Made by a program: the position numbers and the translations under genes
NCBI GenBank assembly: GCA_963737655.1
Contig: CAVTTN010000002.1
Coordinates: 6,784,001 to 6,848,000 of the forward strand
Source of the DNA: an uncultured Planctomycetota bacterium
GTDB taxonomy: Bacteria; Planctomycetota; Planctomycetia; Isosphaerales; Isosphaeraceae
Length of the DNA: 64,000 nucleotides
Direction of reading: 5' to 3'
Notes under the pieces: generated by a model
The model's database searches: none
The model's input: only the letters and a program-made list of their open reading frames with translations
Told to the model about the DNA's origin: nothing
In this document: positions 1 through 64,000 of the stretch, piece by piece
Position numbering within the stretch: position 1 is the stretch's first letter
Layout of the letters: each line of letters starts with the position of its first letter

Positions 1-187
1 CGGGGCGTCGCCAATGACCGGATCACGACCTCTCGGGCCAGGCTAACCTACGGGCAGGGAGCACCAAGGTGGAGACGGCCGGGAGGCCCGCGCCACACTC
101 AGGCTACGCCGCGCCGGGTCGGCGGGCAAGTCGTCCCCGACCCCCGTTCACGCCCCGTCGGGAGCGGACGAAGGCCGCAGGATGGTT
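1..187. mobile_element. 380-bp non-autonomous IS110-derived element, copy 1 (cut by window edge)
   Basis: Matches the right part of the copies at 2655, 5521 and 7159; ends GGATGGTT directly before the AAC of attC1. Confidence 0.9.
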
Positions 188-282
188 AACCTCGCGCTGC
201 AGCGGACCCGGCCCGCCGCGGCGATTTTTCTGCTATCATGGCCCTTCTCGGCGGGCCGGTCCGCTGAGCTTTGGCGTTAGGC
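184..282 (+). repeat. attC site 1
   Basis: GGTTAAC...GCTGCAGC...GCTGAGC...GTTAGGC with an internal inverted repeat. Confidence 0.9.
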
Positions 283-299
283 GGCTCGGAGGTCTGCAA

Positions 300-566
300 G
301 TGCCACGGCTTCGGTTCACTCGTGCAGAAGCTGAGGCCGAAGCCATACGATTGGCCACAGAGTTCGTCGCCGCGATGCCTGGCACTGAGTCCGCCCGATG
401 CATCGGTGCCTCCGCCGACCCCTTCACGTCGAGAAGTACAAGCAGCAAGCATCCCGTCATCTGGGCCGTTGGTTTCGTCTTTCACCCACCCGAAGTCGTG
501 ATGGACGGCGGCGAGTTGTTTGTCGGCGTTAACATCGAAACCAAGGCCGTAACAGCACATGAATAA
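300..566 (+). CDS. Cassette hypothetical protein (88 aa)
   Basis: GTG start after GGAGG just downstream of attC1; stop shortly before the next R'' box. Confidence 0.7.
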   Translation: MPRLRFTRAEAEAEAIRLATEFVAAMPGTESARCIGASADPFTSRSTSSKHPVIWAVGFVFHPPEVVMDGGELFVGVNIETKAVTAHE

Positions 567-743
567 CCGCCGTGCGACCGCCTCCCCGTGAACTCTTCGC
601 GCCGGCGGTTCGGCATCGGTTGATACTATGTGGGCATGATCATCGATCGGCCCGCATCCCCCCCGGCCCCCGCGACGACGGGGACGGCCCGATCCGGCTC
701 GGCGGGGCTTGCGGTCGGGCGCCCCGCCTCCGACCCGTCGCCC

Positions 744-2096
744 TCACGACGGCGGCGACGGCGGCGACTTCGCCACCAGCTCGTAGCCCAGCGACCTCGC
801 CTTGCGCCGCAGCGACCGCTCCTGCTTCGCGCGCACCTCGGCCTCGTACTCCGCCAGCGACCTCGACACGTACTCCTCGCCGTGCCTGAGCATCCGGTAC
901 ACCAGCCGCGACAGCTTGTGCGCCGTCGCCGTGATCGCCCCCCGGCCGCCGATCCGGCCCTTGATCCGCCGGTAGAACTGGCCCGTCGCCGTCGCCGTCC
1001 GGCCCGCCGCCTGCGCCGCCATCCGCAGCGCCTGACCCACCCGGTTCTTGCCCTTGCGGGGCGTGCGACGCCGCTCGGTCTTGTTGCTCCGGTCGGTCCG
1101 CGGGCAGAGGCCCAGCCAGCTGGCGAAGTGCTTCTCGCTCGGGAACCGCCCCACGTCGCCGCCGAGCTCGGCCAGGATCACCGTCGCCGTCGTCGCGTCG
1201 ATCCCCTCGATGGCCGTCAGGTCCACGCCGATCGCCCGGGCCAGCTTGGCCGGGGCGTCGAACCGCACGTCGTTGGCCTTGCGGCCGCGCTTGCGGGGCC
1301 TCGCCGCGATCGGCCGGCCTTCGGAGCGGTCGGGCAGGCGGTCCAGCTCCTCGGCGATCCGGGCGTCGCACTCGTCGACCTGGCGGTGGAGGTAGTGGTA
1401 CAGGTCGGACGCCTGCCTCAGGGCGAACAGGTGCTCGGGCCGCCAGGTGCCCTCCAGGGCCCGGGCGATCTCCGCCTCGTCCCGGGCGCACCGCTCGTGC
1501 CGCAGCGCGGCCAGCTTCGTGGCGTCCCGCTCGCCGGCGAGGATCGCGGCGATGATCGCCGTGCCGGTGACGCCCGTGATGCTGCTGACGACCTCGGTCA
1601 GCTTCACATTCATCTGCTCCAAAGCCTTCTGCATGTGCTGGACGTGGTGCGAGGCGTACCGCACGAGCATCTGCCGCTGCCGCCAGTAGCCGCGCAGGGC
1701 CAGGACGGCCCCGGGCGGGCGGAAGGACGGGCGGAGCAGGCCGCACGAGTGGAGGCGCTGGAGCCACTGGCAGTCGAGCCGGTCGGTCTTGGGCCGGGCG
1801 CCGCAGTGGCTGGCCTGGCTCGGCTCGATGAGGAAGACCTCGAAGCCGCGCGATTCGAGCAGCTCGAACAGGGGGATCCAGTAGACGCCGGTGGACTCCA
1901 GGACCACCGAGGTGACGCCCTCGGCCCGGAACCAATCGGCCAGGGCGTGGAGGTCGGCCGAGCAGGCGCCGAAGGTGCGGACCCGTCCGGGCCCGACGCA
2001 GGCGACGTGGTTGTCGGAGTGGACGTCGACGGCGGCGGCGTGGGGGTGGACGACCGGCAGGGACGCGTCGGGATCGGGGGGCGTGCGGCGACTCAT
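744..2096 (-). CDS. IS110-family DEDD transposase/recombinase (450 aa)
   Basis: AAVDVH, LESTGVYW and KTDRLD (DEDD RuvC-like) motifs plus C-terminal LTAIEGID...FASWLGLCP..RS motif. Confidence 0.95.
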   Translation of the reverse strand: MSRRTPPDPDASLPVVHPHAAAVDVHSDNHVACVGPGRVRTFGACSADLHALADWFRAEGVTSVVLESTGVYWIPLFELLESRGFEVFLIEPSQASHCGARPKTDRLDCQWLQRLHSCGLLRPSFRPPGAVLALRGYWRQRQMLVRYASHHVQHMQKALEQMNVKLTEVVSSITGVTGTAIIAAILAGERDATKLAALRHERCARDEAEIARALEGTWRPEHLFALRQASDLYHYLHRQVDECDARIAEELDRLPDRSEGRPIAARPRKRGRKANDVRFDAPAKLARAIGVDLTAIEGIDATTATVILAELGGDVGRFPSEKHFASWLGLCPRTDRSNKTERRRTPRKGKNRVGQALRMAAQAAGRTATATGQFYRRIKGRIGGRGAITATAHKLSRLVYRMLRHGEEYVSRSLAEYEAEVRAKQERSLRRKARSLGYELVAKSPPSPPS

Positions 2097-2130
2097 GGCG
2101 AGGGCTCCGGCGGGTGGGGGGCCAAGCCGT

Positions 2131-2295
2131 CGCGGGCCGAGAGGGGGTCCGGGGACGAGGTAGTCTCCCCGACGGGAACGTCGCGGGGCCGTGTTGACAC
2201 GGCGCCGCGGGTCACCAATGATGGGGCCACGGCCTCTCGGGCCAAGCTAACCTGCGGGCGGCGAGCACCAGGGAGATGACGGCCGGGAGGCCCGC
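2131..2295. ncRNA. Predicted bridge/seek RNA region of the IS110 element (boundaries and strand approximate)
   Basis: Non-coding region upstream of the transposase with conserved stems and two parallel modules carrying CTCCCCG (element end) and CTAACCT (attC target). Confidence 0.65.
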
Positions 2296-2363
2296 GGCGG
2301 CGACGCCGATCGTACCGCGCCCCGGTTCACGTCCGTCGGGGAGCGGTCGCAGGCCGCGCGGAG

Positions 2364-2463
2364 AGTTAACCTTGCGCTGCAGCGGACCCGGCCCGCCGCG
2401 GCGGTTTCTGGTAACATCAAGCCTTCACTCGGCGGGCCGGTCCGCTGAGCTTGGTCGTTAGGC
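2364..2463 (+). repeat. attC site 2
   Basis: AGTTAAC...GTTAGGC, same family. Confidence 0.9.
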
Positions 2464-2494
2464 GGCTCGGCAACCGGTCGAGCCGGGGAGGGGG

Positions 2495-2662
2495 ATGCGA
2501 TGCCCGTTCGGCCGTTCGCGCCTCGTCGCCGTGCCGGTCGTCGCGTCGCCGTGCCGGTCGTCGCGTCGCCGTCGGCCGCGCCCCGCGTCGTCGCCGCCCG
2601 GGGTGGCGCGCGTGGTCGCCGCCGGCGGTCGTGCCCCGCGCGGTCGCGCCGCCTCTTCGTGA
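2495..2662 (+). pseudogene. Small, probably decayed cassette ORF with a 20-bp tandem duplication
   Basis: ATG after a G-rich RBS; GTCGCCGTGCCGGTCGTCGC x2 at 2525-2564; stop TGA supplied by the inserted element. Confidence 0.35.
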
Positions 2663-3034
2663 ACTCTTTGGCTGGGAACGGCCATCGACGCGCGACACTA
2701 CCCCAACCCCAGGCTTTGTGGCCGGGCAGCGGCGAGGTCCGGGTAGCAAACCGACGGATTCAAGAGCGGCGGACGAGGCGCGGGCCGAGAGGGGAGTCGG
2801 TTACGTTTGCAGTCTCTTCGACGGGAACATCCCCGCGAGTCGGCTCGCGGGGCGTCGCCAATGACCGGATCACGACCTCTCGGGCCAGGCTAACCTACGG
2901 GCAGGGAGCACCAAGGTGGAGACGGCCGGGAGGCCCGCGCCACACTCAGGCTACGCCGCGCCGGGTCGGCGGGCAAGTCGTCCCCGACCCCCGTTCACGC
3001 CCCGTCGGGAGCGGACGAAGGCCGCAGGATGGTT
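2655..3034. mobile_element. 380-bp non-autonomous IS110-derived element, copy 2
   Basis: CTTCGTGAACTC...GGATGGTT between CGCCT and AACCT; homologous to the IS non-coding region; no transposase. Confidence 0.9.
2778..2940. ncRNA. Predicted bridge/seek RNA region in the 380-bp element (shared by the other copies)
   Basis: Modules CTCTTCG-ACGGGA...TCGCCA (2814) and CTAACCT-ACGGGC...GCACCA (2890); hairpin CCCCGCGAG/CTCGCGGGG. Confidence 0.6.
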
Positions 3035-3129
3035 AACCTCGCGCTGCAGCGGACCCCACCCGCCGCATCGGTTTCTGGTAGATTCAAGGTCGCTCGTGCG
3101 GGTGGGTCCGCTGAGCTTGGCCGTTAGGC
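3031..3129 (+). repeat. attC site 3
   Basis: GGTTAAC...GTTAGGC. Confidence 0.9.
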
Positions 3130-3360
3130 GGCTCAGGAGTCGAAGCCTTCGGTCGTGCTCGTCGTCGGCCTCGCCGGTCGCGCCTCGGCTCGACGACGCC
3201 ATCGGTCGGGCCCCTGGAGTCGGCCTCGGCGGTGGTGCGCGTCGTCGCCCTCGCCGGCCGCGCCCCCGAGGTCGGGCCCGTCGGCCGGCGCCCCCTTGCC
3301 AACGCCGTCGGTCCGTGCCAGGATCGTCGGTGTCGGCGCGTGGGGCGTCGCCGGGGCGCC

Positions 3361-3460
3361 GCCTAACCCGGCGCTGCAGCGGACCCGGCCCGCGGTCGAC
3401 GATCACTCTCCTCTCAATCTCGCCGGGCGCGGGCCGGTCCGCTGAGCTTTGTCGTTAGGC
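3361..3460 (+). repeat. attC site 4 (uninterrupted; closes a ~230-bp cassette with no convincing ORF)
   Basis: GCCTAAC...GTTAGGC. Confidence 0.92.
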
Positions 3461-3485
3461 GTATTAGGTCGATCGGAGGCTCTGG

Positions 3486-3896
3486 ATGCGCAGTAGAGTC
3501 CGCTATGTCAGTGGTTTGCTATCGCTGTCCGTGCTGATCTTTACCTCGTGCAGCCCGGAGCGACCGGCGGGCAGCGAGGCGGACGCGTGGCCATCCGACC
3601 AAGAGATCCTCGCCTACCTCGATGGCAAGACGATTTTCGAGCCCACGCCTGCCTCATCGGAGAAGGGAGGTAGTGTACCCCCGAAATCCTTCTTGCTGAA
3701 GGCAGGCAACATTTCCTCCTTGGAAGTGAAGAAGTCGGGGGTTGCTGTCTCGGGCGAGCCTTGGACGACGCCGATCCATTTCATCCTCGACGAGGGGGGG
3801 CGTAAATATGCCGTTGATGCCAGCGTCGATCACCGGAAAGTCGATAATAAACGGGCCTTCTTCGGGCTCAAGGCCGAGCGCATCGCTGAGCAGTGA
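3486..3896 (+). CDS. Cassette-encoded putative lipoprotein
   Basis: GGAGG RBS, basic/hydrophobic leader and lipobox-like FTSC. Confidence 0.8.
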   Translation: MRSRVRYVSGLLSLSVLIFTSCSPERPAGSEADAWPSDQEILAYLDGKTIFEPTPASSEKGGSVPPKSFLLKAGNISSLEVKKSGVAVSGEPWTTPIHFILDEGGRKYAVDASVDHRKVDNKRAFFGLKAERIAEQ

Positions 3897-3897
3897 C

Positions 3898-3998
3898 GCC
3901 TAACCTCGCGCTGCAGCGGACCCCGGCCACGGGCCGCGCTCCCTCTTCCCTCAAGCTCACTGGTCCGTGGCCGGGTCCGCTGAGCTTTGGCGTTAGGC
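3898..3998 (+). repeat. attC site 5 (uninterrupted)
   Basis: GCCTAAC...GTTAGGC. Confidence 0.92.
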
Positions 3999-4014
3999 GG
4001 CAGAGGAGATTGGG

Positions 4015-4545
4015 ATGACCACCTCACCCCGTGACCGCATGCGGATGATCGTCGGCGATATCACGACACTAGCCGTCGACGCCGTCGTCACGGCCGCCAA
4101 TGAGTCCCTCCTCGGCGGCGGGGGAGTCGATGGCGCCATCCACCGAGCCGCCGGCCCCGGGTTGCTCGACGAGTGCCGCACCCTGGGGATCTGCAACGAG
4201 GGCGAGGCGAAGATCAGCGGCGCCTATCGCCTGCCCGCCAAATACATCATCCATACCGTCGGGCCGGTCTGGGAGGGCGGCCACTACGATGAGGTCGGCA
4301 CCTTGCGGCGGTGCTACAGGGCCTGCCTGGAATTGGCGGAGGGGCGCGGCGTCGAGTCGATCGCCTTCCCATGCGTCGCCACGGGCGTCTACGAGTTCCC
4401 GAAGGACCTGGCCTGCGAGGTCGCCGTCGACGCCGTGCGCGAATGGCTGTCGGACCACGACCTCCCGAAGCAGGTGGTCTTCTGCTGCTTCGAGGAGTCG
4501 GATGCCGCGCTGTACCGTGACCGCCTCTCCGCGGCCATCGCCTAA
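4015..4545 (+). CDS. Macro domain protein (YmdB-like O-acetyl-ADP-ribose deacetylase)
   Basis: GDIT, AANESLLGGGGVDGAIHRAAG, IIHTVGP and SIAFPCVATGVY motifs; stop TAA inside R''. Confidence 0.93.
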   Translation: MTTSPRDRMRMIVGDITTLAVDAVVTAANESLLGGGGVDGAIHRAAGPGLLDECRTLGICNEGEAKISGAYRLPAKYIIHTVGPVWEGGHYDEVGTLRRCYRACLELAEGRGVESIAFPCVATGVYEFPKDLACEVAVDAVREWLSDHDLPKQVVFCCFEESDAALYRDRLSAAIA

Positions 4546-4638
4546 CCTGGCGCTGCAGCGGACCCGGCCCGCCGCGGTAGTTTCCGTGCTATCATCGGTC
4601 TGCTCGGCGGGCCGGTCCGCTGAGCTTGGTCGTTAGGC
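4540..4638 (+). repeat. attC site 6 (uninterrupted)
   Basis: GCCTAAC...GTTAGGC. Confidence 0.92.
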
Positions 4639-4661
4639 TCCGAAGTCGGAAGGTGAGTGCG

Positions 4662-5528
4662 ATGCAACAAGCTTCACAACCAAACGCGATGCAGCAACCC
4701 ATAAAGGAGTTGCTCAAGGCGATAGCCGAACAGTCGAATCCGAAGCAACTCAGGGAAGCCTTATTCGAAAAGCGGTTGCTGGCGCGGGCCTTCGCCATCT
4801 GCCCGGATGCGGAACAAGCCGCGAAGTTAACGGACATCGTGTTCAAGCGACTCAGCGACTTGGATAAACAAGTTGAATTGGCACGGGCTGAATGGGACGA
4901 ATTCAAGAACAAGGCATGCACAGACTGGAAGAGGGTCCGAGCGGAGATCGAACACGAGAATCTGCTCATCAATCACCGTTTGGGATGGTTATTTACCTCA
5001 CAGATTTTCCTGCTCGGAGGTTTTGCGGCGGTCTTTCAGGCTTCTCTCAAGGAGAACCTACTCACCAGTTCGCTCCCAGTCCAGGTTGTATTATTAGCGA
5101 TATCAGTCGTCGCCGTTTCAATTTGTGCATTTGTGACTGCTTCTGTCGATGCAGCTCATAAACAGATTGAATTCTTGGAGAATTGGTGGTTCGCTCACTA
5201 CCTGAGCAAAAAACTGAAAATGATGGATATCTTCTGCGTCGAAAAATTGACAGATCACCCTCCAATCAACGGTATTTTTGATGAATGGTTGTACACTATC
5301 CTAAGTACGAAATGGATGCCAGTACCGATCGCTCTAGGCTGGCTCGCCTTGATGTCTGCAGTATTCTTTGAGAAGATTTTGAAGATCGAGCAGCCTGTTG
5401 TCCCAACGGTTGCCTCGACCACCGTCGTGTTTGGGCTGGGTGTCGGGCTCTTCTATTTTGCGACGTTGCGGCGCAAGCGTCCGAATCGCAAAGTTGGTTC
5501 CTGGAAAGAGCCCGCCGCCTCTTCGTGA
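4662..5528 (+). CDS. Cassette membrane protein (4 predicted TM), possibly RipA-like family
   Basis: Visibly lower GC; IEHENLLINHRLGWLFTSQ motif followed by hydrophobic helices; family call from recall only. Confidence 0.7.
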   Translation: MQQASQPNAMQQPIKELLKAIAEQSNPKQLREALFEKRLLARAFAICPDAEQAAKLTDIVFKRLSDLDKQVELARAEWDEFKNKACTDWKRVRAEIEHENLLINHRLGWLFTSQIFLLGGFAAVFQASLKENLLTSSLPVQVVLLAISVVAVSICAFVTASVDAAHKQIEFLENWWFAHYLSKKLKMMDIFCVEKLTDHPPINGIFDEWLYTILSTKWMPVPIALGWLALMSAVFFEKILKIEQPVVPTVASTTVVFGLGVGLFYFATLRRKRPNRKVGSWKEPAASS

Positions 5529-5900
5529 ACTCTTTGGCTGGGAACGGCCATCGACGCGCGACACTACCCCAACCCCAGGCTTTGTGGCCGGGCAGCGGCG
5601 AGGTCCGGGTAGCAAACCGACGGATTCAAGAGCGGCGGACGAGGCGCGGGCCGAGAGGGGAGTCGGTTACGCTTGCAGTCTCTTCGACGGGAACATCCCC
5701 GCGAGTCGGCTCGCGGGGCGTCGCCAATGACCGGATCACGACCTCTCGGGCCAGGCTAACCTACGGGCAGGGAGCACCAAGGTGGAGACGGCCGGGAGGC
5801 CCGCGCCACACTCAGGCTACGCCGCGCCGGGTCGGCGGGCAAGTCGTCCCCGACCCCCGTTCACGCCCCGTCGGGAGCGGACGAAGGCCGCAGGATGGTT
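5521..5900. mobile_element. 380-bp non-autonomous IS110-derived element, copy 3
   Basis: One visible difference from copy 2 (TTACGCTTGC vs TTACGTTTGC); same insertion point. Confidence 0.9.
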
Positions 5901-5997
5901 AACCTCGCGCTGCAGCGGACCCCGGCCACGGGTTACGTTTTCTCTTCTCCCAAGCTCACCGGTCCGTGGCCGGGTCCGCTGAGCTTGGTCGTTAGGC
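5897..5997 (+). repeat. attC site 7
   Basis: GGTTAAC...GTTAGGC. Confidence 0.9.
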
Positions 5998-6021
5998 GGC
6001 TTTCCCCGGTGAGGCCGACTC

Positions 6022-6420
6022 GTGCGCATCAGCATCCCACGCCTCCCGGTCGCGCTCGTCATCCGAGCGGATCGGCGGCCCCGACGGCCGATCAAGCCGA
6101 GGTTCACCCTTCGTGGCATGATGCTTGCCGTGCTCGTCGTCGGGCTGGTGCTCGCGCTGTCGCTCCACGCGGCGAGGTTGCAACGGGCTGGCAACGACCA
6201 TGCGGCGCGAGCGGTCCTGCTCGCCCCGGGCGCCGGCACGATGCCTCCGGTCGTGGGCTGGCACAACGCGAGGGCGAACGCCCTCTTCGCGGCCGCCTGG
6301 CGCTGGCACATGGCGGTCACCACGCTCGTTGTCAGCTCGGCCGCCTTGGGGTGTATCGCGGCCATCGGCCGGTGCGTCGCTTCTGCGCCCCGGCCCTACG
6401 GTGGGTCGGAAGGCGCCTGA
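6022..6420 (+). CDS. Cassette membrane protein with RFTLRGMM leader motif
   Basis: ORF fills the cassette; stop TGA in R''; two hydrophobic segments; start uncertain. Confidence 0.65.
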   Translation: MRISIPRLPVALVIRADRRPRRPIKPRFTLRGMMLAVLVVGLVLALSLHAARLQRAGNDHAARAVLLAPGAGTMPPVVGWHNARANALFAAAWRWHMAVTTLVVSSAALGCIAAIGRCVASAPRPYGGSEGA

Positions 6421-6512
6421 CCTCGCGCTGCAGCGGACCCCGCACCGCCGCGGCGCTTTCTCTGCTACCATGTCGTTGTTCGGCGGTGCGGGTCCGCTCA
6501 GCTTGGGCGTTA
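6415..6512 (+). repeat. attC site 8 (R'' GCCTGAC; R' split by a MITE)
   Basis: GTTA at 6509-6512 continues as GGC at 6661 after the insertion. Confidence 0.85.
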
Positions 6513-6658
6513 TTGCCCTTCAGGTTGTCCGGTTCCGGACGATCCCCGGGTGGCCGGGGGCTCGTCCGCGAGACCCCGGTCCCGCGGGGTCGGCCGACCG
6601 GGGTCTCGCCGGCGAGCCCCCGGCCACCCGGACAGGAACCCAACAATCTGAAGGTCAA
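6513..6658. mobile_element. 146-bp palindromic MITE with TA target-site duplication
   Basis: TIR TTGCCCTTCAGGTTGT / ACAATCTGAAGGTCAA (14/16), internal perfect 19- and 13-bp stems, TA at 6511-6512 and 6659-6660. Confidence 0.8.
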
Positions 6659-6685
6659 TAGGCACACTCACACACGGCATCACGC

Positions 6686-7147
6686 ATGAGCACAGGAAAC
6701 ACAAAAGCCGTCAGAGATTCCGAGACGTGCTGGGAACTTGATGAAGAGTTCATGTTGTATGCCGCGACCATTCCAGACCCGCCGAAGGCGGGTGCGGCCA
6801 CGACGGTGAGGCTCACGCATCGGAGCTCCTGCGGCCCGTTCGACTTCGCTGAATTTTTCGTTCGTGTAGGAAACTCGGCCAAGTCGAACGCCCCGCGCGA
6901 TTCGGATTCGACGACAGATTGGATTCAGGCGCGATTGGTCGAGGAGTTGGTCACCGTCGCTGAGGAAGAGATGCATCGTTCAGAGGCGCAAGAGCCTTTC
7001 GATGACGAGACACTTTGGATCGGGACTTACGAGGCCGACTTAATCTTTCCCGTCGGGCAGAGTTCCATCGAGATCAAGATCGTCAGCCAAGAGCCAGAGA
7101 TGCTCGGGTCATTCGTGCTGACGGACTGGGAGGTGACGGTTGGATGA
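6686..7147 (+). CDS. Cassette hypothetical acidic protein (153 aa)
   Basis: ORF fills the cassette between attC8 and the next R''. Confidence 0.75.
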   Translation: MSTGNTKAVRDSETCWELDEEFMLYAATIPDPPKAGAATTVRLTHRSSCGPFDFAEFFVRVGNSAKSNAPRDSDSTTDWIQARLVEELVTVAEEEMHRSEAQEPFDDETLWIGTYEADLIFPVGQSSIEIKIVSQEPEMLGSFVLTDWEVTVG

Positions 7148-7158
7148 GCCGTGCGCCT

Positions 7159-7538
7159 CTTCGTGAACTCTTTGGCTGGGAACGGCCATCGACGCGCGAC
7201 ACTACCCCAACCCCAGGCTTTGTGGCCGGGCAGCGGCGAGGTCCGGGTAGCAAACCGACGGATTCAAGAGCGGCGGACGAGGCGCGGGCCGAGAGGGGAG
7301 TCGGTTACGCTTGCAGTCTCTTCGACGGGAACATCCCCGCGAGTCGGCTCGCGGGGCGTCGCCAATGACCGGATCACGACCTCTCGGGCCAGGCTAACCT
7401 ACGGGCAGGGAGCACCAAGGTGGAGACGGCCGGGAGGCCCGCGCCACACTCAGGCTACGCCGCGCCGGGTCGGCGGGCAAGTCGTCCCCGACCCCCGTTC
7501 ACGCCCCGTCGGGAGCGGACGAAGGCCGCAGGATGGTT
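7159..7538. mobile_element. 380-bp non-autonomous IS110-derived element, copy 4
   Basis: Appears identical to copy 3; same insertion point. Confidence 0.9.
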
Positions 7539-7634
7539 AACCTCGCGCTGCAGCGGACCCCACACCGCCGCGGCGCTTTTTCTGCTATCATGCCTGTCTC
7601 GGCGGTGCGGGTCCGCTGAGCTTGGTCGTTAGGC
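7535..7634 (+). repeat. attC site 9
   Basis: GGTTAAC...GTTAGGC. Confidence 0.9.
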
Positions 7635-7644
7635 GGCTCTCCCT

Positions 7645-7953
7645 TTGGGCGTCGAGGATCATACGTTCTCTGTGCGAATCGTCTCCATCGAGCGACTCCG
7701 CCTGCGGAATGGGTCGTCGCTGCTCCTCCTTGGCCTCGACATGACGTACCTTCAAGCGGCGCGGTCTGGTTGTCCGGGTGCCAAGGCACGCGTCGTATCC
7801 GGCGATGCCGTCACGCCAGTCCGGGGCACCCTGGCCTTTCAGCAACCACTCGACAGCCTCGCGACCGTGAGCGTATCTTCACCTGAGTCGATCATCGTCG
7901 CTGTCGGCGACACGTTCGAGTTCGAGCGAGCCGACCCCGCCGCCTCCCCGTGA
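7645..7953 (+). CDS. Cassette hypothetical protein (~100 aa)
   Basis: ORF fills the cassette; in frame with the former R'' TAA; start uncertain. Confidence 0.55.
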   Translation: MGVEDHTFSVRIVSIERLRLRNGSSLLLLGLDMTYLQAARSGCPGAKARVVSGDAVTPVRGTLAFQQPLDSLATVSVSSPESIIVAVGDTFEFERADPAASP

Positions 7954-8593
7954 ACTCTTCGCGCCGGCGGTTCGGCATCGGTTGATACTATGTGGGCGTG
8001 ATCATCGATCGGCCCGCATCCCCCCCGGCCCCCGCGACGACGGGGACGGCCCGATCCGGCTCGGCGGGGCTTGCGGTCGGGCGCCCCGCCTCCGACCCGT
8101 CGCCCTCACGACGGCGGCGACGGCGGCGACTTCGCCACCAGCTCGTAGCCCAGCGACCTCGCCTTGCGCCGCAGCGAACGCTCCTGCTTCCGCCTCACCT
8201 CCGCCTCGTACTCCGCCAGCGACCTCGACACGTACTCCTCGCCGTGCCTGAGCAGCCGGTACACCAGCCGCGACAGCTTGTGCGCCGTCGCCGTGATCGC
8301 CCCGCGGCCGCCGATCCGGCCCTTGATCCGCCGGGGGGTCAAAAAGGGGACGGGGGGTCAAAAAGGGGACGGAGCGAATAAATTCAGCTTTTTGCATTTT
8401 GCCGCGTCTCATCCAGGCCGAACTTATTCGCTCCGTCCCCTTTTCGGCCCCAAGCTAACCTGCGGGCGGCGAGCACCAGGGAAGGGACGGCCGGGAGGCT
8501 CGCGACGGCGTGCCCCAGCGTATCGCGCCCGGTGGTCGGGGCCACCCCCGGTTCACGTCCGTCGGGGAGCGGTCGGAGACGGCGCGGAGAGTT
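7946..8593 (-). mobile_element. Internally deleted IS110 copy (transposase 3' remnant plus both ends)
   Basis: 7946-8333 nearly identical to 584-971; 8445-8593 is a diverged version of the IS right end; transposase C-terminal remnant at 8106-8333. Confidence 0.88.
8332..8444. repeat. REP-like palindromic unit at the IS deletion junction
   Basis: 19-bp tandem CGGGGGGTCAAAAAGGGGA x2 and perfect 21-bp IR AAAAGGGGACGGAGCGAATAA (8361-8381 / 8424-8444). Confidence 0.85.
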
Positions 8594-8689
8594 AACCTGG
8601 CGCGGCAGCGGACCCCGCACCACCGCGACGCCTCTTGTGTTATCATGGCCCACTCGGCGGAGCGGGTCCGCTGAGCTTTGGTATCAGGC
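8590..8689 (+). repeat. attC site 10 (degenerate R' ATCAGGC)
   Basis: AGTTAAC, L boxes and stem conserved; GTT mutated. Confidence 0.8.
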
Positions 8690-8715
8690 GGCTCGCACTT
8701 CCGAGGGGCACACCG

Positions 8716-9066
8716 ATGACCTTGCCTGGTCGCCTCCGCCCTCGTTGGACCATCGGGCGCTGCATGATCGGCGTCGCGGTCTCAGCCCTTGCGCTCTCCG
8801 GGCCGTTGCAATTCCTCCTCGTGGCCCTGACTGTCTCCTTCATGCTCCTCATGAGGCTCGGCTTTTCCTGGGTGAAGGCGCTGATGGCGGTCGAAGTGAT
8901 GGGCGCCATCGCGATCGCCCTCGGACTGCCGTTCTTCGTCACCGCCCTACGCTCCAATTGTGGCATGCCCGCGTCTGGGCCGACTAACCTCGCGGTGCGG
9001 GGGACCCGTCCCGCCGTTGTGCGTTCTCCGCTCTCATGGCGATCGCTCGGCGGGCCGGTCCGCTGA
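8716..9066 (+). CDS. Cassette membrane protein with RWTIGRCM leader; reads into attC11 (possibly frameshifted)
   Basis: GAGG RBS, hydrophobic segments; R'' TAA is out of frame. Confidence 0.55.
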   Translation: MTLPGRLRPRWTIGRCMIGVAVSALALSGPLQFLLVALTVSFMLLMRLGFSWVKALMAVEVMGAIAIALGLPFFVTALRSNCGMPASGPTNLAVRGTRPAVVRSPLSWRSLGGPVR

Positions 9067-9081
9067 GCGTTCGCGTTCGGC
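8982..9081 (+). repeat. attC site 11 (diverged)
   Basis: GACTAAC...GGTCCGCTGAGC...GTTCGGC. Confidence 0.8.
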
Positions 9082-9093
9082 CCCACGGAGGCG

Positions 9094-9432
9094 GTGATGC
9101 AGAAGGCTGGTGTCTGGCTTCTGACGATCATCGGCCTGGTCGGGCTGTTGGTGGCCCTCAGCTTCGAAGGGCATGGCGCGGGCGCCTCGACCCCTCAGCC
9201 GGGAGGACCGGTGCACGTGGCGCCGGTCGTCTGGCCAGTCGGCCTGCCCGATACCTGGCTGGAGTGGGAGAGGCCCGGATACCTGTTGGGGCAGGAGGGC
9301 CGCCCCCATGTCCACTTCGCCGGCGTGTATGTCCTCAGATGGTCGTTCGGAATCCTCGTCGCGAGCGCCTGCGCCCTGGGCTGCGCGTCGATTCTGGCTC
9401 GCCGCGGGCAATCCGGCCGGATCGGGGGCTAA
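9094..9432 (+). CDS. Cassette membrane protein (112 aa)
   Basis: GGAGG RBS, N- and C-terminal hydrophobic segments, stop in R''. Confidence 0.75.
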   Translation: MMQKAGVWLLTIIGLVGLLVALSFEGHGAGASTPQPGGPVHVAPVVWPVGLPDTWLEWERPGYLLGQEGRPHVHFAGVYVLRWSFGILVASACALGCASILARRGQSGRIGG

Positions 9433-9526
9433 CCTCGCGCTGCTGCGGACCCCGCACCGCCGCGCCCCCTTCTGCGAGATCTTCGTCGATTCGGCGGTGA
9501 GGGTCCGATGAGCTTTGTCGTTAGGC
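9427..9526 (+). repeat. attC site 12
   Basis: GGCTAAC...GTTAGGC. Confidence 0.88.
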
Positions 9527-9558
9527 GGCGGGGGGATCCACCCAGGGGGGAACCGAGG

Positions 9559-9966
9559 GTGGTGCGGCGATCCTGGCGGAGTTTGCGGGCGATTCTGGTC
9601 GCCATAGCCGTCGCGGCCGTCGCGATGAACGGCCTGCGTGAACTTCCCACGTTGCGAGATGGCTATCTCCTTCGGCAAGGGGCGGGTCGTGCCCGGCGTG
9701 ATGTCGAGTTGATCGGCGCGGCCTCGGGTCTCGATTCCGCCGCCGGTCGCAGGGCAGTGCTCAATGCCCATCAGGCCCAAGTCCGAGCCAATGCGTTCTG
9801 GCGGGAGAATCTTCCCGGACTGGCCGTCCTGGCGTGCGGCGCGGCGGCCGGTCTCCGGCTCCTGGGGCTGGCCTTCGGGGGCCTCTCGCCAGCCTTCGAC
9901 AGGCGAATCGGCGCGGTCGAACATCGCCGGAGTCCACCGCCTGACCTCTCGCGACCGCTCTCGTAA
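9559..9966 (+). CDS. Cassette membrane protein
   Basis: WRSLRAILVAIAV leader and a second hydrophobic segment; start uncertain. Confidence 0.55.
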   Translation: MVRRSWRSLRAILVAIAVAAVAMNGLRELPTLRDGYLLRQGAGRARRDVELIGAASGLDSAAGRRAVLNAHQAQVRANAFWRENLPGLAVLACGAAAGLRLLGLAFGGLSPAFDRRIGAVEHRRSPPPDLSRPLS

Positions 9967-10015
9967 AATCGAACGTCGCTCGGGCGGGTGGGTCCGCTGA
10001 GCCTGGTCGTTAGGC
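9939..10015 (+). repeat. attC site 13 (left arm deleted, 77 bp)
   Basis: GCCTGAC...GGGTCCGCTGAGC..GTTAGGC; GCTGCAGCGGACC arm missing. Confidence 0.7.
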
Positions 10016-10034
10016 GGCTCATCCGGAGGCGAAT

Positions 10035-10193
10035 ATGAATGTCGGCGGCGACCTGTCTGACTTCCTCCAAGGGGCACGTCAACGGCCCTCGATGTTCGTC
10101 CGGGACCGGTCCCTCGCCGAATTGGAGGGCATGTGCCGCGGCTACCATGTCGCCCTGCTCATTTCGGGGGATTTGTGCAAGAATTGTCAATGA
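10035..10193 (+). pseudogene. Truncated terminal cassette ORF ([22 protein letters not shown]...)
   Basis: GGAGG RBS and ATG right after attC13; ends after 52 codons with no closing attC. Confidence 0.4.
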
Positions 10194-10366
10194 ATCAAAT
10201 GACCCGGAACCGCACGACCAGGGCTGCGGTTCTCCCTTCCAACTCGGGGGGCCGGTCGCCGCTATCAGTAATCGGGGATTTGACTTGACGAACCTCGTTC
10301 CGCCGGATAGTGTACGGCAGTTCCCAATCCAGGGAACATTCGTACCCTGAAACGTGGAGGCGTGCG

Positions 10367-10885
10367 ATGATCCGACGGATCGCGGCGTTGGGGGCGGCGG
10401 TGGTCCTGGCGGCGGCGGCTCTGGGGGCCTGGGCGGGGGCGGAGGACGCCAAGGGCGTGGAGGCGAAGGCGGCGTTCGCGAAGCTCAAGGCCCTGGCCGG
10501 CGAGTGGACCGTGACGAGCGAGCACGGGGCCGGCAAGATCGTGTACAAGGTCACGGCCAACGGGACGACCGTGATGGAGACCGACTTCCCCGGGTCGGCT
10601 CATGAGATGATCACGATGTATCATCTCGATGGGTCGAACCTCAAGGCCACCCACTACTGCTCGGCCGGCAACCAGCCCCGGCTCAAGCTGGACCTGGCCG
10701 GGTCGACGCCCGACCGCCTGAAGTTCGACTTCGACGGCGGCTCGAACCTCGACGCCTCCAAAGATATGCACATCCACGGCTGTGAGATCGCGATCAAGGA
10801 CGCCAACCACGCCGAGGCGACCTGGCAGGGGTTCCTGGGCGGCAAGAAGGCCATGGACACGAAGTTCGTGATGTCCCGGCCGTGA
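10367..10885 (+). CDS. Secreted hypothetical protein
   Basis: Signal peptide, HEMITMYH/THYCSAGNQP motif, GC3-rich codons. Confidence 0.85.
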   Translation: MIRRIAALGAAVVLAAAALGAWAGAEDAKGVEAKAAFAKLKALAGEWTVTSEHGAGKIVYKVTANGTTVMETDFPGSAHEMITMYHLDGSNLKATHYCSAGNQPRLKLDLAGSTPDRLKFDFDGGSNLDASKDMHIHGCEIAIKDANHAEATWQGFLGGKKAMDTKFVMSRP

Positions 10886-11166
10886 ATCGGTGATCAGGCC
10901 CGGATCAACCGGGAGGGGGCGGCACGGGGAGCCGGGGGCGGGAGGCCGCGGCCTCGTCTTTCCGCCGGGGCGCCTCGTGCCGCGACGCTCCCTCTCGGGC
11001 CCGTTCCGGGCGCGGGCCGTGCTCGACCCGGCCGATGGTTTCGCCGAATCGGCGGACCCGGAGGCGTGGAAGGCGGATCGGTCGAGCTCCGAAGTCCCGA
11101 CGAGCGGGGATGGGCATGCCCTGGGAGGGCCCAGGGCATGCCTCGCGACTTCGGCGCGAACTGAAC

Positions 11167-12924
<1,758 letters not shown>

Positions 12925-13312
12925 CTCAGGAGTCTCCTTCCAAAACGCGGGAAACGAGGCGAGAACGTGCGCGGGGCACGACGACGGATGGCGGATCGGC
13001 CGGGGCCGGGAGGTCCGCCGGGGGCGGGCCGGGTCGCCGGTCGAGATGGGGGGGAAGGGGGGTCGCGTGGATGCAATCGCGGACCGCACCCGGCGCGTAT
13101 TCTAAAACATCGGTCCCAGTCATGGAACAAAGAAATCCCATGTCGGCCAAAAATTTCCCAGGGTGGTCCGAGTTGCACCGATCGTGAGGCGGGGAGCGGT
13201 CTGGATTTCGCGGGGCGGACCGTCTCTGATGATTGGGGGAGCGGGCCCGGGGCGGGATGACCCGTCGCCGGGCGCGTCCCGGCTCGATCCGACGTCTGGG
13301 AGGAAAGCGACC

Positions 13313-14317
13313 TTGAAATCGCAGCAAATGCGGCGCCTTGGCCATTCGGATGTCATGATCTCGCCGGTCACCTTCGGCGCCTGGGCCGTGGGCGGCTGGA
13401 TGTGGGGCGGGGCCGACGAGGCCGAGTCGATCGCCGCGATCCGCGCCGGCGTCGATCACGGCGCCACCACGATCGACACGGCCGCCGTGTACGGCCAGGG
13501 CTACGGCGAGGAGGTCGTCGGCAAGGCGATCGCCGGGATTCGCGACCGCGTCCAGGTCGCCACCAAGGGCGGGATGCGGTGGGACATCGAGGACGGCTCG
13601 GAACCCTGGGCCACCAAGGACCGATCGGGCCGGGACGTCGTGATCCGCAAGAACTCGCGCCCGGAGAGCCTGATCTGGGAGTGCGAACAATCGCTCAGGC
13701 GCCTCGGCGTCGACGTGATCGACCTGTACCAGGTCCACTGGCCCGACCCGTCCACCCCGGTCGAGGAGACGATGGCCGCGCTCCTGAAGCTCAAGGAGCA
13801 GGGGAAGATCCGCGCCATCGGCGTGAGCAATTACGACGTCCCGTGGATGGAGCGCGCCCTCAAGATCGGCCCGATCGACAGCTTGCAGCCGCCGTTCAGC
13901 CTGATCCAGCGGAAGATCGAGCCGGCGATCCTGCCGTTCTGCCGGGACCGCGGGATCGGCGTGATCGTCTACTCGCCCCTGGAGCGGGGGCTCCTGGCCG
14001 GGACGGTCGGCCCCGACCGCCAGTTCCCCCCGGGCGACCATCGCGCGACCCACCGATTCTTCACCGTCGAGAACCGCAAGCGAGTGCTCGCGGCCCTCGA
14101 AGCCATCCGGCCGATCGCCGAGACGCACCGCGCGAGCCTGGCCCAATTGGTCATCGCCTGGACGATCGCCGAGCCCGGGATCACCGCCGCTCTCGTCGGC
14201 GCGAGGAACCCCGATCAGGCCATCCACAACGCCGAGGCCATGACGATCTCCCTTTCCGAGCAGGAACGCGCCACCATCCGCGGCGTGTTCGACCCGGTCT
14301 CGGCGGCGATGATGTGA
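13313..14317 (+). CDS. Aldo/keto reductase
   Basis: IDTAAVYG, SLRRLGVDVIDLYQVHWPD, GKIRAIGVSN, YSPL motifs. Confidence 0.95.
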   Translation: MKSQQMRRLGHSDVMISPVTFGAWAVGGWMWGGADEAESIAAIRAGVDHGATTIDTAAVYGQGYGEEVVGKAIAGIRDRVQVATKGGMRWDIEDGSEPWATKDRSGRDVVIRKNSRPESLIWECEQSLRRLGVDVIDLYQVHWPDPSTPVEETMAALLKLKEQGKIRAIGVSNYDVPWMERALKIGPIDSLQPPFSLIQRKIEPAILPFCRDRGIGVIVYSPLERGLLAGTVGPDRQFPPGDHRATHRFFTVENRKRVLAALEAIRPIAETHRASLAQLVIAWTIAEPGITAALVGARNPDQAIHNAEAMTISLSEQERATIRGVFDPVSAAMM

Positions 14318-14320
14318 GGA

Positions 14321-14516
14321 GAGATTGAACCGCCAAGACGCCAAGATCGCCAAGGAGGGAGAGGAGAGGAGAAGAAGAGAGAAGAAGAGGTTTGAAATAA
14401 AAATCTTTAGAAATTTTTATTTTCTCTCCTCTCTTCTTCTCCTCTCCTCTCCCTCCTTGGCGATCTTGGCGATCTTGGCGATCTTGGCGATCTTGGCGTC
14501 TTGGCGGTTCAATCTC
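14321..14516. repeat. Large palindrome with 9-bp CGCCAAGA(T) subrepeats
   Basis: GAGATTGAACCGCCAAGACGCCAAG... / ...CTTGGCGTCTTGGCGGTTCAATCTC arms around an AT-rich loop, between convergent genes. Confidence 0.9.
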
Positions 14517-14523
14517 CCTCCCC

Positions 14524-16389
14524 TCATTCGAAGCGGATCTCGTCCAGGAAGAACGAGACGGGCTTGCCCGGCGAGGCCAGCGACCAGGCGAAACCGGTCT
14601 TGATTCTCTTGAGGCTCAGGCCGTCGAGCGGGATGGTGAAGCGTTTCCACTCGCGGCCCAGGGTCACTTTTTCGAGCTTCCCCTTGCCGGAGTCGGGGTA
14701 TTTTTTCTCGGGCCCGAGCAGGCCGAACTCGAAGTTGACGACCTCGCCGCCCTCGGCGCCTCGGGCCCAGAAACCCAGGGTCTTCGCGCCCGAGAGGTCC
14801 AGCCCTCCGGGGCGATCGCCCCAGTCGTCGGCCGGGCTCTGCCAGACGACGCCTCCCCAGTCGGATGAGGCCGTGTACCGGACTTTCAGGCAGGTCTTGC
14901 CGGAATGAGGCATGTCGGCGCAGGTAGGATCAAGCTGAATGGCCTTCGTGTTGCCCATGAATCCCGACGGCGAATAGGGCGGAGCCGGGCCGTCGGCCTC
15001 GTCGTAGACGATCACGGGCAACGTCGCCACCCGGGCCGGGACGGGCGACGACGGCCCCTTCACGAACAGGGGGACGTTCGCCACCGCCGCGCCGTTCTTG
15101 CCGTCCCGGACGTAGGCGAACAGGCGATAGCCGCCGCCGTCCTTCGGCATCGTCAAGGTGGCCGTTTGAGAGTCGGACCGGACCAGGACGTCGGGGAACT
15201 CGGGGGGGGCCGATTCGGCGTCGCCGCCGGTGCGGAGGTCCGTCGCCTCCCGGACGAACCGCCACGTCACCTTCACCGGCGAGCCTTCCGGGTCCGCGGC
15301 CGACAGTTCCGCCCGAACCGTCGCCCCGGGTTCGACCTCCGCCGGCCCGGCGACCTTCAGGCTTTCGATCCGGGGGCAGAGGTCGCGAGGCGGTCGGCCG
15401 GTCCAGAGCTGCGACAGGGCATCGACGGCGCCGAGCTTCGAGCCGTCCGGCAGCAGGAGGCCGAACCACGTGGCGGTGGCCTCCTGCTTCCATCCCCAGG
15501 TGAACGCATAAGACCCCAGGCACGGGCCTTTCGGGGCGATCGCGGCGTCATAGGTTTTCTTGTACAGATCGGCCTTCGCGGTGCTCGAAGGCTCGATCGG
15601 CGCGCCCCACGCCGTCCTGGCCGATTCCCACGACCCGGGCGGGCCGAATTCGGTCAAGACGAAAGGCTTCGTCCCGCCGGCCTTCTTGTATCGCCCGGGC
15701 ACGGAGGGGCCGCCCCCGTAGCTGTTGATCCCCACGACGTCGATCGACGGGCAGAGCCGGTGGATGTTCTTCACGCGGTCGCCGCCGAGCTCGGCCACCA
15801 CGGTCATCGTCGGGTGGTCGGGGTCGAGCGTCTTGACCATCGCCGCGAGGCTTTCGATCGCCGACCAGATCGCGGCGTCGTCCCCCTTCTCGTACCCCTC
15901 CATCTCATTGCCGAGCCCCCACATGAGCAAGGCGGGGTGATCTTTATATTGGAGGACGACCTTGCGAGCCTCCTCCTTCTGCTTCGCGACCTGATCGGCG
16001 TTGTTGTAGTCGAACCCGTGCCGCCGATGGCCGAGCCAGATGCCCAGGGTGACGGTCAGCCCGCGTTTCTGGGCCTCGTCCAGGATGGCGCCGGCCTTCT
16101 CGACGCCCCATGTCCGGACCGAGTTGCCGCCGACCTCGGCCAGGAGCTCCAGCGACCCGTCGCCGCCGACACCCTTGATGAAGTAGGGGCGGCCGCCGCG
16201 AACCAGCTCGTAACCGCCGTCCTCCCTCGCCAGGACGCGGACGGTCGAGGGCCCGTCGGCCATCGCCAGGCCGCCGCCGAGCGCGAAAATCGCGGCGAAA
16301 CCGAACGATCGAGCGATCACGGGAGGGGCTCCGAGGCTGGAGGGACGGTCAGGCGATCCGAACGAACGTGAATTTGCCATAATGCTCAT
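14524..16389 (-). CDS. Glycoside hydrolase family 2-like TIM barrel with C-terminal carbohydrate-binding-like domain
   Basis: GGNSVRTWG, YKDHPALLMWGLGNE, LTEFGP motifs; true start probably ~16320. Confidence 0.85.
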   Translation of the reverse strand: MSIMANSRSFGSPDRPSSLGAPPVIARSFGFAAIFALGGGLAMADGPSTVRVLAREDGGYELVRGGRPYFIKGVGGDGSLELLAEVGGNSVRTWGVEKAGAILDEAQKRGLTVTLGIWLGHRRHGFDYNNADQVAKQKEEARKVVLQYKDHPALLMWGLGNEMEGYEKGDDAAIWSAIESLAAMVKTLDPDHPTMTVVAELGGDRVKNIHRLCPSIDVVGINSYGGGPSVPGRYKKAGGTKPFVLTEFGPPGSWESARTAWGAPIEPSSTAKADLYKKTYDAAIAPKGPCLGSYAFTWGWKQEATATWFGLLLPDGSKLGAVDALSQLWTGRPPRDLCPRIESLKVAGPAEVEPGATVRAELSAADPEGSPVKVTWRFVREATDLRTGGDAESAPPEFPDVLVRSDSQTATLTMPKDGGGYRLFAYVRDGKNGAAVANVPLFVKGPSSPVPARVATLPVIVYDEADGPAPPYSPSGFMGNTKAIQLDPTCADMPHSGKTCLKVRYTASSDWGGVVWQSPADDWGDRPGGLDLSGAKTLGFWARGAEGGEVVNFEFGLLGPEKKYPDSGKGKLEKVTLGREWKRFTIPLDGLSLKRIKTGFAWSLASPGKPVSFFLDEIRFE

Positions 16390-16702
16390 CGGTATAATAG
16401 ATTTCGCGAATCTGTCGGGCCGGGACGACGACCTCGAGCACCAATCGCTTGGCGCCCGCCTCGCCCATCGGGTCGCCGGGCCGGGCCTCGCCGACCTGGA
16501 CCTCGTAATAGGCGCACCCCTGATCGGGAGCGGGCAGAGGCGGGCCTTCCAGGTCGGTCCGGCCCTGTTGATTGCGGAACTCGCGGAACGCCCCGCCGAT
16601 CTTCAGCCGATTCTTGGCCGTGATCAACGCGAATTTCACGTCAGGCGGCAAGGACATCTCGGACTTCGTGGGGATCTGCGACTTGGCGATGCGCCCGCTC
16701 AT
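16349..16702 (-). CDS. Microbial guanyl-specific ribonuclease (barnase/N1/T1-like)
   Basis: FRNQQG..LP, YYE, GAKRLV, IYYTDEHY..F motifs. Confidence 0.75.
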   Translation of the reverse strand: MSGRIAKSQIPTKSEMSLPPDVKFALITAKNRLKIGGAFREFRNQQGRTDLEGPPLPAPDQGCAYYEVQVGEARPGDPMGEAGAKRLVLEVVVPARQIREIYYTDEHYGKFTFVRIA

Positions 16703-16932
16703 CCCGAAGGCCCTCCCCGAGTCGAGACGGCCGGCGACCCCCGCCCGTCGGACGACGCGACAACGCGATTATCCCGGCCCCCGAGGGCGGGGTCAACGAG
16801 GCGTGGCTGGGCCACGCCATCGCTGGCGGGGTATCTGCGGCCCGTTCCCTGCTTGCGACGGACGGTTCGTTCCGATTAGGGTGAAGCGTCTTGGGCGGCC
16901 TCGTATCTAGGAGCGGTTGGAAGGCGAATCTC

Positions 16933-18125
16933 GTGCTCACTAAGGTCGAAATCCATCGCTACCGGTCTTGCGTCGATCTTATGCTCGACGACCTCGGACC
17001 GACCGTGGCCCTCCTCGGCCGAAACGGGGCCGGGAAGACGAATATTTTGCGGGCCATCGCCGATGTCGCGAAAGGGGCGTTAAGTCTTGGATCGGCCGGG
17101 GAATTCCAGGATCATCCCTGGGGATCGGCGGTCACGCTCGAATGCGAGACCGAAGGGGTCAGGATTCGGTACAGGCTCGAATTGCTCTGGCCCGAAGGTG
17201 GAGCCAGGAATAGCTATGCCCTGGATGAAGACATCTGGGTCGCCGAAGACGGCGAGAACTGGGGTAAGCTCGTGGAGCGCCGTGGAGGCGCGGCACGCTT
17301 CCATGAGAATGCCACCGCACGGGAGTTCTCGATCAGGGCGCAGCGCCGGTTTTGCCCTTCCTGACGGCCGTTCTGCCGTCCGACGGACCAGCTTCGGAAA
17401 AGCTCGTCATCCTGGAGCGATTCCTCCGCAGGGTGGTCTTCCACACATTCGACGAAACGAGCCGGCCGAGCGAGCACACAGGCATCGTTTCAAGTTCTTA
17501 TCTGAATCATGGGATTGCCGATCTCGACTTGATCCCGCCGAGTGAGGAGTCGCTCCATTGGAGGCTCCTCAACATGTCCGTTCACGCTCCCGACGACTTT
17601 CGCGAGATCGCCGATCTCCTCGGACCGGATGGTCTCGGGCTCCTCGAAAGGCTAGAGGTCAGGTCCTTCACCATCACGAGTGGGGCCCCGAAGAACGGGA
17701 CGGGACGCGAAGTCTACATGTTATATTACCATCCTTTAGATGAAGGCGGGGGATCGGCCGGCGCCTTTCCCTTCGAGTTCCTGTCCCAGGGTACGCGACG
17801 GATCATTCGCATGGTCGTTGCGATGGTCGCCGATCAGAGTCGCGTGATGCTGATCGAACATCCCGAGGATGGCATCCATCGGGGCCTGATCCGCAAGGTA
17901 TTCAGCCTCCTGAAAACGTACAGCGATCCCGGCCAGGTGATCGTGACGACGCATTCGGAACTCGTCCTCGACATGCTCGACCCGACCGAGGTCCGCCTGG
18001 TCTCGATGGAAGGCGGGGTCACGCGGGCCCGGGCCCTGGACACGGAGGAGGTCGCGCAGGCCCGGCGGTACGTCAAGGAGGCCGGCGCGTTCTCGGACTA
18101 TCTCGAATCCGAATTCGGGCTTTGA
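16933..18125 (+). CDS. AAA/ABC-type ATPase, frameshifted near 17340
   Basis: GRNGAGKTN Walker A in the first frame; LSQGT, LIEHPEDGIH and VIVTTHS in the second frame. Confidence 0.85.
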
Positions 18126-18697
18126 CAATGGATCGGGCCCGCTTCTTCGTGCTTGCGGAGGATGAGTCCGACAAGCAAACCATCCACGCCATCCTGCGGA
18201 CGCTCACCGGCGATCCCCGACTCCCCCGACTCGGCCAGGGGTTCGGCGGTTGCGGCGACCTCCTCAATCGCGGGGCCAGGGTGATCCGTGGCCATCTTCG
18301 CGACTCCGAAAAGTTCATCATCTGCGTCGATGCGGACGGGGAACCGCCGGAACGGGTCCGCGAGAAGGTCCGTCAACGAGTCCTCATCCCTTCGGGCATC
18401 TCGGCGTGCGGCCTGGTCGTCCCCGTCCAGGAGATCGAAGCCTGGATTCTGTCGGATATCGATCGGGCCCTGGCGAAATGGAAGGCCCATCCGTCGTGGA
18501 CTCCGGCTGAGGTTCGCAACCCCGAGGCGATTGCGAAACCGAAGGAAGCATTGATTCAGATGAGTCGATCTCGTCGTTCGAAGCCGGATTACGTCCCGGC
18601 CCTCCACAACGAGCACATCGCGGCCCATCTGGACCTGGCGCGCGTGGAGACGAAGTGTCCGTCCTTCGCCCCCTTGCGGCAGTATGTGATGGGTTGA
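18122..18697 (+). CDS. DUF4276-family (TOPRIM-like) protein
   Basis: LAEDESD, CVDADG, VQEIEAWILSD, NPE...PK, CPSF motifs; coupled to the ATPase. Confidence 0.8.
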   Translation: MTMDRARFFVLAEDESDKQTIHAILRTLTGDPRLPRLGQGFGGCGDLLNRGARVIRGHLRDSEKFIICVDADGEPPERVREKVRQRVLIPSGISACGLVVPVQEIEAWILSDIDRALAKWKAHPSWTPAEVRNPEAIAKPKEALIQMSRSRRSKPDYVPALHNEHIAAHLDLARVETKCPSFAPLRQYVMG

Positions 18698-18734
18698 TCG
18701 AAGGTGGGCACCAGTTCCCTACCTCGCCTCCGGC

Positions 18735-20066
18735 TCAGCGGCCGGCCGGGGCTTCTTCGGCGAGGGTGGCGGCCCGGCCGATCCCGAAGTAGGTGAAGCC
18801 GAGGGCGGCCATCTTCTCGGGGTCGTAGAGGTTGCGGCCGTCGATGATGACCGGGGTCTTCATCGTCCGGCGCATGAGGTCGAAGTCCGGGTTGCGGAAC
18901 TCGTTCCACTCGGTGGCGATGGCCAGGGCGTCGGCGCCTTTGAGGCAGTCGTACGGCCGGGCGCAGTAGTTCAGCTTGTCGCCGTAGAGGGCCTTGACGT
19001 TGTCCATCGCCTCGGGGTCGTGGACGTTCACGGCGCATCCGGCGGCGATCAGGGCGTCGATCAGGACGAGCGCGGGGGCCTCGCGGATGTCGTCGGTCTT
19101 GGGCTTGAACGCCAGGCCCCAGAGGGCGACCTTCCGGCCGGCGAGGTCGCCGAAGTGCTCGCGGAGCTTGGTCGCCAGGACGTCCTTCTGCGCGTTGTTG
19201 ACCTCGTCCACCGCCTCCATCATCTTCGCCGGGAGGCCGACGGTCCGGGCCATGTGGATCACGGCGCGGATGTCCTTGGGGAAGCAACTGCCGCCGTAGC
19301 CGACGCCGGGGAAGAGGAAGCTGAAGCCGATCCGTTGGTCGTGGCCGATCCCCCGGCGGACGTCGTTGATGTCCGCCTCGTACCGCTCGCAGAGGTTGGC
19401 CATCTCGTTGATGAAGCTGATCTTGGCGGCGAGCATGCAGTTGGCGACGTACTTGGTCATCTCGGCCGACTCGGGCGTCATCACCAGGAACGGCCGCTCG
19501 GTGCGGAGGAAGGGGGCGTAGAGGTCGCGGAGGGTCTCGGCGACCTCGGGGGACCTCACGCCGACGACGACGCGGTCGGGCTTGGTGAAGTCGTCGATGG
19601 CGGCGCCTTCCTTGAGGAACTCGGGGTTGTTGGCGACGTCGAACGGGACGTCGGTCACCGCGGCCATCCTCCGGGCGAGCTCGGCGTTGGTGCCGACCGG
19701 GACGGTGCTCTTGATCACGACGACCTTGTGCGAGTCCAGGGCCCGGGCGATCTCCTCGCCGACGGCCCAGACGCCGGAGAGGTCCGCGCCCCCGTCGTCC
19801 CCCTGGGGGGTGCCGACGGCGATGAAGACCAGCTCGGCCTCGACGACGGCCTCGGCCAGGTCGGTGGTGAAGTGGAGGCGGCCGTCTCGCGAGTTGCGGC
19901 GGACGAGCTCGGCCAGCCCGGGCTCGTAGATCGGGACCTCGCCGCGGTGGAGCATGGCGATCTTCGAGGCGACCTTGTCGACGCAGGTGACCTCGTTGCC
20001 GCTCTCGGCGAAGCAGGTCCCGGTGACCAGGCCGACGTATCCAGTCCCGATGACGGCGATCTTCAT
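18735..20066 (-). CDS. ugd: UDP-glucose 6-dehydrogenase
   Basis: [37 protein letters not shown]. Confidence 0.95.
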
Positions 20067-20475
20067 GAAAGGCGGCCCTCCTCGGCCCGCGATCGGTTCA
20101 GTTCGGTGCGACGGGGTTCGGTGCGGCGCGATTCGGGGGAGGTCGAGACGGACGGGCCCCGGGAGAGCTTAGGGCGCGGGCGGGTCCGAGCCAGGGAGGC
20201 TCGGCGATCCCGGCGCAAATTTTCGCAACCCGCCGCCGCGGCCGCAAGCCCGAACGACGATCCGGGGCCCGTCGCGTGGCATTCGGCCATCGTGAGAGGC
20301 CTGAATCCCGGCTCGATCCGATCCGATCGGAGGGCGCCCCCCATCGGCCGAGATCTTCATCGGAAACCCATCGTTTTTACGCAGAAGCTCGCATCAATTC
20401 TTCATGGACGGAGGGTAGATTGCCTGACCCCCTGAACTTTCCCGCCGAGTGGCCTGCTTTCCGAGGACCCCGAAA

Positions 20476-21612
20476 GTGAACGCATCTCCGGTTCGGAAGT
20501 CGCGAGGCGGCTTCACCTTGATCGAGCTGCTGGTGGTGATTGCCATCATCGGGGTCTTGATCGCCCTGCTCCTGCCGGCGGTGCAGGCGGCTCGCGAGGC
20601 GGCGAGGCGCATCCAGTGCACCAACAATCTGAAGCAGATCGGCCTGGCGATCCACAACTACGAGAGCGCCAACGGCTCGCTGCCGCCGACGACGATCCTG
20701 GTCCCGCCGTTCAACGGCTCGAACTGGCTGTTCGAGTCGTCGTGGAGCGTCTCGGCGCGGGTGTCGCCGTTCATGGAGCAGGGGAACCTGTATAACTCGA
20801 TCAACTTCACGCTGACCTACAGCGACCCGCCGAACACGACGGTGGCCTGGACCTCGCTGAGCACCCTGCTGTGCCCGAGCGACACCGGGGCCCCGTATGA
20901 CGACGCCACGCTCGGCGGGACGGCCGTGCTGGTCGCCGGCAAGAAGTTCGCGCCCAATGCCACGAGCAGCTACGGGGCGGTGGTCGGCGACTGGTACGTC
21001 TGGTCGATCAACGGCTCGGCGGTCGGCCAGGTGAACCGCTCGGCGTTCGGGCCGACGATGGTCCGGCGATTCGCGGACTTCACCGACGGCCTGAGCAACA
21101 GCCTCCTGTATTCCGAGGGGTACATCGGCCACGCCCAGGCCCGCGACTGCGTGCCGAGCAACGGCATCCCGTCGGACTCCTCGGCCGGGACGTGGTCCCC
21201 CTCGAACGTCCCGACGCCCGAGAACTCGCTGGCCGCGCTGAACCAGGTGGTCGCGGCGTGCAGCAGCTCGAAGAAGTTCGGCGTGCCCTACGGCCACACC
21301 CGCTGGTGCAACGGCGGCGTGTATTACTCGGGGATCACCACGGCCGTCCCGCCCAACACGAAGGTGACGACGACCCTGCCCGTGGTCAACTCCCGGACCA
21401 TCGGCAAGCCGTTCGACTACGTGAGCTGGGACGAGAACAACGGCCTCTCGACCTACGCCTCGCTCTCGGCCAGCAGCTTCCACCCCGGCGGCGTGAACAC
21501 CCTGCTGGGCGACGGCAGCGTGAAGTTCGTCAAGGACGCGACGGCCCCGAAGGTCTGGCGGGCCCTGGGCACCATCTCCGGCAGCGAGGTCATCAACGCC
21601 ACCGATTATTGA
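20476..21612 (+). CDS. DUF1559 prepilin-type protein
   Basis: [14 protein letters not shown]...[18 protein letters not shown] and C-terminal HPGGVN...DGSV. Confidence 0.95.
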
Positions 21613-21625
21613 GTGGGCCGCGGTC

Positions 21626-21775
21626 GGCGGTCGCTGATGAAGCGGAGGCGGCCGTCTCGCGAGTTGCGGCGGACGAGCTCGGCCAGACCGGGCTCGGCTC
21701 GTGGATCGGGACCTCGCCGCGCGTGACCTCGTCGCCGCTCTGGGCGAGCCAGGTCCCCGTGACGACGATCTTCAT
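21626..21775 (-). pseudogene. Decayed duplicate of the ugd 5' end
   Basis: Collinear with ~19860-20066 with deletions; shares GGAGGCGGCCGTCTCGCGAGTTGCGGCGGACGAGCTCGGCCAG. Confidence 0.85.
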
Positions 21776-21995
21776 GAGAGGCGGCCCTCCTCGGCCCGCG
21801 ATCGGTCCCGTTCGGAGCGATCGGAGGGGGGGCGGGGCCGACCTTCGGAGGGTCGTCGCGGGGGGCCGCGATCTTCATCGGAAATCCACGTCTTTTTCGC
21901 CGAAAAGCACATCGATTCTTCACGGTCGCCGGCTAAATTGCTCGATCCCCCGCGAGTTTTCCCGCCTGATGGCCCAGTTTCCAAGGATCCCGAAA

Positions 21996-23096
21996 GTGCA
22001 CGCAACCCCCGTCCGGAAGTCGCGACGCGGCTTCACGCTGATCGAGCTCCTCGTGGTGATCGCGATCATCGGCGTGTTGATCGCCCTGCTCCTGCCGGCC
22101 GTGCAAGCGGCGAGGGAGGCGGCCCGGCGGGCCCAGTGCACCAACAACCTCAAGCAGATGGGGCTGGCGCTGCACAACTACGAGGGGAGCTTCGGGACCT
22201 TCCCGCTCTCGAACGCCATGGTGCAGAACGGCACGTCGCTCGGGGGACCGTTCTGGACCAACAACCTCAGCGTGAACTCGCGGCTGCTGAACTACATCGA
22301 GGGCGGCAACGTCTTCAACGCGATGAACCTGAGCTTGAAGGACTCCGCCCCCGAGAACACCACGACCTGCGGCCAGTTGATCTCCGCGTTCGTCTGCCCC
22401 AGCGACCCCAACACCAGGGCCTTCAACGACGGCGGCACCGTCTTCGGGGCCGGGAACTACGGCTTCTGCGCGTCGAGCGACTGGTACGTCTTCAGCTGGC
22501 CGAATGCGGCGATCTCGGGGGCGGGCTCCCCCTCGCGGGGCGCGTTCGCGGTCAATCAGGCCCGCAGGCTCGCGGAGTTCACCGACGGGCTCTCGGGCAC
22601 GGCCGTGATCGCCGAGATCAAGACCTACCAACCCTCGATGAAGTGCCCGTCGCTCATCTCCACAGCGAACATCATGAACGTCCCCGGCCCCAACGACCCC
22701 CTGCCGGCCGCCTACACCAGCGGCTGTGCCAAGATCGATGACGTCAAGCACTCCCGCTGGTCCAACGCGGGGGTCTACCACTCGGGATATACCGCGGCCT
22801 ATCCCCCCAACAAGAAGACCGAGACCCTCGTCCCGGCGGGCACGGTGTTCACCTTCCCGCAGGGCGGGGCCGGCAGCTACATGGTCATCGACACCTGGTC
22901 CGGCAATGAGAACGACGGCGGCGCCAACGGCGTCACGTTCGCTTCGTTCGCGGCGCGGAGCTATCACCCCGGAGGCGTCAATGTCCTCTTCGGAGACGGG
23001 TCGGTCAAGTACGTCAAGGACGGGATCGCCGGGAACACCTGGCGGGCGATCAACTCGATCTCCGGGGGCGAGATCGTCAATGCCAGCGAGCTTTGA
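21996..23096 (+). CDS. DUF1559 prepilin-type protein (second paralog)
   Basis: Same N-terminal and H-X9-DG motifs. Confidence 0.95.
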
Positions 23097-23122
23097 TCCG
23101 ACCCGCGGACCGCGGGCGACCC

Positions 23123-24622
23123 TCAAGGCACCAGCTGATACGTCACGAAGGCGATCTTCTTGCCGTCGGGCGACCAGCAGGGGACGTTGGCGGTCCCCTG
23201 GCCTCCGAAGATCCGGCCGAGGATGTCGATCTTCCTGGAGGCCAGGTCCAGCCGGCGGAGCGTGACGTCCCGGTCCTCGGGGTGGCCCGTCACGTCCTTC
23301 GGGTAGGAGAGGAAGACGATCGATCGGCCGTCGGGCGAGGGGTGCGGGAACCAGTTGTTGAAGTCGTCGTCGGTGACCGGTTCCTGCTCCGAGCCGTCGG
23401 CCTTCATCGTCCAGACCTGCATCCGGCCGGACCGCTCGGAGTTGAAGACGATCGATCGGCCGTCGGGCGTGAATTCGGGGCCGTCGTCCAGGCCCTTCGC
23501 CGAGGTCAGCCGGGTCTCGGGCCCGCCCTCGGCCGGGATGGTGTAGACGTCGAACTCGCCGCCCCTCTCGGCGCAATAGGCGAGCGTCTTGCCGTCGGGC
23601 GACCATCCGTGCCAGTATGAGGGGCCGTCGGGGGTGATCCTCTGGGGCGTCCCTCCGTCGATGGGGAGGGTGTAGATCCGCGACTTGCGGTCGCCCTGCG
23701 AGCCGTCGCTGATCGCGAGCGATCGGCCGTCGGGCGAGACGCCGTGGTCGTTGTTGCAGCGGGTGGCGAACCCGGTGTCGATGGGTTTCGGCTCCCCGCC
23801 CGAGGCCGGGATCTTCACGATCCGGCCTCCCGAGTTGTAGATCAGCGATTGGCCGTCGCGGAGCCAGTTCGGCGCCTCGATTCGCGAGGGCGTGACGAAC
23901 ACCACCCGGCGATCGGTCGAGGCCATCGTCTGCGTTTCGAGGGTGCTGAAGAGCGTGGGCTTGCCCGTCGAGGCGGGCAGGGGGGACCTCACGATCACGT
24001 TGGAGAACCTGGCCGTCTCGACGACCTCCGCGTTGTGGGCGCACACGCCCAGGCCGACCAGGAACGGCTCCTTCAGGGCGATCCTCACCGCCGCGCCGGA
24101 GAACTTCACGTCCTTCTCGCTCGAACCCAGGAACATTCTCACATAAGACCCGCGTTTCTCCAGGCGGAGGCGCGAGGGGGCGGAGACGTTGGCCTGGACC
24201 TCGTGGGTGAGGTCGCCGGAGGTGTCGCGGAACTGGAGGGACGTCAGGCCGTCGCCGTGGAGGGCCGCATCGACGTAGGCCGAATCGGCGCCGAGGCCCT
24301 GGCGGATCATCAGGCAGGCCTTGCGGTGGGGGTCCGTGCCCCGGCCGACGAACGAGACGTCGGCCTCGATCGCCACGTCGCCCGCGACCTCCTTCCAGAG
24401 GAACCGGAACGCATCCTCGGCGCCCCACATGTTCTTGCCGCTGCCCGAGAGGGTATAGACCTTCGTCGCCGGGTCGAACGCCGAGGAGCCGGCGTGGAGG
24501 ACGGTCCCCACGTCGCCCCGACCGCCGAACTCCCCGACGCGCCCCTCGCCCGCGAAGGCGAAGGCCGGCGCCGCCAGGCCCAGGACGACCGCTCCCAGCC
24601 CCGGTGTGAAACGAGATCGCAT
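23123..24622 (-). CDS. TolB-like beta-propeller (PD40 repeat) protein
   Basis: Signal peptide and repeated W/F-SPDG motifs. Confidence 0.9.
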
Positions 24623-24747
24623 GACGGCCCTCTCCCGATCGACGGTGGGTCTTCGGATCGATCCTCGCCCGAGCCCCGATTCTCGGCGCCCGGCGGGCCG
24701 GCCGCAAGACGGCTCGTCCCCAGAGGTTCCCCGGCCCGCCTCCCGCT

Positions 24748-25485
24748 TCACGCGAGGAAGGGAGGGAGGGGCCCTCGGCTCCGGACGTGGCGGAGGAAGC
24801 CTTCGGCGAGGCGGGTTCCGCTCTCGATCCCCCGGAATTTGGCCACCTGGTCCTGGAGGGCGTAGAACCGCTCGGGCGCCTGGCTGGCGTGGGCGAAGCA
24901 GGCCCGGCGCTTCCGGGGCTCCGCGTCGGTGATGTCGAGGTAGTGGGTGGGCGAGAACTGCTGGGTGTCCTCGCCGTTGGAGACTTCGTAGAAGAACAGC
25001 GAGGGCTTGCGGCCCAGTTTCAGCCAGGCGTGGAGGACGAGCATCGCGGCGGCCCGGTGGTCGGCGTGGTCGTCGATCGGCCAGTGGGTGAAGAGGGCGT
25101 CGGGCTTCTCGGGTTCCAGGATCTTGAGGAACGCCTCGGAGTGGGACGGATCGACGACCGAGGCGCCGTCGACCTGCCCGGCGAACACGGGCCGGGCCTT
25201 GAGGATCTCGCAGGCGAGGCGGGCCTCGGCCACCCGGGTCCCGGCGGGGATTCGGCGAGGCCCGGCGGGCTCGCCCTCGTTCAGGTAGAGCACGACGACC
25301 TCATGGCCGGCGTCGGTCCATCGGGCGATGCTCCCTCCGCAGCCGTATTCGGGGTCGCCGGGATGGCCCCCGACCACGATCAGCTTGAGCCTGCGAGCCG
25401 GATCGGCGGGAGGCCCGGCCCATCCCGAGGCCGCGGCCAGCCCCCCGGCCCGGCCGATCAGGGATCGTCGCGAAATCGGCGGCAT
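24748..25485 (-). CDS. PIG-L family deacetylase, Tat-like leader
   Basis: [22 protein letters not shown]. Confidence 0.88.
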
Positions 25486-25564
25486 GGGCGGCGGGCCTTC
25501 GGGGGGCGGAGGAGATGGCGGGCCAATGGCGGGACGGGCTGCCATTGGCCCGCCGATGCCGGTC

Positions 25565-26710
25565 TCACCCGCCCGCCTTCGGCCGGGCGTAGGAAAGCGC
25601 CATCAGGGCATAGGACGTGACGAGGTTCGGGTCGCCTTCCATGAAGCTGTCGGCCTTGTTCACCCAGCTGCCGGACGGGTCTTGCCGCTTCGCGAGTGCC
25701 TCGACGAGTTCGGCCCTCCAGTCGTGGCCCTTGCCCGAGGCGTCGGTGAACTTCGGCTGGCCGAGGAGGGCCATCGCCTTGGCGAAGGTCTGGTAGTAGT
25801 AGTACAGGCCCTTCTGGCCCATCCCGGGGTTCTCGTCCAGGCTGTAATTCTTGGCGATGTAGGCCAGGGCGGCCTTGACCCGGGGGTCGTCCGGCTTCAG
25901 CCCGGCGTAGATCATGCTCTTGAGTCCGGCGTAGGTCATCCCGGCGTAGGAGCGGAGGCCGCCGTCGTCGGTCTTCCCGGCCATGCTCTGGCCGCCGTTG
26001 GCGGCGGTGTAGACGAACCCGCCGTCATTGACCTTGCCGGCCCAGGGCTGGTCGTTGAACTCGCTCTTGAGGTTCTGGCACCGCGAGACGAAGACCAGGG
26101 CCTTCTTCATCGCGGGGTCGTCGGCGGGCAGGCCGCTGTCTCGCAGGGCCTCGATCATGAAGGCGGTGTTGGAGAGGTCGGGGCGGCTGTTGCTTCCTCC
26201 GTAGCCGGCCCCTCCGTAGAAGTCGCTGTCCGGGCCCTTGCCCTCGGACTCGTCCCACTGCTTGCCGGTGAGGAACTTCTGGCCTCCCTTGAGGAAGGCG
26301 TCGTATTTGCCGTCCCGGTTCGCCTCCTGGAAGGCCATCAGGGAGATCGCGGTCGAGTAATTGGCGTGGGCGGCCTCGGACAGCCCGCCCTGGGGGCCGA
26401 CGAACTTCTCCAGGTAGCCCAGCGCCTTGGTGATGACCGGCTCGTTCGGCGCGACCTGGCTCGATCGCAGCAGCGCGGTCACGACCAGGGCCGTGATGCC
26501 CGGCTCCTTGCGGTCGGGCGACCAGTTCCCCTCGGCCGCCTGCCGGGGGCGGAGGAACGCCACGGCCTTCCTCGAAAGCGAGTCGATCGACGGGGCGGGG
26601 TCGTCGGCGAACGCCTCTCGACCGGCCAGGGCCGCAATCCCGAAGGTGCCGGCGCCGAGGCCGAGGCCCAGGCCGAGGAACTGGCGTCGCGAGGGCAGGG
26701 GGGACGTCAT
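25565..26710 (-). CDS. Prenyltransferase/squalene-oxidase repeat protein, Tat signal
   Basis: SRRQFL; Q..GxW repeats; DLSNT motif. Confidence 0.88.
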   Translation of the reverse strand: MTSPLPSRRQFLGLGLGLGAGTFGIAALAGREAFADDPAPSIDSLSRKAVAFLRPRQAAEGNWSPDRKEPGITALVVTALLRSSQVAPNEPVITKALGYLEKFVGPQGGLSEAAHANYSTAISLMAFQEANRDGKYDAFLKGGQKFLTGKQWDESEGKGPDSDFYGGAGYGGSNSRPDLSNTAFMIEALRDSGLPADDPAMKKALVFVSRCQNLKSEFNDQPWAGKVNDGGFVYTAANGGQSMAGKTDDGGLRSYAGMTYAGLKSMIYAGLKPDDPRVKAALAYIAKNYSLDENPGMGQKGLYYYYQTFAKAMALLGQPKFTDASGKGHDWRAELVEALAKRQDPSGSWVNKADSFMEGDPNLVTSYALMALSYARPKAGG

Positions 26711-26860
26711 GGCGGGCGGTCCTCCGGTCGGTCTCGATCGATGGGGTCTCAGTCCGAAGACTCTCGGTCGTCCGGGACCATGATAGCCTGCCTCGCCCCG
26801 CCGAGGAAAGGCGGACGGAGCCGAGGGGAGGGTCGGAGGCCGGGGCGGCCCGGCCGGCGA

Positions 26861-28078
26861 TCAGAGCACCATCCCGTTGAACTTGGCCACCCGTTCGAGG
26901 TCCAGGACGAGCTCTCGGGGGGTCTGGAACCGCTCGTCGGGCCTCTTGGCGAGCATCCGCAAGACGGCCCCCTCGAACAGGTCGGGGATCGAGAGCTGGA
27001 ACTTCTTCGGCTTCACGGGCTCGGCCAGGCGGATCTTCTGGACCGTGTCGACCAGCGAGGTCCCCTCGAACGGCGGCCGGCCGGTCAGGAGGGCGTAGAC
27101 CGTGGCGCCCAGGCTGTAGATGTCGGAGCGGGTGTCCACCGACGCATCCTCGCGGGTCCGCTCGGGGGACATGTAGGCGAGGTCCCCCAGGAGCTGCCCC
27201 GGCCGGGTGACCTGCCGGGCCATCACGCCTTCCAGGGCCTTGGCCAGCATCAGGTCGCCGAGCTTCGCCGCGTTGTCCCCCTTGCGGATCAGGATGTTCT
27301 GGGGGGTGATGTTCCGGTGGATGATGTGGTGTTCATGGGCCGCTTCCAGGGCCCGGGCGATCTGGACGGCCACCGTCAGCGCGTATCGCCAGTCGAGCAT
27401 GCCGACGGTGCCGATCCGGGCGATGACCTTCGTGAGCGGCTCGCCGTCGACGTATTCCATGGCGATCCAGCAGACCGGGCCGTTCTTGCCCGCGCCGTGG
27501 AGGGCGACGATGTTCGGGTGCTTCAGGGCCACGACGGTCTTCATCGCCCGGATGAACCTCTGGAGCTCTTCCTCGTCGTCGGCGTACTCGGGGCCGAGGA
27601 CCTTGAAGGCGACCTCGTGGCCGTCCCGGGTGTCCTTCGCCTTGTAGATGGTGCCGGTCTGCCCCTTGGCGAGGATCGTGCCGACCTCGTAATGGGAGAT
27701 CGTCTGGCCGGTCAGGTCGGTCGGTCCCGGGCGGCCGGGGGGCCGGGCCCCGGGGTTCATCACCTGGGTGCTCTGGTCGTGAGTGCCGGCCGCCACCAGC
27801 TTCAGCCGGGTCGAGCCCAGGGCGATCACGTCGCCGTCCTCCAGGGTCGCCTCGGTGACCTTCCGGCCATTCACGGCCGTCCCGGCGGCGCTGCCGTTGT
27901 CGTGCAGCAGGAACACGCCGGCCATCGCCTGGATCTCGCAATGGACCCGCGAGATCTGGAGGTCCTTGAGCTGGGTCCCGGTGTTCTGCCCCCGGCCGAT
28001 CACCAGCGTCTGACCGTCCTCCAGAGGGAACGAACGGCCCTGGTCCGGGCCCTCGATGACCTGAAGATGACCGAGCAT
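26861..28078 (-). CDS. FHA-domain Ser/Thr kinase-like protein
   Basis: FHA motifs (IGRG, SRVH, GTAVNG) plus kinase fold (VAFK, HPNIV, YMSPE, DIYSLG). Confidence 0.92.
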   Translation of the reverse strand: MLGHLQVIEGPDQGRSFPLEDGQTLVIGRGQNTGTQLKDLQISRVHCEIQAMAGVFLLHDNGSAAGTAVNGRKVTEATLEDGDVIALGSTRLKLVAAGTHDQSTQVMNPGARPPGRPGPTDLTGQTISHYEVGTILAKGQTGTIYKAKDTRDGHEVAFKVLGPEYADDEEELQRFIRAMKTVVALKHPNIVALHGAGKNGPVCWIAMEYVDGEPLTKVIARIGTVGMLDWRYALTVAVQIARALEAAHEHHIIHRNITPQNILIRKGDNAAKLGDLMLAKALEGVMARQVTRPGQLLGDLAYMSPERTREDASVDTRSDIYSLGATVYALLTGRPPFEGTSLVDTVQKIRLAEPVKPKKFQLSIPDLFEGAVLRMLAKRPDERFQTPRELVLDLERVAKFNGMVL

Positions 28079-28208
28079 GCGTGGACCTCCCGGAGCGACG
28101 CCGAACCCTGGCGATCCGCGGCCGTCGCGGAGTTGTTTTGATCGAAAAAGTTTGATGGAGCGGCGCGAGGAAGTCAAGTGGGGGCAAGGCCCCGGCCGCA
28201 GGTTCTCG

Positions 28209-28904
28209 CTACGGGGGCAGCTTGCCCAGCTCCAGGCTCCGGGCCAGGAGGTCCTTGGCGCGGTCGGGGAGGTCGGCCTTGCGGATCCTGGCGACGGCCT
28301 GGTCGATCGGGTAGCTCATCCTCTTGAGCTCGATCCGGCCGTTGTCGATCACGGCGTAGGCGGCCCGGGGGTCGCCGTCTCGGGGCTGGCCGACGCTCCC
28401 CGGGTTCAGGACGACGGCGTCCCCGGCGACGAGGTTGAACTGGAGGTGCGAGTGCCCCACGCAGACGATGTCCGCCTCGACGTTCTCGACCCGCTTGGCC
28501 CAGACCTCCGGGTCGCGCATCACGTATTCGTCCAGGGGGTCGCGAGGCGTCCCGTGGACCAGGAGGAACCGCTTGCCGTCGAGCGTCAGGCGCCGGGTCA
28601 GCGGCAGTTGGAGGAGGTATTTTCGCTCCTCCTGGCCCAGGGCGGCCCACTGGAGAGGGCGGGTGGCGCGGGTCAAGTAGCGGTAGCCGGATTCCCCCTG
28701 GACCGGCACGCCCTGGGCGACCCCGTGGTCGTGGTTGCCCCGGATGGCGTGGTCGGCGTGCTCCATCGCCCAGCGGACGCACTCGGCCGGGTCGGGGCCG
28801 TAATCGACGAGGTCCCCCAGGCAGAGGCAGACGTCGTGGGGCTCGTCGATCGCCGAGAGGGCGGCGAAGTTGGCGTGGATGTCCGAGACGATCAGGATGC
28901 GCAC
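28209..28904 (-). CDS. Metallophosphoesterase family protein
   Basis: SDIHAN, GDLVDYG, GNHD, GHSH, NPGSVGQPRDG. Confidence 0.93.
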   Translation of the reverse strand: MRILIVSDIHANFAALSAIDEPHDVCLCLGDLVDYGPDPAECVRWAMEHADHAIRGNHDHGVAQGVPVQGESGYRYLTRATRPLQWAALGQEERKYLLQLPLTRRLTLDGKRFLLVHGTPRDPLDEYVMRDPEVWAKRVENVEADIVCVGHSHLQFNLVAGDAVVLNPGSVGQPRDGDPRAAYAVIDNGRIELKRMSYPIDQAVARIRKADLPDRAKDLLARSLELGKLPP

Positions 28905-28942
28905 GGGCAGCCCCCGGGGGGTTCGGGACCGCCGTCCCGCCT

Positions 28943-30813
28943 CTAGAGCCACCGATCGGCCCACAGGCCGAACATCAGGAGCGTCCACAACGGCTTGCGA
29001 TGGTCCTTCGAGCCCTCGCGATGCTCGGCGATCATCGCGCCCACGGCCTCGGGGCGGAACAGGCCCAACGCCTTCAGGCGATCCGGGCCGAGGGTCGCGT
29101 CCAGGAGGCCGCCGAGCTCCCCCGGAGCCACCGGGCCACCGGGATGCCGAACCCCTTCTTCGGGCGACCGAGGATCGAGGCCGGAAGCCTACCCTTCGCC
29201 GACGCCTTGAGCAACCTCTTGGTCGTCCCGTTCGCATACTTGAAGCGAGAAGGCAACGCTTCCACCCGGTCCACCAGCCCGGCGTCCAGGAACGGGGCGC
29301 GGACCTCCAGCCCGCACGCCATGCTCGCGCGGTCCACCTTGGTCAAGATATCTTCCGGAAGGTACGTATCCTGATACAGCAAGAGCGACCGACGGAGCCG
29401 ATCGCCCGAACCCGCGGCCCCGGCCGACCTCGCCAGGTGCTGGGCTTCCACGTCGATCGAGGCGCCGTCGGCCAGCAATCGGCCGATCTCCCGGCCCGAG
29501 AACGACCCGAGCCATCGCTGGTGGGCCAGGGCCGCCGGCTCGCCGGCCCCCCGGACGAACTGCTTCAGCTTGAAATCGAGGCTGAAGTTGCGGTGATCGA
29601 CCGGCAGGCGGCCGACGGTCGCCTTCGCCAGCCTCCGGGCCGGCCGGGGCAGCATCCCGTAGACGGCCGAGGCCCCCTCGGCGGCGAACGTCGGGTAGCC
29701 GGCCAGCAGCTCGTCGGCGCCGTCTCCGCCGAGGGCCACCGTCACCTCCTCGCGGGCGAACCGGCTCAGCAGGTGGGTCGGCAGGATCGAGGCGTCGCCG
29801 AACGGCTCGTCGAGCCACCCGACGACCTCCGGCAGGAGGTCCAGCACGTCCCTCGCCGAGAATTTCCGCTCGCGATGGTCCGTGCCCAGCGCCTCGGCCA
29901 CCGTCCGGGCGTGCGACGACTCATCGAAGCTCGGGTCATCGAATCCGATCGAGAACGTCTTGATCCGGGACGGGTGATCCAGCTCGCAGAGGGCCGCCGC
30001 GACGCTCGACGAATCCACCCCGCCGGAGAGGAACACGCCGAGGGGGACGTCCGACCGGCGATGACGGCCCACCGAGTCGCGGAAATCGCCCCAGAACCGC
30101 TCCGCCTCCCCGGCGAACGGCGGGGGGTCGGCCATTTCCCCGGGGGGCGACCAGTAGCGATCGACCGAGGCCCGGCCCTCCTCCCAGACCAGCCGATGCC
30201 CGGCCGGGAGCTTGCTCATCCCCTTCCAGATCGAGCCCGGGGCGGGGACGTATTCATAGAAGAGGTAGCGGGCCAGGCCGTCGGGGTCGAGCGATCGCGG
30301 GACGTCCGGGTGGGCGAGCAGGGCCTTGGGCTCGGAGCCGAACGCCAGCCCCCCGCCGGGCAGCCCGGCATGGAAGAGCGGCTTCTGGCCCATCCGGTCG
30401 CGGGCCAGGACGAGCCTCCGCCTCTTCTCGTCCCAGATCGCCAGGGCGAACATGCCGTTGAGCCGGCGGACGAAGTCGATCCCGTCCTCTTCATACAGAT
30501 GGACGAGGCTCTCGGTGTCCGAGGAGTTCCGGTAGACGTGCCCCCGGGCGATCAACTCGCGGCGGAGTTCGGGCTCGTTGTAGATCTCGCCGTTGAAGCT
30601 GACCCAGACCGAGCCGTCCTCGTTGCCCATGGGCTGGGCCCCGCCGGCCACGTCGATGATCGACAGGCGGCGATGCCCCAGGGCGGCGTTGCCCGAGACG
30701 AACAGGCCGTCGCCGTCGGGCCCGCGATGGGCGAGGGTCGCCGTCATCCTGGCCACGGTGTCGCGGTCGGCCGGCTCGCCCTGGCGATTGACGAACCCCG
30801 CGATTCCGCACAT
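28943..30813 (-). CDS. asnB: Asparagine synthase (glutamine-hydrolysing), frameshift near 29120
   Basis: MCGIAG, HRGPD, FNGEIYN, LSGGVDSS, RPKKGF; C-terminus continues in ORF 28943-29131. Confidence 0.92.
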
Positions 30814-30951
30814 GACGAGGGCCTTTCGGGGGGCGAGGAGCCGGGAGGACCACCGCGAGCCCGCGTGAATATCCTTCTGTTATAATGCGCCGACCCGCCG
30901 GGCGAATAGCGGGGGCCGGAGTCGCCCATCCACCCCGACCGGAGCCTCCTC

Positions 30952-31428
30952 ATGATTCGTCCTCGGATCACGATCGCGCACCTGATGAGCGGCGTGGCCT
31001 TCGCAGCGATGTTCTTCTGGATCGTGATCCTGGCCAATGGCTCTCCCGGCTACCTCGACCCGGAAATCGCGGTGGCGGTCTACCTGTCGGTCCTGACCTT
31101 CGCCACCCTCCTTTGGAGGTACGGCCCCGAGGCGATCCGGCCGTTCTGCCTGGGCGTGGCCGCGTATGGGTGGGTGTTCCTGGCATTCGGCGTCCACTTC
31201 ATGCTCGGGGACTGGTCGAACGGCTCGAATTCCGGCCTGGCCCGCCGCTGTTTGATCGCCCTTCCCCTGGGTCTTATGGTGGGGATCGCCTCCCAATGGC
31301 TGGTCGTCCTCCGTCGCCGGGAGGGCGACTCCCCGAAGGCCGACGCTCCGCCCGAGCCCTCCCGGTTCGGAGACGGCATCGCGGCGGGCCCGGGCGGTCG
31401 AGTTGATTTGAGGGGGCCTTCCGCCTAG
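30952..31428 (+). CDS. Membrane protein with RITIAHLM leader
   Basis: Four hydrophobic segments; TGTTATAAT upstream. Confidence 0.75.
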   Translation: MIRPRITIAHLMSGVAFAAMFFWIVILANGSPGYLDPEIAVAVYLSVLTFATLLWRYGPEAIRPFCLGVAAYGWVFLAFGVHFMLGDWSNGSNSGLARRCLIALPLGLMVGIASQWLVVLRRREGDSPKADAPPEPSRFGDGIAAGPGGRVDLRGPSA

Positions 31429-31481
31429 TCTACGGAGGTCGCCCCGCCTCTCGCCGCCCTCCCTTGCGAAGACTTCAGGAG

Positions 31482-32963
31482 ATGCCGATGGCCTCGTTCG
31501 AGCCGATCGACCATTTCGGGCCCGACGAGCCCCCTCGCCCGACCACCCCCCCGATCCGTCGCGGGTTCGTCCTGGTCCTGCTCGGCCTGAGCCTGGCGGC
31601 CTCCCTGGTCTACGGCATCCCGTATGTCGCCGAGCGGACCGGATACGCCTACGAGGCCGGTCGCGCCCGGGCCGCCGGGGAGGCCCTGGCGAAGATGGAC
31701 GAGGCCGGGATCATCGCCAAGAGCTCCAGCCTCTTCCGCCTGGCCGCGGCCCGGGTGGGGCCCGCCGTGGTGAACATCCGGTCGTTCAAGGCGGGCAACG
31801 GCAACGCCCTGGCCGGCCGGAGGCTCGTCCCGGTCGGCTCGGGCTCGGGCGTGGTGATCGACAAGGCCCGCGGGCTGATCGTCACCAATTATCACGTGAT
31901 CAAGGACGGCGAGGAACTGATCGTCCGCCCGAGTCGGGGGGCCGAGCTGCCGGCGAGGGTCCTGGGCGTCGATCCCAACACCGACCTGGCCGTCCTGGAG
32001 GTCCGCGCCTCGCTGCCGGTCGAGGTGGCCTGGGCCGACCCGGACAAGGTGGCCGTGGGCGACTGGGTCCTGGCGATCGGCAGCCCCTTCCTGCTCGACC
32101 AGTCGGTCTCCGCCGGGATCATCTCGGCGACCGGGCGGAATCACCTGGGCCTGCTGGGCGAGGGGGCCTACGAGGACTTCCTCCAGACCGACGCCGCCGT
32201 GAATCCGGGCAACTCCGGCGGCCCTCTGGTGAACCTCCGGGGCGAGATCGTCGGCATCAACACGGCCCTGGCCCTGGACGGCGGAGGCCCCCAGGGCGGG
32301 GCGACGCCGGGGATCGGCCTGGCGATCTCCTCGGGCCTGGCCCGGAAGATCGTCGAGAAGCTCGTCGAGAAGGGCCGGGTCATCCGCGGCTACCTCGGCG
32401 TGACGCTCCGGGGCCTCGCCCCCGGAGAGGCCCAGATGCTCAAGATCCCCGGCGGCCAGGGGGCGAAGATCCAGGACGTGGACCCCGGCAGCCCCGCCGA
32501 CGGCGCCGGGCTGAAGCCCGGGGACGTCGTGGTCAAGATCGCCGGCCAGCCCGTGGCCGACTACGCGGCCCTGAGGAACGTGACGATGAACCTGCCGATC
32601 GGCCGGGGCGTCCCCCTGGTCTACTATCGGGACGGCCGGGAGGTGACCACCGAGGCGGTGATCGCCGAGATGCCGGCGCTGCGGGCCCTGGGCCTCCGGC
32701 TCCGCGACGCCTCGCCCCAGGAACCCCCCGGCGTGATCATCGACTCGGTCCTGCCCGAGAGCCCGGCGTTCCGCGACGGCCTGATGCCGGGCCTCCGGGT
32801 CGTCTCGGTCGGCGGCAAGCCGGTCAAGACCCGGGCCGAGGCCGACCTCGCCGCCGACCGCGTGGCCCCCGGCTCGGGCATCCCGATGGAGGTCCGCTAC
32901 CCCAACGGGCGGACCACGGCCCTGGAGCTGGGAGGCGGGCGCGGGCCTCGCCGGGCCGAGTGA
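31482..32963 (+). CDS. HtrA/DegP-like serine protease with PDZ domains
   Basis: GSGVV, TNYHV, DLAVL, QTDAAVNPGNSGGPL. Confidence 0.93.
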   Translation: MPMASFEPIDHFGPDEPPRPTTPPIRRGFVLVLLGLSLAASLVYGIPYVAERTGYAYEAGRARAAGEALAKMDEAGIIAKSSSLFRLAAARVGPAVVNIRSFKAGNGNALAGRRLVPVGSGSGVVIDKARGLIVTNYHVIKDGEELIVRPSRGAELPARVLGVDPNTDLAVLEVRASLPVEVAWADPDKVAVGDWVLAIGSPFLLDQSVSAGIISATGRNHLGLLGEGAYEDFLQTDAAVNPGNSGGPLVNLRGEIVGINTALALDGGGPQGGATPGIGLAISSGLARKIVEKLVEKGRVIRGYLGVTLRGLAPGEAQMLKIPGGQGAKIQDVDPGSPADGAGLKPGDVVVKIAGQPVADYAALRNVTMNLPIGRGVPLVYYRDGREVTTEAVIAEMPALRALGLRLRDASPQEPPGVIIDSVLPESPAFRDGLMPGLRVVSVGGKPVKTRAEADLAADRVAPGSGIPMEVRYPNGRTTALELGGGRGPRRAE

Positions 32964-33235
32964 CCGGCCCCGGGCCCGGGAAATCCCCCCGGATCGGGCC
33001 TCGGGCCTTGACTTGGACACCTGGTTTGCGGGACGATCGCCGGCCCTCGCGGGTTCTTCAAATTGCGTCGGGGCTTAGGGCGAATCGGCCCCGAGAACGG
33101 GAGGGGTGCGAAAGTCAAGCGTGTACCGGCCCGGCGGGGCCGCGCGGGCCGGTACACGGCGGCGGCCTCGTTGTAAAAGCGAAATTCGTGCCAACTTACA
33201 GCGAGGGGGCCACCGTCGGCAATCGCCCGAAAAAC

Positions 33236-33263
33236 TTGACCGATTTCCAGGAAAGGTTATAAT
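33236..33263 (+). promoter_or_regulatory. Sigma70-like promoter of dnaG-rpoD
   Basis: TTGACC-16 bp-TATAAT. Confidence 0.65.
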
Positions 33264-33396
33264 TTCCCCGGAGACGCGAACCGAAGGGCACGGTGACGGC
33301 GGCCCCAACCCCGCTCCTCGCAGGGACTTCGACCCCCGAAGCGCAGGCCGCCTCGCCACGGACCCGGGCCTGAGACCTCGGATCAGGGAGCCCCCG

Positions 33397-35283
33397 GTGC
33401 CCCGCCAGTCCGAATCCACCCTCGCCGCGATCAAGCAGGCGATCGATATCGTCGCCCTGGTCGGTGAATACCTGCCCCTGCATCGGGCCGGAGGGAAGTT
33501 CAAGGCCCTCTGTCCCTTCCACGACGACCACAACCCTTCGCTCGAACTGAACAGCGAACGACGATCGTTCAAGTGCTGGAGCTGCGGCGCCGGCGGCGAC
33601 GTCTTCGATTTCGTCAAGGATTACGAGCGGGTGGACTTCTCCGAGGCCGTGCGCATGCTCGCCGAACGGGCCGGGATTGCTCTGGATCGCCGAGGGGCCG
33701 ACGACGAGTCGTCGGCCGTCGCCGCCGGTCCGTCGAAATCCGACCTGCTCGCCGCCTGCGCCTGGGCCGAGGGGGCGTTCGCCGAGGCCCTGGCCGGCTC
33801 GGCCGAGGCCCGGTCGTACGTCGCCTCCCGGGGGATCTCCGGCGAGAGCGTCGCCCGGTTCGGCCTGGGGTTCGCCCCCGACCGTCGCGACTGGCTGTCC
33901 CTGAAGGGGGCCCGGGCCGGGTTCGGCATCGACCTCCTGGAGAAGGCCGGGCTGGTCGCCCGCAAGGAGGGGTCCAGCCTCACGCGAGACCGCTTCCGCG
34001 GCCGCCTGATCTTCCCGATCCGCGACCCGAGGGGCCGGCCGATCGGCTTCGGCGGCCGAATCCTGCCGGAATCGGAAAAACGATTGGCCGAGAACGGCCT
34101 GAATGTCGCCAAGTATTTGAATTCACCCGAGACGCCGCTGTTCCAGAAGAGGCGGACCCTCTACGCCGCCGACCTCGCCCGGGAGGCGGCCCGCCGTCAG
34201 GGGTGGACCGCCGTGGTCGAAGGCTACACCGACGTGATCGCCGCCCACCAGGCCGGGCTCTCGAACGTCGTGGGGACCCTGGGGACCGCCCTCGGGGACG
34301 ACCACGTGACGGCCCTCCGCCGGTTGGCCGATCGCGTCGTCCTGGTCTTCGACGGCGACGAGGCGGGCCAGAAGGCGGCCGACCGCTCGCTCGAATTCTT
34401 CCTCGGGCACGAGGTGGACGTCCGCGTCCTGACCCTGCCCGACGGCCTCGACCCGGCCGACTTCCTCGCCAGGGAAGGCCCCGAGGCATTCCGAACCATG
34501 CTCGAAGGGGCGCCCGACGCCCTGGAGTTCGTCCTGGACCGCGCCTCCGAGCGGTTCGACTTCGAGTCGGCCGAGGGGGCGAGGCAGGCGGCCGGCTGGG
34601 TCCTGTCCCTCCTGGCGAAGGTGCCGAAGGCCTCGGGCCGCTCCGGCCTGGGGTTCAAGGTCGATGCCGCGCTGGACCGGCTCTCCCGGAGGCTGGGCAT
34701 CCCCCAGGAGAGCCTCCGCCGGGGGCTCCGCCGCGAGCAGAATCCGCCGAGGCCGGCGGCCTCGGGCGAACCGAAGCCGGCCGAGGCCGTGTCCGAAGCC
34801 GGGACGGTCCACCTGAAGGACCTCGACCCGGTCGATCGCGAGCTGGTCGAGATCGCCCTGAACGAGCCCGAGGCGGTCGGGGCGATCGCCCGGAAGGTGG
34901 CGGCGGACGACCTGGCCGACCCCCCCCTCCGTCAGATCATGCAAGCCCTCTTCGACCTGCTGGCCGAGGGGGAGGCTCCGGAGTTCTCCCGGGCGGCCCT
35001 GAGGCTCTCGGAGGCCGACCGGGGCCTGGCGGCGGGTCTGCTCCTGCCGATCGATCCCGATCCCCTGCCCGAGGCGTTCCGCCCGGCCTCCTGGTCGGAC
35101 CGCCTGGCCGGGATCTTCCGTCGCCTGGACGCCCGGAGGTGGGAGGCCAAACTCCGCGACCTCAAGGGCGCCCTGGCCGAAATCGACCCTCGCGAGAATC
35201 CCGACGACCATCGGGCACTCCATGCGGAATACTTAAGACATCTTGTGCAGCGGCCGGACCCGAGGAAGACGTCGTCATCCTGA
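33397..35283 (+). CDS. dnaG: DNA primase
   Basis: CPFH...CWSC zinc finger, [22 protein letters not shown]. Confidence 0.97.
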
Positions 35284-35336
35284 TCGACCCGCGTCGGTCC
35301 CGCGTTCGTTCGTTCGATCCGAGGGAGATTGAGTCG

Positions 35337-37010
35337 ATGGAAAAGATGGACGAGGGCCTCAAGACGCTCCTCGAGTTGGGCAAGCGACGTGGCTTCCTGA
35401 CGTTCGATCAGGTCAACGATTACCTGCCCGACGAGGCCTCCAGCCCGGACAAGATCCAGGGCCTCCTGGAGTCGATCGACGAGCTGGGGATCGAGCTGGT
35501 CAACGAGGAAGAGGCCGAGTCTCGGCTGCTCGCCTCGGGCGACCTCGACGACGAGCCCGACGAGCTCGTCGACGAGCCGGCCGACGACGACGACGGCGAG
35601 CTCACGCCCGAGGACCTCGACGAGATCTCCCGCCGGATCGACGACCCGGTGCGGATGTACCTCACGCAGATGGGCGAGATCCCCCTGCTGACCCGCGAGC
35701 AGGAGATCAACCTCGCCAAGAAGATCGAGATCACCCGCAAGAACTTCCGCCGCAAGGTCCTGGAGTGCGACTACGCCCTGCGCCTCGTGGTGGACGTCCT
35801 CAAGAAGGTCGATTCCGGCGAGCTCCCGTTCGACCGTACCGTGAAGGTCTCCGTGACCGAGAATCTGGAGAAGGACCAGATCCTCAACCGGATGAAGCCG
35901 AACCTGGCGACCCTCGACCACCTGATGGGGGACAACGACCGCGACTTCCGCGCCTACGTCCGCGCCAAGAACGCCCCGGTCGAGCGCCGGGAGATGAAGC
36001 GCGGCCTGAAGAACCGGCGGAGGAAGGCCGTCACCCTCGTCGAGGAGCTGTCGATCCGCACCCAGAAGGTCCAGCCCCTGATGAGGAGGCTGGAGCAGAT
36101 CGCCTCCCGGATGCGCGAGCTGCTCAACCAGCTGGAAGACCACCGCGAGGGCCGGGGAGGCAAGGAAGACCGCGCCAACCTCGAGAAAGAACTCAAAGAC
36201 CTGATGCTCATGACCCTCGAGACTCCGGAATCCCTCCGGAAGCGCTGCGAGGCCATGAACAGCCGGTTCAAGGAGTACGAGCAGGCCAAGCGCGAGCTCT
36301 CCGGCGGCAACCTCCGGCTCGTGGTCTCGATCGCCAAGAAGTACCGCAACCGCGGCCTGTCGTTCCTCGACCTGATCCAGGAGGGGAACACGGGGCTGAT
36401 GAGGGCCGTCGATAAGTACGAATATCGCCGCGGCTACAAGTTCAGCACCTATGCGACGTGGTGGATCCGCCAGGCGATCACCCGGGCCATCGCCGACCAG
36501 GCCCGGACGATCCGCATCCCGGTCCACATGATCGAGACGATGAGCAAGCTGAGGAACGTCTCCAAGAAGCTCCTCCAGGAGAAGGGCCGCGAGCCGACGA
36601 TCGAGGAGACGGCCAAGGCCGCGAACATCTCGGTGGAGGAGACCCGCCGGGTCATGAAGATCAGCCGGCACCCGATCTCGCTCGACCGCCCGGTCGGCGA
36701 GTCCGAGGACAGCTACTTCGGCGACTTCATCGAGGACGAGGCGGCCGAGAGCCCGATCAACGCCGCCACCCAGGAGATGCTCAAGGAGAAGATCGACAGC
36801 GTCCTGAAGACCCTCACGTACCGAGAACGCGAGATCATCAAGCTGAGGTACGGCCTGGGCGACGGCTACACCTACACCCTCGAAGAGGTGGGCCGGATCT
36901 TCAAGGTCACGAGGGAGCGAGTCCGGCAGATCGAGGCCAAGGCCGTCAGGAAACTCCAGCATCCGGTGAGAAGCCGGCAACTGGAAGGGTTCCTGGAGAG
37001 TACCGGCTGA
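35337..37010 (+). CDS. rpoD: RNA polymerase primary sigma factor
   Basis: [46 protein letters not shown]. Confidence 0.97.
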
Positions 37011-37025
37011 GAGCCGAGGACCAAG

Positions 37026-37064
37026 GCCGCCGGCCGCCCGACGAGGCGACCGGCGGCTTTTTTT
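37026..37064 (+). terminator. Rho-independent terminator after rpoD
   Basis: GCCGCCGG...CCGGCGGC stem followed by T7. Confidence 0.85.
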
Positions 37065-37103
37065 GTCGAGATGCCCCGATGACGTGGCGAGGCGCGGTTT
37101 CTC

Positions 37104-37526
37104 ATGAGCAAATTCGGATGGATTCGGTCGGTCTGGGACAGGCTGTCCCGTCGGGATGGGCCGGCCTCGCCTGGGTCGGAGGCCGGGCGTACAATTCAGA
37201 TCATCCTCTTCATTCCGAGCGTCGATCGCGACGAGGAACCCATCAATCATCGCCTGTGGAGACGGGCAGCCCTGGAATGGCTCGGCCAGGCGTTTGGAGG
37301 CGCGACCGCCTATCCTCCAGGTTTCGGGGTCTGGCGAGATGATCAGCGTGGTGGACGCCTCGTCTAGGACAGGACGACCGTCATTTTCTGCTATGCGACG
37401 GGACGCGACATCCGGGAGAATGAACGGAAACTGCGAGACTTCATGACGAAGATGGGCCGGGAGACCCGGCAGGGCAGCGTGGCATTCGTCCTGGACGAGA
37501 GGTTCATCGAGATCCCGATCGAATGA
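37104..37526 (+). pseudogene. Hypothetical protein interrupted by an in-frame TAG at 37365
   Basis: Frame continues protein-like (DRTTVIFCY...RETRQGSVAFVLD) to TGA at 37524-37526. Confidence 0.6.
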
Positions 37527-37541
37527 CCCGGAGGGAAGACC

Positions 37542-37769
37542 ATGCGAGCCGACAAGCTTCGTCGATTGGTCGATGCCATCGGTGGCCGGATCGTCGCCCG
37601 GGTCCCCAGGGGCAGCGGAGGGGCCGCGTCTGCCGGCCTCGCCGCGTTCTATCAGGCCCGCCGTCGAGCCTCCCAATCGCAGGGGCAGGGCAGAGACGCC
37701 CGCCCGATCGATCCGCATCCGGCAGAGACGCCCCAAACGAGCCAAGGCCCCGCGACGGTCTCCGGGTGA
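37542..37769 (+). CDS. Small hypothetical protein
   Basis: GGAGG RBS and ATG immediately downstream of the previous gene. Confidence 0.5.
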   Translation: MRADKLRRLVDAIGGRIVARVPRGSGGAASAGLAAFYQARRRASQSQGQGRDARPIDPHPAETPQTSQGPATVSG

Positions 37770-37801
37770 GCCGGTCCCTCGTTCCTCCAGGAGAGAGCCT
37801 G

Positions 37802-38538
37802 ATGACCGCGACCGCCGAAAGCCTCCGCGACATCCATGCTTTGCACCAGCGCGCAAGGCCATCCGCGATCGTCTGGCCTCGGGGCCGAAAACCCTCGCCG
37901 CCCGCCAGGCGTTGCTGGCCTCTCGCCAGAAGGCCGTGGACGAGGCCAAGAAGGCCCTCCAGGACACCAAGGTCCAGGTCCACAAGAAGGAGACCCAGCT
38001 CAAGGGGATGCAGGAGAAGTCCGCCGAGCTCCGCGTGAAGCTCAACTCGATCAAGAAGCAGAACGAGTACGATGCGATCCGCAACCAGCTCGCGATGGAC
38101 AACTCGGCCCAGAGCAAGCTCTCCGACGAGATCCTCGAAGCGATGATGAAGGTGGACGAGCAGGCCGCCGCCCTCGCCGCCCAGGAGGCCGAGGTCCAGA
38201 AGATCGCCGGCGAGGTCGCCGCGATCCAGGCCGACATCGCCGCCAAGACGGCCGAGCAGAAAGGCCAGCTCGAGGCCCTCGACCGCGAGATCCTCGGCGC
38301 CGAGACCGTGATCCCCGAGGCCGAACGCGAGCACTACAAGCGGGTCGTCAAGCAGAAGGGGGCCGACGCGATGGCCGCCGTCGAGGGGTCGGCCTGCACC
38401 GGCTGCTTCGTCTCGGTCACCGCCCAGATGATGAACGACCTGATCAACGGCGGCCACCTGGTCATCTGCAAGACCTGCGGACGCCTCCTCTACCTCGCCG
38501 ACGAGGACCGCTCCACGACCCGCCGGACCGCCCGGTAG
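37802..38538 (+). CDS. Coiled-coil C4 zinc-ribbon protein, frameshift near 37850
   Basis: CTGC...CKTCGRLLY; N-terminus MTATAESLRDIH in another frame. Confidence 0.88.
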
Positions 38539-38604
38539 CTTTCGGCGGGTCGGTTCTCGGGTGGCATGCTTACGTCCCCGTAAGCATGCCACGCAGGATG
38601 GCCT

Positions 38605-39162
38605 TCAGGGGTTGATTTCCCGGGTCTGCCAGCCGGATTCGGCCTCCCATCGGGTCCGTTGATGGGGATGGTCGCGGAGGCTCAGCCGCTCGACCCGGTC
38701 GGGCCTCACGATCAGCAGCTGGAAACTCTCCGGGATCGGGGTCTCGGCGGGCAGCGCGTTGGGGAACGCCTCGTCGGGCTCGGATCGAAGCCCTCCCGGC
38801 ATGGGCCAGGAAAACAAGGCCCGGGCCCCGTCGGAAAGCTCGGCCCACAGGGCCGATCGCCTCGGGTCGGTCGATTCCTGGCCGATCACCTCGACCCCAC
38901 CCGCCAGCCGCCACTGCTCGCGACGCCCCTCCAGCCAGAAAACCACCTCGGCCCACGGCGATTCGCGGATCTGCTCGTTCTTCTCGCTCCTCGAATCGCT
39001 GCAAAGCCACAAGAAACCGCCGGGCTCGACCTTGCGGACCACGATCGAGCGGTTCCGGGGGCGGCCCGACCCGTCGGCGGTCGCCATCGCCGCCACCTTG
39101 GGCCGTCCGGCGAAGGCGTCGTCGATCGCTCGCGTGAACAATTCGACCCATTGCGCGATCAT
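38605..39162 (-). CDS. Pyridoxamine 5'-phosphate oxidase-like FMN-binding protein
   Basis: MATA..GRPRNR, DSRSEK, REQWRLAG. Confidence 0.88.
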   Translation of the reverse strand: MIAQWVELFTRAIDDAFAGRPKVAAMATADGSGRPRNRSIVVRKVEPGGFLWLCSDSRSEKNEQIRESPWAEVVFWLEGRREQWRLAGGVEVIGQESTDPRRSALWAELSDGARALFSWPMPGGLRSEPDEAFPNALPAETPIPESFQLLIVRPDRVERLSLRDHPHQRTRWEAESGWQTREINP

Positions 39163-40517
39163 GAATGCCCCTCGACCTCGATCGGGGTCATCGGCAGGGG
39201 GGGGGCGGTGGAGGGGTCCTGGTCGAGGGCGTCGAGGGGGCCGAGCCGGGCGATCTGGGGCCACTTCCATGCCGTCAGGAGGACCACGCCGATGCAGCCG
39301 ACTCCGCCGAGGACCACGGCGGGGATCGTGCCGATCAGCGAGGCGGCGAGGCCCGACTCGAACCCGCCGACCTCGTTGGACATGCCGATGAAGATGCTGT
39401 TCACGGCCGACACCCGGCCCCTCATGGCGTCGGGCGTCCTCATCTGGATCAGGGTGGAGCGGACGACCACGCTGATATTATCGAAGGCGCCGGTCAGGAT
39501 CAGCATGGCCATCGACAGCCAGAAGTTCCTCGACAGGCCGAAGACGATCGTGGCCGCGCCGAAGCCGATCACCGCGAGGAGCAGGTCTCGACCGGCCCTC
39601 TGCAACGGCGGGCGATGGGCGAGGGTCAACGCCATGGCCAGGGCGCCGATGGACGGCCCGGCGCGGAGCCATCCCAGGCCGGCGGGGCCGACGTGGAGGA
39701 TGTCCTGGGCGAAGACCGGCAGGAGCGACACCGCCCCGCCGAGGAGGACGGCGAACATGTCCAGGGTGATGGCCGCCAGGACCAGGGGCGAATCCCAGAC
39801 GAACCGGAACCCGGCGAGGAGCGAGTCCCACGTCACCGGCTCGGCATGCTTGCGGACGGCCGGCCGCCCCCGGATCGAGGCGATCATCAGGCAGACGACC
39901 ACCCCGCACGAGGCATCGGCCAGGTAGACCGGGCCCGGCCCTCCGGCCAGGGCGATCCCCAGACCTCCCAGCCCCGGGCCGATCATCGCCGCCACCTGCC
40001 ACGCGCTGGACCGCCAGGTCACGGCGTTGTGGAAGTCCTCCGCCGGCACGAGCTCGGGCATGAACGCCCACCGGGCCGGGAACGAGAACGCACCGGCCAC
40101 GCCGATCAGGCCGAGGCAGAGGTAGACCAGCCCGATCGGCCCCTTGCCGTAGGAGATCGCCGCCAGGCCGAGCGAGCCGGCCACCATCGCGGCGGCCGTC
40201 GCCAGGACGATCCCCTTCCGCGAGAGCCGGTCGGCCAGGTGCCCGGCCGGGACCGAGAGCAGGAGCACGGGCAGGGCCTGGACCAGCCCGACCAGGCCCA
40301 GGGCGAGCTTCGAGCCGGTCCGGGCATAGAGCTCCCAGCCCACGGCCACGCTCTGCATCTCGCCGCCGATCGTGGCCGCCACGCTGTTGACCAGGAACAG
40401 GCGGAAGTCCCGATGGCGGAGGGCGGCATACGGGTCATGGCCGGCGGGCTCGTCCGGGAGGGCCTCGGGAGGGGCGTACGGTTCGCGGTCGAGGTCCTTG
40501 TCGAAGCGGTCGCTCAT
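39159..40517 (-). CDS. MFS transporter
   Basis: Many TM segments, GHLADRLSRK, TPDAMRGRV. Confidence 0.93.
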   Translation of the reverse strand: MSDRFDKDLDREPYAPPEALPDEPAGHDPYAALRHRDFRLFLVNSVAATIGGEMQSVAVGWELYARTGSKLALGLVGLVQALPVLLLSVPAGHLADRLSRKGIVLATAAAMVAGSLGLAAISYGKGPIGLVYLCLGLIGVAGAFSFPARWAFMPELVPAEDFHNAVTWRSSAWQVAAMIGPGLGGLGIALAGGPGPVYLADASCGVVVCLMIASIRGRPAVRKHAEPVTWDSLLAGFRFVWDSPLVLAAITLDMFAVLLGGAVSLLPVFAQDILHVGPAGLGWLRAGPSIGALAMALTLAHRPPLQRAGRDLLLAVIGFGAATIVFGLSRNFWLSMAMLILTGAFDNISVVVRSTLIQMRTPDAMRGRVSAVNSIFIGMSNEVGGFESGLAASLIGTIPAVVLGGVGCIGVVLLTAWKWPQIARLGPLDALDQDPSTAPPLPMTPIEVEGHS

Positions 40518-40918
40518 CCCTGATCCGTCATCCTCGGGTCGTCGATGCGATGCCCGTCGATCCACGCGGTCAATGGCTCGCGGGAGACCACTCCCGAGGC
40601 GAGTCCGAGGAAGGCCGACTCCTGCTCGTCCACATCCGCCGAGATCATCGAGCCGTTCAGGGCCAGGAAGGTTTCCATCGCCAGGTGGCCAATCCTCTTG
40701 TTTCCATCGATGAACGGATGATTCATGACGAGGGAGAACGCCAGGGCCGCGGCCTTCTCGACGGGGCTCGGATCGAGGTCCTCCCCGCCGAAGGTCATCC
40801 GGGGCTGGGCGACCGCGGAATCGAGGGCATCCGGATTCCTGACCCCGAGGCTCCCGCCGGCGTGGGCGATCAGGTCGGCGTGGAGCTCACGCACCTCGTC
40901 GAGGGTCAAGTAGATCAT
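40514..40918 (-). CDS. doc: Fic/Doc (death-on-curing) toxin
   Basis: HPFIDGNKR motif. Confidence 0.92.
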   Translation of the reverse strand: MIYLTLDEVRELHADLIAHAGGSLGVRNPDALDSAVAQPRMTFGGEDLDPSPVEKAAALAFSLVMNHPFIDGNKRIGHLAMETFLALNGSMISADVDEQESAFLGLASGVVSREPLTAWIDGHRIDDPRMTDQG

Positions 40919-41115
40919 CGCGCCAGTCGCCGATAGAGTTCCCGATTCTTCTCCAGGAGGAAATCCGCGGTCTGGCGGAACCGTTCGCGACGGACGCGGA
41001 TCATCGTCTCGATCCCCTCGCGGGCCAGGTCCTCGGGCGTCACGCCGAGGCCCTCGGCCAGCCGGTTCAGCTCCTCCAACCTCTCTTCGCTCAGGGGGAC
41101 GGTGATCGCGGTCAT
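40915..41115 (-). CDS. Putative antitoxin
   Basis: 66 aa, overlaps the doc start, ends KNRELYRRLA. Confidence 0.8.
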   Translation of the reverse strand: MTAITVPLSEERLEELNRLAEGLGVTPEDLAREGIETMIRVRRERFRQTADFLLEKNRELYRRLAR

Positions 41116-41293
41116 GGTCGATTCCCGGAGGGGGCGGGGCGCGAGGGCGTCTCCCGGATCATTCTTCTCGGGTCCGGCGGATTCGTCCACCGGCGTCGGG
41201 GCGATTTCGGGGGCGCCCCGGGTGGCGAGATCCCCGATTCCCCCTCCCGGACCCAACCGGGCCGATCTCGGTTCGCCCGAGCCTCGTCGGGCG

Positions 41294-42127
41294 TCAGGCC
41301 TCCGGCTCGATCCCCAGGGCGCGGAGCTGGGCGGCCAGGCGATCGGCCCGGCTAGCCTCGGCGTCGGCCCTCCGGCGTTCTTCCTCGGCCTTGCGGCGTT
41401 CTTCCTCGGCCCTCCCGGCCTGGATCTGGGCGATCTCGTGGCCGGTCGGGAGGAGCAGGCCCTGGGCGTCGTACCATCGCATCCAGGGTTCGTCGTAATT
41501 CTCGACCACGCCTCGCCAGATCCCCAGGGCCACGCCGAGCTCGGGGATGGGGTAGTGGCCCCGGGCGTCGGGAACCATCGGGCGGAACGCCGCGCCGACC
41601 CTCTCGAACATCCACAGCCGCTCGGTCCCGGCGACGTGGACGCCGTAGTAGGCGGGCCGGACGGCCGTCTCATAGATCCACAACTTCCCCTGGCCCGGAG
41701 AGCGGTCGAGTTCCTCCGAGCCGTCGCCCGAGGAGAACTCCAGGACGATCAGCGGCGCCACCAGCTCCCTCCACAACACATACGACCGGCGGTATTCCCC
41801 TTCGAGCTTCGGCGGGACGCCCGGTACGTAGAACCAGTCCGGCGCGATCGCCCCGGAGAGCGGAGGCTCGGGGGGTCGCCACTGGTAATAGATCCCGCAG
41901 TCCCTCCCGATCGCGAATTGCTCGTCGGGGTGGATCTGCTTGAGGACCGGCAGCAGGGCGTCGCTGAGGACCTGCGCCTGGGGGTGCTCCAGGTAGTTTT
42001 CCACGATCCGGCCGTCCGATTCGGGGAGCTCCAGGTGTCCCGGAGGCTTCATGGGGTCCGCGGAAAGGAGGGGAGGGGCCGGCTTCGGCCGGGGAGCGGC
42101 CTCCCGTTCGATCTCGGCGGTGCTCAT
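41294..42127 (-). CDS. Uma2 family endonuclease
   Basis: LPESDG, APDWFYV, IVLEFSS, C-terminal coiled coil. Confidence 0.9.
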   Translation of the reverse strand: MSTAEIEREAAPRPKPAPPLLSADPMKPPGHLELPESDGRIVENYLEHPQAQVLSDALLPVLKQIHPDEQFAIGRDCGIYYQWRPPEPPLSGAIAPDWFYVPGVPPKLEGEYRRSYVLWRELVAPLIVLEFSSGDGSEELDRSPGQGKLWIYETAVRPAYYGVHVAGTERLWMFERVGAAFRPMVPDARGHYPIPELGVALGIWRGVVENYDEPWMRWYDAQGLLLPTGHEIAQIQAGRAEEERRKAEEERRRADAEASRADRLAAQLRALGIEPEA

Positions 42128-42821
42128 CCCTGGGCCTCCAGGTCCGTCCGGGCTTCGAGGAACAAGTTCGAGACGAGGACCCGGCCGACCTCGCGGCCGT
42201 CCAGGACGATCGGCGCCTCGGAACCCTCCTCGAACAAAGAAACCGACGTATAAAGGCCCGCCGCCGGCGCCGAATAGACCTCCAGCCGCCGGGCCGGGAT
42301 GTTCAGGAGCCAGTAGACCGGGATTTCTTCGACGGCGTAGGTCGCCGCCAGGGCCCGATCCTTGGACAGGGTCGTATCGGCCACCTCGATCACCAGGGCC
42401 ACGTCGCTGGACCGGGGCATCTTGCGATATTCCCGCGTCTTTCCCCGGACGACCTCCACGTCGGGCTCGGGGCGCTGTCGGCGAACCGGAGGGCCATCGG
42501 GGCCTCGCTCTCGGGCTCGTAGCCTTCGAGCTTCAGGTCGCGGAGGGCGTCGTAGAGGCTCTTGACCCCGTAGACATGAGGGCGATCTCGGGACATCCTT
42601 TGGCAGAGCCTCCCCTCCCACAAATAGACGCGATCGAATCCTTCGACGTCTCCGAACACGCCGGACTCGCCGAGCTTCTCATAGGCCGCCAGCGAGATCG
42701 GCCAGGGGATGTGGTCGGGAGGCGTGACGGGAGGTGTCCGGGGTGCGGTCGCGGCCGGGACGGGGGGCGCGAGGGCCTCGGCGGTCGTGGCCTCGGTCTC
42801 GGGAAGGGTCGCGGTGCTCAT
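42124..42821 (-). CDS. Uma2 family endonuclease, frameshift near 42470
   Basis: Two frames join into a paralog of 42849-43514 (PEPDV, LVIEVADT, IPVYW). Confidence 0.85.
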
Positions 42822-42848
42822 GGCGAGGGCCTCCGGGTCCGTCCGGGT

Positions 42849-43514
42849 TCAGGGGAGCAGGTCGGCCACTCGGACCCGGCCGACCTCTCGGCCGTCCAGG
42901 ACCACCGGCGCCTCGGCGTCGGCCTCGAAGAACGCGACCGACGTATAGACGCCCGCCGCCGGCGCGGAGTAGACCTCCAATCGCCGAGCCTGGATGTTGA
43001 GGAGCCAGTAGACCGGGATTTCTTCGACGGCGTAGGTCGCCGCCAGGGCCCGATCCTTGGAGAGCGTCGAGTCGGTGACCTCGACAACCAGCGGGACGTC
43101 GGCGGTCGTCGGCATCTTCGGGTTGTAGTCCCGGCAGCGCCCTCGGACGATTTTGACGTCGGGCTGGGGGACGCTGTCCGCCTTGCGAAAGGCGATGGGC
43201 ATCTCGGTCTCGGCGTCGAAGCCCTCGAGCCGAAGACCCTGGAATGCGTCGTAAATCGCCTTCACGCCCAGGCCGTGAGGTCGTTCGATGGTCATCCTCT
43301 GGCAGAGCCTCCCCTCCCACAGGTAGGCATGGCGGAACCCCTCGAATTCGTTGAAGAGGCCGGACTCGGTCAGCTTCTCATAGGCCGCCAAAGGGATCGG
43401 CCAGGGGATGTGGTCGGGAAGGGAGACGGCCGGCGCCGGGGGAGGCGTCGGGAGGGGAGGGGCGAGGCCCTCCGAGGGGGACGCCTCGGTCGCGGGCAGG
43501 GTCGCGGTGCTCAT
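42849..43514 (-). CDS. Uma2 family endonuclease
   Basis: PQPDV, LVVEVTDS, IPVYWLLN. Confidence 0.9.
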   Translation of the reverse strand: MSTATLPATEASPSEGLAPPLPTPPPAPAVSLPDHIPWPIPLAAYEKLTESGLFNEFEGFRHAYLWEGRLCQRMTIERPHGLGVKAIYDAFQGLRLEGFDAETEMPIAFRKADSVPQPDVKIVRGRCRDYNPKMPTTADVPLVVEVTDSTLSKDRALAATYAVEEIPVYWLLNIQARRLEVYSAPAAGVYTSVAFFEADAEAPVVLDGREVGRVRVADLLP

Positions 43515-43548
43515 GGCCGAGGGCCCTCGGAGGGTTCTCTGGAGGAAA

Positions 43549-45324
43549 TCAGCTCTTGATGATCTCCTTGACCGTCCCGCCGGCCGGGATCATCGGCAAC
43601 ACGTGCTCCTGATAGGGCACGAGGACGTCCAGGACGTACGGGCCGGGGTGCGCGATCATCTCCTTCAGGGCCGGCACCACGTCTTCCTTCTTGCGGACCT
43701 GCCGGGCCGCGATGCCGAACCCCTTGGAGATGGCCACGAAGTCGGGGTAGGTGACTTCGGGGAGGTCGCCCTCGCCGTGGCCGGTGTATTCGGGGTGCTC
43801 GATCGGCCCGAGGTAGGTGTGGCCGCGGTTGCCTCCGTGGAACCGGTCTTCCCACTGGACGACCATCCCGAGGTGCTGGTTGTTCAGGACGATGGTCTTG
43901 ACCGGCAGGCCCTCGCAGGCGACCGTGGCGAGCTCCTGGATGTTCATCACGAACGAGCCGTCGCCGTCGATGTTGACCACGAGGGCCTCGGGGAACGCCG
44001 CCTGGACGCCCATCGCCGAGGGGAGGCCGAACCCCATCGACCCCAGCCCGCCGGAGGTCACCCACGTCCTCGGCCGGACGAACTTCGTCCACTGCGCCGC
44101 GAACATCTGGTGCTGGCCGACCCCGGTGGTCATCAGGAAGTCGCCGCCGGTGATCTGCGAGAACATGTCCACGACATACTGGGGCAAGATCGCGTCGTCG
44201 CGCTGGTCATACGCCATCGGGTCGGCCGCCCGCCAGGCGTCCACCTGCTTGTGCCAGTCCCGGTAGTCGCCCGGCTCGACCCGGGGGTTCACGGCGACGA
44301 GGAACGTCTTCACGTCGGTGTGGATCGGGACGTGGGCGGCCTTGTTCTTGTTGATCTCCGACGCATCGATGTCCACGTGGACGATCCGGCCGTGCTTGGC
44401 GAACTCGGTGAGCTTGCCCGTCACCCGGTCGTCGAACCGGACGCCCAGCGCCAGGAGCAGATCGGCCTCGTTGATCGCCACGTTCGAATAGACCGTCCCG
44501 TGCATCCCGAGCATCCCGAGCGAGAGGTAATGGTCGCTGGGGATCGCGCCGAGGCCCTGCAAGGTCATGGCCACGGGGATCTTGGTCCTCTGGACGAATT
44601 CCAGGAGCTCGGCCGAGGCGTCGGAGGCGATCACGCCCCCTCCGCAATAGATGATCGGCCGCTTCGCCGTCTTGATCGCCGCCAGGGCGGCCTCGATCGA
44701 CTCGGCGGACGGGGGATCGGGCAGGCGGTAGCCGGGGAGGTCCATCGCCACGTCGTAATCGGGGTTCGGGATCAGCGTGTTCTGGATGTCCTTGGGCATG
44801 TCGATCAGGACCGGGCCGGGCCGCCCGGTGGAGGCGACGTGGAACGCCTCCTTGACGACCCGGGCGATGTCCCGCGCGTTCTGGACGAGGTAATGATGCT
44901 TGGTGATCGCCCGGCAGACCTCGACCATCGGGGTCTCCTGGAAGGCGTCGGTGCCGATGACCTTCGTCGGCACCTGGCCGGTGATGGCGACGATCGGGAG
45001 GCTGTCCATCTTCGCGTCGGCCAGGCCGGTCACCAGGTTCAGGGCGCCGGGGCCGCTGGTGGCCATCACGACGCCCGGCTTGCCGGTCACGCGGGCGTAC
45101 CCCTCGGCCGCGAAGATGCCGCCCTGCTCGTGGCGGGGGAGGATGGTGCGGACCTTGTCGCGATAGCGGGTCAGGGCCTGGTGCATCGGCATGCTCGCCC
45201 CGCCGGGGTAGGCGAACAGGACCTCGACGCCGTGCCGGACCAGGGACTCGACCAGGACGTCGGCCCCGGTGGTCGGCAGGCGCTGGGTCGTCGGCTCGGG
45301 GCGGGCGGTGTCGATGGTGGCCAC
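43549..45324 (-). CDS. ilvB: Acetolactate synthase large subunit
   Basis: YPGG, RHEQ, TSGPGA, GVGQHQM, DGDGSF. Confidence 0.95.
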
Positions 45325-45481
45325 GGCGGGAACCTCGGAAATCGGGCAAGGAAGGCGGCCCGGATCGTCCGGGGCCGCGCGAGAGAGTCCTCTATTGTAA
45401 CGTCGGCCCTCGGCGACGGACAATCATAACCATCGATCGGTTCGCGGTTTCCCAGGCCCCGAGTCCCGAGGCATCCCGCCC

Positions 45482-46276
45482 ATGACCTTCCCCCTGGCCC
45501 TCGCCGCCTTCCTGGCCGTCGCCCCCCTCGCCGAGTCCCGATTCTTCGTCATGGACACGGCCTTCGGCGACCTGCCCTGGGCCGAGATCAAGGCGACCGG
45601 GTTCGAGGGCGTGAGCCTGGACATCAACCGCGGCTTGCCCTTGAAGGAACTGGACGCCGCCGGCCTCCGGCTCGACGCCATCTACGCCGGGATCGACATC
45701 GACACCGGCGCCGGCTCCGAGGCGGTCGCCAGGGCGATGGACGCCCTGAAGGGCCGGCCGACGATCGTCTGGGTCACGCTCTCCGGCGCAAAGCTCAAGC
45801 CCTCCGACCCTTCGGGCGACGAGGCCGCACTGGCCCGGCTCCGCCCCCTGGCCGAGAAGGCCCGCGAAGCCGGCCTGAAGCTGGCGATCTATCCCCACGT
45901 CGGCTTCTGGGCCGAACGCGTGGAGGACGCGGTTCGGGTCGCCGACAGGCTCGACCGCCCCGAGGTCGGCGTGACGTTCAACCTCTGCCACTTCCTCAAG
46001 AAGGATAAGCCCGAGAACCTGGAGACCAGGCTCAAGGCCGCCCTGCCTCGTCTGTTCGTCGTCACGATCAACGGCGCCGATACCGACGGCACGGACTGGG
46101 ACCGGCTGATCCAACCCCTGGACCGCGGCTCGTTCGACGTCCGCCGGGTGTTGAGGGTTCTCCAGGAAGGCCATTTCGCCGGGCCGATCGGCGTGCAGGG
46201 CTTCGGCGTCCCGGGCGACAAGAAGACGAATCTGGAACGCTCCATGCGAGCATGGAACAAGCTGTCGAGTGAATGA
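45482..46276 (+). CDS. Sugar phosphate isomerase/epimerase (TIM barrel)
   Basis: IYPH, FNLCH, GSFDV motifs; possible signal peptide. Confidence 0.8.
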   Translation: MTFPLALAAFLAVAPLAESRFFVMDTAFGDLPWAEIKATGFEGVSLDINRGLPLKELDAAGLRLDAIYAGIDIDTGAGSEAVARAMDALKGRPTIVWVTLSGAKLKPSDPSGDEAALARLRPLAEKAREAGLKLAIYPHVGFWAERVEDAVRVADRLDRPEVGVTFNLCHFLKKDKPENLETRLKAALPRLFVVTINGADTDGTDWDRLIQPLDRGSFDVRRVLRVLQEGHFAGPIGVQGFGVPGDKKTNLERSMRAWNKLSSE

Positions 46277-46284
46277 ATGTCTCC

Positions 46285-46473
46285 GTATGGTGCATGCGAT
46301 GTACCGTTATGTAGGGTGCATGAAATGCACCAACCACGAGGCGGCCAACGGCCGCCTTCCTCCAGGTCGAATCTCGGTCCTCCGGGTCGAATCGCGGACG
46401 GATCGGAGATGGGAGGCCGCCTGGCTGGTGCATTTCATGCACCCTACATGAGGGTGCATTTCATGCACCCTAC
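46285..46473. repeat. GTAG-type REP cluster (REPIN-like)
   Basis: GTAGGGTGCATGAAATGCACC at 46311, inverted copies at 46427 and 46453, degenerate copy at 46285. Confidence 0.9.
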
Positions 46474-47054
46474 GTGAGCGAATCGGCGGGGATCGGTTCC
46501 TTGACGAGCGGGCCGTTCGCGGTGGGGAGCGAGGATGGCGAGGCGTCCAGGCTTGCCCAGATCCCCACTCCGATCAACGAGGCGCCCAGGGTGAAGACCA
46601 GGGCCGTCATCACCATCGGCCCGACCGATCCGCCCTGGAACGACTCGGCCGGCAGGTTGAAATTGATGTTCATGCCGTTCTGGGCCGACCTCTTCAGCGC
46701 GTCGAGCATCTCCAGCCCTGGTGACCTGGCGGTCCAGGCCAGCAGGAGCGACCCGAGGGAGCAGAGCGTCCCGCAGACGATCATCGCCATGGCGATCGGC
46801 GGGGCCGGCTTCGTCTTCGACCGATTCAGGGCGGCGATCAGCCCGCCCACGCCCCTCTGCACCGGGCCGATCACGGCGATCGTCAGGAAGAACAGGATCG
46901 TCCCGCAGGTCACCATCTGCGGGCTCGGGCTCTCGTCGTTGAAACGCATCTGGGTCGGGTATCCCGCGGCCGAGGTCATCGGCTTCGCCCCCAGGAACCC
47001 GACGGCCGCACCCAGGGCCAGGCTCAGGAACGCTTTCTGAAGGAATCTGAACAT
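46470..47054 (-). CDS. Hypothetical membrane protein
   Basis: Four hydrophobic segments. Confidence 0.75.
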   Translation of the reverse strand: MFRFLQKAFLSLALGAAVGFLGAKPMTSAAGYPTQMRFNDESPSPQMVTCGTILFFLTIAVIGPVQRGVGGLIAALNRSKTKPAPPIAMAMIVCGTLCSLGSLLLAWTARSPGLEMLDALKRSAQNGMNINFNLPAESFQGGSVGPMVMTALVFTLGASLIGVGIWASLDASPSSLPTANGPLVKEPIPADSLT

Positions 47055-47290
47055 GATCGCAACCTTTCGCCTCGGCGGACGGTCCAGGCCCCTGACGTCC
47101 CGACCCTCCGGGACTCGACCGGGCATTCGCCGCCGGGGCCCGAGTATTCTCCCCGAATCGTCGCCATCGATGAAGAAAAAATCCCGGGTTCTTGGTCCGG
47201 AGTGGGTGGTCGCCGGTCGGTTTCTGATAGGATCGCGACCCCGGCCCGATCGATTCGCCAAGAACCTCGAAATCGCGGGATGAACGCCCG

Positions 47291-48109
47291 ATGCCGGCCT
47301 TCCAGGGAAAGACCGCCCTCGTGACCGGCGCCTCGGCCGGGATCGGCCGGGAGATCGTCCGCCAGCTCGTCCGGGACCGGGGGATGACCGTCCTGGCGAC
47401 GGCCCGGCGGCTCGATCGTCTGGAATCGCTGGCCTCCGAGCTCCCTCCGGGCCGCGTCCTCGTCCTGGCCGGCGACCTGGCCGACCCGGCGTTTCGGGCG
47501 AGGCTCTGGGAGACGGCCGAATCGACCTTCCTCGGCGGCCCCGACCTCCTCATTAACAACGCCGGACTCGGGGCTTACGGCGATTTCGAGAATCAAGATC
47601 CCGAGCGGTGGCGGGCGATCGTCGAGGTCAACCTGATGGCCCTGATGGACCTCTCGGCGCGGGCCATCCGGTCGATGAAGGCCCGAGGGTCCGGCCAGAT
47701 CCTCCAGATCTCCTCGATCCTCGGGTTCGTGGGGATTCCCTACTCGGCCGCCTATGTGGCGACGAAGCACGCGGTCAACGGGCTGGTCAAGTCGCTCCGC
47801 TACGAGCTCCGGGGGACCGGCGTGAGGGTCTGGGCGGCCTGCCCGGGTCGGACCGAGAGCGAGTTCGCCAGCGTGGCGGTCGGCGAACCGGGCCGGCCGG
47901 GCCGCGGTCCCCGGGGAGAATCGACCGAACGGATCGCGCGGAACATCGTCCGGGGCCTGGACTTCCGATCCGGGTTCCTGATGCCAAGCGGGACGGCCCG
48001 GACGTTCGTGACGCTCGCCCACTGGCTGCCCGGCCCGTTCGAGATGTTCATGCAACGCTGGGCGCCGGGCTACTTTCGACGGGAGATCGAGCGGACCCGC
48101 CTGGGTTGA
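47291..48109 (+). CDS. SDR family oxidoreductase
   Basis: TGASAGIG, NNAG, YVATK. Confidence 0.95.
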   Translation: MPAFQGKTALVTGASAGIGREIVRQLVRDRGMTVLATARRLDRLESLASELPPGRVLVLAGDLADPAFRARLWETAESTFLGGPDLLINNAGLGAYGDFENQDPERWRAIVEVNLMALMDLSARAIRSMKARGSGQILQISSILGFVGIPYSAAYVATKHAVNGLVKSLRYELRGTGVRVWAACPGRTESEFASVAVGEPGRPGRGPRGESTERIARNIVRGLDFRSGFLMPSGTARTFVTLAHWLPGPFEMFMQRWAPGYFRREIERTRLG

Positions 48110-48141
48110 CCCTCCCGCGGGATCGGGCCGGGGCCGTCCCG

Positions 48142-48435
48142 TTACATGGGGACTTTTTCGGACCGGACGAAGTGGTTCCCCTTCCCCCTGGCCTTCAGCG
48201 AGGCGGCGAAGGCCTCGGCCTCGGCCTTCTCGGGATAGTCGAAGGTGCGGATGGTCCGACCCCCCAGGTCGCAGACCGACCAGACGACCTTCATCCGGGT
48301 TGCGGCCTCGGGCTTGGCCCGGCGTTCAGTCGATTCGGCCCGGGGCTTCCGCTCGGGAGGGGTGTTGAGGCCCAGGGCCTCGGCGGCCTCGACCTGGGCC
48401 CGGAGCTCTCGGAGGTTCAGGGTTCGTCGTGCCAT
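48142..48435 (-). CDS. Small basic hypothetical protein
   Basis: MARRTLNLRELRAQ...RMKVVWSV ORF with host-like codon usage. Confidence 0.75.
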   Translation of the reverse strand: MARRTLNLRELRAQVEAAEALGLNTPPERKPRAESTERRAKPEAATRMKVVWSVCDLGGRTIRTFDYPEKAEAEAFAASLKARGKGNHFVRSEKVPM

Positions 48436-48615
48436 CAGGGGAAAGGTCCGAAGGCGCCGTAACGGGAGGGGGCCGACACTCACGGGCATTCTACGGCCTC
48501 AACCGGGACGTTCAAGCGAGATCGGCGGGGAGGAAGATGGCGACGGATCGACGTTCGCCGCAAAAATCGATCCGACCCTGCGCTGGAGAAGACCCGGATC
48601 GAAGAGGTGGATCGA

Positions 48616-48683
48616 GTAGGTCCGACTTCAGTCGGGCCTACAAAGATGCGGAGCTTTGCAGGCCCGACTGAAGTCGGACCTAC
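48616..48683. repeat. GTAG-type REP doublet (second sequence type)
   Basis: GTAGGTCCGACTTCAGTCGGGCC / GGCCCGACTGAAGTCGGACCTAC perfect IR. Confidence 0.88.
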
Positions 48684-48740
48684 TCGTTTCCTCATTCTCA
48701 ATGGGTTTTCTACAGGTCCATCCGACCCCATTCGTCCGCC

Positions 48741-49703
48741 TCACGCCGGCAGTCGGTAGAGCGTGGAGGAATCGACGACCTCGAAACCCAGGCTGGCGTA
48801 AAGCCCGAGGGCGGCGGCGTTTTCGGCCGAGGTCTGGGCGGCGAGGATGTCCGTGTTCTGTTCCCGGACGTGCCGGAGGATCTCGCCGACGAGGTGCCGG
48901 CCGAACCCCTTGCGCCTCAGGGACGGCTCGACCTCCAGCGCCACCAGGGCGGTCCGGGACCGGCCGTCGAGCACGGCGAACCCCCCGGCGATGTCCCAGG
49001 TCCAGGCGCGGGCCACGACCTGATTGAGCGATTTCTCGACCAGCTCGAACCGCGAGGGGCGGAACAGGCCCAGCGCCAGGGCGTCCCACCAGCCGGGCAT
49101 CTTCGCGTCCTCGGCCACGACCAGGCGGACCTGGCGGCGGAGCAGGGGGGTCTTGGGGTCTCGCGGCTCGGCCCGGGAGAGGTCCGCCTCGAACAGGGTC
49201 GTCCGGGCCACCGGCTCGAACCCCGCCCCGGCCGCCGCCCGGGCGAAGCTGGCGTGCGAGTCGAGCACGCCGGCAAACTCGCTCCCGCCGTAAATCCCCC
49301 AGTAAAATGGGTTTAGCGGCCACTGACCGCCCGCGTAGACGACCTGGGCCCCTTTCGATCGCAGGTACGCGAGGGCGGTGGCCATCAGCCCGGCCTCGAG
49401 GTCCGGGTCGTCCCGGCCGGGTTCGACGACCAGCATGGCCACGGTCCCCATCGTCAGGTCGAGCCGGAGCGACGGACCGGCCGGCTCCTCGGGGCCGAAC
49501 CCGGCGTGGGCGAAGCCGACGACCTGACCGGCCTCCTCGCCCACGATCAGCCCTTGCCGGTCAAACCCCAGCTTGCCCATCACGAGGGTGTCGAACTCGT
49601 GGGGCGACAACGGCCGGACGACGCTCCGGGTCGGGAGCCCCCGGTTCCAGAGGTCCGCCAGGAACGGCGGGTCGTCGTTGCGAAAGGCGCGGAAGGTCGT
49701 CAC
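48741..49703 (-). CDS. GNAT family N-acetyltransferase
   Basis: RRKGFGRHL, NAAALGLYASLGF. Confidence 0.88.
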   Translation of the reverse strand: MTTFRAFRNDDPPFLADLWNRGLPTRSVVRPLSPHEFDTLVMGKLGFDRQGLIVGEEAGQVVGFAHAGFGPEEPAGPSLRLDLTMGTVAMLVVEPGRDDPDLEAGLMATALAYLRSKGAQVVYAGGQWPLNPFYWGIYGGSEFAGVLDSHASFARAAAGAGFEPVARTTLFEADLSRAEPRDPKTPLLRRQVRLVVAEDAKMPGWWDALALGLFRPSRFELVEKSLNQVVARAWTWDIAGGFAVLDGRSRTALVALEVEPSLRRKGFGRHLVGEILRHVREQNTDILAAQTSAENAAALGLYASLGFEVVDSSTLYRLPA

Positions 49704-49823
49704 CGGAGGGGCTGCTTCGCTCCAGAGGAACCGAGACGCCCCAGGGGGGGATGGCGACCCGGGGAGGTGGAACGGAACGGGACAGGACAAAATAGGATGT
49801 TCGGGCGAAGGGGAGAGCGGGAA

Positions 49824-50138
49824 TCAGGGGACGGCCACCAGGACGTCCCGGCCTTCGATCTTCACCTCGTAGACCGGTTGCTGGATCTTCCGATGGATCG
49901 GCGAGGCGCCCGAGACGATGTCGAAGGACCATCCATGCCAGGGGCAGGTCACGCACGTCCCATCCAGAGGGCCGTCGGCCAGGGGGCCCCCCTGATGGGG
50001 GCAAATCCCGTCGATCGCCCGGACCGTCTCGGACCCATCCAGACGAAACAACGCATAAATGCGGCCGTCGTGCTCGACCTCCTTCGCCCGGCCCGGCGGG
50101 ATCTCGTCCAGGGTGGCGAGCTTGACGAAACCCGGCAT
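49824..50138 (-). CDS. Rieske 2Fe-2S ferredoxin
   Basis: CPHQGG, CPWHGW. Confidence 0.93.
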   Translation of the reverse strand: MPGFVKLATLDEIPPGRAKEVEHDGRIYALFRLDGSETVRAIDGICPHQGGPLADGPLDGTCVTCPWHGWSFDIVSGASPIHRKIQQPVYEVKIEGRDVLVAVP

Positions 50139-50347
50139 CCCCACGATCCCCCTCCAGATCAAGAACTAGCAGCTTCGATCATAACCGCGCGAACCGGCGC
50201 CGACCAGACCGTGCCGATCCGCCGCCCTTTTCGGGAATCATCCGATCCCAGGCCCTCCGGCGATCGCCGATTCCACCATCGATCGCCCCGACCGCCTACA
50301 CTGACCCGGAGGACGGGCAGCGGACCGGCGGCGAGGGTCGTGAGCTC

Positions 50348-51918
50348 ATGGCGGACGAGGGTGTTTTCGACCTGATCGTCGTCGGGGGAGGGATCGGCGG
50401 CCTGGCCTCCGCCGCCCTGGCTCAGCGAGCCGGACTCCGGTGCGCCTTGCTCGAAGCCCATACCAAATTAGGGGGTTGCGCCGGATACTTCGGCCGGGGA
50501 CCGTACCATTTCGACGCCGGGGCCACCGCCCTGATGGGCCTCGGGGCCGGCGAACCTCTGGGCGACCTGCTCGCCGCGATCGGCGCCGATTTCCAGGCCA
50601 TCCCAAGCCCCGGCTATCGCGTCAGCCTCCCAGACCGCGAACTCACCATCGTCCCCGACGACCTCGACTTCGAATCGGCCTCGGCTTCGGCCTTTCCGGG
50701 ACAAATACGGTCAAAAAATGCGTTCTGGAGGCTCCAGGCCGCCGTCGGCCGGACCCTTTTCGAGGTTGCGACCAGGGTTCCGAGGCTCCCGATCCGCTCC
50801 CCGGGGGACCTCGTCTATGATTTGCAAATCCTCGGCCTGTCGGGACTTCTGGCGGCGTCGTCCTGGCGCTCACGGTCCGCGACGTCCTGCGAATGCTGGG
50901 AATCTTCGGCGACGTTCCGTTTCGATCGCTTGTGGCGATGCTCTTGCAGGACACGGCCCAGGGCGGTCCCGAGACGGTCCCGTTCGCCAACGCATCGGCA
51001 TGCCTCCAGGCATACCGAGCCGGGATGAGCCGGCCGGTTGGAGGGATGCAGGCGCTGGCCGAGGGGATCGGCTCGCGGTTCTCGGCGATGGGCGGAGACT
51101 TGCGGGTCGCCTCGAAGGTCGATCGGGTCGAGGCCGTCGATTCGGAAGGGTTCGTCGTCAAAACCCGTCGCCGTCAGGAGATCAGGACGCGACAGGTCGC
51201 CTTCAACCTCCCCCTGGACCTCGCCGCCGGCCTGCTCGGACGGCCTCTGATAGGCCGGCTTGCTCGCCGGGAGAGGCAATCGCGGGCCTCGTGGAGCGCC
51301 TTCACGGGCTACCTGGCGATCCGTCGATCCGCCGTGCCCGACGACGGCCCTTTGTTTCATCAAGTCCTTCAGCATTATGAACTTCCGATCCACGACGGCA
51401 ACAACGTCCTGATCTCCCTCTCCCCGCCCGACGACCCGGGATACGGCCCCCCCGAGGTCCGCATCGCCACGATGTCCACCCACACCCGCCCGGCGGATTG
51501 GGACGGCCTCGACCGCCCTGCTTATGAGGCGAAAAAGGCCGATTATCAGGCCCGGATGGTCGCCGCACTCCGCCAGGCCCTCCCGGATGCCCCGGATTCC
51601 CTCGTTCACGCCGAATTCGCATCTCCCCGGAGTTTCGCCCGTTATACGCGGAGGTGCCTTGGGGCCGTCGGGGGGCCTCCGGTGTCTCGACGCAACAGCA
51701 ACTTCCTCGCGGTCGGCTCGGACGTGCTCGGGCCGGGCCTCTGGGTCGTCGGCGACTCGGTCTTCCCCGGCCAGGGCACGATGGCGGTCGTCCTCTCGGC
51801 CATCCGGGTCGTCGAGCGGATCACCGGCCGTCGCTGGGCCGATCTCGCCGGCAAGCCTCCCTGTTTTACCCAGACGCCCGAGGCTGCCGAGGCTGGAGTT
51901 CCGGGGAAAGTGCCGTGA
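50348..51918 (+). CDS. Phytoene desaturase family (CrtD-like) FAD oxidoreductase, frameshift near 50870
   Basis: GGGIGG, LGGCAGYF, FDAGAT; GGMQAL and VGDSVFPGQG in the second frame. Confidence 0.85.
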
Positions 51919-51946
51919 AGTGGCCCTGTCGAAGACCCCAGGAGGC

Positions 51947-52038
51947 TCACCACGAAGCCACGAAGGAAGACACAAAGGCATCGGTGAATTCGGGTCGTCT
52001 TTGTGTCTTCCTTCGTGCTCTTCGTGGCTTCGTGGTGA
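51947..52038. repeat. Palindrome with CACGAAG subrepeats
   Basis: TCACCACGAAGCCACGAAG...CTTCGTGGCTTCGTGGTGA. Confidence 0.85.
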
Positions 52039-52138
52039 ATCGGGGTCGGCCCTGGAGTCGTTTTCTCCAGAGAGGGGTAAAGTAGTTCTGCGAGATCAGA
52101 TCGGTCGTTCCTCGATCCTCCTCCGAGAGTGACTCCCC

Positions 52139-52831
52139 ATGCTCGATGCCCTGGTGGTCGCCCCTCATCCCGATGACGCCGAGCTGGGCATGGGCGGGAC
52201 GATCGTCCGCCTGATGGCGGGCGGCTGGAAGGTCGGCATCCTGGACCTGACCAGCGGCGAGCCCACGCCGTTGGGTTCGCCCGCCACCCGCCGGGCCGAG
52301 ACGGCCGCCGCCACCGAGGCCCTCGGCGGCCCCTGGCGAGACAACCTGGGACTTCCTAACCGCAACCTGGAACCGACCTTGGAGCATCGCCGCGCCGTCG
52401 CCTCGGTGTTCCGCAAGGTCCGCCCCCGGCTGCTGTTCGCCCCGTTCTGGGAAGACGCCCACCCCGACCACACCGCCGCCACCCAGCTCGTCGAGGCCGC
52501 CCGATTCTGGGCCAAGCTCTCCAAGTCCGACATCCCCGGCGAGCCGTTCCACCCCTCTCGGATCCTTTATTATTTCAGCGTCCATTTGAAGATCGTCGAA
52601 CGCCCGAGCTTTCTGGTGGACATCAGCGATCAAAACGAAACCAAGATGAACTCCCTGCGGTGCTATCGTTCGCAACTGGTGGACAACGTCCCGGAAGGCA
52701 AGCCCGGGGTGATCGACTCGGTGGCGGACCGCTCGCGGTTCTGGGGCCATGTCGTCGGAGTCCGCCACGCCGAGCCGTTCGCCAGCCGGGAGCCGATCGG
52801 CCTCTCGGGCCTGGATTCGCTTCTGCTATGA
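52139..52831 (+). CDS. bshB1: Bacillithiol biosynthesis deacetylase BshB1-like
   Basis: APHPDDAELGMGG, DLTSGE, HPDH, AEPF. Confidence 0.85.
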   Translation: MLDALVVAPHPDDAELGMGGTIVRLMAGGWKVGILDLTSGEPTPLGSPATRRAETAAATEALGGPWRDNLGLPNRNLEPTLEHRRAVASVFRKVRPRLLFAPFWEDAHPDHTAATQLVEAARFWAKLSKSDIPGEPFHPSRILYYFSVHLKIVERPSFLVDISDQNETKMNSLRCYRSQLVDNVPEGKPGVIDSVADRSRFWGHVVGVRHAEPFASREPIGLSGLDSLLL

Positions 52832-53420
52832 AAAACCGACCAGGATCGGGCAAAGGGATTCGCATCGGCACCGCGGTTCGCGGCGGGCCTGTGAGGAGGA
52901 GTATCGGGACGACGGGCCGAGGCGATCGCGCGAAATCCCGGGAGGGACGACGGCCCGTCCCCCGAGGCGCCCGATCGCGGAGCCGGGGTGTCCACGAATC
53001 CGGGCCGATTCGCGGCTCGCGCTCGGATTTTTTGATCTGATCGAACCCTCAGCCCGGTCATGACTTGCGATCTTGAAATCCATGATTCCAGAAATGTGGT
53101 GAAATCCGCGCGCACGAGTCGTTGCGCACCAGCAAACGGCCGGATTTCCGCCCTTCCGTGAATTTTGGGCGAAAAAGTGTAGTCAAGTTCTGAAGCAACA
53201 GGAAATTCGCATAATTCATTAAAATGAAATATTCAAGGATTGTCGCCGTCGAAGACTGCAAGGGATCTCGGAAACCGCAGATTGTGCAGATTGCGCAGAT
53301 TATCAATAAATAGTAAATCTATAAGTCTGTTTTTGGTTTAGCGGACCCCCACTCTCCTCCGGGGGCGACGGTTCGCGGACGACCCCGCCACCCGGTCGGG
53401 CTGGGGGGCGGCCCCGGGGG

Positions 53421-54275
53421 TCAACGGCCCCGGGGTCCGGCCGGATCGATGTTCGGTCTACGAAGATCCGACATGTGTTCGATCGTCCAGCCCTTCGGGA
53501 TTTCGGTGGCGAAGTAACCGGCGGGGACCTCCGGATTCACCTCGATCGTCTCGAATCGGATGGTGCGGGACTGATGACCTCCGGCGTTGGCCTTCACGGT
53601 CCGGGGCAGGAGGGTGGCCTTGTCGAGAGTGACCTCTGCGAGCGGGGCCACCCAGACTTCGGGCCGTCCTCGAGCGGCGAAACGCAGGACGTATTGCGTC
53701 GGCGTCTCTTCCATCAGGTCGATCCGGTAGCGGCGGAGGGCGGACTCGACGTCCATCGTCAGGAAGAGAGAGGGGCCATCGGGGTCGAGCAGGTCGAGCG
53801 GCTCCGCGAAGATTGCGTAGTTGAGTTCGGAAAAAATGCCATCGACCGATCGCGCGGCCCGATCCCGTTCGTCGCGGTCCATGGCCTGAAAAATCCACAC
53901 ATGATGAGATTTTCCGTCCAAATGGGTCATTTTATGGTCATTTAAGGAAAGGCGAGCGATCAGGCGAGGCGTCCCTCCCCGCTCGTCGGCGAGGTCGAGC
54001 CGGGCCTTGTCGCGGCCATGCCAGGCGTACCAGCCGCGGAGACGCTCCGTCCGATCGAAGGCCGGGTCGCGGTTTTCGACGGCGAAACGGGCCCGGATCG
54101 ACCGGACCTCGGCGGATTTCCGGGCCCATCGGGCGAGCACGTCGTCGCGGACCGTCGCGGCGTTCGGGTCGGAGGGGGCCGGGAGGTCGGGGACGACCGC
54201 CTCCACGCCGCAGCCCTGGACGATGCCGGGGATCATGCCGAGGAGCGACCAGGAAACGACCTTCCACATCGGCAT
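53421..54275 (-). CDS. Putative lipoprotein, possible LolA-like fold
   Basis: VQGC lipobox-like; C-terminal F..IEVNPEVP...F...PKGW pattern. Confidence 0.65.
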   Translation of the reverse strand: MPMWKVVSWSLLGMIPGIVQGCGVEAVVPDLPAPSDPNAATVRDDVLARWARKSAEVRSIRARFAVENRDPAFDRTERLRGWYAWHGRDKARLDLADERGGTPRLIARLSLNDHKMTHLDGKSHHVWIFQAMDRDERDRAARSVDGIFSELNYAIFAEPLDLLDPDGPSLFLTMDVESALRRYRIDLMEETPTQYVLRFAARGRPEVWVAPLAEVTLDKATLLPRTVKANAGGHQSRTIRFETIEVNPEVPAGYFATEIPKGWTIEHMSDLRRPNIDPAGPRGR

Positions 54276-54371
54276 CTCCTTCCCGATCGTGTCAGGGACC
54301 GAGTCTCCGACGACGGCCGAATCTGGAGGTCCGATCGATATCAGAATCCGGCCCGCGCGACCAGAGGGATT

Positions 54372-55022
54372 TCAGGGATCGTGCCGGACCCGTCGGCCCT
54401 CGACGCGGAGCCGTCCGGCGGCGTGGAGGGCGATGGCCTCGGGGAGGGCGTCGCATTCGGCGAGGAAGACGCGGTGGGCGAGGGTTTCGGGGGTGTCGTC
54501 GTCGAGGACCGGCACGGCCTTCTGGATCACGATCGGGCCGGTGTCGTAGGTCTGGTCGGCGAAGTGGACGGTGCAGCCGGAGAGCTTCACGCCGGCCTCG
54601 ATGGCGGCCTCGTGGACCGCCCGGCCGTGGAAGCCCCGGCCCGAGAAGGCCGGGATCAGGGCGGGGTGGACGTTCAGGACCTTGCAGGCGAAGTCGTCGG
54701 GGATCTCCAGGAGCGAGAGGAAGCCGCCGAGGACCACGAGGTCGGCGCCGCGGTGGCGGATCGGGGCGAAGACGTCGGCGCTGAAGTCCTGGACCGGCCT
54801 CTTCTTGCGCTCGATGACGGCGACCGGCACCCCGGCGGCCTCGGCCCGGCCGATCGCGGCGACCCCGGCCCGGCTGGCGACGACCTGGACGACCTCGGCG
54901 GCGAGCCGGCCGTCGGCGATCCGGTCCAGGAGGTTCTGCAACGTCGTCCCCCCGCCCGACACGCAGACGGCCAGGCGGATCGGAGGGCCGACGATCGGCG
55001 GATTGCGCGGGGAATCGGGCAT
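54372..55022 (-). CDS. purN: Phosphoribosylglycinamide formyltransferase
   Basis: SGGGTTLQ, LNVHPALIPAF, GCTVHF, DTGPI. Confidence 0.95.
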   Translation of the reverse strand: MPDSPRNPPIVGPPIRLAVCVSGGGTTLQNLLDRIADGRLAAEVVQVVASRAGVAAIGRAEAAGVPVAVIERKKRPVQDFSADVFAPIRHRGADLVVLGGFLSLLEIPDDFACKVLNVHPALIPAFSGRGFHGRAVHEAAIEAGVKLSGCTVHFADQTYDTGPIVIQKAVPVLDDDTPETLAHRVFLAECDALPEAIALHAAGRLRVEGRRVRHDP

Positions 55023-55338
55023 CGGATGGAGGGCCGAGGGTGGAGACGGGCGGCCGTCGCGGGTCGGGACGGCCCTCGACTCTACCCGAATCGGCCCGGC
55101 CGCGGGAGGGCAGGCGGATCGGCCGATCGTCTTCAGGCCGATTTTACGTTTCTATTCGCGGTTAGATCGCGAATAGAGAACGGAAAATGATACTTTACGC
55201 GGCGAGTCTCGCGGATGGGGCCGTCGGCGATCCCCGGCCGTCGGGCGCTTGCGGGGTGGCGGGCGTGGCCCTACCCTGGAGCGCCGGGGCGGCCGGCGAC
55301 CGTCGCCGATCCACCCCCGGGGCCCGGGCCGAGGGGGC

Positions 55339-56148
55339 ATGATTCGGATGAGCGAGCGTTCCGCCGACCTGGACCTGGACCTGGAGTTCGTCAAGGCCCT
55401 CGCCGTCGAGGCCGCCGGGATCGCCCGGGAGCGGGCCGCCCTGGCGACCCCTCACGAGAAGCCGAACCATACTTATGTGACGGACCTCGACCTGGAGCTG
55501 GAGCGGTTCCTCCGGTCCCGCCTGGCCGAGCGGTTCCCCGACGACCGGCTGACGGGCGAGGAGTACGCCGCCTCGGGCGGCTCGGGGCCGAGGCGGTGGT
55601 CGATCGACCCGATCGACGGCACGGGCAACCTGGTCCACGGCCTGCCGATGTGGGCGATCAGCATCGGCCTGATCGACTCGGGCGAGCCGGTCCTGGGCGT
55701 GATCGCGGTCCCCCCCCTGAACGAGCTGTACTGGGCCACGAAAGGCGGAGGCGCGTGGCGAGACGGCCTCCGCCTGACCTGCCTGGACGCCGACGCGTTC
55801 CACGACCAGGACAACGTCTGCCTCGGCACCAACGCGATGAGGGCCGTCGATCCGAGGAGCCTCAAGGGGCGGCTGAGGGACATCGGCAGCGCCTGCTGCG
55901 AGCTGGTCTTCACGGCCGGCAACCGGCTCCAGTGCTCCACGTTCCTGGGCGAGCAGGCGCACGACGTGGCGGCCGGCTCGGTGATCGTCAGCGAGGCCGG
56001 GTGCGGGTTCGCCACGATCGACGGCCGGTATTTGACGGCGGCCGAGTTCGTCGCCGAGACCCCGGTGAGCGTCCCGACGTTCGTGGCCCCGCCGAACCGG
56101 TTGGCGGCGCTGGTGGCGACGGGGCGGAGGTACGATGTCCGGGCGTGA
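55339..56148 (+). CDS. Inositol monophosphatase family protein
   Basis: VTDLD, GEE, WSIDPIDGT, DVAAG. Confidence 0.93.
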   Translation: MIRMSERSADLDLDLEFVKALAVEAAGIARERAALATPHEKPNHTYVTDLDLELERFLRSRLAERFPDDRLTGEEYAASGGSGPRRWSIDPIDGTGNLVHGLPMWAISIGLIDSGEPVLGVIAVPPLNELYWATKGGGAWRDGLRLTCLDADAFHDQDNVCLGTNAMRAVDPRSLKGRLRDIGSACCELVFTAGNRLQCSTFLGEQAHDVAAGSVIVSEAGCGFATIDGRYLTAAEFVAETPVSVPTFVAPPNRLAALVATGRRYDVRA

Positions 56149-56159
56149 GCGGCCGTTGA

Positions 56160-56756
56160 TCAGAGGTACTGGGCGAGAAAAGTGCCTCCGAAGAGGGGGA
56201 TGGTGATGATCCAGAACAGGCCCAGGGCCCGGCCCGCCCGGTCGATCCATCCTCGTTCGCTTCGCCAGCGGCCCTCGATCGCGAGCATCGCCCAGGAGAT
56301 GGCCACGCCCACGCCCACGAACGGCGAGGCGAGGCCCTCCCACTCCAGGAGGGTGCCGGCGAGGTCCTTCCAGGATGCGCCCGACCATCGCCCCGACATC
56401 CAGAGATACGCGATGACCGACGCCATCAGGACCGAGGCGGCCAGGAGGCCCAGGGAGGCGGCCAGGCAGGCGACGGCCCCCGGCTGGCGGACGATCCTCC
56501 GCCACGAGGGGCGAGGGCCCCGGAGCCTCAGGACCAGGACCGCGACCGTCCAGGCCAGGACGCACGGCAGCGCCAGGGCCGTGCCTCCGACGGCCAGCAT
56601 CCATGCCCTGTCGAACGAGGAACCCGCCTGCGGCCAGTTCCCGGTCATCGTCGGCAGGACCCGGCCGATCCACGCCAGCCCGGCGGCGGTCGCCGCCACG
56701 AGGATCATCCCGTCGGCGATCGTGAATCGCCGGCTTCCCTGCCCCGTCCGACTCAT
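56160..56756 (-). CDS. Membrane protein with RRFTIADGM leader
   Basis: Five hydrophobic segments. Confidence 0.8.
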   Translation of the reverse strand: MSRTGQGSRRFTIADGMILVAATAAGLAWIGRVLPTMTGNWPQAGSSFDRAWMLAVGGTALALPCVLAWTVAVLVLRLRGPRPSWRRIVRQPGAVACLAASLGLLAASVLMASVIAYLWMSGRWSGASWKDLAGTLLEWEGLASPFVGVGVAISWAMLAIEGRWRSERGWIDRAGRALGLFWIITIPLFGGTFLAQYL

Positions 56757-56818
56757 CGTCTCGTCCCCCGAAGACTTTCGGACCCCGCGGGCCGGATCGT
56801 AACGAAGGGAGACGCCCG

Positions 56819-57301
56819 ATGCAACGCAAGATCGCCTCCTTGCCCGAATCGATGGCCGGGCTCTGCCTGATCCGCCTGGGGATGCAGGTCCGGAGGCTGT
56901 CGGCCCTGGCGTTCGCCTCGAAGATGGGCCGGGGGATCGACCGATCGGCCCGCGAGGCGATCGCGGCCGGGGCCGGGCTCCTGCATTCGGAGCGGTTCGC
57001 GTTCGGCTGGAGGCATTTCGGCGTCCTGCAATATTGGCGAGGGTTCGACGACCTGGAACAATGGGCGAGGAAGCCGCCTCACGCGGAGTGGTGGCGGGAG
57101 GCCGTCGAGAGGGAGCGGAACCGGGGGGATTTCGGCATCTATCATGAAGTCTTCCTGGTGCCGAGAGACGGCATCGAGTCGATCTACCTGAATTGCGAGC
57201 CCGTCGGCCTCGCCACGTTCGGGACGATCGGCGAGCCCGTCGGCCCGATGACCACCAGCCGGCAGAGGCTCAACCGGTCGGGCCAGGGAAGCGCCACGTA
57301 G
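56819..57301 (+). CDS. DUF4188-like protein
   Basis: QYWRGFDDLEQWA...H..WW, GIYHE, ESIY. Confidence 0.8.
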   Translation: MQRKIASLPESMAGLCLIRLGMQVRRLSALAFASKMGRGIDRSAREAIAAGAGLLHSERFAFGWRHFGVLQYWRGFDDLEQWARKPPHAEWWREAVERERNRGDFGIYHEVFLVPRDGIESIYLNCEPVGLATFGTIGEPVGPMTTSRQRLNRSGQGSAT

Positions 57302-57458
57302 GGTGCATGCCATGCACCAATCCCGCGCGGGCGAAGCCCGCCTTCCGTTGGGAAAGGCTGCGTTGGATCGTCGAGGAGGGGAGAGGAGTAGGCGGGGAGT
57401 GAGCGGTTGGCGGCCTTCGGCCTCCGCATGGAGAGTTGGTGCATTGCATGCACCCGAC
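57298..57458. repeat. GTAG-type REP doublet
   Basis: GTAGGGTGCATGCCATGCACC / GGTGCATTGCATGCACCCGAC. Confidence 0.85.
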
Positions 57459-57481
57459 ATCGATTTGAGGCGATTCGATTC

Positions 57482-57895
57482 ATGGGTTCCTGGGGCGTTC
57501 GGAGCTTTGAGAACGACGACTCGGCCGACGCCCTCGACGCGGCCTATGAGCGCGTTCATGGGTCGAAGTATGAAGACCTCATGGACGATCGCAACCCGAT
57601 GCCGTTCGAAGACGTCCAGCGCAAGCTGGCGAACCCGGAGACGCTCGTTGCGGCCGTGGAATGGCTCCGCGAGGAGTTCGGCGACGACCTCGACGGTTGG
57701 GACGACGAGGCGAGGCTGGCCCTGGCCGGCGTGGTCGTCCGTCATGCGGAGGCGGGCGTGGCGATCCCGGCGGATTTGCGCGATCGCGCGGTCTCGTGGC
57801 TGGAATCGGAGGCGATCGAATGGGACGAGGCCACGGTCCGCAGGCTCCGACGGCGGAAGGAGATCGAGATGCTGACGAGGGGGGCCGGCCCTTGA
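57482..57895 (+). CDS. DUF4259-like protein
   Basis: MGSWGVRSFENDDSAD N-terminus. Confidence 0.8.
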   Translation: MGSWGVRSFENDDSADALDAAYERVHGSKYEDLMDDRNPMPFEDVQRKLANPETLVAAVEWLREEFGDDLDGWDDEARLALAGVVVRHAEAGVAIPADLRDRAVSWLESEAIEWDEATVRRLRRRKEIEMLTRGAGP

Positions 57896-57921
57896 GCGAT
57901 TTGCCGAGGACGCCCGACCCG

Positions 57922-59130
57922 ATGGCCCCCGAGGCGGCCGTCCGGGGCCGGCTGGAGTCGATCGACGTGCTCCGCGGAGTGGTCATGGCGGTGATGGTCC
58001 TGGACCACGCCCGCGACTTCTTCGGGGAGGTCCGTCGGCAACCGCTGGACCTGGCCTCGACGACCCCGGCGCTGTTCTTCACGCGATGGATCACCCATTT
58101 CTGCGCCCCCACGTTCGTGTTCCTCGCGGGGGCGGGGGTTTACCTGTACGGGATGAAGGGGCGGACCAAGGGTCAGGTGTCGTGGTTCCTGCTGTCCCGG
58201 GGGTTGTGGCTCATCTTCCTGGAATTGACGGCCGTTCGCCTCGGGCTGACGTTCGATCTGTCGTATCAATTCATCCCGTTGACGGTGATCTGGGCGATCG
58301 GGGCGTCGATGGTGGCGATGTCGGCCCTGGTGTTCCTGCCGACCGGGCTGATCCTGGCGATCGGGCTGGTCCTGATCGTCGGCCACAACGCGACCGACGG
58401 CGTGACGGTGAAGGACGACCTGCTCGGCGACCTCTGGCGGCTCCTCCATCAGCAGGCGTTGCTGCGATCGATCTCCTCGCCGGTGGTCTTCGCGCTCTAT
58501 CCGCTCGTGCCCTGGGTGGGCGTGGTGGCGGCGGGGTACGGATTCGGGTCGTTGTATCGACTGCCTCCGGAGAGGAGACGGCCGATCCTCCTGGGCCTGG
58601 GGGCGGCCCTGATCGTGGGGTTCGTGGCCCTTCGCGCGAGCAACGTTTATGGAGACCCGTCCCGGTGGATGGTCTGGGGCCGGTCCGCCGACGGCCTCCC
58701 GACGCCGGGGGCGAAGCCGCCCGACCTGCTCTGGACGTTCATGAGCTTCGTGAACTGCGCGAAGTATCCGCCGTCGCTGCTCTTCCTGATGATGACTCTG
58801 GGCCCGGCGATCGGGTTCCTCGGGCTGATCGACGGGCGGGTCGGGCCGATCGGCCGGCCCCTGGTGAGGTTGGGCCGGGTCCCGTTGTTCTATTATGTGT
58901 TGCAGTGGTGGCTTCTGCATGCGATGGCGATCGTCGTCGCCATGATCCGGGATCGGCCCTGGCGATGGCTCCTGACGAGCGGGCCATTCGAGCCGCCGGA
59001 GGGGTATGGGTCGGGCCTGCCGTTCGTGTATGCGATGTGGCTCGTGGCGCTGGCGATCCTGTACCCGGCCTCGGCCTGGTTCGCGGGGGTGAAGGCCCGG
59101 CGGAAGGACTGGTGGCTCGGATACCTGTAG
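57922..59130 (+). CDS. DUF1624 (HGSNAT-like) membrane protein
   Basis: RLESIDVLRG, RWITHFCAP, KYPPSL. Confidence 0.9.
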   Translation: MAPEAAVRGRLESIDVLRGVVMAVMVLDHARDFFGEVRRQPLDLASTTPALFFTRWITHFCAPTFVFLAGAGVYLYGMKGRTKGQVSWFLLSRGLWLIFLELTAVRLGLTFDLSYQFIPLTVIWAIGASMVAMSALVFLPTGLILAIGLVLIVGHNATDGVTVKDDLLGDLWRLLHQQALLRSISSPVVFALYPLVPWVGVVAAGYGFGSLYRLPPERRRPILLGLGAALIVGFVALRASNVYGDPSRWMVWGRSADGLPTPGAKPPDLLWTFMSFVNCAKYPPSLLFLMMTLGPAIGFLGLIDGRVGPIGRPLVRLGRVPLFYYVLQWWLLHAMAIVVAMIRDRPWRWLLTSGPFEPPEGYGSGLPFVYAMWLVALAILYPASAWFAGVKARRKDWWLGYL

Positions 59131-59287
59131 GGTGCATGCAATGCACCGTCATGTCGGGTGCATGAAATGCACCAACCACGCGGCGGCCATCGGCCGCCTC
59201 CCTTCTCCCTTCTCCCTTGTTCTCGATCCCAAACGCGAAGGGTCGTGGGCGGGTTTCACCCGCCCGCCACCACGGTGCATTTCCTGC
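59127..59287. repeat. GTAG-type REP cluster
   Basis: Two tandem copies (59127, 59153) and a truncated inverted copy at 59274. Confidence 0.82.
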
Positions 59288-59295
59288 CGATGGCC

Positions 59296-60822
59296 TCATT
59301 CCTCGGATTCGGGCGGGGTGGATTCGGTGATCAGCCGGTTCAGGCTTCGTCGATAGTGCCAGAGCTGGGTCCTGGGTCCGAGTTTCTTCGAGAGCTCGGC
59401 CCAGGCGGCGGAGGCGGCGAGCAGGGCGGCCTCGGGCGGAGTCCCGGCGATCGCCGCGCCCCTCGCCCTGGCGAATTCGGCGAGATAGGCGTCGGCCCCG
59501 GGGATCCTCAGGCCGGGGATGACCCGGGCATTGGTCAGGGTCTCGGCGACGGCGACGCCCCAGGCTCTTGAATCGATCCCGAGGCTCGCTCCCCCGAACG
59601 GCAGGCCGACGCCCAGGGCCGAGGAGCGGACCGGCAGCATCGGGAACGCCGGGTCGGCCTGGATCGCCCGCGACGCCTCGGGCCCGGCCAGGGTCTTGGC
59701 CAGGTCGAGCGCGGCGGCCCGGCGGTCCTTCGGCACCCTGGCGGAGACGCCCACGAGCCAGCCTCCGCCCCGGGGCAGGTACGACGGGCGGTTGGGCGTG
59801 GCCGGGGTGTCCCACTTCCGGCCGCGGGGGTCGTAGACCCGGGGCGATCCCGGGAGCCGGGCCACCCCGATCGGCACGGGGTGCTTCGCGTCGGCCCACT
59901 GGCGGACGGCCTCGGCCCGGTCGATCAACAGGGCGGCCTCGCCCGAGCGGAACGCCTTCCGCGCGTCCTGGGCCGTTCGGGGCGAGCCTCCCGGCGGCGC
60001 GAGCTTCGACCACGACGCGACCCCGGCCAGGGCCTCGACGAACGGGGGCGTCGCGATCTTCGGCTCCATCGTCCCGGAGTCGAACAGGAAGTCGTAATGA
60101 TCGGGATGGGCCCCGAGCGCCGCGGCCCGGGCGAGGACGAGCGTATCGGCGATCCCTTCGGGGTCGTCGCCCAGAGGGGCGGCGATCCCGCCTCGGGCCC
60201 GGCCCGAGCCGTCCCAGTCCCTCCCGGCGAAGAACCGGGCGAGGGCGTCGAGCTGCTCCCAGGTCTCCGGCGGCTTCAACTCCAGGCCCGTCGCGGCGGC
60301 GGCCTTGCGGTTGGTCTCCGAGTCGAAGGCGTCGCGGCGATAGGCCAGGACCAGGGCCGACCCGCCGATCGGCAGCCCCATCCGGTCATCGCCCCATTGC
60401 GAGACCTCCTCGCGCTCGCTCGGGACGATCTCGGCCAGGGCCAGGGGGTCGGGCGGCGGGGCCTCGCGAGGGCCCAGGGGCATCGGCGTGCGGATGTCCG
60501 AGTCCCTCAGGACGAGCAGGGCCTCGGACCGGACGAGGTCGCCCAGCCGGTCTCCGGGGAAGACCAGGACGTCGGCCCCGCGGAGGTTCTTGGGCCCGAC
60601 GGGTTCGGGCTCGACGGCGACCTGGCCGCCGACGGCCTGCTCCCACGCCCCTCGCCACGAGCGGATCGGCTGGAGGACCGCCGGGTCGCCGACCGCCGCC
60701 AGGGGGACGCTCACGCCCGGGAACGAGGGACGCGAAGGCCCCGAGGAGGTCGATCCCCCTCCGCAGCCGCCCATCATCGCGGCCGCCAGGCCGAGCCAGA
60801 CCATCGCAAAACCCCGACGCAT
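59296..60822 (-). CDS. Extracellular solute-binding lipoprotein (sugar ABC type)
   Basis: GGC lipobox, LAYRRD, PPETWEQL. Confidence 0.85.
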   Translation of the reverse strand: MRRGFAMVWLGLAAAMMGGCGGGSTSSGPSRPSFPGVSVPLAAVGDPAVLQPIRSWRGAWEQAVGGQVAVEPEPVGPKNLRGADVLVFPGDRLGDLVRSEALLVLRDSDIRTPMPLGPREAPPPDPLALAEIVPSEREEVSQWGDDRMGLPIGGSALVLAYRRDAFDSETNRKAAAATGLELKPPETWEQLDALARFFAGRDWDGSGRARGGIAAPLGDDPEGIADTLVLARAAALGAHPDHYDFLFDSGTMEPKIATPPFVEALAGVASWSKLAPPGGSPRTAQDARKAFRSGEAALLIDRAEAVRQWADAKHPVPIGVARLPGSPRVYDPRGRKWDTPATPNRPSYLPRGGGWLVGVSARVPKDRRAAALDLAKTLAGPEASRAIQADPAFPMLPVRSSALGVGLPFGGASLGIDSRAWGVAVAETLTNARVIPGLRIPGADAYLAEFARARGAAIAGTPPEAALLAASAAWAELSKKLGPRTQLWHYRRSLNRLITESTPPESEE

Positions 60823-61023
60823 CGGCCTTCCCTTCCTCGCGAAAACCCGGAGACGCTCCTGGACCCTCATGGTAAGGGCTGGCCGGGGGGCGGTCAAACC
60901 GGTCGGAGCAAGGGGGAACGGCCCCCGGGTCGGGAAATGCTCGGCGGGGCAGGCGCCCGGCGAACCGGATGCCTGCCCCGCGGGGTGCGTCTCTGGGGAT
61001 GTTCGGTGCGGGGAAAGATCGGA

Positions 61024-61707
61024 TCAGATGTCGATGCCGAGGCGGTAGCGGAGCTCCTCGAACTGGTCCTTGTAGACGTCGTCGGTGGAGTGGAGGTGCT
61101 CGGCCTCGGAGATGAACTTCAGGGTGTCGTCGCGGCGGAGGCCGGCGTCCCGGAGGACTTCCTCGAACGGCTCGAGGTCATGGGCGTAGACGAACAGGAG
61201 CTTGTGCTCGTCGAACTGGACCTCCATCGGGCCGCTGGGGTTCAGCGCGGCCAGGCCGGTGCAGCCGTCGTTCAGGAGCAGCTCCTCGTAGTCGTAGAGG
61301 GTGCTCTTGAGGATCACGGTATCCATGTGCTCGCGGTAGAGGTCGGCGTGGGCGCCCGGCTCGCTCTCGTGGGAGGATTCCATCACGACGTCGATCTCGT
61401 CCCCGAGGGGGTCGAGCAGGCTCATGAAGACCTCGAAGAGGCGGTCCGAGGAGACGCTCGCGGCGAGGACGGGCATGGTGTTGCCGGTCTCGGGGTCGCG
61501 ATAGACGTCCCTCCGGTATCCTTCCCTCGGCACGATCTCCAGGCCGAACGAGGGCCGGACGGCGTCGGTCAGGCTGAAATTGCCGTACTTGCCGACCTTC
61601 AGGTGAGCATCGAGCTGATCCTGGCTGAGGTCATCGAAACCGGTCCGGGGCATGCGGCCGGGGGTGGTTCGCAAGACCCGTTCGAGGAACCGTTGAAGGA
61701 AGCTCAT
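61024..61707 (-). CDS. Hypothetical protein
   Basis: Long GC3-rich ORF, GGAGG RBS. Confidence 0.85.
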   Translation of the reverse strand: MSFLQRFLERVLRTTPGRMPRTGFDDLSQDQLDAHLKVGKYGNFSLTDAVRPSFGLEIVPREGYRRDVYRDPETGNTMPVLAASVSSDRLFEVFMSLLDPLGDEIDVVMESSHESEPGAHADLYREHMDTVILKSTLYDYEELLLNDGCTGLAALNPSGPMEVQFDEHKLLFVYAHDLEPFEEVLRDAGLRRDDTLKFISEAEHLHSTDDVYKDQFEELRYRLGIDI

Positions 61708-62315
61708 GGGATTGTCGTCCCCTCCTGCCGCCAGCAGACGTCGTATGGGGTGGTCAGTCCTGGGACCGCGTCGGACGAACCCGGGGAAACTCCCCCGAGC
61801 TGAGCCATCCCGGGCATCCGTCCGACACCGCGCCCAAGGGGACGAATCCACCCCGGGGACGGTCGCCTCTCCCTCGGCACCGCTCGTTCACCGTTCTCCT
61901 ATATATACCATGTAAGACGCCGAAAACCCGCCGGGCCCGAGAAACAAATTGAAGCCCCTCGGGCGGGCGGGCCGATGCGTTCGCGAAGATGTCGATCCGT
62001 TCGGCGCCCGGAGTCGGTCCGAGCGTGAAAGGGACTTGTCGCAACTGCGATGCCAACGCCCCTCATGAGTCCTCCTCGGCGGCCTGTCGGCCCGAAACGG
62101 CCGGGACTTGAGGCGAATTTCGAGAGATCCGCCGGGCGATCGGTCGGCCCTCGGCCTGGTACATTGTTCAAGACGGGGGCCGACCGGCCTTGTGACCCCT
62201 CGGCGGCTTCCCATCTCCGAACCTACGGCGCGCGTTTCGGGAAAGCAACGGACCGACCGGCCCGATCGGTCGGTTCCTCGCGACGAGCGGGCCCCCGTCC
62301 CTCCGGCTCGCTCGA

Positions 62316-62570
62316 TCACCACCATTTCGGCCCGCGTTCGCCCAGCGCCACCTTGGCGGCGTGGACCCGCGCCCGGGCGTCTCGCTCGGCGGCCTGGTCC
62401 TTGGCCTTCAGGGCCCGGCCGACGTCCCCCCGGGCCCTCATCAGCTCGGAGACCAGCCGTTTTCGCTCGGCTTCGGGCAGGTTCGGGTTGGTCGCCCGCC
62501 ACTTCCGGCCGTCGATCAGGACGTGATGGCCATCGGGCGTCGGCTCGACGGTCTTCTTCGATTTCGCCAT
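62316..62570 (-). CDS. Small hypothetical protein
   Basis: TPDGHH..IDGRKWRAT.P...KVALGERG.KWW. Confidence 0.8.
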   Translation of the reverse strand: MAKSKKTVEPTPDGHHVLIDGRKWRATNPNLPEAERKRLVSELMRARGDVGRALKAKDQAAERDARARVHAAKVALGERGPKWW

Positions 62571-62662
62571 GATCGAAAACGCCCCGAGGGGCCGTCGGAC
62601 TCGTCCCGATCGGCCCCTCGGTCGTGTTCTCTCCGCAATCGACGCGCCTTGCCCGGTTCGGC

Positions 62663-63423
62663 TCAGCGGCGGTCCTGGAGCTTCATCAGGAGCCGGACGA
62701 TCGAGATATACAGCCAGATCAGCGTGACCATCAGGCCGAACGCGCCGTACCACTCCATCGACTTCGGCGCCTCGTAGCGGCGCTCTTCTCGATGAAGTCG
62801 AAGTCCAGCAAGAGGTTGAACGCCGCGAGGCCGACGACGAACACGCTGAAGGCGATGCCGAACTTCGAGGTGCTGTTGATGAAGTTCGTCCCGCCGTTGA
62901 AGCCGACGAGGCTGGCGAGCATCGAGAACAGGAAGAACAGGCACAACGCCCCGGTCGCCGCCCCGATCATCGCCGCGACCTTGCCGGTCACCTTGATCAA
63001 CCCGGTGGCGTAGAGCGTGAACATCACGAACGACGCGCCGAAGGTCAGCGAGACGGCCTGGAACGGCAGGCCGGGATAATACTTGTTGACCACGTTGGAG
63101 AACGAGCCGAGGAACACGCCCTCCAACGCGGCGTAGATCGGGGCGGTGACCGGGGCCCACGTCGGCTTGAAGCAGGTGACCATCGCGAAGACGAAGCCGA
63201 ACAGGGCGGCCGTGAAGGCGACGCCCTGGCCCAGGGCGCCCTGGTCGGTGTAGACCCACGACGCCGTGGCGGTGGCCGTGGTGATCAGCAGGAGCGCCAG
63301 CGCCTTGCCGGCCGTCCCCTGGACGGTCATCGCCGTGGATCGCTTCTCGGCGTGGGCCCAATCGTCGAAGATCGTGTTGCCGAAGGCGGGATTCGAGGTC
63401 TGGAAATTGCCGAGAGACGACAT
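62663..63423 (-). CDS. Bax inhibitor-1/YccA family membrane protein, frameshift near 62780
   Basis: YAALEG, LLLDFDFIE; APKSMEWYGAFGLMVTLIWLY in the other frame. Confidence 0.88.
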
Positions 63424-63541
63424 GATTCGGGACTCCTTCAGCCTCTGAATACGGACCGGGCCCCGAATCGGTTCGGCCGCGACCCGCGGGCGGACCCGGT
63501 CCCCTTTCCGTCATTGTGGCCCCGGTCGGCCCGGTTGGCAA

Positions 63542-64000
63542 TCACGATCCGGGACGAGGCCGATGGCGGAAGGCGCGGAGAGGCCCGTCGGCGAAGACGG
63601 GCCGGGGGTCGAACCAGCGGGCGTTCTCGGCGGAGAGGGCCGGGTCGGGCTCTCCCCAGACGAGGAGGACGTCGATCTCGTCGTGATGGGCGTCCAGCAG
63701 GGCCTTCCAGGCCGAGGCGCGGGCGGTCGCGTCGGCCGGGGCGTCGCGGATCGCGATCGCCTCGAACGCCTCGGCCGGAGGGTGGGGCAGGCCCGGCCGG
63801 ACCTGGACCGGGAAATAATAGTGGGCCGTCTCGTAGTTCGACCACACGACGTGCCCCGTCGTGCCCAGGCCGGCGAGGTTGTCGGCGTGGAGGACCGGGT
63901 TGGCCCGGAATTTCCCTCGGATGTTCACGAGTAACGTGCCCACCCTCTGCCCCCGACCGATCGCCGGGCCGACCCTAAGGAACGGCGAGACTCGGCGGTC
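63542..64000 (-). CDS. Hypothetical protein, C-terminal part (runs off the window)
   Basis: Open frame with NYETAHYYFPV; start likely beyond the window edge. Confidence 0.6.
   Translation of the reverse strand, partial: DRRVSPFLRVGPAIGRGQRVGTLLVNIRGKFRANPVLHADNLAGLGTTGHVVWSNYETAHYYFPVQVRPGLPHPPAEAFEAIAIRDAPADATARASAWKALLDAHHDEIDVLLVWGEPDPALSAENARWFDPRPVFADGPLRAFRHRPRPGS

Follow-up and report, generated by a model that had tools for sequence, protein, structure and literature searches.

The window, a stretch of 64,000 nucleotides, starts inside an integron cassette array. An IntI, scoring 475 bits against TIGR02249 (cut-off 265), is encoded about 6.5 kb ahead of position 584, and the attC sites therefore belong to a real integron. 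Comparison of the genome copies places a full IS110-family, ISPpu9-like element at 584–2367 (minus strand). Its gene (744–2096, minus strand) encodes a 450-aa DEDD recombinase/transposase, P0001, which matches PF01548, PF02371 and NF033542 (253 bits; cut-off 140). The protein has both a DEDD RuvC-like domain and a Tnp domain with the catalytic serine, the hallmark of the IS110 family in the broad sense, and residues D24, E67, D105, D108 and S337 are invariant in 11 aligned proteins, which confirms the 450-aa DEDD transposase of the preliminary description. The gene is flanked by 271 bp of non-coding sequence upstream (2097–2367) and 160 bp downstream (584–743), matching the approximately 270 and 160 bp reported before. 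The long upstream region is thus real, but it is no anomaly: IS110-group elements are described as normally carrying one (PMC11187229, PMC11208160), and so does ISPpu9.

This genome (G000) holds six full copies of the element, all with an intact reading frame, and two internally deleted copies. One of the latter (7946–8593, minus strand) retains both ends, has lost the donor loop and carries a REP-like repeat at the deletion. All three IS110 copies with internal deletions have such a REP-like inverted repeat, with tandemly stacked arms, where the deletion occurred (window 8335–8451; G000:C2:286711-286887; G000:C2:1680718-1680925), and similar purine-rich repeats break up mini-type ends (see below) in genome G002. 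In a sequencing-run comparison, no RNA run was listed for the sequence and the best sequence share was 0.06; contigs from four sets were only pieces of relatives and gave no sign of circles or expression.

A 380-bp mini-element without transposase sequence, in which no reading frame resembling a transposase was found, is present in 28 copies in G000. A copy search located four of them in the window, all on the minus strand: one in the attC R'' that follows the full element (2655–3034), two at 5521–5900 and 7159–7538, and one cut by the window start (1–187). Fifteen of the 28 copies are identical and three are 25–55 changes away. In the non-coding sequence upstream of the gene, IS and mini-element are about 75% alike, and the mini-element's ends are related to those of the IS without being the same. 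It accounts for 28 of 36 insertions, the intact IS for six, and no tandem pair occurs among the 36. The preliminary description mentions neither this transposase-less element nor the guide loops discussed below.

The short, B-box-like end of the IS (584–597, plus strand) consists of 5 nt read by the donor guide, followed by the left arm of a conserved repeat (about 587–593). The long, A-box-like end comprises 43 nt (2325–2367, plus strand), with the internal repeat arm at 2325–2331 and the donor core TT at 2366–2367. The 12-mers 591–602 and 2356–2367 pair at 11 of 12 positions, and the inverted repeat noted earlier is therefore present, 7 nt in from the 584 end. It is not a family feature, however, since the flush 12-nt repeat pairs at only 3–8 of 12 positions in 29 distinct relatives, and its interpretation as an IS1111-type subterminal repeat had to be abandoned for the same reason. 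In the mini-element, only 3 nt of it pair, as judged by eye. What is conserved instead is a covarying 5–7-bp repeat: in 28/29 relatives, a 5-nt arm located 38–49 nt in from the upstream end is perfectly complementary to positions 6–10 of the other end, in six sequence forms (swapped control, 0). The 7-nt extension lies at the 3' end of the gene, and the arrangement typical of IS1111 elements (subterminal repeats of 11–13 bp, set in by 7 bp on the left and by 3 bp on the right) is not found.

The IS splits an attC site. Positions 580–583 (plus strand) hold the left part of R'', GC plus the target core CT, and 2368–2463 (plus strand) hold the rest of the site in one piece, from the AAC triplet to R' (2457–2463). 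The junction reads GCCT/element/AACCT, with a single T common to both sides. All 36 insertions of IS and mini-element in G000 lie between CT and AACCT of attC R'' in one orientation; CT precedes the element in 36/36 and GCCT in 34/36 cases. One cassette is found both filled (mini-element at C2:1971064) and empty (window 3901), and the comparison reveals no added duplication. The earlier claims of attC R'' targeting and of no target duplication beyond a shared T are both borne out by these data.

The upstream region contains two similar internal loops, in which the core is joined to 5 nt that match the far end of the element itself in one loop and the target in the other. The predicted donor-binding loop (2145–2232, minus strand; boundaries inferred) has a donor guide at 2165–2171, corresponding to core and element end, and a handshake dinucleotide at 2163–2164. 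The predicted target-binding loop (2233–2295, minus strand) has a target guide at 2247–2253, corresponding to core and attC (CTAACCT), a handshake at 2245–2246 that corresponds to 2364–2365 of the element, and a weak second guide at about 2270–2277. On the gene strand, the target loop precedes the donor loop, as in IS621.

We gathered 162 related loci, of which 125 yielded both loops by the search pattern (37 did not), representing 58 distinct elements. Guides were counted with one row per distinct element, using those with enough flank, and compared with a swapped-pair control. The donor guide corresponds to the element's own end in 38/42 distinct elements (control mean 3.6, maximum 8), and the target guide to its own junction in 27/46 (control mean 0.4, maximum 4), with no exact match in the other 19. 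The dinucleotide beside the target guide equals the last two bases of the element before the core in 20/31 elements (control mean 7.1, maximum 15), the position at which the handshake guide of IS621 is reported to pair after top-strand exchange (PMC13626964). The handshake dinucleotide matches the left target in only 3/60 loci, and the second (left) guides match poorly. From this covariation, we predict that the upstream region encodes a bridge-RNA-like guide RNA for target and donor. The 44 different target guides among the 58 elements, together with the handshake covariation, support IS621 rules in a distant group, which seems to rely mostly on right-hand guides. A target-loop-like region was also seen at L084 (genome G021), with no transposase within the 1.3 kb viewed. 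Rfam gave no matches in window 1–12000, and the target-loop motif had no match in viral contigs.

To count attC sites, we removed the insertions in silico and searched the genome with a profile, which gave 88 attC hits; 31 filled sites served as seeds for the profile, a few of the non-matching hits are weak or partial, and one filled, truncated site is absent from the 88. Sites with the exact heptamer CTAACCT are filled in 35/53 cases, and the other attC hits in 0/35, including 13 with CTAACCC and six with CTGACCT. Many of the CTAACCC sites are copies of one cassette; counted by distinct upstream contexts, there are 34 filled, 17 matching empty and 27 non-matching sites. CTAACCT occurs 91 times in G000, and none of the 37 occurrences outside called attC sites is filled. 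The 7-nt guide therefore does not explain all of the specificity, and additional sequence, hairpin context or selection also matters for site choice. Several arrays contain a GC-rich cassette of about 331 bp (window 3130–3460, and copies), in some cases as tandem copies. The heptamer of its attC is CTAACCC, and no copy is filled, which may reflect escape from the guide.

The mini-element keeps both loops and both ends, and its donor guide and handshake differ from those of the IS and fit its own ends. In the copy at 2655–3034, the donor guide (2814–2820) corresponds to its own end and the handshake (2888–2889) to its own 3031–3032, with the target guide at 2890–2896. The possible pairing is asymmetric: the IS donor guide could read the mini-element end through two G-T wobbles, whereas the mini-element guide faces two A-C mismatches at the IS end, and the IS handshake fits the mini-element end less well than the mini-element's own. 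A mini-element at locus L001, 72% like the G000 copy, has changed end and donor guide together. Comparison with genome G003 shows that the RNA core keeps 147/165 positions and the 5' part 74/106. G003 (77% complete) carries mini-element copies in attC; no full transposase of the P0001 type was found in this 77% complete genome. Among 121 family genomes, the mini-end pattern occurs in G000, G002 and G003, with one unrelated match in G112. Since the mini-type end precedes a transposase fragment in G002, the mini-element probably derives from a sister IS whose ends were of this type. At L001, the diverged mini-element directly adjoins an IS, downstream of the transposase, as ssr9 does in ISPpu9, and its target loop has extra bases.

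Taken together, the mini-element resembles MITEPpu9 in being an RNA-carrying parasite, and it probably borrows the IS enzyme. Because its guides fit its own ends, both loops are kept and ssr9-only circles are reported to form with the ISPpu9 transposase (PMC12288879, PMC8450116), we infer that it supplies its own bridge RNA. Alternatively, it could be a passive MITE moved by the IS RNA, its own RNA being a leftover or a regulator, such as the antisense-RNA sponge proposed for Ssr9. Ssr9 is a sense RNA that, according to the ISPpu9 reports (PMC12288879, PMC8450116), pairs with Asr9 and reduces the translation of tnp by about 30%. The two-wobble pairing of the IS donor guide would permit passive movement, matched guides may have been inherited from the sister IS, and no promoter was found in the mini-element. 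We nevertheless consider this unlikely, given the joint change of end and guide between the G000 and L001 copies, the better fit of the mini-element's own handshake and an RNA core that is better preserved than any other internal part of the mini-element; the two roles are compatible with each other.

Two observations favour a sense RNA, i.e., one on the transposase strand. Guide CT stands opposite DNA TT 13 times and the reverse occurs once, and a sense RNA would pair the former by a G-T wobble. Also, the consensus fold of 58 sequences scores −84.5 for the sense and −78.3 for the antisense strand, with GU:AC ratios of 389:36 and 280:114, respectively; without GU, this fold is neutral (GU 10, AC 8). 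Ssr9, the counterpart in ISPpu9, is likewise a sense RNA. Single-sequence folds of the IS do not favour the sense strand (z of −1.5 sense and −2.6 antisense); for the mini-element, the values are −1.15 sense versus 0.34 antisense. A predicted sigma-70-like promoter (2194–2222, plus strand; 10/12) points out of the element towards the array, on the strand opposite to the predicted RNA. It was the single hit of a scan that gave 0.0 ± 0.2 in shuffles, and its −35 motif is kept in 9/10 close loci. It is reminiscent of Asr9 in ISPpu9, and transcription of cassettes further downstream might start from it as well. No promoter for the sense RNA was found in the mini-element or at either modelled circle junction. 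The working guide could be a seekRNA-like antisense transcript from this promoter that comprises only the target loop, in line with the conserved promoter, the antisense fold and the target-guide mismatches (6 versus 4, leaning against the sense strand). This seems highly improbable in view of the 13:1 core asymmetry, of a loop order and handshake position that match IS621 only on the sense strand, and of the mini-element, which lacks the promoter; furthermore, the antisense RNA of ISPpu9 is described as a translation activator (PMC12288879, PMC8450116).

Since the cut lies directly ahead of AAC and the last bases of the element are TT, a filled attC keeps the AAC/GTT triplet and 4–5 of 7 R-box pairs. 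Over the 31 filled sites with a called R', the R-box pairs fall from a mean of 6.8 to 4.7 of 7, and the bottom-strand fold is weaker by about 3 kcal/mol; in the minimum-energy fold of the filled site in the window, the R box is unpaired. Filled attC sites are thus probably weakened rather than destroyed, and the insertion position may spare the site. A cassette with its mini-element was found twice, beginning exactly at the crossover point; at both places, the cassette that comes next is the same. Furthermore, a 1272-bp mini-attC-gene-mini unit with boundaries at the element cores occurs in two arrays (G000:C2:1678866-1680137 and 1976602-1977873), with four differences and flanks that differ right at the cores. 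It would have spread by composite movement or homologous recombination, in either case without IntI boundaries.

Six near-identical attI-like leaders, each heading a separate cassette array, lie on G000:C2 near 283804, 1672896, 1969651, 4847034, 5876315 and 6778265. There are 13 integrase-family matches in G000, and the one checked, beside the last array, is IntI. A Macro-domain cassette lies at window 4015–4545; six other cassette reading frames were scanned and gave no Pfam match.

Phylogenetic analysis places P0001 in a well supported subclade (10 rows in one tree; 8 rows at 100/100 in a second tree, from which the frameshifted L098 was left out) with AACC-type guides. The right flank is attC in L109, L110, L112, L115, L098 and L111, and L113 lies in an array as judged by its left flank; the flanks of L001 and L002 are cut by contig ends, and the second G002 copy (L102) lies outside attC. 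Sister groups at 60–69% identity have other guides and other targets. Named relatives include many planctomycetes, and the two closest named contigs, both short, are labelled Actinomycetota. L076 (51% identity) seems to be a separate origin of attC targeting, judging by an array to its left and by the 15 nt that could be read to its right. L076 and L171 (51–53%) have AACA-type guides and flanks resembling attC R'', with L171 a candidate.

G000 also contains a second IS110-family element (412 aa, 34% identity to P0001) at L096:1552-3046 (G000:C2 about 4847050–4848545), with a partial copy at C2:286889–287611. It has a similar target loop and guides whose sense-strand pairing involves wobbles, and it is inserted at GTTAG/GCGG, the R'/attI crossover core of the other arm.

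The three IS1111 references in the tree, ISKpn4, an ISUnCu1-type protein (so named in PMC10232235) and IS4321, have long branches and fall on a branch separate from P0001 at 100/100. P0001 shares with the ISUnCu1-type protein only a C-terminal match of 131 columns (31%, E 4e-7) and with IS4321 20% identity. Both IS1111-attC loci analysed (L191, L192) insert 6 nt after the AAC of R'', 9 bp further in than the site used here. An origin of attC targeting independent of IS1111-attC, raised as a possibility in the preliminary description, is therefore supported by the tree, within three references, as well as by the insertion point. P0001 is also longer than the 330–350-aa proteins of the IS1111 clade, and its guide loops lie upstream of the gene, not in a long downstream non-coding region. 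The idea of a known IS1111-attC element that has merely reached a new host, which the general place and orientation (near the attC 5' end, antisense to the array) and the 7-nt extension beside the 11/12 repeat might suggest, can be dismissed, within the same three references, on the weak protein match, the separate branches and insertion points, the opposite side of the non-coding region and the unconserved repeat. A gene inverted inside IS1111-type ends was also considered and dropped; loop order and handshakes fit a sense RNA.

We conclude, with a probability of roughly 0.75, that this is a bridge recombinase element of the ISPpu9 type, with a target guide reprogrammed to the attC R'' of the host's integron arrays, accompanied by a non-autonomous element with its own bridge RNA. 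Site, orientation, guide covariation and copy numbers are read directly from the DNA, and expression of the RNA, its strand and movement are proposed on that basis. By analogy with IS621, an RNA with the target loop followed by the donor loop would be transcribed from the upstream region on the transposase strand, the recombinase would cut the strand opposite to the gene, 3' of the CT/TT core, and the circular element would be joined into GCCT/AACCT. The mini-element would most likely load the resident recombinase with its own RNA and direct its own insertion at the same site.

Independent attC targeting is supported, and the abundant RNA-carrying parasite is the stronger point; beyond site choice and covariation, the mechanism is a proposal. 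In the openly searchable literature (preprint supplements might list such elements), we found no report of a long-transposase IS110 element in attC R'' or of a MITE with self-matched bridge guides. A different recombinase clade appears to have acquired attC targeting anew through a change of guide, in the subclade described here and probably in L076, and the third element in G000, aimed at the R'/attI core, would be a further case of guide change. IS and mini-element form a natural matched pair of one enzyme, two RNAs, two donor ends and one target, and thus a test case for a non-autonomous element that hijacks a bridge recombinase with its own RNA, and for Ssr9 as such a guide. A more far-reaching idea, which we put forward tentatively and at somewhat less than even odds, is that the mini-element is a guide-RNA-only parasite whose RNA loads the IS recombinase and directs it to the ends of the mini-element itself, explaining 28 versus 6 copies. 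Both elements, sparing the attC triplet, may then ride in working cassettes, pairs of mini-elements could move whole cassettes between arrays without IntI, and Ssr9 of P. putida would likewise be a bridge RNA.

Among known systems, ISPpu9 of Pseudomonas putida KT2440 (PMC12288879, PMC8450116) is similar in its long transposase, with a motif set like that of P0001 as judged by eye from the printed sequence, and in the AG core on the gene strand (the upstream end here reads AA, a G-T wobble). The end boxes of 43 and about 16 nt (the A box of ISPpu9 has 43 bp), the upstream RNA region with an antisense promoter inside (here a motif only) and the lack of a junction promoter are further similarities. 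MITEPpu9 is, as reported, likewise a gene-less RNA module between IS-type ends in multiple copies. ISPpu9 targets REP, however, and the present element the integron attC R''; moreover, unlike the ssr9 module, the mini-element is free-standing and has its own end sequence with matching donor and handshake guides. The ISPpu9 reports, where they deal with Ssr9, treat it as a regulator and hitchhiker, not as a bridge RNA. IS621 (PMC11208160, PMC13626964; PDB 8WT6) shares the upstream RNA with target loop then donor loop, the handshake dinucleotides and the CT core with a cut 3' of the core (predicted here). Its protein is remote (E 1.5e-10), and in our element the CT strand is opposite the gene, TT is frequent as the donor core and specificity seems to come mostly from the right guides. 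The IS1111-attC elements (ISKpn4, ISPa21, ISPst6, ISUnCu1; PMC11187229, PMC3001079) are also described as inserting near the attC 5' end, antisense to the array, but have 347-aa proteins of another branch, a downstream RNA region and long subterminal repeats with 7/3 extensions, and they split R'' from the rest of attC, whereas the present element inserts just before AAC. Group IIC-attC introns, as described in PMC3001079, have also converged on attC and also carry an outward promoter, but they are retroelements with an unrelated mechanism.

Follow-up and report, generated by a model that had tools for sequence, protein, structure and literature searches.

The DNA examined here, referred to as the window, is a stretch of 64,000 nt from an uncultured Planctomycetota bacterium (Isosphaeraceae; GCA_963737655.1, CAVTTN010000002.1:6,784,001-6,848,000, forward strand). 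Near its beginning lies a full insertion sequence (IS) of the IS110 family, which splits a host attC site between GCCT and AACC and is followed by a short element that encodes no transposase (Table 1). The 450-aa recombinase of the IS contains the Pfam domains PF01548 (E 1.9e-17) and PF02371 (E 5.9e-18), and it is a distant match to the IS621 transposase of structure 8wt6 (E 1.5e-10). Directly upstream of its gene there is a non-coding region of ~270 nt, where a bridge RNA is predicted. The scaffold of this putative RNA consists of a closing stem (S0), a target arm (S1 and hairpin A), and a donor arm (S2 and hairpin B). The short element is arranged as a left end, a predicted bridge-RNA gene, a ~60-nt spacer, and a right end. 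It shares ~70-75% identity with the IS over the left end and RNA region, and the last ~20 nt of the other end are also alike.

Both elements recur in the genome. There are eight copies of the IS, six full and two partial, with the full copies sharing one attC position, and 28 copies of the short element with 26 distinct left flanks. All eight IS copies end in CT-CCCCGTGAAC and all 28 short copies in CT-CTTCGTGAAC; no transposase match was found at any of the 28 short-element positions. The heptamers on which the original prediction was built were found where it had placed them when the sequence was re-read: CTAACCT at the target-guide positions of both elements, CTCCCCG at the donor-guide position and distal junction of the IS, and CTCTTCG at those of the short element. 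CTAACCT is also present, as had been claimed, near 8455 in an internally deleted IS copy, which has lost its donor module and the greater part of its transposase gene. The donor module (module B) reads CTCCCCG in the 7/7 IS copies that retain it and CTCTTCG in 28/28 short copies. For the latter, a regular expression caught the heptamer in 24/28, and the alignment revealed that the remaining four vary only in neighbouring bases.

Table 1. Features of the two elements and of related copies in the window.
Feature	Position	Strand	Basis
Full IS, IS110 family, 1,784 bp including one ambiguous T at 2367	584..2367	-	Flanks and ends
Transposase/recombinase gene, 450 aa	744..2096	-	Pfam and IS621 structure match
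Predicted bridge-RNA scaffold of IS	2126..2301	-	Alignment A1, pair counts, model R1
Putative target guide of IS, AGGUUAG (RNA sense)	2247..2253	-	Equals attC left half + AG
Putative donor guide of IS, CGGGGAG (RNA sense)	2165..2171	-	Equals last 5 nt of transposase-distal end + AG
IS transposase-distal end/attC junction, CT + CCCCG (plus strand)	582..588	.	DNA matching donor guide
IS bridge-RNA-proximal end/attC junction, TAACCT (plus strand)	2367..2372	.	Half-site matching target guide
380-bp transposase-less element	2655..3034	-	Next attC; position and orientation as IS
Predicted bridge-RNA scaffold of short element	2774..2944	-	Alignment, pair counts, model R1
Putative target guide of short element, AGGUUAG	2890..2896	-	Sequence reading
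Putative donor guide of short element, CGAAGAG	2814..2820	-	Sequence reading, copy alignment
Short element right end/attC junction, CT + CTTCG	2653..2659	.	Matches own donor guide
Short-element copy, cut at window start	1..187	-	Sequence match
Short-element copy	5521..5900	-	Sequence match
Short-element copy	7159..7538	-	Sequence match
Internally deleted IS copy	7946..8593	-	Both ends and target module kept

Conservation of the predicted RNA scaffold

The structure of the putative RNA was tested on 30 sequences and 33 pairs. In this set, 86.2% of the cells are paired, compared with 78.3% after shuffling, and none of 500 shuffles gave a value as high. When partners were slid by 1-3 columns, pairing fell to 37.8-53.0%, and changes on both sides were observed in 20 of the 33 pairs. 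The weakest helix is the stem S0, which is 71.5% paired. Of the five helices, three were predicted by RNAalifold from the raw MAFFT alignment, and the other two were added by hand and then tested by pair counts. In effect, covariation of the scaffold was observed among homologs. The alignment also bears out the claim that the inner hairpins of the IS and the short element have different sequences, each of which still pairs.

A covariance model of 120 positions (R1) matches the IS at window positions 2162-2287 on the minus strand with 89.3 bits. Over 79 related loci, it gave 79 matches, every one of them in transposase sense; these fall in 75/79 loci, with two matches each in four loci and none in L104, L109, L122, and L123. 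A strict regular expression placed both modules upstream of the transposase gene, and in its sense, in 48/81 loci (the 79 fetched plus the two window elements). By contrast, single-sequence folds are no better than those of shuffled sequences, with z values of -1.21 and -1.16 for the minus strand and -0.65 and -0.26 for the plus strand. In searches against Rfam, no family reached its gathering score across the 64-kb window, and none was found in 2050-3060 at E up to 1. A look-up of public RNA runs listed none.

Guides, element ends and strand

In RNA sense, the guides read N5 + AG (AGGUUAG, CGGGGAG, and CGAAGAG) and are located 3′ of the conserved UGGUG...CCCG hairpin. Thus, the shared dinucleotide is AG and not the CT of IS621, a point on which the original prediction is corrected. 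The view that the heptamers serve an IS110-family bridge RNA as its guides to target and donor finds support in a guide-to-end rule that holds across the family. The donor 7-mer is found at most 450 nt after the transposase gene in 28/32 testable guide-pair types (54/63 copies), as opposed to 43/1162 trials (3.7%) when guides are swapped. Similarly, the target 6-mer occurs in a 100-nt interval ahead of the RNA gene in 23/34 types (43/64 copies), compared with 20/1345 trials (1.5%) with swapped guides. Exact matches are missing in 11/34 target types and 4/32 donor types. The matches lie at a fixed distance, and donor matches are preceded by GTT(C/A/T)(A/C). These counts, which supply the covariation between guide and end that had been anticipated among homologs, are based on the model; they replace a first count that included one artefact, in which L083, with only 10 nt upstream, had matched its own guide.

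All copies of the window's elements in the genome obey the same rule. The matched two-base change in guide and end between the IS and the short element, which had been pointed out originally, is one instance of it. Within this genome, that change is a single event in which two adjacent bases are altered in both places and, consequently, the statistical weight comes from the homologs. The right junction is AG in all copies. The left junction is AA in this clade (LT5-AA-C) and AG in most other family members; since both guides end in AG, the shared dinucleotide differs between the two junctions. The donor AA may still pair with a guide ending in AG through a G.T wobble.

Right-hand guides were sought through row-shuffled complementarity stripes in the 20/30 rows that were usable (the other 10 have missing or inexact junctions), followed by a comparison of longest runs, and none was identified. 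On the 5′ side of the donor loop, complementarity to the left end is not in excess (mean run 3.77 vs 3.93). For the 5′ side of the target loop, there is a modest excess, with a mean run of 3.17 vs 2.67 and runs of at least 5 in 21% vs 7%. In the window's elements, this search revealed only a possible CCU opposite AGG. A comparison by hand of the left end with the 5′ side of the donor loop, the 5 nt before CCCG, and a 3′ extension gave inconsistent registers and was set aside.

As to the strand of the RNA, the original prediction leaned toward the plus strand, antisense to the transposase, and a plus-strand sigma-70-like site (TTGACA, 17 nt, AATGAT; 2194-2222), which is present only in the IS, would fit with it, as would the single-sequence fold, which is more stable in absolute energy on that strand. 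Nevertheless, the conserved helices are 86.2% paired on the minus strand and 71.4% on the opposite one; G.U cells outnumber A.C cells by 177 to 33 when read on the minus strand; the helices in the IS itself are paired at 33/33 positions on the minus and 30/33 on the plus strand; and all 79 model matches are in transposase sense. A plus-strand RNA is thus extremely improbable, and the structure argues that the RNA would be read from the minus strand, in the sense of the transposase. It could also be proposed that the internal 7-mers have nothing to do with a guide RNA and instead copy the ends and target at the DNA level, serve as protein-binding sites, or were left behind by nested insertions. 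The short sub-terminal inverted repeats CGTGAAC and GTTCACG of the element would be in line with this. We consider it very improbable, as the 7-mers occupy fixed positions of a covarying scaffold with G.U pairs abundant on just one strand, the neighbouring gene codes for a homolog of bridge recombinases, and the target 7-mer follows the insertion site freely, with 24 distinct values in the first locus set.

In summary of these comparisons, the predicted RNA is very probably a minus-strand bridge RNA with these two guides. In the mechanism proposed, each of the two elements would carry, on the minus strand, one of a homologous pair of bridge-RNA (seekRNA) genes from a single IS110-family lineage. 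Each RNA of ~175 nt would fold into a closing stem and two arms, and each arm would have an internal loop closed distally by the conserved UGGUG...CCCG hairpin, with the 7-nt guide (N5 + AG) one spacer base 3′ of it. The first-arm guide, AGGUUAG, would pair with CTAACCT on the plus strand, in the R'' box of attC, and thereby set the insertion point GCCT|AACC. The second-arm guide (IS, CGGGGAG; short element, CGAAGAG) would pair with the shared dinucleotide and the five terminal bases of the transposase-distal end. Finally, judging by homology, the 450-aa DEDD recombinase bound to the RNA would recombine the joined element ends with attC, a step that has been shown for IS621, ISEc21, and ISKpn4.

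Comparison with known RNA-guided elements

In the excerpted text of Durrant et al. (2024, PMC11208160), the RNA of IS621 has two loops that specify the left target and the left donor, each together with a shared dinucleotide. The system described here resembles that account (PMC11208160; 8wt6-8wt9) in having a DEDD recombinase with PF01548 and PF02371, an RNA of ~175 nt in a long non-coding end upstream of the gene and on the same strand, a variable first loop that spells the left target plus the shared dinucleotide, and a more conserved second loop that spells the left donor plus the same dinucleotide. In both, the guides would pair with the bottom strand. There are also differences from what those excerpts report. 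The shared dinucleotide is AG here and CT in IS621, a closing stem joins the two arms here, and the IS621-type layout (PMC11208160) was not found; instead, the predicted guides follow the distal hairpin on its 3′ side and terminate in AG. In addition, the protein has 450 aa, compared with 328 in the solved chain, and the similarity between the two is weak (E 1.5e-10).

A second point of reference is the IS1111-attC group, on which Tetu and Holmes (2008) and Post and Hall (2009) have reportedly worked. According to the excerpts of Siddiquee et al. (2024, PMC11187229), its members, such as ISKpn4 and ISPst6, are likewise RNA-guided elements of IS110/IS1111 type that insert in one orientation and at one position in integron attC sites. 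Any top-strand guide in the present RNAs would precede the bottom-strand one, which is the order that the same excerpts give for the IS1111 type (PMC11187229). In contrast, the long non-coding region precedes the gene here and follows it in that group (PMC11187229). The transposase lengths quoted are 395-455 aa for the IS110 subgroup and 330-350 aa for IS1111 (PMC11187229), so that a protein of 450 aa is within the former range and outside the latter. The host differs as well, being here a GC-rich environmental bacterium with a chromosomal integron.

With regard to the short element, a close parallel is MITEPpu9 of Pseudomonas putida, which is described in excerpts of PMC12288879 as small and transposase-less with IS110-type ends. 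It is found both beside and apart from ISPpu9, whose transposase it is thought to use, and the crossover dinucleotide is also AG (PMC12288879). MITEPpu9 carries the sRNA gene ssr9, which in those excerpts is not required for transposition and is treated apart from the bridge RNA (PMC12288879). The short element studied here differs in that the bridge-RNA homolog it carries is complete and has a donor code of its own; it also outnumbers the IS by 28 to 6.

As bridge RNAs have been known since 2024, the full IS adds a further example to an established kind. Its layout differs from that of IS621, and its RNA gene is upstream of the recombinase gene in an element that targets attC. Less ordinary is an element that encodes no protein and carries an entire bridge-RNA gene whose donor code is its own; no description of such an element was found in the literature searched.

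The transposase-less element and its possible mover

The short element has MITE-like features, namely the lack of a transposase gene, IS-homologous ends, and many copies at different sites. It is best explained as arising from a related IS by internal deletion, with the recombinase gene lost and a full bridge-RNA gene kept. The recombinase of the resident IS is the only one of its lineage that a PF01548 search found in the genome; a second PF01548 gene is 33% identical and has no adjoining R1 match. On balance, the resident recombinase, acting in trans with the short element's own RNA, would be the most likely mover. Relatives of the short element occur elsewhere. A genome of the same genus, G080, has a copy in attC that is 83% identical, with identical guides and ends, and three more copies that run to contig ends. 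At locus L061, a transposase-less relative of 383 bp combines the donor guide UGAAGAG with the end TGAAGAG.

The part played by the short element's own RNA can be questioned. Two rG.dT wobbles allow the IS guide CGGGGAG to pair with the end of the short element (3′-GCTTCTC-5′ on the bottom strand) and, hence, the short element perhaps does not need its own RNA; in excerpts of a preprint on ISPpu10 (10.64898/2026.03.19.712850), single wobbles at some guide positions retain activity. The short copies would then be moved with the bridge RNA of the resident IS, and their RNA gene would be dispensable, a relic or a competitor. This seems unlikely in view of how that gene has been kept. Its R1 score (91.1 bits; window 2811-2930, minus strand) is as high as those of the IS copies (87.2-90.1 bits), and it persists with the same guides in the 83%-identical copy of the other genome. 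Across the short lineage, the inner hairpin has one pair changed on both sides (in the L061 relative) and one G.U change (in the G080 copy) with respect to the window's short element. In addition, two variants, CGAAGAG and TGAAGAG, show the donor guide following the end of its own element. Another proposal is that the short copies were spread by an autonomous parent with the CGAAGAG code, now lost, and that they are inert in this genome today. In its favour, the RNA region is only ~70-75% identical to that of the IS, all seven IS-borne RNA genes in the genome have the donor guide CGGGGAG, and no full-length IS or other autonomous parent with a CGAAGAG donor guide was found in this assembly. 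Yet the assembly is 87.7% complete, so that such a parent could simply be unassembled; 25/28 short copies are at least 98% identical to the window copy, which points to recent spread; and the alignment shows the same bases at the family-invariant scaffold positions in the IS and short-element RNAs. A lost parent of this kind appears quite unlikely.

If the resident recombinase does act on the short elements through their own RNA, the 380-bp elements could represent an RNA-only parasite lineage, with a recoded donor loop of its own and the attC address of its helper in the target loop. The helper recombinase loaded with the parasite RNA would then move the parasite and not the helper, and the lineage would persist across genomes beside that of the helper, outnumbering it here by 28 to 6. 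We give this combined reading a chance slightly short of even. The guide CGAAGAG is unable to pair with the IS end because two A.C mismatches would be needed. In an active short element, the two codes would therefore be one-way, as the short guide cannot pair with the IS end and the IS guide might pair in the reverse direction by wobble.

An active short element would have several further implications. It would provide evidence from nature for the action of a bridge RNA in trans and for the recoding of donor loops, with a single recombinase serving two donor codes in one cell. A recombinase with two codes would be directly useful for the design of multiplexed bridge editing.

Finally, the distribution of the copies is of relevance for integron biology. 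All 36 copies share one orientation with respect to attC and are located between ..NCT and AACC. In the genome, 58 attC sites were detected, 55 of which could be classed, the other three having no TAAC box. Elements are present in 29/38 TAACCT sites and in 0/17 TAACCC or TGACCT sites (Fisher p 4.6e-8, a statistic inflated by kin and duplicated cassettes). The IS and the short element together fill about three quarters of the detected matching sites, splitting the R'' box in each, and more than half of all the attC sites detected in the genome hold an element inside this box.

Two kinds of element in the attC sites of a cassette array

Read on the plus strand, positions 1-10020 of the window are a chromosomal-integron cassette array, in which attC takes the form GCCTAACC..GCAGCGGACC....GGTCCGCTGAGC..GTTAGGC. 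The integron integrase gene lies directly upstream of the array, outside the window (C2:6777135-6778073, on the same contig; TIGR02249, 474.6 bits vs a cut-off of 265). At the other attC clusters of the genome (near 0.29, 1.67, 1.97, 4.67, 4.85 and 5.88 Mb), no integrase match above the cut-off was found. Both an IS110-family insertion sequence (IS) and a short relative reside inside attC, always between ..NCT and AACC and in a single orientation.

Features of the window
Feature	Position	Strand	Size	Remarks
IS	584-2367		1.78 kb	inside attC
Recombinase gene of IS	2096 down to 744	minus	450 aa	PF01548 + PF02371; distant match to IS621 transposase 8wt6, E 1.5e-10
Predicted bridge-RNA scaffold of IS	2126-2301	minus		
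Internally deleted IS copy	7946-8593			
Short element	2655-3034		380 bp	recombinase match absent
Predicted bridge-RNA scaffold of short element	2774-2944	minus		
Further short-element copies	5521-5900; 7159-7538; 1-187			last one cut by window start

In the whole genome, a two-part attC pattern recovers 58 sites, three of them without a recognisable TAAC box; the pattern misses some sites, having caught 21 of the 28 short copies. All 29 occupied sites among those detected (8 with the IS, 21 with the short element) read TAACCT, and the 26 empty ones read TAACCC (13), TAACCT (9) or TGACCT (4). Occupancy is 29/38 for TAACCT vs 0/17 for the variants (Fisher p 4.6e-8, the count being inflated by duplicated cassettes). 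The bases that differ in the variants fall beneath the guide, and for TAACCC an A.C mismatch is expected at the first guide base.

The IS has a long non-coding region of ~270 nt upstream of its recombinase gene, and six full copies (three at ~100%, three at ~96.5%) and two partial ones are present in the genome. Every copy has the end CT-CCCCGTGAAC, and the donor arm (module B), where it survives, always carries CTCCCCG. The short element is found in 28 copies, 25 of them at least 98% identical to the one in the window and three at 88-95%, all with the end CT-CTTCGTGAAC and with CTCTTCG in module B. In the target arm (module A), CTAACCT is present in all copies of both. Re-reading of these ends and modules confirmed every 7-mer and coordinate of the original prediction. 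The deleted IS copy also contains a foreign insert of ~115 bp (window 8330-8450), whose ends are inverted (GGGGACGGAGCGAATAA...TTATTCGCTCCGTCCCC) and in which GGGGGTCAAAAAGGGGACGG is doubled. The genome has this insert in near-full form at three places, two of them within deleted IS copies.

A conserved predicted RNA scaffold and its probable strand

A homolog scan limited to one genome per species yielded 79 loci with recombinases 41-84% identical. With a strict regular expression, 48 of 81 loci (the 79 fetched and the two window elements) have two modules that precede the gene and share its orientation. The first reads ...UGGUGC-loop-GCCCG-N-[N5 AG]-C(A/U)UGG... and the second ...UGGUGAC-hairpin-CCCG-N-[N5 AG]-A(C/U)U.... 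N5 varies strongly in the first module (24 values among 28 types) and less in the second (12 values). In an alignment of 30 non-identical examples, 25 columns are invariant, including both UGGUG, both CCCG and both AG.

The proposed RNA would fold into five helices: a closing stem (S0), S1 closing the target loop, hairpin A (UGG-GC with GCCCG), S2 closing the donor loop, and hairpin B (UGG-GA with UCCCG). The homolog and covariance check that had been proposed for this RNA is favourable to it, in that these helices are paired in 86.2% of 972 alignment cells vs 78.3% in shuffles (reached by 0 of 500) and guides predict ends better than swapped guides do. When the partners are slid, pairing drops to 37.8-53.0%. 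Both sides change in 20 of 33 pairs, and S2 varies on both sides at all seven of its pairs; pairing is poorest in S0 (71.5%). Since hairpins A and B hardly vary, they provide little information by themselves. Single-sequence folding did not discriminate, and no matching family for the scaffold was found in Rfam.

The predicted bridge-RNA strand is the window minus strand and not the plus strand towards which the original prediction leaned, because the helices hold 177 G.U vs 33 A.C cells, pairing falls to 71.4% when the opposite strand is read, and all matches of R1, a 120-position covariance model of the core, lie in the recombinase sense. There are 79 such matches in the 79 loci, with four loci lacking one and four having two. 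In the window's genome R1 finds 35 matches, all of them in short copies (28) or IS copies (7). Three diverged short copies (G000:C2:1975830, 1979320 and 4850309) have CGGUG for UGGUG in both modules, so that the first U becomes C and the invariant U.G closing pair becomes C-G in both hairpins together. On the plus strand, a sigma-70-like site (window 2194-2222; TTGACA, 17 nt, AATGAT; 10/12) lies within the donor-arm hairpin of the IS, antisense to the recombinase. The short element lacks this site, which may have arisen by chance or may be an antisense promoter like the one described for ISPpu9.

IS110/IS1111 elements are known to have bridge RNAs or seekRNAs (PMC11208160; PMC11187229), and its sequence places the IS among the known bridge-RNA elements, with an unusual layout. 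The left target and left donor guides of IS621 share polarity with those described here (PMC11208160), but the latter are on the 3' side, straight after the distal hairpin, and their dinucleotide is AG rather than CT. The known attC-targeting members, ISKpn4 and ISPst6, belong to the IS1111 type: their RNA follows the gene, and the protein has 330-350 aa (PMC11187229), whereas here the RNA is upstream and the protein has 450 aa. A recent preprint presents 86 covariance models for bridge RNAs of diverse kinds (10.64898/2026.10.21.760802), and the RNA family of the window's elements may be one of them.

Predicted guides and element ends

In RNA sense, the 7-mers are AGGUUAG (target), CGGGGAG (IS donor) and CGAAGAG (short-element donor). 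With orientation taken from the recombinase gene, the attC half adjoining the RNA-proximal end is AGGTT-A, and the recombinase-distal element end is ...GTTCACGGGG followed by AG. Thus, one guide repeats the top strand of the left target and the other that of the left donor, each followed by AG, and both would pair with the bottom strand.

Within this genome, the match of end and guide in the IS and the short element amounts to one co-change of two adjacent bases, and the rule was therefore sought in other genomes only. Guides were read from the model alignment in 78 matches with both guides; 74 of these, at most 400 nt upstream of a recombinase match, were used. They comprise 41 guide-pair types, with adequate flanks in 34 for the target and 32 for the donor. 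For the donor, 28 of 32 types (54/63 copies) have the 7-mer in the 450 nt that follow the gene, vs 43 of 1162 trials with guides from other types. For the target, 23 of 34 types (43/64 copies) have the first six guide bases in a stretch of 100 nt ahead of the RNA gene, vs 20 of 1345 swapped trials. This rule supports the earlier proposal that the 7-mers are target and donor guides. Matches stand at a fixed distance, and GTT(C/A/T)(A/C) always precedes the donor match. The base separating CCCG from the 7-mer is usually unmatched, which indicates guides of 7 nt.

A search for right-hand guides did not find them. On its 5' side, the target loop has 9 variable nt whose complementarity to the right target is only modestly raised (mean longest run 3.17 vs 2.67; runs of at least 5 in 21% vs 7%), and the same longest-run comparison gave no excess for the donor loop. 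In attC-targeting members this 5' stretch is not conserved, the sole right-side pairing candidate being CCU opposite AGG. Beyond GC, the right flank differs from cassette to cassette, so that very little of it may be recognised. In the window's clade, the left junction is LT5-A-A-C vs LD5-A-G on the right (LT, left target; LD, left donor), and most other members have AG at both; a donor AA can pair with an AG-ending guide by G.T wobble. AA replaces AG in both loops of ten relatives (L075-L079, L081, L102, L120, L133, L134), a pattern that would fit a joint change of the shared dinucleotide, and in the target loop alone of L064, L072 and L100.

A short element with its own predicted guide

The short element consists of a left end and RNA gene of ~260 nt (70-75% identical to the IS), a spacer, and a right end of ~60 nt. 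It derives by deletion from a relative of the resident IS and not from the resident IS itself. Its RNA gene appears to have been maintained: it scores 91.1 bits with R1 vs 87.2-90.1 for IS copies, an 83%-identical copy with identical guides and ends lies in attC in another genome of the genus (G080), and the inner hairpin has a both-side pair change in L061 and a G.U change in G080. L061 is a MAG contig whose IS recombinase is 84% identical; there, a 383-bp recombinase-less relative (1831-2213) exactly abuts the right end of the neighbouring IS, and its donor guide UGAAGAG equals its own end TGAAGAG. The target-guide stretch of that relative, ACGG-UU-GGAG, equals the neighbouring IS end plus AG (ACGGGGAG), two extra U aside; possible readings are that the relative targets the junction of its helper and that the IS inserted next to it. 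In a different genus, L152 (G031:C264) has a recombinase-less copy with an RNA gene (R1 match at 1484-1609) and the common donor code UGGGGAG, matching its end. UGGGGAG recurs 242 nt after this RNA gene and GAGTTCG stands before it, giving an element of roughly 480 bp.

The 26 distinct 16-nt left flanks among 28 copies, together with the near-identity of 25, indicate that the element is mobile, now or recently. It is quite improbable that the short copies are inert leftovers of a lost parent. Within the genome, only the resident IS encodes a recombinase of its lineage, and movement could be directed by the RNA of either element. Pairing is asymmetric: the short-element guide cannot pair with the IS end, because two A.C mismatches would be needed, whereas the IS guide could reach the short-element end through two G.T wobbles. 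Movement by the RNA of the IS seems unlikely, and we give somewhat better than even chances to the short element being moved by its own RNA. A second IS110-family recombinase gene, in single copy and 33% identical, lies outside the window (G000:C2:4847083-4848520), with no R1 match alongside and 1.8 kb from a diverged short copy.

A literature search found no description of a recombinase-less element with its own re-coded bridge RNA. Among the nearest cases, MITEPpu9 is a recombinase-less IS110-type element carrying ssr9, which is reported to be unneeded for transposition and is handled separately from the bridge RNA (PMC12288879). As a mirror case, elements of ~800 bp have the recombinase gene without the 5' region, an RNA in trans being suggested, and non-coding repeat units are stacked beside IS110 genes (10.64898/2026.08.14.744561). 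The re-coded mini element with its RNA gene is the less usual part and merits experiment.

Elsewhere in the window, units of 9 and 12 nt (CCCATGCCGCC and CCCATACCACC) are repeated at length over positions 12117-12585, forming two blocks; if the minus strand is coding there, they would encode a repeat rich in Gly and Met.

What the first reader, a model, noticed from the sequence alone, without database searches (positions are those of the whole stretch)
2655..7538. Non-autonomous 380-bp elements that keep the guide-RNA region and colonise attC sites
Seen: four copies (1-187 partial, 2655-3034, 5521-5900, 7159-7538), three exactly 380 bp with one visible difference among them, all in the same orientation at CGCCT^AACCT, with no transposase but the full predicted RNA region. 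They are clearly diverged from the neighbouring IS (different ends, weak inverted repeat), so they are not simple recent deletions of it. Inference: a parasite that supplies its own RNA programmed for its own ends and borrows the recombinase in trans; near-identity suggests recent spread. I do not know of a description of this arrangement in an integron array, but cannot check the literature.
Basis: partly seen in the sequence, partly recalled or inferred. Interest (0 to 1): 0.85.

Follow-up and report, generated by a model that had tools for sequence, protein, structure and literature searches.

The report
Guide-RNA-carrying mini transposon in integron sites
A 380-base, protein-less offshoot of an RNA-guided (IS110-type) jumping gene has kept its own guide-RNA gene, tuned to its own end sequence, and has filled about four in ten of the recognisable gene-cassette docking sites (attC) of this planctomycete-like genome, apparently by borrowing a neighbour's recombinase.

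Summary
The window has three 380-bp copies with one SNP, plus a fourth cut by the window edge. The whole genome has 28 copies, 25 of them at least 97.9% identical. All 28 sit at ..CT^AACCT at the 5' end of attC sites, in one orientation, and 27 of 28 flank pairs are distinct.

The element has no conserved ORF. Its right ~250 bp matches (71% identity) the non-coding region upstream of the recombinase gene of the neighbouring 1784-bp IS110-family IS.

Across 79 related non-coding regions from other genomes and metagenomes, one RNA loop tracks the 5 bases flanking each element: exact in 50 of 71 scorable cases, with 23 different 5-mers. A second segment equals each element's own recombinase-distal end. 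In the mini-element this is CGAAG-AG; in the resident IS it is CGGGG-AG.

So the element carries a bridge/seek-type RNA aimed at attC and at its own end. Mobilisation by the resident recombinase is inferred, not shown. No guide for the other end was found, and no expression data exist.

The closest published case is MITEPpu9. This scan has noted transposase-less IS110 minis in other genomes before.

Verdict: new variant of a known kind, interest 0.6.

The parts
1..187 (-). Last 187 bp of a full 380-bp copy cut by the window start (full copy at C2:6783808-6784187)
2655..3034 (-). 380-bp non-autonomous element, copy 1 (T at 2806). The strand given is that of its RNA and of the lost recombinase gene.
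5521..5900 (-). 380-bp element, copy 2
7159..7538 (-). 380-bp element, copy 3
2775..3034 (-). Predicted bridge/seek-type RNA region of copy 1, homologous to the IS's non-coding region 2097-2367. The 3' limit is approximate.
   Evidence: Alignment A2 and consensus structure; 181 of 256 aligned bases identical to the IS
2890..2896 (-). Left-target-guide-like loop, RNA AGGUUAG. It equals the 5 bases flanking the element's RNA-proximal end plus the AG core of attC.
   Evidence: Guide 5-mer equals the flank in 50 of 71 relatives exactly, with 23 different 5-mers; intact in 28 of 28 copies
2913..2921 (-). Right-target-guide-like segment, RNA CUCCACCUU. Its CCU matches the ..CCT left flank.
   Evidence: Segment versus left flank in 35 pairs: longest common substring 3.54 against 2.86+-0.12 when flanks are permuted, 0 of 5000 permutations as high. 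Weak for attC itself (3 contiguous bases).
2814..2820 (-). Left-donor-guide-like segment, RNA CGAAGAG. It equals the element's own recombinase-distal end (..CACGAAG) plus AG.
   Evidence: Three co-varying states in the family: CGAAG, CGGGG, UGGGG. Intact in 28 of 28 copies.
2924..2935 (-). Hairpin (RNA GGCCUCCCGGCC) that is of the resident-IS type in 25 of 28 copies and of the ancestral family type in the three old, single-copy variants
2658..2664 (.). Subterminal inverted repeat CGTGAAC, 3 bp from the left end. Its partner GTTCACG lies at 2993-2999, 35 bp from the right end.
584..2367 (-). Resident autonomous IS110-family IS (1784 bp), inserted at the same attC position and in the same orientation. 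The genome has six full copies.
744..2096 (-). Recombinase gene (450 aa) with DEDD_Tnp_IS110 and Transposase_20 domains; the candidate helper
   Evidence: six intact copies
2247..2253 (-). Target guide of the IS, the same AGGUUAG
2165..2171 (-). Donor guide of the IS, RNA CGGGGAG. It equals the IS's own end ..CACGGGG plus AG.
3898..3998 (+). Unoccupied attC. The equivalent insertion point lies between 3901 and 3902. It is the empty paralogue of the site filled at C2:1971065.
7946..8593 (-). Internally deleted copy of the resident IS (648 bp) with a 116-bp inverted-repeat element at 8335-8450 in place of most of the gene

Best explanation
The 380-bp repeat is a non-autonomous (MITE-like) derivative of an IS110-family, RNA-guided insertion sequence. 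It has lost the recombinase gene but kept both ends and the complete upstream RNA gene.

The RNA is read on the window's minus strand, antisense to the cassettes. It carries three guide-like segments:
- a 7-nt loop, AGGUUAG, that matches one side of the attC insertion point plus the AG/CT core;
- a weaker segment that matches the other side (..CCT);
- a 7-nt segment, CGAAGAG, that matches the element's own recombinase-distal end.

The resident 1784-bp IS uses the same target loop, but its donor segment is CGGGGAG, matching its own different end. Each RNA therefore names its own DNA.

The most likely mechanism is that the recombinase of the resident IS (744-2096 and its five other copies) binds the mini-element's RNA. 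It would then excise the element as a circle and insert it at GCCT^AACCT of further attC sites.

Shown here: the anatomy, the site specificity, precise insertion, the copy number, and the guide-to-flank and guide-to-end correspondences.
Inferred: RNA expression, binding to the heterologous recombinase, the circle intermediate, and current activity.
For: Copies and insertion sites:
- 28 copies, all at ..CT^AACCT of attC, in one orientation, with 27 distinct flank pairs.
- A filled/empty paralogue pair at 99.2% flank identity shows precise insertion.
- The same cassette is flanked by filled attCs in one array and empty ones in the window.

Non-autonomous status:
- No recombinase remnant: best tblastn E-value 0.42.
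- The only long ORF is broken in the 88% variant and in the relative's copy.

RNA region:
- 181 of 256 aligned bases are identical to the IS's upstream non-coding region.
- A consensus structure over 24 family members has 46 pairs and 96.8% of cells paired. Cells with compensatory changes number 34, against 12.2 in shuffles (0 of 500 as high). Slid controls pair at about 45%.
- The recombinase-sense strand folds better in 20 of 24 sequences, by 9.7 kcal/mol on average.

Target guide:
- Of 79 distinct non-coding regions outside this genome, 71 had enough sequence to score.
- The element end TT plus the loop 5-mer is found exactly in 50, with 1 mismatch in 18 and with 2 mismatches in 3.
- The hits lie at +169 to +186, and the exact hits cover 23 different 5-mers.
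- Chance per element is about 0.008.

Donor guide:
- The internal 5-mer equals the first 5 bases of the element in all three states seen: CTTCG (this element and its relative in G003), CCCCG (the resident IS clade) and CCCCA (the rest).
- CTTCGTGAACTC occurs 28 times in the genome, only at these elements.
- Both guides are intact in 28 of 28 copies.

Fit to the published rule: the left guides are same-sense as left DNA plus core, as described for IS621 (PMC11208160, passages read).

Helper availability:
- Six intact copies of the IS recombinase, three of them in 100%-identical ISs.
- 25 of 28 mini-element copies carry a 6-difference patch of resident-IS-type sequence in one RNA hairpin. The three unamplified variants and the G003 copy keep the family's ancestral state.
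Against: - There is no expression evidence of any kind.
- No sigma-70-like promoter or terminator is predicted in 2600-3200.
- The single-sequence fold is not better than shuffles (z = -1.59).
- Consensus folding energies of the two strands are close: -36.1 against -34.7.
- No RNA segment complementary to the RNA-proximal end was found (AACCATCC in the mini-element, AACTCTCC in the IS). How that end is recognised is therefore open.
- The right-target-guide match to attC is only 3 contiguous bases.
- The donor guide has only three states in the family, so its covariation rests on few independent events.
- The helper is inferred. The RNA scaffolds are only ~71% identical.
- Relative G003 has at least 4 copies of the mini-element, but its 77%-complete assembly shows only a 72-residue fragment of a close recombinase (78% identity).
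- No autonomous parent with CTTCG ends was found anywhere.
Confidence: 0.7

Rival explanations
1. Fossil burst. The element was mobilised by its own autonomous parent (with CTTCG ends), which has since been lost. The copies are now immobile, and the resident IS's recombinase does not use the mini-element's RNA.
For: No autonomous element with these ends turned up in any search:
- this genome;
- the representative-genome scan, where only the relative's mini-copies were found;
- metagenome contigs: 0 exact matches and 0 of 49 family-type matches.

G003 holds copies without an intact close recombinase. The scaffolds are only ~71% identical to the IS's.
Against: - 24 copies are >=98.9% identical.
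- A filled/empty pair has 99.2% identical flanks.
- Both guides are intact in 28 of 28 copies.
- The amplified lineage, and only it, carries a resident-IS-type hairpin patch.
Confidence: 0.17
2. The element is moved by the resident IS using the IS's own RNA. The mini-element's RNA copy is vestigial baggage, retained only because it overlaps the cis-acting end.
For: Any deletion derivative that keeps the RNA-proximal end of an IS110-type element will tend to keep the RNA gene. MITEPpu9 relies on its partner's machinery and has partner-like ends (PMC12288879, abstract and Discussion read).
Against: - The IS's donor guide (CGGGG) mismatches the mini-element's end (CGAAG) at 2 of 5 variable positions, while the element's own guide matches 5 of 5.
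- The RNA-proximal termini differ too.
- RNA stems and guides are conserved between copies that are 83-88% identical overall.
Confidence: 0.07
3. The copies spread without transposition, by integron-integrase cassette shuffling, segmental duplication or homologous recombination. Alternatively the repeat is another attC-seeking element, such as an ORF-less group IIC-attC intron or a non-coding cassette.
For: - One pair of copies is a segmental duplicate, and two other pairs share one flank.
- An integron integrase lies next to the array.
- Group IIC-attC introns also enter attC in antisense orientation (PMC3001079, passage read).
Against: - 27 distinct flank pairs with different cassettes and different attC bodies.
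- The element sits inside the 5' inverse core (GCCT|AAC), not at the cassette boundary G|TTAGGC.
- One copy lies at a solitary attC on the other strand.
- There are 0 Rfam matches at gathering thresholds in the whole window, group II intron models included.
- Homology to an IS110-family non-coding region is clear.
Confidence: 0.03

Closest known systems
MITEPpu9 (the ssr9 module) of ISPpu9, IS110 family, Pseudomonas putida KT2440 (PMC12288879; abstract and Discussion read)
   Same: A small, transposase-less, multi-copy element tied to an IS110-family IS. It carries an RNA gene, forms its own minicircles, and is proposed to hitch-hike on the IS's transposase. Recombination occurs at an AG dinucleotide.
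   Different: - MITEPpu9's ends (A'/B' boxes) are near-copies of the IS's ends.
- Its RNA (Ssr9) is not the bridge RNA and is not needed for transposition.
- It targets REP sequences.
- Here the element carries the bridge-type RNA itself, with a donor guide and ends that differ from those of the only resident IS, and it targets attC.
IS1111-attC group: ISPa21, ISPst6, ISKpn4 (Tetu & Holmes 2008 and Post & Hall 2009 seen only as citations; PMC3001079 and PMC11187229 passages read)
   Same: DEDD-recombinase ISs that insert near the 5' end of attC sites, antisense to the cassettes, guided by a seekRNA with matches to both target strands.
   Different: - Those are autonomous, proteobacterial, and carry the RNA downstream of the gene.
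- Here the resident IS has the RNA upstream (IS110-type layout) and lives in a planctomycete-like genome.
- The element in question has no gene.
- Phylogenetic relation to that group was not tested. The best plasmid-borne relatives of the recombinase are only 46-50% identical generic IS110-family genes.
IS621 bridge RNA / ISEc21 seekRNA (PMC11208160, PMC11187229; passages and sections read)
   Same: - The RNA is encoded in the non-coding end upstream of the recombinase.
- Left guides are same-sense as left target or left donor plus a 2-nt core.
- Guides are naturally reprogrammed between relatives.
- RNA supplied in trans works with mini-ISs in the laboratory.
   Different: - The scaffold is unrelated at sequence level (no Rfam hit).
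- The candidate top-strand target match lies 5' of the bottom-strand match, which Siddiquee et al. describe as the IS1111 order.
- No right donor guide was found.
- The donor and target cores differ (AA at the RNA-proximal junction, AG in the target).
Protein-less IS200/IS605 derivatives that carry omega/guide RNAs
   Same: A non-autonomous element that keeps the guide-RNA gene of an RNA-guided transposon family.
   Different: A different enzyme family (TnpA/TnpB) with a different role for the RNA: homing nuclease guidance rather than specifying the recombination sites.

Membership tests
IS110 family (resident IS 584-2367) | DEDD/RuvC-like N-terminal domain plus Transposase_20 C-terminal domain | tested here: met
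   PF01548 E=1.9e-17 and PF02371 E=5.9e-18, both above their cut-offs
IS110 family (resident IS and mini-element) | Sequence-specific insertion without target-site duplication | tested here: met
   28 of 28 mini-element copies and the ISs sit at ..CT^AACCT. The empty paralogue shows an exact 380-bp insertion with only a 1-base ambiguity.
Bridge RNA / seekRNA | Structured RNA encoded in the long non-coding end next to the recombinase gene, on the same strand | tested here: inconclusive
   A conserved structure has covariation support, and the recombinase-sense strand folds better in 20 of 24 sequences. No transcript data exist, and the single-sequence z-score is -1.59.
Bridge RNA / seekRNA | Guides matching both sides or strands of the target | tested here: met
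   Left guide: 50 exact and 18 one-mismatch of 71, with 23 different 5-mers. Right guide: significant but short matches.
Bridge RNA / seekRNA | Guides matching both sides of the donor (element ends) | tested here: inconclusive
   A left donor guide was found and co-varies in three states. No right donor guide was found.
Bridge RNA / seekRNA | Binds the recombinase and is required for excision and insertion | not testable with these tools
   Needs a pull-down or mobilisation assay
IS1111 subgroup / IS1111-attC group | Long non-coding region and RNA downstream of the recombinase gene | tested here: not met
   The conserved RNA region lies upstream of the gene (2097-2367 relative to a gene on the minus strand). 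The downstream end is 160 bp and is not conserved in the mini-element.
IS1111 subgroup / IS1111-attC group | Subterminal inverted repeats of 7-17 bp close to both ends | tested here: inconclusive
   A 7-bp pair CGTGAAC/GTTCACG is present. One arm lies 3 bp from one end, the other 35 bp from the other end.
IS1111 subgroup / IS1111-attC group | Insertion near the 5' end of attC, antisense to the cassettes | tested here: met
   description in PMC3001079
IS1111 subgroup / IS1111-attC group | Recombinase falls inside the IS1111-attC clade | not tested
   No reference sequences of ISPa21, ISPst6 or ISKpn4 were compared
MITE (classical definition) | Small, multi-copy, no transposase | tested here: met
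   380 bp, 28 copies, no remnant and no conserved ORF
MITE (classical definition) | Terminal inverted repeats and target-site duplication | tested here: not met
   Only a 7-bp subterminal repeat and no duplication, as expected for this IS family. Hence 'MITE-like'.
MITE (classical definition) | Ends shared with an autonomous partner in the same genome | tested here: not met
   The ends are CTTCG.. and ..GGATGGTT, against CCCCG.. and ..GGAGAGTT in the IS. CTTCGTGAACTC occurs only at the 28 mini-elements.
Integron | Integron-type integrase next to an attC array | tested here: met
   TIGR02249 scores 474.6 bits (cut-off 265) at C2:6777135-6778073 on the minus strand, about 450 bp before the first attC of the array that runs into the window
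Group IIC-attC intron | Group II intron RNA domains | tested here: not met
   0 Rfam matches at gathering thresholds in the 64-kb window

The most novel reading that the evidence does not exclude
The mini-element is an RNA-defined hyperparasite with a private 'donor code'. Because end and guide lie on the same small DNA, the pair could drift away from every autonomous IS (CGAAG against CGGGG or UGGGG). That would make the element invisible to the resident IS's RNA while it still competes for the same protein and the same attC sites.

On this reading, its burst to 25 near-identical copies followed capture, by gene conversion, of a resident-IS-type hairpin in its RNA scaffold. That change would have adapted a foreign RNA to the resident recombinase. 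The result is a natural case of two orthogonal bridge RNAs sharing one recombinase, and of scaffold swapping to hijack it.
Probability: 0.3. Interest if true: 0.8.

Novelty: new variant of a known kind. Interest (0 to 1): 0.6.

Why it matters
RNA-guided IS110/IS1111 recombinases are being developed as programmable genome-writing tools. It is an open question how far one recombinase tolerates foreign RNA scaffolds, and whether donor codes can be made orthogonal.

This genome offers a natural test case. Two elements share the same target guide but have different donor guides and ends, and there is one recombinase gene family. The protein-less element outnumbers its presumed helper 28 to 6.

It also matters for integron biology. 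By a strict regex, 34 of 61 recognisable attC 5' halves in this genome are split by the mini-element (26) or the IS (8). That includes 9 of 16 in the array next to the integrase, which should affect cassette mobility.

Finally, similar RNA-bearing deletion derivatives occur in at least four other planctomycete-type assemblies. This suggests the lifestyle recurs.

Tried and rejected
- Public sequencing runs: 7 runs were listed, all with small shares (<=0.05 of words), and no RNA holder was listed. I did not lay reads, so there is no evidence on expression or circles.
- Rfam at gathering thresholds: 0 matches in the window. No curated bridge-RNA or intron family is recognised.
- Right donor guide: two searches gave nothing positionally consistent. 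One used 8-mers with wobble in 22 representatives. The other used exact 5-7-mers over whole elements.
- My first idea that CUUCGU plus CGUGAAC near the RNA 5' end formed a split donor guide was wrong. CUUCG is the UUCG-type loop of a hairpin conserved across the family.
G003 contigs break inside the element, so they cannot tell.
- The other IS110-type gene in this genome (C2:4847288-4848490, 38% identity) lacks this RNA scaffold and these ends.
- Coding potential: a 125-aa ORF spans the element on the plus strand, but it has a stop in the 88% variant and is frame-broken in G003's copy.
- Junction promoter: by eye there is no sigma-70-like -35/-10 across the joined ends, and none is predicted in the integrated copy. 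Planctomycete promoters are not covered by that scan.
- Tetu & Holmes 2008 (PMC2447020) is not held. Supplements of the bridge-RNA and seekRNA papers were not opened and could list non-autonomous relatives.

Full report
OBSERVATION

The three internal copies (2655-3034, 5521-5900, 7159-7538) are each exactly 380 bp and differ at one base: T at 2806 against C in the other two. Bases 1-187 are the tail of a fourth copy cut by the window edge. Each lies between ..GCCT and AACCTCGCGCTGCAGCGG.., inside the 5' inverse-core of an attC site whose other half (..GGTCCGCTGAGC..GTTAGGC) follows.

The window sits at C2:6784001-6848000 of a 7.6-Mb, 68.7% G+C genome. Related loci come from records titled Isosphaeraceae or Planctomycetota.

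GENOME-WIDE PICTURE

BLASTN finds 28 full-length copies. Identities are 24 at >=98.9%, then 97.9, 95.0, 88.5 and 87.7%.

- All 28 have CT before and AACCT after the element, and all have the same orientation relative to the attC.
- 27 of 28 are followed by a recognisable attC remainder by eye, and 26 of 28 by a strict regex.
- 27 of 28 flank pairs are distinct. One pair (C2:1673105 and 6786655) is a segmental duplicate, and two further pairs share one flank only.
- The joined flanks of the copy at C2:1971065 match an uninterrupted site in the window (about 3842-3960) at 99.2%. The only gap lies away from the junction. The insertion is therefore precise, 380 bp, with no target duplication and a one-base (T/A) ambiguity.

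A strict regex for attC 5' halves finds 61 in the genome: 26 follow the mini-element, 8 follow the IS, 25 are empty and 2 are other. This count is limited by the regex.

An integron integrase gene lies at C2:6777135-6778073 on the minus strand, just before the array that runs into the window (TIGR02249, 474.6 bits, cut-off 265). The other arrays have no integrase nearby in that search.

WHAT THE ELEMENT IS

The neighbouring IS spans 584-2367 (1784 bp). Its 450-aa product (744-2096, minus strand) has DEDD_Tnp_IS110 and Transposase_20 domains. The genome has six full copies, three within 100%-identical ISs and three at ~96.7%, plus fragments.

The mini-element has no recombinase remnant; the best tblastn E-value is 0.42. 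Its one long ORF is interrupted in the 88% variant and frame-broken in a relative's copy.

Its right ~250 bp aligns to the IS's non-coding region upstream of the gene, with 181 of 256 bases identical. Its left 125 bp shares only CGTGAACTCTT with the IS. It is therefore an internal-deletion-type derivative of a related but different IS, not of the resident one.

CTTCGTGAACTC occurs 28 times in the genome, only at these elements.

THE RNA AND ITS GUIDES

About half of each set are true family members, and the rest are chance matches in unrelated phyla.

Structure. A 24-sequence alignment (A2) gives a consensus structure of 46 pairs.
- 96.8% of cells are paired.
- 34 cells have changes on both sides, against 12.2 in shuffles (0 of 500 as high).
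- Slid controls pair at about 45%.

Strand. Many pairs are G-U on the recombinase-sense strand. Single-sequence MFEs favour that strand in 20 of 24 sequences, by 9.7 kcal/mol on average. The consensus energies of the two strands are close, however, and the mini-element's own fold has z = -1.59. The strand assignment therefore rests on three things together: the G-U pairs, the family rule that the RNA is co-oriented with the gene (PMC11208160, PMC11187229), and the guide logic below.

Target guide. A loop between two conserved stems reads xGCT+5 nt on the plus strand. Among 79 distinct non-coding regions outside this genome, 71 have enough downstream sequence.
- The 7-mer TT+loop-5-mer, that is the element end plus flank, is found exactly in 50, with one mismatch in 18 and with two in 3.
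- It always lies 169-186 nt downstream.
- The exact hits cover 23 different 5-mers.
- Chance per element is about 0.008.

In RNA sense the loop is (5-nt left target)+AG. [quoted passage not shown] For this element and the IS it reads AGGUUAG.

Second target segment. A 9-nt stretch between GGCCGU and GGUGC resembles the other flank.
- The mean longest common substring is 3.54, against 2.86+-0.12 when flanks are permuted (0 of 5000 as high; 35 pairs).
- There are clear cases such as UACACU against TACACT.
- For attC the match is only CCU.
- Relatedness of the sequences inflates this test.

Donor guide. A third segment (CCCGU-NNNNNAG-ACU) equals the last five bases of each element's recombinase-distal end plus AG.
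- CGAAG in the mini-element (28 of 28 copies) and in its relative in G003.
- CGGGG in the resident IS clade.
- UGGGG in the remaining family members.

The mini-element and the IS thus share a target guide but have different, self-matching donor guides.

Not found. I found no segment complementary to the RNA-proximal end. That end begins AAC in the whole family and then varies.

EVOLUTION AND HELPER

The three old variants (95, 88.5 and 87.7%) are single copies. The 95% one is a mosaic of the main type and the 88% type.

The main lineage and the 88% variant differ at 33 alignment columns. The main type agrees with the resident IS at 15 of these, and the variant agrees at 5. Six contiguous differences in one hairpin (A2 columns 124-136, window 2924-2935) are all IS-type in the main lineage. 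In the old variants, in G003's copy, and (for 5 of the 6) in the majority of 15 distant relatives they are of the family type. 25 of 28 copies carry the IS-type hairpin.

This looks like gene conversion from the resident IS clade into the lineage that then amplified. I offer it as a hypothesis for adaptation to the resident recombinase.

Distribution among same-genus genomes is patchy:
- G003 has one full copy at 83% identity and three contig-end copies, but only a 72-residue fragment of a close recombinase.
- G002 has a related IS (66-71% amino-acid identity) but no mini-element.
- G001 has neither.

Other RNA-bearing deletion derivatives of this IS clade occur elsewhere: L044 and L092 (489 and 488 bp), and L050 and L055. 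Those keep the common UGGGG donor code.

LITERATURE

The following searches returned only the ISPpu9/MITEPpu9 paper as a description of an IS110-family MITE-like element:
- 'bridge RNA' + IS110 + non-autonomous;
- IS110 + MITE + 'bridge RNA';
- six mixed terms from 2024 on;
- IS110, MITEs, non-autonomous, IS1111.

In that paper (abstract and Discussion read) the module carries Ssr9, which is not required for transposition, and its ends copy the IS's ends.

attC targeting by IS1111-family ISs and their seekRNAs is established (PMC11187229 sections read; PMC3001079 passage). The Coxiella MITE paper concerns MITEs as IS1111 targets, not derivatives.

Within the library searched I therefore found no description of a non-autonomous element that carries the bridge/seek RNA with a donor code of its own. 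Subscription papers and supplements were not seen.

Earlier notes of this scan report transposase-less IS110 minis in other genomes. I did not test those.

VERDICT

This is a new variant of a known kind.

Noticed in passing
window 7946-8593: A second copy of the resident IS has lost most of its recombinase gene. It keeps the first ~395 bp and the last ~124 bp, and carries a 116-bp element in between. This is a second kind of non-autonomous derivative that still holds part of the RNA region.
   Followed up: partly
window 8335-8450; also C2:1680753-1680866 and C2:286711-286826: A 116-bp element with a tandem GGGGTCAAAAAGGGGACG motif and ~17-bp inverted repeats (GGGGACGGAGCGAATAA / TTATTCGCTCCGTCCCC). 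It has three copies in the genome, each inside or beside IS/attC sequence. It may be an unrelated tiny MITE.
   Followed up: partly
C2:6777135-6778073 (about 6 kb before the window start); arrays listed: There is a complete chromosomal integron (integrase above the TIGR02249 cut-off) plus at least eight further attC clusters or singletons with no integrase nearby. This is a large cassette reservoir in a planctomycete-type genome.
   Followed up: partly
window 4015-4545 (+): A cassette encodes a Macro-domain protein (PF01661, E=3e-41). The other cassette ORFs tested (3486-3896, 4626-5528, 6022-6420, 6686-7147) have no Pfam match.
   Followed up: no
window 6546-6631: A 36-nt inverted repeat (94% complementary, 14-nt spacer) lies between an attC and the next cassette ORF. 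Its function is unknown.
   Followed up: no
loci L041-L120 and L135-L214: The IS clade shows extensive natural retargeting. At least 23 different 5-nt target guides each match the flank, for example CCACC, GAATG, ATGTG, TCGCT and AGCAA. One group inserts into a tandem GAATGG-type repeat.
   Followed up: partly
window 6417-6517: This attC has TGACC instead of TAACC at the insertion point and is unoccupied. Such variants were not counted by my regex, so empty sites are under-counted.
   Followed up: no
recombinases of L043, L064 and relatives: Family recombinases carry a Lys/Pro-rich N-terminal extension (KKPxKPKKP-type) before the DEDD domain. The window's protein is also long, at 450 aa.
   Followed up: no
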